Part shown: piece after piece, positions 1-20,127 of the stretch
Layout: each line of letters starts with the position of its first letter
How positions within the stretch are numbered: the first letter of the stretch is position 1
Origin: Cyanophora paradoxa CCMP329
Taxonomy: Eukaryota; Plantae; Glaucophyta
Assembly: GCA_004431415.1 (NCBI GenBank)
Contig: QPMI01000677.1
Location: forward strand, 1-20,127
Direction of reading: 5' to 3'
DNA: 20,127 nt
Notes under the pieces: model-generated
Seen by the model: the letters and a program-made list of their open reading frames with translations, nothing else
Database searches by the model: none
Told to the model about the DNA's origin: nothing
Position numbers and translations under genes: made by a program

Positions 1-120
1 GGGGGGGAGGGGCGGGGACAAGCTCAAGGCCGGAGCCGCCCCGAGGCCGCCCACGAGGCCACCACCCGCGCGCGCCCGCCAGAAGGGGGTTTGGGAGATG
101 AGCTGGAGGTTCCACTCCAT
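1..120 (-). CDS. 5' start of a further gene copy (runs off the left edge)
   Basis: CAT at 118-120 corresponds to the putative ATG, followed by the same N-terminal coding sequence. Confidence 0.6.
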   Translation of the reverse strand, partial: MEWNLQLISQTPFWRARAGGGLVGGLGAAPALSLSPPLPP

Positions 121-3100
121 CTTTCCTCCCCAAAGAGTGTGCTCCTGGGGTCGACAATGCTGCGCAGTTCGGGCATAAGACACAAAAAAAAGCAGCGATC
201 GCTTGGCCAATGAGAAGGCGGTGGACGTCAAGCCCGCGGCGACCGTTAGAACTGAGAACCCAGAAAGCGATCGCCGGCCCAGCAGCTCTTTGTTAGAGGT
301 CGGACTCGCTGGGTATGGCGCCGAACCACAAAGCGATCGCCGAGCAATGAGAAGGCTCTATGCGCGGGGCAGATCTAGCGATCCAATTGAATAGGAATCT
401 CTATGCGAGCAAGCTCGCAGCGCTACGGGAGGCGGCACGCACTGCAGGCGTTGCGTTGGCTGGTGCGACGAACTTGAAGCAGCTCCTGCGCAAGCGATCG
501 CCGGTCAGAGAGCCTTCTCATCGCTCCGGCGATCGCTAGCCCTGGTACCGAGTACTGCGGGCGATCGCAGCAGCGCAACCGTCGGACGACGGACGCGGCG
601 CCGGCGATCGCTTGAAAAAGGCCCCGGCCAGATCCGAGCCCACGGCCGGCGGGCATAGTGCATAGTGCCAAAATTTCGCTCCGAAAACACGCTTTTTAGA
701 AGGATCGGAAGAAAGCGCCCAGGAGGTCCGAGGGGCGGTTCCGGGACGTACCTACTGACTCAGAGCTGCTTGCGCGGGCCCGCCGGCGACGCCATGGTTG
801 AGAGATCGAATCCTGCGCGCCGCCTTACAGCGGCCGAGGAAGGGGCGACGGCTGCAGAATTCGATGATGTGAACCTCGGACAAGCGAAGCGTGTAGCTAG
901 CGCGCCGCCGGCGCCGCGGTAGTGAGCCGATGAAGCGAGCGATGTGTACTCCTCGCGTGCGCGGGCGCGGCGAAGCGCCTGCGGGGCGGGCGTGGCGCCG
1001 CGGGGCTGAGCACGGCGCGCGCGCTGCGAAGCGCTATGCGCGAGCTTTTGCGCGAGCTTTGCGTCGACCCGCGCGCCTCACTTTCGAAGGTCGGGTACCC
1101 CCCGACTCATTCCCCCCTAAACTTGGGGGCTCGGTGGCTTAAAAGCGAAGGCTCTGGGGTACATCGACGAAATTTGACTTGCTCCACAAAATTGCAAGGC
1201 GCTCAAGAACTCTACGCTCACTGGAAGTTCAACTGCGGCCTACAAACTGCTTGCACCGCTCCACTAGCTCATCTAGTCTACCTGGGTCAGCAAACCGATC
1301 CTCCTCGGCCACTAGCGGCTTGCGGAACCATTCTTTCGCAACCGCAACAAATGGTGCGCAGTCCATTGGGCTGCGCTGGTGGTGCCCGAGCGCGCACCAC
1401 CCGCCATCGAGGCGAGAAAAGAATCTCGAGCACGCGGTCAGCTCGGCATCTTGCCTTGAAGATGGAGCCAGCGGTCGTGTGGAAGGTCATATCATGCACA
1501 GGCTCCGAGAGCTGAAGGAGGGCCTGCACTAATGCAGCGGCGTGACTCTTGATGGTGACTCTGCTCGTGATATATATGAGCTCGAGGCAATCAGCAAGAG
1601 TGGTTACTGATATCCATGGACAGAAAAAAGGAAACCACAAGTAGAAAAGGAAGAGGCGCGACGGCCAGTGGTCCCACTCGAGATTGGTGTGAAGCCCCGG
1701 AGGATAACCATTGTTGCCTCGGTGTTGTTCCCGGTACATCAAGCCGGTGCACTTGACTGGAGCGCTGCAGCGCGCGGCACCTTGCGTGGCCGTGCACTCC
1801 AGTGCACCGTCGTTTGGCGGTAGGCGAGCCAGCTTCTCGACGCACGTGCTGCGGGGCTCGCTGCCCTCGCGTCCCGTATCGCGGTTGCGACCACGGCGAT
1901 GCTCCCCCGTACCGATCTGGAGCCTCCTTCCTCCCGTGACATTGCAGGGAACCAGTGCAGTTTCGCCTTCAGGGTATTGCTCAGCGCGTTGAAGTATCGG
2001 TTTCTCGGTGTTCGCCACGCTGCGACGCGCCCAAGTCAGAGCACGTTCAGCGGGAGAAGGGAAATAAGAAGGAAAAGAAACAAAGGAAAAGAAAGAAAAG
2101 AGAAGGGGGTACGCGACCGTCTGTACAAGCAGGACAGGATGGGTGTCGGAATAGGCCGCTCAGGTGTGCCTAGCCATAGAGGCTTGTTTCGCCTCGTGTA
2201 TGGCGGGGCACATACGCCTCAACATCGATGTCCACATCGACCAATTGTCCCGCGCGTTTGGCTGAGTTTCTCGTGAGCTTGAGCATTTGCGATAACCGTT
2301 GCTCGTACCTGTTGGACTTTCCGTGTAGTTCTCCTGTATGCCGTCGCGCCGAGTTCGTCCACCTCGGGTACTCCTCTCCAGAGTCGTTGCCCCCATTCAG
2401 CATCCGGTGTGTTAGAACATCTGACTTGGAGCCCATCTGTTCCAGCACTGCAGCCACTTGCTTCAGAGCCTGAAAGCTGTTCTCCGCTGCGCGACCTGTA
2501 CCGTATTTCTCCTGCACCGGAATTAGAGTTCAGTAACCCCTTCTGTGGCGTCGTCTTCGTACCCCTCGCACGCACCGCCAGCTCTGCTTCATGCGCAGCC
2601 GGGTGAAGAGCTCGTTCGCCGGCGCTTCGTGGTGGAGAACGGCAGGGTTTCCCATTGCCTCGTGGCACGCCTGTGGAGAACGGCAGCGGTACGCGCATCA
2701 GCTCCACGTGTGGGGGGGGGGGTACGCGTAGCGAAGGGGGGGGGGGTTGGAGGGGGGGTAGTCGAACCTCCATTGGACTTGGCGCCTGTTCGGGAGCCGG
2801 GCCTGGGTCTTGACCTGCTTGCCGCGCGGCCTCCCACGCTGCTCGCGCCCGCCTTGCTTGCCGTGCTCCTCGTCGTCGAATGCCTTGGCTAGATCTACAA
2901 GGCCTTTGAATATGAGCTGGTTGGCAATTGTCGCCCACCGCCGAAAACGCGATTTGCGGACAAGGTCTGAGAAGATAATGCCGACTGATATGCTGCTTGC
3001 CGGCCCTGCAAGAAGGCGAAGAAGCTCCTTGCCGCTCTTCCGAACAGCCTGCAGGACCTGCACATCGCTTGCAATCTTGCCGCCACGACCGACATCCCTG

Positions 3101-5229
3101 TTGCCTCCGTACGCGTTGCACTTCCGAAGAAGCTTCTTCACCTCCGGGTACGACACGAGATCGTCCTGCGCCTTGCGCTTCCGCCCTTTCCCACGTGGCA
3201 ACTCTTCCACCAACGCGGCCTCTGCAGCTGCTGCTGCAAGCTCACACATGCATGAAGCCTGCGTCGCCATTGGTAAGAAAAAAACTTTACCCCCCCTCCG
3301 CCCCCCCCCCCCCCCCGGATGCATACCACAGCTGGAGTGATTCGCCTTCCCGTGTCTGCTGCTGTGCTGCGTGCACTGATTGAGCGAGACTGCGGAACTG
3401 GCCCTTCATTTCTTCCTTCGTGCCAAGGTACATTGCTTGCTGGCTGAGCCCGAGAGTCGCTTGCATACGCAGAAGGTTGATTTCAGACTGTCCGTTTGTG
3501 ACCTAATATAAAATTAAGAACATGTTACGAAAAGACAGAGCATGAAAGCATCGTGCACCTCCATGAAAGCATTTGCAAGACCTTGTCCCGTGCAGGCTCA
3601 CGGTCCAACTCAGCGTCTCCTGGCCGCAGGGCCAGAAGCTGTGTGAGCACAGCAGCAGCTGAGCGGATCTCGCCATCATCAGGGCTGCATCACATTTCGG
3701 TTTTCAAAATAGAATGCAGTGATTTGAAGGGGACGTACTGTAGAAATCGAGTGATGAATTGCTCGATCGCCCGTAGAAGAACACCTCTATCCAGAGCGAT
3801 AGGAACATCTTCGATTCAACAGCGTATGATCGTTTGTCATCGCTAGTACTTGTGTCATCCTTGCCCTCCTGAAAGTCCAGAGACAAGATGACCTGACCGG
3901 GCAGCAAGTAAGCAGAAGAAGCACGAGGCAAGCTGGCATGGACACGTGCCAGATCTATCTTCGCAGTCGTCTCTCACGGATGTAGATCTTGTTGGTATAG
4001 AAGCTCGTCACCCGGCCTTTAGCCAGTCGTAGTGCCTGGCTCGAAGGTCCGTATCCACTGCAAACTCACCGTGCGCCCCTGGCACGCCAAGGCCCAGAAA
4101 TGCACACTGTGCCTGCAGTGAGTGCCGTGCTTCAACTGGCCAGAAGATAGATGCTTACGTCCATATCAATGAGCTCATCGAGTTGAGAAGAGCTTGAGGT
4201 ATCTTCCTTGTCGCCAGCAGCTATATCAGCATCTGGATGAGGGTCGGGACCGGTGCGCTGAAGGCTTGGCGATTCGAGTGCGACCTAAATGCAGTATCTC
4301 ATGGCGAATCTCAAGCTAAAGAAGATCGAGGACGCACAGTGCTCATGAAGTGCTTCAGAGCATGGAGATCCTCCAGTGTCCGTGTCCGGTTCTTTGCTGG
4401 TTCACCTCGAAACTGCAACCGACAAGCGTTCGCCTGAGCTTGCCGAGCCGCTTCTGTCACCTGGATAAGTTGGTCTTAGATTCCATTCGATCAATTCTTT
4501 GAGCTGCAGAGCACCTCATCAAGCCAATCAACACAACTCTGAAATTTGGGGCCTCGAAACGCTCCCTTTGTGCCCACAAACAGGTTGCGCAGTGCACGCA
4601 AGCATCTGGCAGGGGGCAGGTCGACGATGATGTCCTCCACATAATGCACTTGGGGGTCCAGATCTGCAAACATGATAAGACAAAGAGGCGGCGTGCAGAT
4701 TTCACAGAGAAACGCACAGATCTCGAAGGGTGCATGTGCTTGTCGCCTTCTGCCAGCGCACCAGCGTCGCGCCCGCTGCGCCGTCCAGGGCGCCACCCGC
4801 CGCGCCGCCTCCGTGCGTCCGCGCGCCCCTCCCGCGCCGCCTCCGCGCCTCCGCGCCGCCTCCCGCGCCGCGCACCGGGCCGGGGGAGGGGAGGGACAGG
4901 GCCGGGGGGGGCGGCCCGGGGGAGGGGCGGGGCCGGGGGAGGGACGGGCCGGGGGAGGGCGGGGCGGGGAGGGGGGGGGGCCGGCGGGGAGGGCGGGCCG
5001 GGGGGAGGGCGGGCCGGGGGAGGGCGGGGCCCGGGGGAGGGCGGGGCCGGGGGAGGGGCGGGGGGGGGGGGGGAGGGGCGGCCCGGGGAGGGCGGGCCGG
5101 GGGAGGGCGGGCCCGGGGGGAGGGCGGCCGGGGGAGGGACGGGCCCGGGGGAGGGCGGGCCCGGGGAGGGACGGGCCCGGGGGAGGGGCGGGGCCGGGGG
5201 AGGGGCGGGCCCGGGGGAGGGAGGGCGGG
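17..5229. repeat. Tandem unit copy 1 (~5.21 kb; one copy of the internal 151 bp repeat)
   Basis: Anchor GACAAGCTCAAGGCCGGAGCC recurs at 17, 5230, 10542 and 15880, and the intervening sequence is colinear and near-identical. The unit phase is arbitrary. Confidence 0.97.
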
Positions 5230-5333
5230 GACAAGCTCAAGGCCGGAGCCGCCCCCGAGGCCGCCCACGAGGCCACCACCCGCCGCGCGGCCCGCCAGAA
5301 GGGGTTGGGAGATGAGCTGGAGGTCCACTCCAT
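1218..5333 (-). CDS. Multi-exon gene (~15 exons) for a ~1,050 aa protein of unknown function; Pro/Gly-rich N-terminus, basic NLS-like PRGKGRKRK
   Basis: Manual splicing of the copy consensus gives one open frame from ATG (MEWTSSSSPNPLLAGR, 5333) to TGA (...VGPQLNFQ*, 1218). Introns in + coordinates: 4664-4717, 4461-4514, 4285-4337, 4113-4158, 3893-3949 (GC-AG), 3809-3864 (GC-AG; or 3809-3849 GT-AG), 3685-3738, 3503-3558, 3259-3326, 2671-2767, 2512-2575, 2020-2117, 1849-1912, 1561-1662. Donors include GTGCGT, GTAAGC, GTACGT and GTATGC; acceptors are mostly YAG. In-frame stops shared by all copies fall inside these introns. The start codon and in-frame introns are less certain. Confidence 0.8.
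4878..5230 (+). repeat. G-rich ~18 bp minisatellite (GGGGGAGGG(G/A)CGGG(G/C)CC-like) encoding PPPGP(A/V) on the minus strand
   Basis: Visible tandem G-run units, also at ~10208-10542 and ~15485-15880. The copy 3 translation gives PPPGPAPPPGPVPPPGPA. Confidence 0.9.
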
Positions 5334-8300
5334 CTCTTCCTCCCCAAAGAGTGTGCTCCTGGGTCGACATGCTGCGCAGTCGGGCATAAGACACCGAAAA
5401 GCAGCGATCGTTGGCCATGAGAAGGCGGGACGTCAAGCCCGCGGCGACCGTAGAACTGAGAACCCAGAAGCGATCGCCGGCCCAGCAGCTCTTTGTAGAG
5501 GTCGGACCGCTGGGTATGGCGCCGAACACAAAGCGATCGCCAGCAATGAGAGGCTCTATGGCGGGGCAGATCTAGCGATCCAATGAATAAGAATCTCTAT
5601 GCGAGCAAGCTCGCAGCGCTACGGGAGGCGGGCACGCACTGCAGGGTTGGCGTTGGCTGGGCGACGAACTTGAAGCAGCTCCTGCGCAAGCGATCGCCGG
5701 TCAGAGCGCGGGGCAGATCTAGCGATCCAATTGATAGAGAATCTCTATGCGAGCAAGCTCGCAGCGCTACGGGAGGCGGGCACGCACTGCAGGCGTTGGC
5801 GTTGGCTGGTGCGACGAACTTGAAGCAGCTCCTGCGCAAGCGATCGCCGGTCAGAGAGCCTTCTCATCGCTCCGGCGATCGCTAGGCCCTGGTACCGAGT
5901 ACTCCGGGCGATCGCCAGCGCGAAACCGCGGACGACGGACGCGGCGCGGCGATCGCTTGAAAAAGGCCCGGCCAGATCCGAGCCACGGCCGGCGGCATAG
6001 TGAACATAGTGCCAAATTCGCTCCGAAAAACACGCTTTTTAGAAGGATCGGAAGAAAGCGCGCCAGGCAGGTCCGAGGGCGGTTCCGGACGTACCTACTG
6101 ACTCAGAGCTGCTTGCGCTGGGCCCGCGGCGACGCCATGGTTGAGAGATCGAATCCCTGCGCGCCGCCTTACACGGCCGAGGAAGGGGCGACGGCTGCAG
6201 AATTCGATGATGTGAACCTCGGACAAGCGAAAGCGTGAGCTAGCGCGCCGCCGGCGCCGCGGGTGAGCCGATGAAGCGAGCATGTGTACTCCTCGCGTGC
6301 GGGCGCGGGAAGTCGCCTGCGGGGCGGCGTGGCGCCGCGGGGCTGAGCACGGCGCGCGCGCTGCGAAGCGCTATGCGCGAGCTTTGCGCGAGCTTTGCGT
6401 CGACGCCGCGCCTCACTTTCGAAGGTCGGGGTACCCCCCGACTCATTCCCCCCTAAACTTGGGGGCTCGGTGGCTTAAAAGCGAAAGCTCTGGGTACATC
6501 GACGAAATTTGACTTGCTCCACAAAATTGCAAGCGCTCAAGAACTCTACGCTCACTGGAAGTTCAACTGCGGCCCTACAAACTGCTTGCAACCGCTCCAC
6601 TAGCTCATCTAGTCTACCTGGGTCAGCAAACCGATCCTCCTCGGCCACTAGCGGCTTGCGGAACCATTCTTTCGCAACCGCAACAAATGGTGCGCAGTCC
6701 ATTGGGCTGGCTGGTGTGCCCGCGCATACCACCCGACCCCATCGAGGCGAGAAAAGAATCTCGAGCACGCGGTCAGCTCGCATCTTGCCTTGAAGATGGA
6801 GCAGCGGTCGTGTGGAAGGTCATATCATGCACAGGCTCCGAGAGCTGAAGGAGGGCCTGCACTAATGCAGCGGCGTGACTCTTGATGGTGACTCTGCTCG
6901 TGATATATATGAGCTCGAGGCAATCAGCAAGAGTGGTTACTGATATCCATGGACAGAAAAAAGGAAACCACAGTAGAAAAAGGAAGAGGCGCACGGCCAG
7001 TGGTCCCACTCGAGATTGGTGAAGCCCCGGAGGATAACCATTGTTGCCTCCGGTGTTGTTCCCGGTACATCAAGCCGGTGCACTTGACTGGAGACGCTGC
7101 AGCGCGCGCACCTTGCGTGGCCGTGCACTCCAGTGCACCGTCGTTTGGCGGTAGCGAGCCAGCTTCTCGACGTACGCACGTGCTGCGGGGCTCGCTGCCC
7201 TCGCGTCCCGTATCGCGGTTGCGACCACGGCGATGCTCCCCCGTACGATCTGGAGCCTCCTTCCTCCCGTGACATTGCAGGGAACCAGTGCAGTTTTCGC
7301 CTTCAGGGTATGCTCAGCGCGTTGAAGTATCGGTTCTCGGTGTTCGCCACGCTGCGACGCGCCCAAGTCAGAGCACGTTCAGCGGAGAAGGGAAATAAGA
7401 AGGAAAAGAAACAAGGAAAAGAAGAAAAGAGAAGGGGGGTACGCGGACCGTCTGTACAAGCAGGACAGGATGGGTGTCGGAATAGGCGCTCAGGTGTGCC
7501 TAGCCATAGAGGCTTGTTTCGCCTCGTGTATGGCGGAGGCACATACGCCTCAACATCGATGTCCACATCGACCAATTGTCCCGCGCCGTTTTGGCTGAGT
7601 TTCTCGTGAGCTTGAGCATTTGCGATAACCGTTGCTCGTACCTGTTGGACTTTCGTGTAGTTCTCCTGTATGCCGTCGCGCCGAGTTCGTCCACCTCGGG
7701 TACTCCTCTCCAGAGTCGTTGCCCCCATTCAGCATCCGTGTGTTAGAAAATCTGACTTGGAGCCCATCTGTTCAGCACTGCAGCCACTTGCTTCAGAGCC
7801 TGAAAAGCTGTTCTCCGCTGCGCGACCTGTACCGTATTTCTCCTGCACCGGAATTAGAGTTCAGTAACCCCTTCTGTGGCGTCGTCTTCGTACCCCTCGC
7901 ACGCACCGCCAGCTCTGCTTCATGCGCAGCCGGGTGAAGAGCTCGTTCGCCGGCGCTTCGTGGTGGAAGAACGGAGGGTTTCCCCATTGCCTCGTGGCAC
8001 GCCTGTGGAGAACGGCAGGGTACGCGCATCAGCTCCACGTGTCGGGGGGGGGGGGTACGCGTAGCGAAGGGGGAGGGGGGTTGGAGGGGGGGTAGTCGAA
8101 CCTCCATTGGACTTGGCGCCTGTTCGGGAGCCGGGCCTGGTCTTGACCTGCTTGCGCCGCCTCCCACGCTGCTCGCGCCCGCCTTGCGTTGCCGTGCTCC
8201 TCGTCGTCGAATGCCTTGGCTAGATCTACAAGGCCTTTGAATATGAGCTGGTTGGCAATTGTCGCCCACCGCCGAAAACGCGATTTGCGGACAAGGTCTG

Positions 8301-8618
8301 AGAAGATAATGCCGACTGATATGCTGCTTGCCGGCCCTGCAAGAAGGCGAAGAAGCTCCTTGCCGCTCTTCCGAACAGCCTGCAGGACCTGCACATCGCT
8401 TGCAATCTTGCCGCACGACCGACATCCCTGTTGCCTCCGTACGCGTTGCACTTCCGAAGAAGCTTCTTCACCTCCGGTACGACACGAGATCGTCCTGCGC
8501 CTTGCGCTTCCGCCCTTTCCCACGTGGCAACTCTTCCACCAACGCGGCCTCTGCAGCTGCTGCTGCAAGCTCCACACATGCATGAAGCCTGCGTCGCCAT
8601 TGTAAAAAAAAAAACTTT

Positions 8619-8649
<31 letters not shown>

Positions 8650-10541
8650 ATGCATACCACAGCTGGAGTGATTCGCCTTCCCGTGTCTGCTGCTGTGCTG
8701 CGTGCACTGATTGAGCGAGACTGCGGAACTGGCCTTCATTTCTTCCTTCGTGCCAAGGTACATTGCTTGCTGGCTGAGCCCGAGAGTCGCTTGCATACGC
8801 AGAAGGTTGATTTCAGACTGTCCGTTTGTGACCTAATATAAAATTAAGAACATGTTACGAAAGAACAGAGCATGAAGCATCGTGCACCTCCATGAAAGCA
8901 TTTGCAAGACCTTGTGCCCGTGCAGGCTCACGGTCCAACTCAGCGTCTCCTGGCCGCAGGGCCAGAAGCTGTGTGAGCACAGCAGCAGCTGAGCGGATCT
9001 CGCCATCATCAGGGCTGCATCAACATTTCGGTTTTCAAAATAGAATGCAGTGATTTGAAGGGGACGTACTGTAGAAATCGAGTGATGAATTGCTCGATCG
9101 CCCGTAGAAGAACACCTCTATCCAGAGCGATAGGAACATCTTCGATTCAACAGCGTATGATCGTTTGTCATCGCTAGTACTTGTGTCATCCTTGCCCTCC
9201 TGAAAGTCCAGAGACAAGATGACCTGACCGGCAGCAAGTAAGCAGAAGAAGCACGAGGCAAGCTGCATGGACACGTGCCAGACTATCTCTCGCAGTCGTC
9301 TCTCACGGATGTAGATCTTGTTGGTATAGAAGCTCGTCACCCGGGCCTTTAGCCAGTCGTAGTGCCTGGCTCGAGGTCGTATCCACTGCAAACTCACCGT
9401 GCGCCCCTGGCACGCAAAGCCCAGAAATGCACACTGTGCCTGCAGTGAGTGCCGTGCTTCAACTGGCCAAGATAGATAGATGCTTACGTCCATATCAATG
9501 AGCTCATCGAGTTGAGAAGAGCTTGAGGTATCTTCCTTGTCGCCAGCAGCTATATCAGCATCTGGATGAGGGTCGGGACCGGTGCGCTGAAGGCTTGGCG
9601 ATTCGAGTGCGACCTAAATGCAGTATCTCATGGCGAATCTCAAGCTAAAGAAGATCGAGGACGCACAGTGCTCATGAAGTGCTTCAGAGCATGGAGATCC
9701 TCCAGTGTCCGTGTCCGGTTCTTTGCTGGTTCACCTCGAAACTGCAACCGACAAGCGTTCGCCTGAGCTTGCCGAGCCGCTTCTGTCACCTGGAAAGTTG
9801 GTCTTAGATTCCATTCGATCAATTCTTTGAGCTGCAGAGCACCTCATCAAGCCAATCAACACAACTCTGAAATTTGGGGCCTCGAAACGCTCCCTTTGTG
9901 CCCACAAACAGGTTGCGCAGTGCACGCAAGCATCTGGCAGGGGGCAGGTCGACGATGATGTCCTCCACATAATGCACTTGGGGGTCCAGATCTGCAAACA
10001 TGATAAGACAAAGAGGCGGCGTGCAGATTTCACAGAGAAACGCACAGATCTCGAAGGGTGCATGTGCTTGTCGCCTTCTGCCAGCGCCACCAGCGTCGCC
10101 GCCCGCTGCGCCGTCCAGGCGCCACCCGCCGCGCCGCCTCCGTGCCGCCTCCCGCGCCGCCTCCCGCCGCCTCCGCGCGCCTCCGCGCCGCCTCCCGCGC
10201 CGCGCACCGGGCCGGGGGAGGGGAGGACAGGGCCGGGGGGGGCGGGCCCGGGGGAGGGCGGGGCGGGGGAGGGACGGGCCCGGGGAGGGGCGGGGCCGGG
10301 GGAGGGGGCGGGGGAGGGCGGGCCCGGGGGAGGGGCGGCCCGGGGGAGGGCGGGCCCGGGGGAGGGGGCGGGGGAGGGGGGGGCGGGGAGGGGCGGGCCC
10401 GGGGAGGGGGGGCCCGGGGGAGGGGCGGGCCCGGGGAGGCGGCCGGGGGAGGACGGGCCCGGGGAGGGCGGGCCCGGGGGAGGGACGGGCCCGGGGGAGG
10501 GCGGGCCGGGGGAGGGGCGGGGCCCGGGGGAGGGAGGGCGG
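5230..10541. repeat. Tandem unit copy 2 (~5.31 kb)
   Basis: Colinear with the other copies; differences are mostly 1-nt homopolymer indels. Confidence 0.97.
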
Positions 10542-10645
10542 GACAAGCTCAAGGCCGGAGCCGCCCCCGAGGCCGCCCACGAGGCCACCACCCGCCGCGC
10601 GGCCCGCCAGAAGGGGTTGGGAGATGAGCTGGAGGTCCACTCCAT
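6552..10645 (-). CDS. Copy 2 of the same multi-exon gene
   Basis: Same exon/intron structure as 1218-5333; private frameshifts are homopolymer-type read errors. Confidence 0.8.
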
Positions 10646-10850
10646 CTCTTCCTCCCAAAGAGTGTGCTCCTGGGTCGACATGCTGCGCAGTCGGGCATAA
10701 GACACCGAAAAGCAGCGATCGCTTGGCCAATGAGAAGGCGGTGGACGTCAAGCCCGCGGCGACCGTTAGAACTGAGAACCCAGAAGCGATCGCCGGCCCA
10801 GCAGCTCTTTGTTAGAGGTCGGACTCGCTGGGTATGGCGCCGAACACAAA

Positions 10851-11208
10851 GCGATCGCCGAGCAATGAGAAGGCTCTATGCGCGGGGCAGATCTAGCGAT
10901 CCAATTGAATAGAGAATCTCTATGCGAGCAAGCTCGCAGCGCTACGGGAGGCGGGCACGCACTGCAGGCGTTGGCGTTGGCTGGTGCGACGAACTTGAAG
11001 CAGCTCCTGCGCAAGCGATCGCCGGTCAGAGCGCGGGGCAGATCTAGCGATCCAATTGAATAGAGAATCTCTATGCGAGCAAGCTCGCAGCGCTACGGGA
11101 GGCGGGCACGCACTGCAGGCGTTGGCGTTGGCTGGTGCGACGAACTTGAAGCAGCTCCTGCGCAAGCGATCGCCGGTCAGAGAGCCTTCTCATCGCTCCG
11201 GCGATCGC
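10851..11208. repeat. 27/28 bp inverted repeat pair enclosing the 151 bp repeats
   Basis: Left arm 10851-10877 is GCGATCGCCGAGCAATGAGAAGGCTCT. The reverse complement of the right arm 11181-11208 is GCGATCGCCGGAGCGATGAGAAGGCTCT (1 gap, 1 mismatch). Present in every unit. Confidence 0.9.
10880..11181 (+). repeat. 151 bp direct tandem repeat, two copies
   Basis: 10880-11030 equals 11031-11181 (GCGCGGGGCAGATCTAGCGATCC...GCGATCGCCGGTCAGA). Also two copies at ~5560-5855 and 16221-16522, but only one at ~362-509. Confidence 0.95.
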
Positions 11209-11751
11209 TAGGCCTGGTACGAGTACTCCGGGCGATCGCCAGCGCGAACCGTCGGACGACGGACGCGGCGCCGGCGATCGCTTGAAAAAGGCCCCGGCCA
11301 GATCCGAGCCCACGGCCGGCGGGCATAGTGAACATAGTGCCAAAATTTCGCTCCGAAAACACGCTTTTTAGAAGGATCGGAAGAAAGCGCGCCAGGCAGG
11401 TCCGAGGGCGGTTCCGGACGTACCTACTGACTCAGAGCTGCTTGCGCTGGGCCGCCGGGCGACGCCATGGTTGAGAGATCGAATCCCTGCGCGCCGCCTT
11501 ACAGCGCGGAAGGGCGACGGCTGCAGAATTCGATGATGTGAACCTCGGACAAGCGAAAGCGTGTAGCTAGCGCGCCGCCGGCGCCGCGGGTGAGCCGATG
11601 AAGCGAGCGATGTGTACTCTCTCGTGCGCCGGGCGCGGCGAAGTCGCCTGCGGGGCGGGCGTGGCGCCGCGGGCTGAGCACGGCGCGCGCGCTGCGAAGC
11701 GCTATGCGCGAGCTTTGCGCGAGCTTTGCGTCGACGCGCGCGCCTCACTTT

Positions 11752-11835
11752 CGAAGGTCGGGGTACCCCCCGACTCATTCCCCCCTAAACTTGGGGGCTC
11801 GGTGCTTAAAAGCGAAGGCTCTGGGGTACATCGAC
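11752..11835. other. Hairpin/direct-repeat module ~50-130 bp downstream of the stop codon
   Basis: CGAAGGTCGGGGTACCCCCCGAC, then CCCCC-TAAACTT-GGGGG, then CGAAGGCTCTGGGGTACATCGAC. Also at ~1085-1170, ~6420-6503 and ~17108-17192. Confidence 0.5.
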
Positions 11836-11884
11836 GAAATTTGACTTGCTCCACAAAATTGCAAGGCGCTCAAGAACTCTACGC

Positions 11885-14800
11885 TCACTGGAAGTTCAAC
11901 TGCGGCCCTACAAACTGCTTGCACCGCTCCACTAGCTCATCTAGTCTACCTGGGTCAGCAAACCGATCCTCCTCGGCCACTAGCGGCTTGCGGAACCATT
12001 CTTTCGCAACCGCAACAAATGGTGCGCAGTCCATTGGGCTGCGCTGGTGGTGCCCGGCGCATACCACCCGACCCCATCGAGGCGAGAAAAGAATCTCGAG
12101 CACGCGGTCAGCTCGGCATCTTGCCTTGAGATGGAGCAGGTCGTGTGGAAGGTCATATCATGCACAGGCTCCGAGAGCTGAAGAGGGCCTGCACTAATGC
12201 AGCGGCGTGACTCTTGATGTGACTCTGCTCGTATATATATGAGCTCGAGGCAATCAGCAAGAGTGGTTACTGATATCCATGGACAGAAAAAAGGAAACCA
12301 CAAGTAGAAAAAGGAAGAGGCGCACGGCCAGTGGTCCCACTCGAGATTGGTGAAGCCCCGGAGGAACCATTTGCCTCCGGTGTTGTTCCCGGTACATCAA
12401 GCCTGCACTTGACTGGAGACGCTGCAGCGCGCGGCACCTTGCGTGGCCGTGCACTCCAGTGCACCGTCGTTTGGCGGTAGGCGAGCCAGCTTCTCGACGT
12501 ACGCACGTGCTGCGGGGCTCGCTGCCCTCGCGTCCCGTATCGCGGTTGCGACCACGGCGATGCTCCCCCGTACCGATCTGGAGCCTCCTTCCTCCCGTGA
12601 CATTGCAGGGAACCAGTGCAGTTTCGCCTTCAGGTATTGCTCAGCGCGTTGAAGTATCGGTTCTCGGTGTGTTCGCCACGCTGCGACGCGCCCAAGTCAG
12701 AGCACGTTCAGCGGGAAAGGGAAATAAGAAGGAAAAGAAACAAAGGAAAAGAAAGAAAGAGAAGGGGGGTACGCGACCGTCTGTACAAGCAGGACAGGAT
12801 GGGTGTCGGAATAGGCCGCTCAGGTGTGCCTAGCCATAGAGGCTTGTTTCCTCGTGTATGGCGGAGGCACATACGCCTCAACATCGATGTCCACATCGAC
12901 AATTGTCCCGCGCCGTTTGGCTGAGTTTTTCTCGTGAGCTTGAGCATTTGCGATAACCGTTGCTCGTACCTGTTGGACTTTCCGTGTAGTTCTCCTGTAT
13001 GCCGTCGCGCCGAGTTCGTCCACCTCGGGGTACTCCTCTCCAGAGTCGTTGCCCCCATTCAGCATCCGTGTTGACGCTTAGCACCTGTACCTGTATTTCT
13101 CCTGCACCGGAATTAGAGTTCAGTAACCCCTTCTGTGGCGTCGTCTTCGTACCCCTCGCACGCACCGCCAGCTCTGGCTTCATGCGGCCGGGTGAAGAGC
13201 TCGTTCGCCGGCGCTTCGTGGTGGAGAACGGCAGGGTTTCCCATTGCCTCGTGGCACGCCTGTGGAGAACGGCAGGGTACGCGCATCAGCTCCACGTGTC
13301 GGGGGGGGGGGGGGTACGCGTAGCGAAGGGGGGGGGGGGGGGGGGGGGGGTAGTCGAACCTCCATTGGACTTGGCGCCTGTTCGGGAGCCGGGCCTGGGT
13401 CTTGACCTGCTTGCCGCGCGGCCTCCCACGCTGCTCGCGCGCCGCCTTGCGTTGCCGTGCTCCTCGTCGTCGAATGCCTTGGCTAGATCTACAAGGCCTT
13501 TGAATATGAGCTGGTTGGCAATTGTCGCCCACCGCCGAAAACGCGATTTGCGGACAAGGTCTGAAGATAATGCCGACTGATATGCTGCTTGCCGGCCCTG
13601 CAAGAAGGCGAAGAAGCTCCTTGCCGCTCTTCCGAACAGCCTGCAGGACCTGCACATCGCTTGCAATCTTGCCGCCACGACCGACATCCCTGTTGCCTCC
13701 GTACGCGTTGCACTTCCGAAGAAGCTTCTTCACCTCCGGGTACGACACGAGATCGTCCTGCGCCTTGCGCTTCCGCCCTTTCCCACGTGGCAACTCTTCC
13801 ACCAACGCGGCCTCTGCAGCTGCTGCTGCAAGCTCCACACATGCATGAAGCCTGCGTCGCCATTGGTAAGAAAAAAACTTTACCCCCCTCCGCCCCCCCC
13901 CCCCCCCCGGATGCATACCACAGCTGGAGTGATTCGCCTTCCCGTGTCTGCTGCTGTGCTGCGTGCACTGATTGAGCGAGACTGCGGAACTGGCCCTTCA
14001 TTTCTTCCTTCGTGCCAAGTACATTGCTTGCTGGCTGAGCCCGAGAGTCGCTTGCATACGCAGAAGGTTGATTTCAGACTGTCCGTTTGTGACCTAATAT
14101 AAAATTAAGAACATGTTACGAAAAGACAGAGCATGAAAGCATCGTGCACCTCCATGAAAGCATTTGCAAGACCTTGTGCCCGTGCAGGCTCACGGTCCAA
14201 CTCAGCGTCTCTCCTGGCCGCAGGGCCAGAAGCTGTGTGAGCACAGCAGCAGCTGAGCGGATCTCGCCATCATCAGGGGCTGCATCACATTTCGGTTTTC
14301 AAAATAGAATGCAGTGATTTGAAGGGGACGTACTGTAGAATCGAGTGATGAATTGCTCGATCGCCCGTAGAAGAACACCTCTATCCAGAGCGATAGGAAC
14401 TCTTCGATTCAACAGCGTATGATCGTTTGTCATCGCTAGTACTTTGTGTCATCCTTGCCCTCCTGAAAGTCCAGAGACAAGATGACCTGACCGGGCAGCA
14501 AGTAAGCAGAAGAAGCACGAGGCAAGCTGGCATGGACACGTGCCAGATCTATCTCTCGCAGTCGTCTCTCACGGATGTAGATCTTGTTGGTATAGAAGCT
14601 CGTCACCCGGCCTTTAGCCAGTCGTAGTGCCTGGCTCGAAGGTCCGTATCCACTGCAAACTCACCGTGCGCCCTGGCACGCCAAGGCCCAGAAATGCACA
14701 CTGTGCCTGCAGTGAGTGCCGTGCTTCAACTGGCCAAGATAGATAGATGCTTACGTCCATATCAATGAGCTCATCGAGTTGAGAAGAGCTTGAGGTATCT

Positions 14801-15984
14801 TCCTTGTCGCCAGCAGCTATATCAGCATCTGGATGAGGGTCGGGACCGGTGCGCTGAAGGCTTGGCGATTCGAGTGCGACCTAAATGCAGTATCTCATGG
14901 CGAATCTCAAGCTAAAGAAGATCGAGGACGCACAGTGCTCATGAAGTGCTTCAGAGCATGGAGATCCTCCAGTGTCCGTGTCCGGTTCTTTGCTGGTTCA
15001 CCTCGAAACTGCAACCGACAAGCGTTCGCCTGAGCTTGCCGAGCCGCTTCTGTCACCTGGATAAGTTGGTCTTAGATTCCATTCGATCAATTCTTTGAGC
15101 TGCAGAGCACCTCATCAAGCCAATCAAACAACTCTGAAATTTGGGGCCTCGAAACGCTCCCTTTGTGCCCACAAACAGGTTTGCGCAGTGCACGCAAGCA
15201 TCTGGCAGGGGGCAGGTCGACGATGATGTCCTCCACAATAATGCACTTGGGGGTCCAGATCTGCAAACATGATAAGACAAAGAGGCGGCGTGCAGATTTC
15301 ACAGAGAAACGCACAGATCTCGAAGGGTGCATGTGCTTGTCGCCTTCTGCCAGCGCCACCAGCGTCGCCGCCCGCTGCGCCGTCCAGGGCGCCACCCGCC
15401 GCGCCGCCTCCCGTGCCGCCTCCCGCGCCGCCTCCCGCGCCGCCTCCCGCGCCGCCTCCCGCGCCGCCTCCCGCGCCGCGCACCGGGCCGGGGGGAGGGG
15501 GAGGGACAGGGCCGGGGGGGGGGCGGGCCCGGGGGAGGGGCGGGGCCGGGGGAGAGGACGGGCCCGGGGGGAGGGGCGGGGCCGGGGGGGGGGGGGGGGG
15601 GGGGGGGGGCGGGGGGGAGGGCGGGCCCGGGGGGGGGCGGGCCCGGGGGGAGGGGCGGGGCCCGGGGGGAGGGGCGGGGCCGGGGGAGGGGGGGGGGGCG
15701 GGGGGAGGCGGGCCCGGGGGAGGGGCGGGCCCGGGGGGAGGGGCGGGCCCGGGGGGAGGGGCGGGGCCGGGGGGAGGGACGGGCCCGGGGGGAGGGGCGG
15801 GCCCGGGGGGAGGGACGGGCCCGGGGGGAGGGGCGGGGCCGGGGGGAGGGGCGGGGCCCGGGGGAGGGGGAGGGGCGGGGACAAGCTCAAGGCCGGAGCC
15901 GCCCCCGAGGCCGCCCACGAGGCCACCACCCGCCGCGCGGCCCGCCAGAAGGGGGTTGGGAGATGAGCTGGAGGTCCACTCCAT
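11885..15984 (-). CDS. Copy 3 of the same multi-exon gene
   Basis: Same structure. ORF 15124..16092 reads exon 1 intact (MEWTSSSS...PPPGPA repeats...AGGG repeats...AHAPFEI). ORF 11885..12103 is the end of the last exon. Confidence 0.8.
15402..15478 (+). repeat. 12 bp tandem repeat (GCCGCCTCCCGC)n encoding AGGG repeats on the minus strand
   Basis: About 6 units in copy 3; degraded by read errors at ~4803-4870 and ~10131-10203. Confidence 0.85.
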
Positions 15985-18900
15985 CTCTTCCTCCCCAAAG
16001 AGTGTGCTCCTGGGGTCGACATGCTGCGCAGTCGGGCATAAGACACCGAAAAGCAGCGATCGCTTGGCCAATGAGAAGGCGGTGGACGTCAAGCCCGCGG
16101 CGACCGTTAGAACTGAGAACCCAGAAGCGATCGCCGGCCCAGCAGCTCTTTGTTAGAGGTCGGACTCGCTGGGTATGGCGCCGAACACAAAGCGATCGCC
16201 GAGCAATGAGAAGGCTCTATGCGCGGGGCAGATCTAGCGATCCAATTGAATAGAGAATCTCTATGCGAGCAAGCTCGCAGCGCTACGGGAGGCGGGCACG
16301 CACTGCAGGCGTTGGCGTTGGCTGGTGCGACGAACTTGAAGCAGCTCCTGCGCAAGCGATCGCCGGTCAGAGCGCGGGGCAGATCTAGCGATCCAATTGA
16401 ATAGAGAATCTCTATGCGAGCAAGCTCGCAGCGCTACGGGAGGCGGGCACGCACTGCAGGCGTTGGCGTTGGCTGGTGCGACGAACTTGAAGCAGCTCCT
16501 GCGCAAGCGATCGCCGGTCAGAGAGCCTTCTCATCGCTCCGGCGATCGCTAGGCCCTGGTACCGAGTACTCCGGGGCGATCGCCAGCGCGAACCGTCGGA
16601 CGACGGACGCGGCGCCGGCGATCGCTTGAAAAAGGCCCCGGCCAGATCCGAGCCCACGGCCCGGGCATAGTGAACATAGTGCCAAAATTTCGCTCCGAAA
16701 ACGCTTTTTAGAAGGATCGGAAGAAAGCGCGCCCAGGCAGGTCCGAGGGCGGTTCCGGGACGTACCTACTGACTCAGAGCTGCTTGCGCTGGGCCCGCCG
16801 GGCGACGCCATGGTTGAGAGATCGAATCCCTGCGCGCCGCCTTACAGCGGCCGAGGAAGGGCGACGGCTGCAGAATTCGATGATGTGAACCTCGGACAAA
16901 GCGAAAGCGTGTAGCTAGCGCGCGCCGGCGCCGCGGGTGAAGCCGATGAAGCGAGCGATGTGTACTCCTCGCGTGCGCGGGCGCGGCGAAGTCGCCTGCG
17001 GGGCGGGCGTGGCGCCGCGGGGCTGAGCACGGCGCGCGCGCGCGCTGAAGCGAACGCTATGCGCGAGCTTTGCGCGAGCTTTGCGTCGACGCCGCGCGCC
17101 TCACTTTCGAAGGTCGGGGTACCCCCCCGACTCATTCCCCCCTAAACTTGGGGCTCGGTGGCTTAAAAGCGAAGGCTCTGGGGTACATCGACGAAATTTG
17201 ACTTGCTCCACAAAATTGCAAGGCGCTCAAGAACTCTACGCTCACTGGAAGTTCAACTGCGGCCCTACAAACTGCTTGCACCGCTCCACTAGCTCATCTA
17301 GTCTACCTGGGTCAGCAAACCGATCCTCCTCGGCCACTAGCGGCTTGCGGAACCATTCTTTCGCAACCGCAACAAATGGTGCGCAGTCCATTGGGCTGCG
17401 CTGGTGGTGCCCGGCGCATACCACCCGACCCCATCGAGGCGAGAAAAGAATCTCGAGCACGCGGTCAGCTCGGCATCTTGCCTTGAAGATGGAGCCAGCG
17501 GTCGTGTGGAAGGTCATATCATGCACAGGCTCCGAGAGCTGAAGGAGGGCCTGCACTAATGCAGCGGCGTGACTCTTGATGGTGACTCTGCTCGTGATAT
17601 ATATGAGCTCGAGGCAATCAGCAAGAGTGGTTACTGATATCCATGGACAGAAAAAAGGAAACCACAAGTAGAAAAAGGAAGAGGCGCACGGCCAGTGGTC
17701 CCACTCGAGATTGGTGAAGCCCCGGAGGATAACCATTGGTTGCCTCCGGTGTTGTTCCCGGTACATCAAGCCGGTGCACTTGACTGGAGACGCTGCAGCG
17801 CGCGGCACCTTGCGTGGCCGTGCACTCCAGTGCACCGTCGTTTGGCGGTAGGCGAGCCAGCTTCTCTCGACGTACGCACGTGCTGCGGGGCTCGCTGCCC
17901 TCGCGTCCCGTATCGCGGTTGCGACCCACGGCGATGCTCCCCCGTACCGATCTGGAGCCTCCTTCCTCCCGTGACATTGCAGGGAACCAGTGCAGTTTCG
18001 CCTTCAGGGTATTGCTCAGCGCGTTGAAGTATCGGTTCTCGGTGTTCGCCACGCTGCGACGCGCCCAAGTCAGAGCACGTTCAGCGGGAGAAGGGAAATA
18101 AGAAGGAAAAGAAACAAAGGAAAAGAAAGAAAAGAGAAGGGGGGTACGCGGACCGTCTGTACAAGCAGGACAGGATGGGTGTCGGAATAGGCCGCTCAGG
18201 TGTGCCTAGCCATAGAGGCTTGTTTCGCCTCGTGTATGGCGGAGGCACATACGCCTCAACATCGATGTCCACATCGACCAATTGTCCCGCGCCGTTGTGG
18301 CTGAGTTTCTCGTGAGCTTGAGCATTTGCGATAACCGTTGCTCGTACCTGTTGGACTTTCCGTGTAGTTCTCCTGTATGCCGTCGCGCGCGAGTTCGTCC
18401 ACCTCGGGGTACTCCTCTCCAGAGTCGTTGCCCCCATTCAGCATCCGGTGTGTTAGAACATCTGACTTGGAGCCCATCTGTTCCAGCACTGCAGCCACTT
18501 GCTTCAGAGCCTGAAAGCTGTTCTCCGCTGCGCGACCTGTACCGTATTTCTCCTGCACCGGAATTAGAGTTCAGTAACCCTTCTGTGGCGTCGTCTTCGT
18601 ACCCCTCGCACGCACCGCCAGCTCTGGCTTCATGCGCAGCCGGGTGAAGAGCTCGTTCGCCGGCGGCTTCGTGGTGGAGAACGGCAGGGTTTCCCATTGC
18701 CTCGTGGCACGCCTGTGGAGAACGGCAGGGTACGCGCATCAGCTCCACGTGTCGGGGGGGGGGGGGGTACGCGTAGCGAAGGGGGAGGGGGGGTTGGAGG
18801 GGGGGGGTAGTCGAACCTCCATTGGACTTGGCGCCTGTTCGGGAGCCGGGCCTGGGTCTTGACCTGCTTGCCGCGCGGCCTCCCACGCTGCTCGCGCCCG

Positions 18901-20127
18901 CCTTGCGTTGCCGTGCTCCTCGTCGTCGAATGCCTTGGCTAGATCTACAAGGCCTTTGAATATGAGCTGGTTGGCAATTGTCGCCCACCGCCGAAAACGC
19001 GATTTGCGGACAAGGTCTGAGAAGATAATGCCGACTGATATGCTGCTTGCCGGCCCTGCAAGAAGGCGAAGAAGCTCCTTGCCGCTCTTCCGAACAGCCT
19101 GCAGGACCTGCACATCGCTTGCAATCTTGCCGCCACGACCGACATCCCTGTTGCCTCCGTACGCGTTGCACTTCCGAAGAAGCTTCTTCACCTCCGGTAC
19201 GACACGAGATCGTCCTGCGCCTTGCGCTTCCGCCCTTTCCCACGTGGCAACTCTTCCACCAACGCGGCCTCTGCAGCTGCTGCTGCAAGCTCCACACATG
19301 CATGAAGCCTGCGTCGCCATTGGTAAGAAAAAAAAACTTTACCCCCCTCCGCCCCCCCCCCCCCCCCCCGGATGCATACCACAGCTGGAGTGATTCGCCT
19401 TCCCGTGTCTGCTGCTGTGCTGCGTGCACTGATTGAGCGAGACTGCGGAACTGGCCCTTCATTTCTTCTCCTTCGTGCCAAGGTACATTGCTTGCTGGCT
19501 GAGCCCGAGAGTCGCTTGCATACGCAGAAGGTTGATTTCAGACTGTCCGTTTGTGACCTAATATAAAATTAAGAACATGTTACGAAAAGACAGAGCATGA
19601 AAGCATCGTGCACCTCCATGAAAGCATTTGCAAGACCTTGTGCCCGTGCAGGCTCACGGTCCAACTCAGCGTCTCCTGGCCGCAGGGCCAGAAGCTGTGT
19701 GAGCACAGCAGCAGCTGAGCGGATCTCGCCATCATCAGGGGCTGCATCACATTTCGGTTTTCAAAATAGAATGCAGTGATTTGAAGGGGACGTACTGTAG
19801 AAATCGAGTGATGAATTGCTCGATCGCCCGTAGAAGAACACCTCTATCCAGAGCGATAGGAACATCTTCGATTCAACAGCGTATGATCGTTTGTCATCGC
19901 TAGTACTTGTGTCATCCTTGCCCTCCTGAAAGTCCAGAGACAAGATGACCTGACCGGGCAGCAAGTAAGCAGAAGAAGCACGAGGCAAGCTGGCATGGAC
20001 ACGTGCCAGATCTATCTCTCGCAGTCGTCTCTCACGGATGTAGATCTTGTTGGTATAGAAGCTCGTCACCGGGCCTTTAGCCAGTCGTAGTGCCTGGCTC
20101 GAAGGTCCGTATCCACTGCAAACTCAC
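15880..20127. repeat. Tandem unit copy 4 (partial, runs off the window)
   Basis: Colinear with about positions 17-4070 of copy 1, plus a second 151 bp repeat. Confidence 0.97.
17242..20127 (-). CDS. Copy 4 of the same gene, 3' part (5' end outside the window)
   Basis: ORFs 17242..17835, 18739..19320 and 19761..20069 overlap exons of the reconstructed gene. Confidence 0.78.

Follow-up and report, generated by a model that had tools for sequence, protein, structure and literature searches.

A 20-kb head-to-tail multimer of a 5.3-kb unit with one intron-rich orphan gene: a tentative transposon-like interpretation

What kind of genetic unit fills the window analysed here, a stretch of 20,127 nt in which a single sequence is repeated head to tail? 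Self-BLAST aligned the window with itself over its whole length at offsets of ~5.3 kb and with 96-98% identity between copies, resolving it into 3.8 copies of a ~5.3 kb unit that leave no unique flank, in agreement with the preliminary description of the locus as a flankless concatemer. The copies are arranged as follows:

17..5229: repeat copy 1 (5213 bp), with a single 151-bp unit
5230..10541: repeat copy 2 (5312 bp)
10542..15879: repeat copy 3 (5338 bp), with a garbled ~70-bp gap at 13072-13093
15880..20127: incomplete repeat copy 4 (4248 bp), terminating within exon 5 and having the lowest error count

Identical copies with no flank would be equally expected for a contig lying within a long, recent chromosomal array. 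It is possible, and it is the reading that we tentatively prefer, that the window lies within a homogeneous multimer in which a transposon-like selfish unit of ~5.3 kb, carrying a protease-type accessory domain, was recently joined head to tail.

The copies were compared with a majority-vote unit computed from them, which served as the reference both for difference counts and for exon mapping. Relative to it, single-base indels number 20-74 per copy and apparent substitutions just 3-6. The indels are deletion-biased and mostly homopolymeric; of the 213 positions that differ, 194 do so in a single copy, and the 19 that are common to more than one copy fall almost entirely within homopolymers. 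Since the differences are private and homopolymeric, and 0-1 substitution per copy is left after homopolymer compression, no convincing substitution is shared between copies, as had been noted on first inspection, and the differences are long-read error over essentially identical templates. The garbled gap in copy 3 probably is a read error as well, and it suggests that the window derives from a single, poorly corrected read. Apart from this gap, the copies are not identical in structure, since the first junction contains 1 151-bp unit and the other three contain 2, which may be the sole real variant among them. The absent 151-bp unit falls in the most error-rich kilobase, where a collapse during read correction is possible.

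A library artefact, in which whole-genome or rolling-circle amplification copied a genomic fragment circularised by chance, would account for the resemblance of the window to one poorly corrected long read, with its deletion-biased private indels and its garbled gap. We regard it as very unlikely, because the unit contains exactly one whole gene, because its junction coincides with a motif dyad accompanied by direct and inverted repeats, unlike that of a random fragment, and because the repeat count should stay constant between passes of one amplified circle.

Each unit encodes one minus-strand gene with 13 exons, 12 introns and ~1,143-1,159 codons, here given for all copies and, exon by exon, for the first:

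1218..5371, minus strand: gene copy 1, full, start codon placed to within ~20 bp
6552..10682, minus strand: gene copy 2, full
11885..16023, minus strand: gene copy 3, full, Pro/Gly-rich exon 1 portion in a single open frame
17242..20127, minus strand: gene copy 4, 3' part, exons 5-13
~5371-4718, minus strand: exon 1 of gene copy 1
4663-4515, minus strand: exon 2 of gene copy 1
4460-4338, minus strand: exon 3 of gene copy 1
4284-4159, minus strand: exon 4 of gene copy 1
4112-3944, minus strand: exon 5 of gene copy 1
3892-3739, minus strand: exon 6 of gene copy 1
3684-3559, minus strand: exon 7 of gene copy 1
3502-3327, minus strand: exon 8 of gene copy 1
3258-2768, minus strand: exon 9 of gene copy 1
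2670-2576, minus strand: exon 10 of gene copy 1
2511-2118, minus strand: exon 11 of gene copy 1
2019-1663, minus strand: exon 12 of gene copy 1
1560 (or ~1607)-1218, minus strand: exon 13 of gene copy 1
15399..15879, minus strand: low-complexity part of exon 1 (also 4800-5229, 10129-10541)
3172..3192, minus strand: basic, NLS-like patch in exon 9, of putative function

GT-AG ends are firm for eleven introns, of 48-101 nt each, and the last one measures 102 nt with GT-AG ends or ~54 nt with a GC donor, the shorter form being preferred by coding-potential scores; exon 12 may conceal a further intron; a 26-nt intron was dropped in favour of a 56-nt intron with a typical donor. Exons 2-13 join over ~905 codons without an internal stop, their GC content by codon position is 0.66/0.46/0.62, and exons 12 and 13, when held out, score 25-55 bits better in the modelled frame, all of which sustains the large intron-rich gene that had been proposed. 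The frameshifts seen in the gene copies are private read errors. Short introns with such donors resemble those of basidiomycete fungi or some algae, and the unit may come from a GC-rich eukaryote of fungal or algal type. The G-rich tract is made of ~22 units of 18 bp (a six-residue Pro-rich repeat) and 7 units of 12 bp (Gly-rich), with an equal number of marker units in every copy. The commonest variant of the 18-bp unit is synonymous in the Pro-rich frame only, and the tract is most likely not spacer but coding and part of exon 1. The predicted product has ~1,150 aa and a Pro/Gly-rich N-terminus, and a predicted helical region follows the basic patch of exon 9.

Between the gene copies lies a control region with the following elements:

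16024..17241: spacer/control region, ~1.2 kb, from the gene start to the stop of the adjacent copy
16056..16514, plus strand: five GCGATCGC-core sites, all oriented alike (16056, 16127, 16192, 16356, 16507), upstream of the gene start
16542..16625, minus strand: three GCGATCGC sites in the opposite orientation (16542, 16576, 16618), ~620 bp past the stop codon
16190..16218, plus strand: inverted repeat arm 1, ~29 bp (also 331, 10849)
16522..16550, minus strand: inverted repeat arm 2, ~29 bp (also 509, 5855, 11181)
16221..16522: pair of exact 151-bp direct repeats enclosed by the inverted arms (also 5561-5856, 10880-11182)
~362-510: single 151-bp unit of the first junction

The spacer holds 8 perfect GCGATCGC sites where 0.18 are expected (maximum of 3 in 5000 simulations) and the gene holds none, so that the spacer is indeed as motif-dense as had been reported. 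Read from their flanks, the five upstream sites point one way and the three downstream sites the other, with the switch of orientation at the junction; together with the inverted and direct repeats, this is how transposon ends look when joined to each other. The 29-bp inverted repeat is the best-matching pair of GCGATCGC sites and encloses the 151-bp units, which themselves hold two degenerate GCGATCGC-core sites that form part of the plus-strand cluster. These partly degenerate motif copies mark the 151-bp units as part of the control region and not as target DNA of foreign origin. A satellite-insertion model was discarded on the same ground and because no target duplication fits it, none being visible within the window. 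The upstream motif copies include CCAAT-like words, which are possible promoter elements. In its eight letters GCGATCGC is identical to the HIP1 octamer of cyanobacteria, but a link between the two is unlikely because the gene has spliceosomal introns and the sites are strictly confined to the spacer.

The gene model was queried exon by exon, with most exons of 40-60 aa limiting the power of the searches. At these query lengths no credible match was obtained in Pfam, NCBIfam or PHROGs, and a sub-threshold Pfam match to Herpes_UL56 was taken as chance. The sequence search of the PDB with the exons, the exact look-up of ten raw ORFs and phage and plasmid BLAST returned no match, the first searches gave no viral, toxin or known-family match and no sign of human DNA, and the Rfam and tRNA search found nothing. 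No capsid or viral replication protein was matched in IMG/VR, PHROGs or phage records, and viral, metagenome and prokaryote contigs scanned with the protein and the spacer DNA yielded neither a match nor another locus. A search of 5.8 billion proteins with exon 9 and exons 12-13 found none, but it considered candidates of 0.55-1.75 times the query length and was for that reason blind to full-length relatives. Compared with 1.84 billion representative full-length proteins, exons 5-6 had no relative, their single match being a spurious repeat protein. The protein of the unit is so far an orphan, the full-length comparison having covered exons 5-6.

A motif scan of exons 2-13 found no HUH/HUQ (H-hydrophobic-H/Q), Walker A, reverse-transcriptase or CxxC motif, and two isolated YxxK, neither with an upstream HUH. 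No helicase match was obtained in Pfam, and neither Pfam by exon nor the motif scan detected a transposase or recombinase domain or an intact DDE motif. The motif scan and the Pfam and viral searches agree with the initial impression that no HUH Rep, helicase, DDE transposase, reverse transcriptase or capsid is recognisable. The rolling-circle element suggested at the same time lacks its HUH/HUQ motif in exons 2-13, as well as Walker A and reverse-transcriptase motifs, and rolling-circle self-replication is unsupported because no HUH, helicase, recombinase or intact DDE was found. Several resemblances noticed by eye were set aside: a degenerate Gypsy/Ginger integrase in exons 5-8, where fetched retroelement integrase blocks ranked 5th to >1000th, and a PD-(D/E)xK nuclease in exon 6, a SAP-like helix-loop-helix in exon 9 and a primase-like DxD in exon 11, which no tool backed.

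The C-terminal exons contain two groups of candidate catalytic residues:

17692..17703, minus strand: His-Trp motif at the end of exon 12, candidate catalytic His (also 1665, 6997, 12328)
17381..17398, minus strand: Gln-x4-Asp-Cys in exon 13, with the putative oxyanion Gln and catalytic Cys (also 1356, 6692, 12024)

The His-Trp, Gln and Cys follow the order of Ulp1/C48 proteases, in which Gln-x5-Cys comes after His-Trp, and an Asn stands five residues ahead of the His (Asn-x4-His-Trp). The spacing from His to Cys is 70 or 86, depending on the choice of the last intron, vs 54-70 in 90 fetched C48 domains; natural C48 domains were gathered by motif scan, and one was validated against Pfam and SENP structures. 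When all 8933 six-frame positions were scored with a matrix derived from 24 fetched C48 domains, the Cys block came out on top, and the highest-scoring His+Cys pair coincided with the predicted sites. The unrestricted six-frame test of the pair was not significant (20/60 nulls), and in coding frames only, in a post hoc test, the observed score of His-Trp plus Gln/Cys was reached by 2 of 20,000 shuffles. A C48 profile HMM gave no score on the unjoined stretches, and a homologue search with E. coli ElaD for the C48 profile retrieved close ElaD relatives only. In Foldseek the exon 13 model weakly matched the NEDD8 protease Den1 (1xt9; probability 0.51, TM 0.43, E 0.54), and in BFVD it had no significant match; as the single-sequence folds of exons 9 and 13 have a pLDDT of ~42, fold-search matches are leads at best. 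The motif-level evidence makes it somewhat probable that an Ulp1/C48-like (SUMO/NEDD8-protease-like) domain is present near the C-terminus, and no more than that because the motif test is post hoc and because the third triad residue, an Asp/Asn expected ~17 residues past the His, is not evident.

These results also bear on the possibility that the unit is a lineage-specific host gene, for instance a divergent Ulp1-family protease, that was tandem-amplified via the flanking 151-bp repeats, with the motifs as promoter and terminator elements. The gene is intact and intron-rich with a normal codon bias, no catalytic domain of mobile elements was detected, and CCAAT-like words occur within the upstream cluster, as would be expected of such a gene; however, the motif clusters flank the gene in mirror orientation together with a 29-bp inverted repeat, and exons 5-6 are without a relative among 1.84 billion proteins, so that we consider this origin unlikely. 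Should the unit be an amplified host gene, or an artefact, its orphan protein would be of modest interest.

We consider it distinctly unlikely that the unit is a ~5.3 kb nuclear plasmid, or a circle persisting outside the chromosomes, with one gene, an iteron-like origin and a concatemer made naturally or by the assembly. The Dictyostelium Ddp2 plasmids resemble the unit in size and single-gene layout, which favours a circle, as do 20 kb without unique flank and without real substitutions. Against it, exons 2-13 showed neither an HUH nor a helicase or recombinase motif, plasmid, phage, viral and metagenome collections gave no match, and the number of 151-bp units varies between adjacent junctions, the 1-vs-2 difference making it mildly less likely that one circle was traversed repeatedly. 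Just two families of nuclear plasmids are characterised and others have perhaps been overlooked (PMC11962162), so a circular unit would be an addition to these two. Nuclear plasmids such as yeast 2-micron and Dictyostelium Ddp likewise have about 5-6 kb and repeats in a control region (PMC11962162), but no sequence similarity to them was detected, the present gene has 12 introns, and the unit is only a putative circle.

Returning to the transposon-like multimer, both the mirror-oriented site clusters and the probable C48 domain would fit a DNA-transposon-like unit, whose DNA binding, protease activity, mobility and topology we infer. The ~1,150 aa product would be nuclear, and it or a partner encoded elsewhere may bind at the motif clusters, as a transposase does at subterminal repeats; the Ulp1/C48-like domain may remove SUMO, NEDD8 or ubiquitin and so relieve host silencing, a role usually proposed in transposons. 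A catalytic recombinase or transposase domain is perhaps degenerate or provided in trans. The multimer would have formed through recombination at the end repeats of a unit ordered repeat, inverted arm, gene, inverted arm, repeat: joining end to end would produce a two-repeat junction and recombination between 151-bp repeats a one-repeat junction, and both kinds are present in the window. The array may then have been extended by unequal exchange, or by excision of circles and their re-integration; exchange at direct repeats and circles are the routes by which homogeneous multimers of such units originate (PMC9587614; PMC5932611). Of the selfish, amplified single-gene unit that had been proposed, the layout, end repeats and orphan protein agree with the idea, whereas the circular or rolling-circle part lacks specific support. 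An undescribed eukaryotic self-amplifying family, which might constitute a third type of nuclear plasmid and whose single spliced protein binds the mirror-image GCGATCGC clusters and combines an unrecognised nuclease or recombinase fold with a deSUMOylase-like anti-silencing domain, lies clearly on the improbable side. If mobile, the unit would join the end architecture of DNA transposons and a probable protease accessory domain with no recognisable transposase, and would represent a very divergent superfamily or an example of accessory-gene units that amplify themselves.

The novelty of the unit as a class, which had been suggested, is not shown, since an Ulp1-like C-terminal domain, if real, is a known theme of DNA transposons (PMC2836005; PMC5751038), C48 being a standard accessory domain in those of fungi (PMC5751038). 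The unit falls outside the definitions of Helitron, Replitron, Ginger1, KolobokP, KDZ and Crypton elements. Ginger1 transposons have a C-terminal Ulp1 domain, introns and a length of 2.6-7 kb, and the unit is like them in size range, in its one intron-containing gene, in its candidate Ulp1 domain and in its short inverted repeats (PMC2836005). It differs in having 12 introns vs 0-4 in Ginger1 (PMC2836005), in that neither an H2C2 finger or DDE triad nor an rve or H2C2 Pfam match was detected, and in its inverted arms, which begin AGAG/GAGC with mutually unmatched flanks where Ginger1 TIRs read TGT...ACA; the 4-bp CCGG target duplication of Ginger1 is not visible in this flankless window. KolobokP forms head-to-tail multimers that share direct repeats, for which unequal exchange or circles have been proposed, and the unit likewise suggests multimers of a >4 kb DNA element built around terminal direct repeats (PMC9587614). 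The KolobokP repeats, however, are of 450 or 660 bp with their own TIRs, whereas the 151-bp repeats lack terminal inverted ends and have the inverted arms beside them, not at their ends, and the DDE transposase and His-Me nuclease of KolobokP were not found here.

Replitrons and Helitrons are also single-gene units with direct repeats near their ends and possible tandem copies, and they are defined by an HUH or HUQ motif II followed by a YxxK motif III (PMC10288648); Helitrons in addition carry a fused PIF1-type helicase with Walker A. The HUH/HUQ and helicase motifs are absent from exons 2-13 of the unit. In contrast to Cryptons and other tyrosine-recombinase elements, with their R...HxxR...Y signature, the sole HxxR lies within the protease-like motif of exon 13 without a later Tyr, and Pfam gave no match. 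KDZ/Zisupton, MULE and CACTA elements with C48 proteases likewise encode large proteins with an Ulp1-like domain, a candidate one here, but the exon-by-exon Pfam search (40-60 aa exons, of limited power) found no transposase match in the unit, nor any to the RNase H-like core of KDZ, and the CxC clusters of KDZ/Zisupton are missing, with 0-4 Cys per exon. Mirror-oriented subterminal repeats, as in the spacer of the unit, are found in CACTA and hAT elements. Bari1 encodes a recognisable Tc1-like transposase, in contrast to the orphan protein of the unit. In Bari1-type arrays of 32-130 copies, as in the window, whole elements lie head to tail and are homogeneous, and the arrays exceed the read length (PMC5932611).

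Since coding scores are weak in the middle of exon 12 (1750-1850, minus strand) and a typical donor is present there, an extra intron may be hidden within this exon. If such an intron is real, the protease-like domain would be shorter in its N-terminal half, nearer to normal length. Two fetched sequences used as references, lying outside the contig, are described here:

L003:8781-11363, minus strand: giant-virus MAG protein of 860 aa with a SENP1-like Ulp1 domain, which served as a reference only
L002:135-5317: broken Gypsy-type LTR retrotransposon on an IMG/VR contig

In the giant-virus protein, the Ulp1 domain is fused to further regions that, inspected by eye, resemble an OTU protease in one case and a tyrosine recombinase in the other. 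The retrotransposon, which is classed as a virus in IMG/VR, is apparently of plant type, and its pieces served as references one by one. By motif scan, an Ulp1-type Cys motif was found at four loci in one Nitrospirales MAG (fetched sequences L009, L047, L058 and L060), and likewise in Chlamydiales and many rhizobia.

The other features of the repeated unit concern exon 1 and the spacer:

15484-15879, 4876-5229 and 10208-10541, plus strand: G-tract run on the template strand of exon 1
16250-16279 and 16401-16430: two neighbouring perfect 7-bp hairpins, one pair per 151-bp unit
16810-16950, plus strand: candidate small gene with an ATG, a short acidic stretch and flanking donor-like sites
16880-17100: stretch rich in CpG and GCGC, with an 11-bp tandem
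About 17107-17130: further hairpin, 3' of the stop codon

A small plus-strand gene at 16810-16950 is possible and would give the unit two genes. Coding scores of its acidic stretch are weakly positive and the donor-like sites lie on both sides; the candidate recurs at the equivalent place in other copies. The CpG observed/expected ratio is 1.3 in the spacer versus 0.89 in the gene.

The G-tracts extend for about 400 nt along the exon 1 template strand, with strong G-quadruplex potential. Read breaks often fall at the edge of such runs, and the contig starts at the edge of the exon 1 run.

Follow-up and report, generated by a model that had tools for sequence, protein, structure and literature searches.

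A tandemly repeated 5.3-kb unit of Cyanophora paradoxa carries a predicted 14-exon gene of a taxonomically restricted family

The subtelomeric Y' elements of yeast are 5-7 kb units, each containing a single large open reading frame (ORF), that form head-to-tail repeats at a number of loci. They are homogenised by recombination, are capable of amplification, encode a recognisable helicase and adjoin telomere repeats. Arrays that undergo concerted evolution include histone, 5S and rDNA units, as well as the gene arrays of dinoflagellates and trypanosomatids. Glaucophytes, which form one of three lineages with primary plastids, have a sparsely annotated nuclear genome.

Here, we describe an array from the glaucophyte Cyanophora paradoxa. 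The window, meaning the whole 20,127-nt stretch of contig QPMI01000677.1 that was analysed, is filled by 3.75 copies of a 5.3-kb unit arranged head to tail. Its likeness to Y' elements lies in unit size and arrangement. The array gene has no helicase or P-loop signature, and the window contains no telomere repeat of the TTAGGG or TTTAGGG type. The array resembles those under concerted evolution in having near-identical head-to-tail units, each made up of a gene and a spacer. However, those arrays encode abundant housekeeping products of known function, whereas the unit described here would encode a lineage-restricted protein of unassigned function from a gene with 13 introns. We consider it likely that the window belongs to a nuclear head-to-tail array in which each unit holds one 14-exon spliceosomal gene of a taxonomically restricted protein family, with function unassigned.

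Repeat unit and relatives of its gene

Unit anchors fall at positions 15, 5228, 10540 and 15878, and both contig ends lie inside the array, with unique DNA at neither end. The units would sit head to tail in the C. paradoxa nuclear genome, where recent amplification or concerted evolution (unequal crossing-over or gene conversion) would keep them alike. A preliminary description, made from the letters of this DNA alone, had proposed an orphan protein of ~1,050 residues that is revealed only by splicing 14 short introns. Its peptide pieces were located on the minus strand of copy 1 and recur in the other three units (Table 1). As it had claimed, there is no long ORF, and the gene is spanned by no single ORF.

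Paralogues were found on more than 15 Cyanophora contigs, and the family matches are gene models of EukProt EP00741 (Cyanophora paradoxa). We distinguished the array type of the window (family A) from a second array type (family B). The public models of family A are P0012 (tig00021682_g23091), the P0013 cluster and the P0014 cluster, with fragment models on at least eight contigs. They have the same sequence as window exons 11-13 and share junctions 10/11, 11/12, 12a/12b and 12b/13 with the window gene. These models are 66-240 aa long and end in frameshifted junk, and none contains the 5' half or the full protein. Family B comprises P0001-P0011 (tig00020920_g15915-7, tig00000403_g293, tig00020849_g14661 and others), which are near-identical to one another and occupy at least eight other contigs, one of which carries three adjacent models. 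All of them begin within exon 10, so the 5' half would be either unannotated or outside the retrieved set. They have 45-61% aa identity to the window protein over its 3' half and share the architecture of exons 10-15; as an array type, family B is ~55-60% identical to family A.

Beyond the array paralogues, further homologues are P0018, L001 and L002. The first is one isoform of a Cyanophora protein found at a single locus rather than in an array (P0018/P0029, tig00000881_g5231.t2/.t1, 799/821 aa). It keeps the order of the exon 6' block, the LRLLAGP block, the W-D-H motif and the C-terminal Cys/His cluster, with 25-43% identity in conserved blocks, and has no Pro/Gly-rich N-terminal exon. Outside Cyanophora, a profile search of 1.84 billion representative proteins returned just three Logan ORFs, all of one project, and a single ENA protein; the last is repetitive and was set aside as probably spurious. 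Strictly taken, the term orphan fails, since the family includes two tandem-array subfamilies, a dispersed paralogue (799/821 aa) and homologues from a second sequencing project. Nor was the protein revealed only by splicing, as the public models P0012-P0014 already carry fragments of it.

The family forms near-identical 5.2-5.4-kb arrays on many contigs, and the public proteome holds broken fragments of it only. Such fragmentary entries therefore distort gene counts and orphan statistics. The family also poses the question of whether a lineage-specific protein with a nuclear-type signal is maintained in very many copies via dosage, concerted evolution or selfish amplification.

Exon-intron structure

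Comparison with homologues shows that each 5.3-kb unit carries one predicted minus-strand spliceosomal gene with 14 exons, 13 introns and ~1,095 residues. We kept the exon numbers of the first model, with revised exons labelled 6', 12a, 12b and 13' (Table 1). Much of the revision draws on L001, a 3.3-kb genomic contig of another run. Its collinearity with the gene starts where exon 1 ends and extends to the stop codon (tblastx sum E-value 2e-143), and the exons share 40-60% aa identity.

Paralogues and L001 supported 13 of the 15 exon peptides originally proposed. Twelve of the 14 introns also stood; two were wrong and one had been missed, giving 13. The peptide assigned to exon 7 is in the wrong frame, and exon 6 runs on for 51 codons in its own frame (L001, P0018). 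The beginning of exon 14 had likewise been assigned to a wrong frame; exons 13 and 14 are a single exon of ~120 codons (L001, P0005). Treating exon 12 as a single exon missed an internal intron of ~47-51 nt. Introns 5 and 6 of the first model start with GC rather than GT. Splice phases were described as mutually consistent; this is weak evidence alone because dozens of alternative GT-AG chains also stay open in GC-rich DNA. As first proposed, homopolymer tracts and pyrimidine tracts lying beyond exon 1 fall in introns (9, 10 and 12). In the revised model, introns are 47-102 nt long, donors are GT in 12 of 13 cases and GC in one, and all 13 acceptors are AG. The reading frame closes when longer homopolymer variants, present in some copies, are used. 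Both paralogues and L001 support a real spliced gene of ~1,050-1,100 codons with very short introns. Exon junctions and transcription are predicted from homology and from public gene models of uncertain evidence grade.

Table 1. Coordinates of the gene copies, of the revised exons in copy 1 and of the spacer.
Feature	Position	Strand	Remarks
Gene copy 1	1218..5333	-	Peptide pieces of first model map here
Gene copy 2	6552..10645	-	From unit comparison
Gene copy 3	11885..15984	-	From unit comparison
Gene copy 4	17242..20127	-	Contig end cuts exon 5; fewest errors among copies
Exon 1	4718..5333	-	ATG at 5333; Pro/Gly/Ala-rich low-complexity tract, 87% GC; ends in phase 1 before GTGCGT donor
Exon 2	4515..4663	-	Translation identical in copies 1 and 2; 40% aa identity to L001 73-201; donor GTGCTC, acceptor TTTGCAG
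Exon 3	4338..4460	-	Same in copies 1-3; C-terminal part and phase-0 donor position match L001
Exon 4	4159..4284	-	Same in copies 1-3; end and GTAAGC donor match L001 donor GTGAGC at homologous residue
Exon 5	3950..4112	-	52% aa identity to L001 630-722, homology running on to 821
Intron 5	3893..3949	-	57 nt, GC-AG, in frame, stop-free; GC donor in three copies
Exon 6'	3739..3892	-	51 codons + 1 nt; replaces first-model exon 6, intron 6 and exon 7
Exon 8	3559..3684	-	L001 phase-1 intron at same residue
Exon 9	3327..3502	-	Ends TG/GTATGC, phase 2; homologous L001 exon ends TG/GTAAGC
Exon 10	2768..3258	-	~164 codons; GKGRKRK basic patch and most conserved family block (motif LRLLAGP)
Exon 11	2576..2670	-	EukProt models P0012 and P0014 use same junctions on either side
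Exon 12a	2309..2511	-	Ends at GTACGA donor; junction used by EukProt P0013
Exon 12b	2118..2261	-	51-77% identity to L001 and P0003; donor GTCGCG, phase 2
Exon 13'	1663..2019	-	~120 codons; first-model exon 13, in-frame stretch and end of exon 14; motif EWDHWP
Exon 15	1218..1560	-	Stop codon 1218-1220; conserved Cys/His cluster (C-x2-[HC]-H-x6-C)
Spacer	5334..6551	-	Between copies; presumed promoter and 5' UTR of copy 1, 3' UTR of copy 2

L001 likewise requires every one of the 13 introns in the revised model, at corresponding places. For introns 1-4, 5, 6', 8 and 9 we compared the precise site and phase, and introns 10-14 were placed in L001 by frame changes, stops and EukProt junctions. The Pro/Gly-rich first exon, already part of the preliminary description, is supported by a Pro-rich exon in L001 that has the same last two residues (E-I) and a phase-1 GT donor. 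Its start codon and repeat frame are provisional from the contig alone, because its length varies (616, 600 and 670 nt in copies 1, 2 and 3) and all three frames are nearly open; the frame stays intact in only two of three copies. In exon 5, homopolymer length varies among copies, and one base is missing near 4014 in copy 1, with the in-frame version found in copy 2. L001 carries a 49-nt GT-AG intron at the site of intron 5, and P0018 aligns weakly across it. This stretch would be either a GC-AG intron or retained coding sequence.

The frame of exon 6' is kept in L001 (871-999) and in P0018 (residues 139-193), copies 1, 2 and 4 are identical, and the exon ends at a phase-1 GTACGT donor, as in L001. 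The frame of exon 8 requires four C at its first bases, of which there are four in copies 3 and 4 and three in copies 1 and 2. Identity in exon 10 is 61% to P0003, 49% to L001 (1452-1862) and 43% to P0018 (342-394). A frame change and a stop require the end junction of exon 12a in L001 too. Exon 13' corresponds to a single uninterrupted ORF in L001 (2569-2925) and is in frame in P0005, with 64-75% identity. Exon 15 has 56-61% identity to P0003 and 59% to L001.

Across 555 aligned codons, identity to L001 at codon positions 1, 2 and 3 was 0.60, 0.68 and 0.36, a pattern indicating purifying selection at the protein level. Four sampled introns lay 1-3.5 standard deviations over shuffled controls, with introns 1 and 2 near the controls and introns 6' and 8 ~3 standard deviations above. 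Because conservation is exon-only and intron positions are shared, the comparison indicates that the family has long been maintained as a protein-coding gene.

Predicted protein

Alignments of the family show conservation of the basic patch, of the LRLLAGP block and EWDHWP, and of the Cys/His cluster. The basic patch, which had earlier been taken to suggest a nuclear protein, is NLS-like; family B and L001 retain it, and P0018 has a weaker one, KRAR. The product is probably nuclear, and it may be mainly helical, with a disordered Pro/Gly-rich N-terminus ahead of this patch. The C-terminal Cys/His cluster probably binds zinc. That the predicted protein binds nucleic acid or chromatin is a guess, and one we would sooner expect to fail than to succeed.

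Searches of Pfam, NCBIfam, PHROGs and PDB gave no match, in agreement with the original statement that no family could be assigned. A match to a known housekeeping family was also looked for, and there was none among curated families or structures. A pattern-based scan of metagenome and IMG/VR contigs for the C-terminal block found no match, and AlphaFold2 models (confidence 36 and 53) were too poor for use. Judged from these searches, the protein family is taxonomically restricted and has no known domain. The corrected 14-exon model, the member list and L001 open the protein to tagging, localisation and knock-down.

Copy differences, spacer and alternative readings

Every window copy has frameshifts, and several frameshifts and stops lie within exons. 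If these were real, the window copies would be pseudogenes in a decaying satellite with working members elsewhere, which would also fit the fragmentary public gene models. We regard this reading as improbable: 95% of the differences occur in a single copy only (indels, 503 of 527 columns; substitutions, 133 of 143), most are 1-nt deletions, and about half lie in homopolymers (54% of indel columns), which is the pattern of uncorrected long-read errors. Moreover, at nearly every damaged site another copy is intact and holds the frame conserved in homologues. The majority consensus repairs all but ~six sites, and tests at exons 5 and 8 suggest that a longer homopolymer mends those that remain. 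The contig is a poorly polished long-read sequence, and its copy-specific frameshifts are probably consensus errors rather than decay. Contigs of this class are left unpolished, and ORF-based readings of them need a deletion-tolerant consensus. The many frame-open GT-AG chains and the three open frames across exon 1 might instead suggest that there is no gene and that the peptide chain merely strings together frames left open by chance in a GC-rich sequence. This is refuted by collinear, exon-limited homology to L001, P0003/P0005 and P0018 together with the codon-position pattern, and we give it next to no credence.

The 5.3-kb unit might also be selfish, either as a DNA transposon of a new type or as an amplicon that is self-amplifying or extrachromosomal. 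The gene would then serve the unit's own spread or upkeep, with the arrays as a by-product of the spread mechanism. There are many array-only contigs, two homogeneous subfamilies and a family limited to one lineage, all consistent with such an element. L001 and L003, from two runs, break at the same base 15 nt past the stop codon, as at a repeat boundary. The spacer holds inverted pairs of 19-26 nt (81-89% complementary, 287-462 nt apart). A language model also found weak resemblance to basidiomycete DUF6698 and DUF6532, but Pfam did not recover either even at an E-value of 1, and a second atlas query was empty. No transposase, integrase, Rep, helicase or polymerase signature was found in Pfam, NCBIfam, PHROGs or PDB. 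In addition, the 13 intron positions in common with a homologue of 50% identity, and the dispersed full-length paralogue, favour an old host gene family. A selfish origin is therefore unlikely, if still the foremost of these alternatives. Slightly less likely again is its most specific form, in which the unit is an autonomous selfish amplicon of an undescribed kind. Here the LRLLAGP/Cys-His protein, a new nuclear protein, would drive or maintain tandem or extrachromosomal amplification of the unit, and the GCGATCGC field would act in cis. Families A and B would represent two lineages of the element, and P0018 would be a domesticated or ancestral host copy.

Under the preferred reading of a nuclear array of host genes, the spacer would serve as upstream region. 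Eight GCGATCGC palindromes lie in it, together with a CCAAT-like box and a tandem duplication of 148-151 bp. Because the inverted pairs are built of the self-complementary GCGATCGC motif and the CCAAT-like box within a motif-rich upstream region, they may be read equally well as promoter architecture. Transcription of each unit would start from its own upstream region, rich in these palindromes.

Relatives and a collinear homologue

Comparison of the sequences shows a real, conserved and intron-rich gene carried in a tandem array. What is new here is the structure of its family, a corrected exon model, and a collinear homologue whose introns are conserved. When the exon 10 region served as query, a word search retrieved a Cyanophora paradoxa EukProt model 61% identical to it. 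The 90% cluster of that model, together with a second search, yielded ten models spread over eight or more contigs (family B), which are one sequence differing by mis-spliced ends. In tblastn, two of these models, P0003 and P0005, matched the window gene from exon 10 onwards as far as the stop codon, with 45-75% identity in individual exons. We also searched a profile of family B and the window exons against 1.84 billion cluster representatives, and 11 proteins matched. Misplaced short exon fragments in the MAFFT alignments were handled by dropping the affected rows. Matches included Cyanophora fragments whose sequence is exactly that of the window, found on no fewer than eight additional contigs (family A; P0012-P0014 and clusters), a distant Cyanophora paralogue of 799 or 821 aa (P0018 and P0029, two models of tig00000881_g5231), and three ORFs in Logan assemblies of runs SRR31724264 and SRR31724265. 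The window therefore comes from C. paradoxa, and the protein is not the lone orphan of the preliminary description, having paralogues in Cyanophora and homologues in the assemblies of both runs. To date, family members have turned up only in Cyanophora and this one other sequencing project, and our literature search found no paper on the arrays or on the two runs. P0017, a repetitive ENA protein of 1,321 aa with units of ~35 residues, reached an E-value of 1e-12 through 18 stretches and was set aside as probably a repeat-driven false match.

One Logan contig, L001 (3,338 nt), carries genomic sequence homologous to the entire gene. Comparing the window with L001 by tblastx produced a collinear chain that begins in the final codons of exon 1 and runs through to the stop codon (sum E-value 2e-143; 40-60% amino acid identity), and the unaligned gaps of this chain coincide with introns. 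Across 555 aligned codons, identity was 0.60, 0.68 and 0.36 at codon positions 1, 2 and 3, and four sampled introns exceeded shuffled controls by 1 to 3.5 sd. Inspection of the junction regions in both sequences showed introns 1-4, 6', 8 and 9 to be identical in site and phase (primes mark revised parts of the model), the phase being 1 for intron 6' and 2 for intron 9. L001 also requires introns 10, 11, 12', 12 and 14, because the frame changes or stops occur there, and their junctions are also used by EukProt models. A stretch of 54 residues is spliced out in P0003, kept in P0005 and conserved in both the window and L001; the junction of the P0003 type is therefore likely to be either an artefact of annotation or an alternative isoform.

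L001 starts within the Pro-rich exon 1. It ends (3338) at the same base as L003 (1017), a homologue-bearing contig from the other run, 15 nt past the homologue's stop codon. Because these ends look like assembly breaks at repeat boundaries, the homologue may be multi-copy in its own organism too.

Revision of the exon model

All peptide pieces of the preliminary description were found on the minus strand, in the copy from which they were read and in the other units. Mutual consistency of the splice phases, to which that description appealed, is no evidence on its own, because listing the GT/GC...AG pairs turned up dozens of alternatives per junction that also preserve the frame. The window DNA is GC-rich, with stop-free stretches of 100-340 codons in every frame.

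Several exons were redrawn. Exon 7 had been read in the wrong frame: exon 6 simply continues without a change of frame through 51 codons, and this frame is conserved in L001 and P0018. The intron between this extended exon and exon 8 is unchanged (GTACGT...GCAG), but its phase becomes 1, which requires four C at window position 3684, as in copies 3 and 4. The original intron 6, which starts with GC, is unneeded in the revised model. Likewise, the proposed start of exon 14 was out of frame, and exons 13 and 14 form a single exon of ~120 codons; the region is one ORF in L001, and P0005 is in frame there at 64-75% identity. Exon 12, drawn as one exon, had concealed an internal intron of ~47-51 nt. 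The donor of intron 5 is GC in three copies, and the intron is 57 nt long and in frame; the site holds a GT-AG intron in L001, and P0018 aligns weakly across it. From these comparisons, intron 5 could be a GC-AG intron or part of the coding sequence. The revised model comprises 14 exons and 13 introns of 47-102 nt, with ~3,290 coding bases and ~1,095 residues. The earlier model was right to about 85%.

All frames of exon 1 are nearly open, and the frame set by the putative start ATG at 5333 is maintained in two of the three copies. Exon 1 is coding because its end and the phase-1 intron that follows are conserved in L001, intron 1 falling after the same two residues of the Pro-rich exon in both sequences. 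The length of its Pro/Gly-rich repeat (87% GC) varies among copies, reflecting either real variation in repeat number or long-read error.

The tandem array and its spacer

Base composition in the window is periodic at ~5.3 kb, exact 24-mers recur, and long direct repeats are spaced 5.26-5.46 kb apart. The 20,127-base window therefore consists of 3.75 head-to-tail copies of one unit, with both contig ends inside units. Copies differ by ~2% substitutions and many 1-nt indels, among which deletions relative to the majority predominate. In the alignment of window copies, a single copy accounts for the difference in 503 of 527 indel columns and 133 of 143 substitution columns, and 54% of indel columns fall in homopolymer context. 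Diverged repeats would not look like this; the pattern is that of a long-read consensus left unpolished. In every window copy at least one exon is disrupted, and simple majority voting leaves deletion errors in place wherever a short homopolymer is shared by two copies.

Features of the array in the window
Feature	Window positions	Detail
Gene copy 1	1218-5333	minus strand
Gene copy 2	6552-10645	minus strand
Gene copy 3	11885-15984	minus strand
Gene copy 4	17242-20127	minus strand; cut by contig end
Exon 1 repeat, copy 1	4718-5333	616 nt
Exon 1 repeat, copy 2	10046-10645	600 nt
Exon 1 repeat, copy 3	15315-15984	670 nt
Recurrent exact 24-mers	15, 5228, 10540, 15878
GCGATCGC clusters	195-611, 5470-5956, 10715-11281, 16056-16625	all ~70-640 nt upstream of gene-copy ATGs
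Spacer tandem duplication, first unit	5561-5856	148 bp at 96%
Spacer tandem duplication	10880-11182	exact, 151 bp
Spacer tandem duplication	16221-16523	exact, 151 bp
GAGAAGGCTCTATGC	10867-10881	15-nt exact match to L002

The 1.2-kb spacer between copies carries eight GCGATCGC palindromes per unit (30 observed in the window versus 0.83 expected), a motif that is the cyanobacterial HIP1 octamer. Extended AAGCGATCGCCGG forms keep one orientation and then flip near 11185. The spacer also includes a CCAAT-like box and a tandem duplication that sits between inverted motif pairs. These short pairs are composed of GCGATCGC palindromes and CCAAT-like box motifs, and we read the region as putative promoter architecture in preference to transposon ends. 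A selfish-element reading of the unit is improbable. Searching the window with Rfam gave nothing at the gathering score (the one sub-threshold match, to snoZ206, fell in the spacer), and neither tRNAs nor telomere repeats were found in it. The 15-nt GAGAAGGCTCTATGC in the window's spacer also occurs at 2925-2939 of L002, a Logan contig, where it lies ~700 nt downstream of that contig's distant homologue; it may represent a regulatory or unit-boundary motif common to both.

Predicted properties of the protein

Exons were searched separately, and folding was confined to database proteins. Pfam returned only sub-threshold noise for ten exon pieces and six proteins (P0003, P0018, P0029, P0015, P0016 and P0019), NCBIfam and PHROGs gave noise only, and the PDB had no match at an E-value of 1 by profile or by sequence. 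The preliminary description had assigned no family, and these four databases bear it out. Pattern-based scans of metagenome and IMG/VR contigs with the C-terminal block found no relatives. ESM Atlas features of P0003 offered weak leads of low recognition value (DUF6698, DUF6532 and a phage cluster), which Pfam did not confirm and a P0018 query did not repeat. AlphaFold2 reached a pLDDT of 36 for P0003 (12-row alignment) and 53 for the exon 10 block (6 rows); the models were mostly helical, and their quality was too poor for a fold search. The family conserves a basic GKGRKRK-type patch at the start of exon 10, an LRLLAGP block, an EWDHWP motif and a C-terminal C-x2-[HC]-H-x6-C cluster. From these conserved elements we infer a nuclear, mainly helical protein with probable zinc binding.
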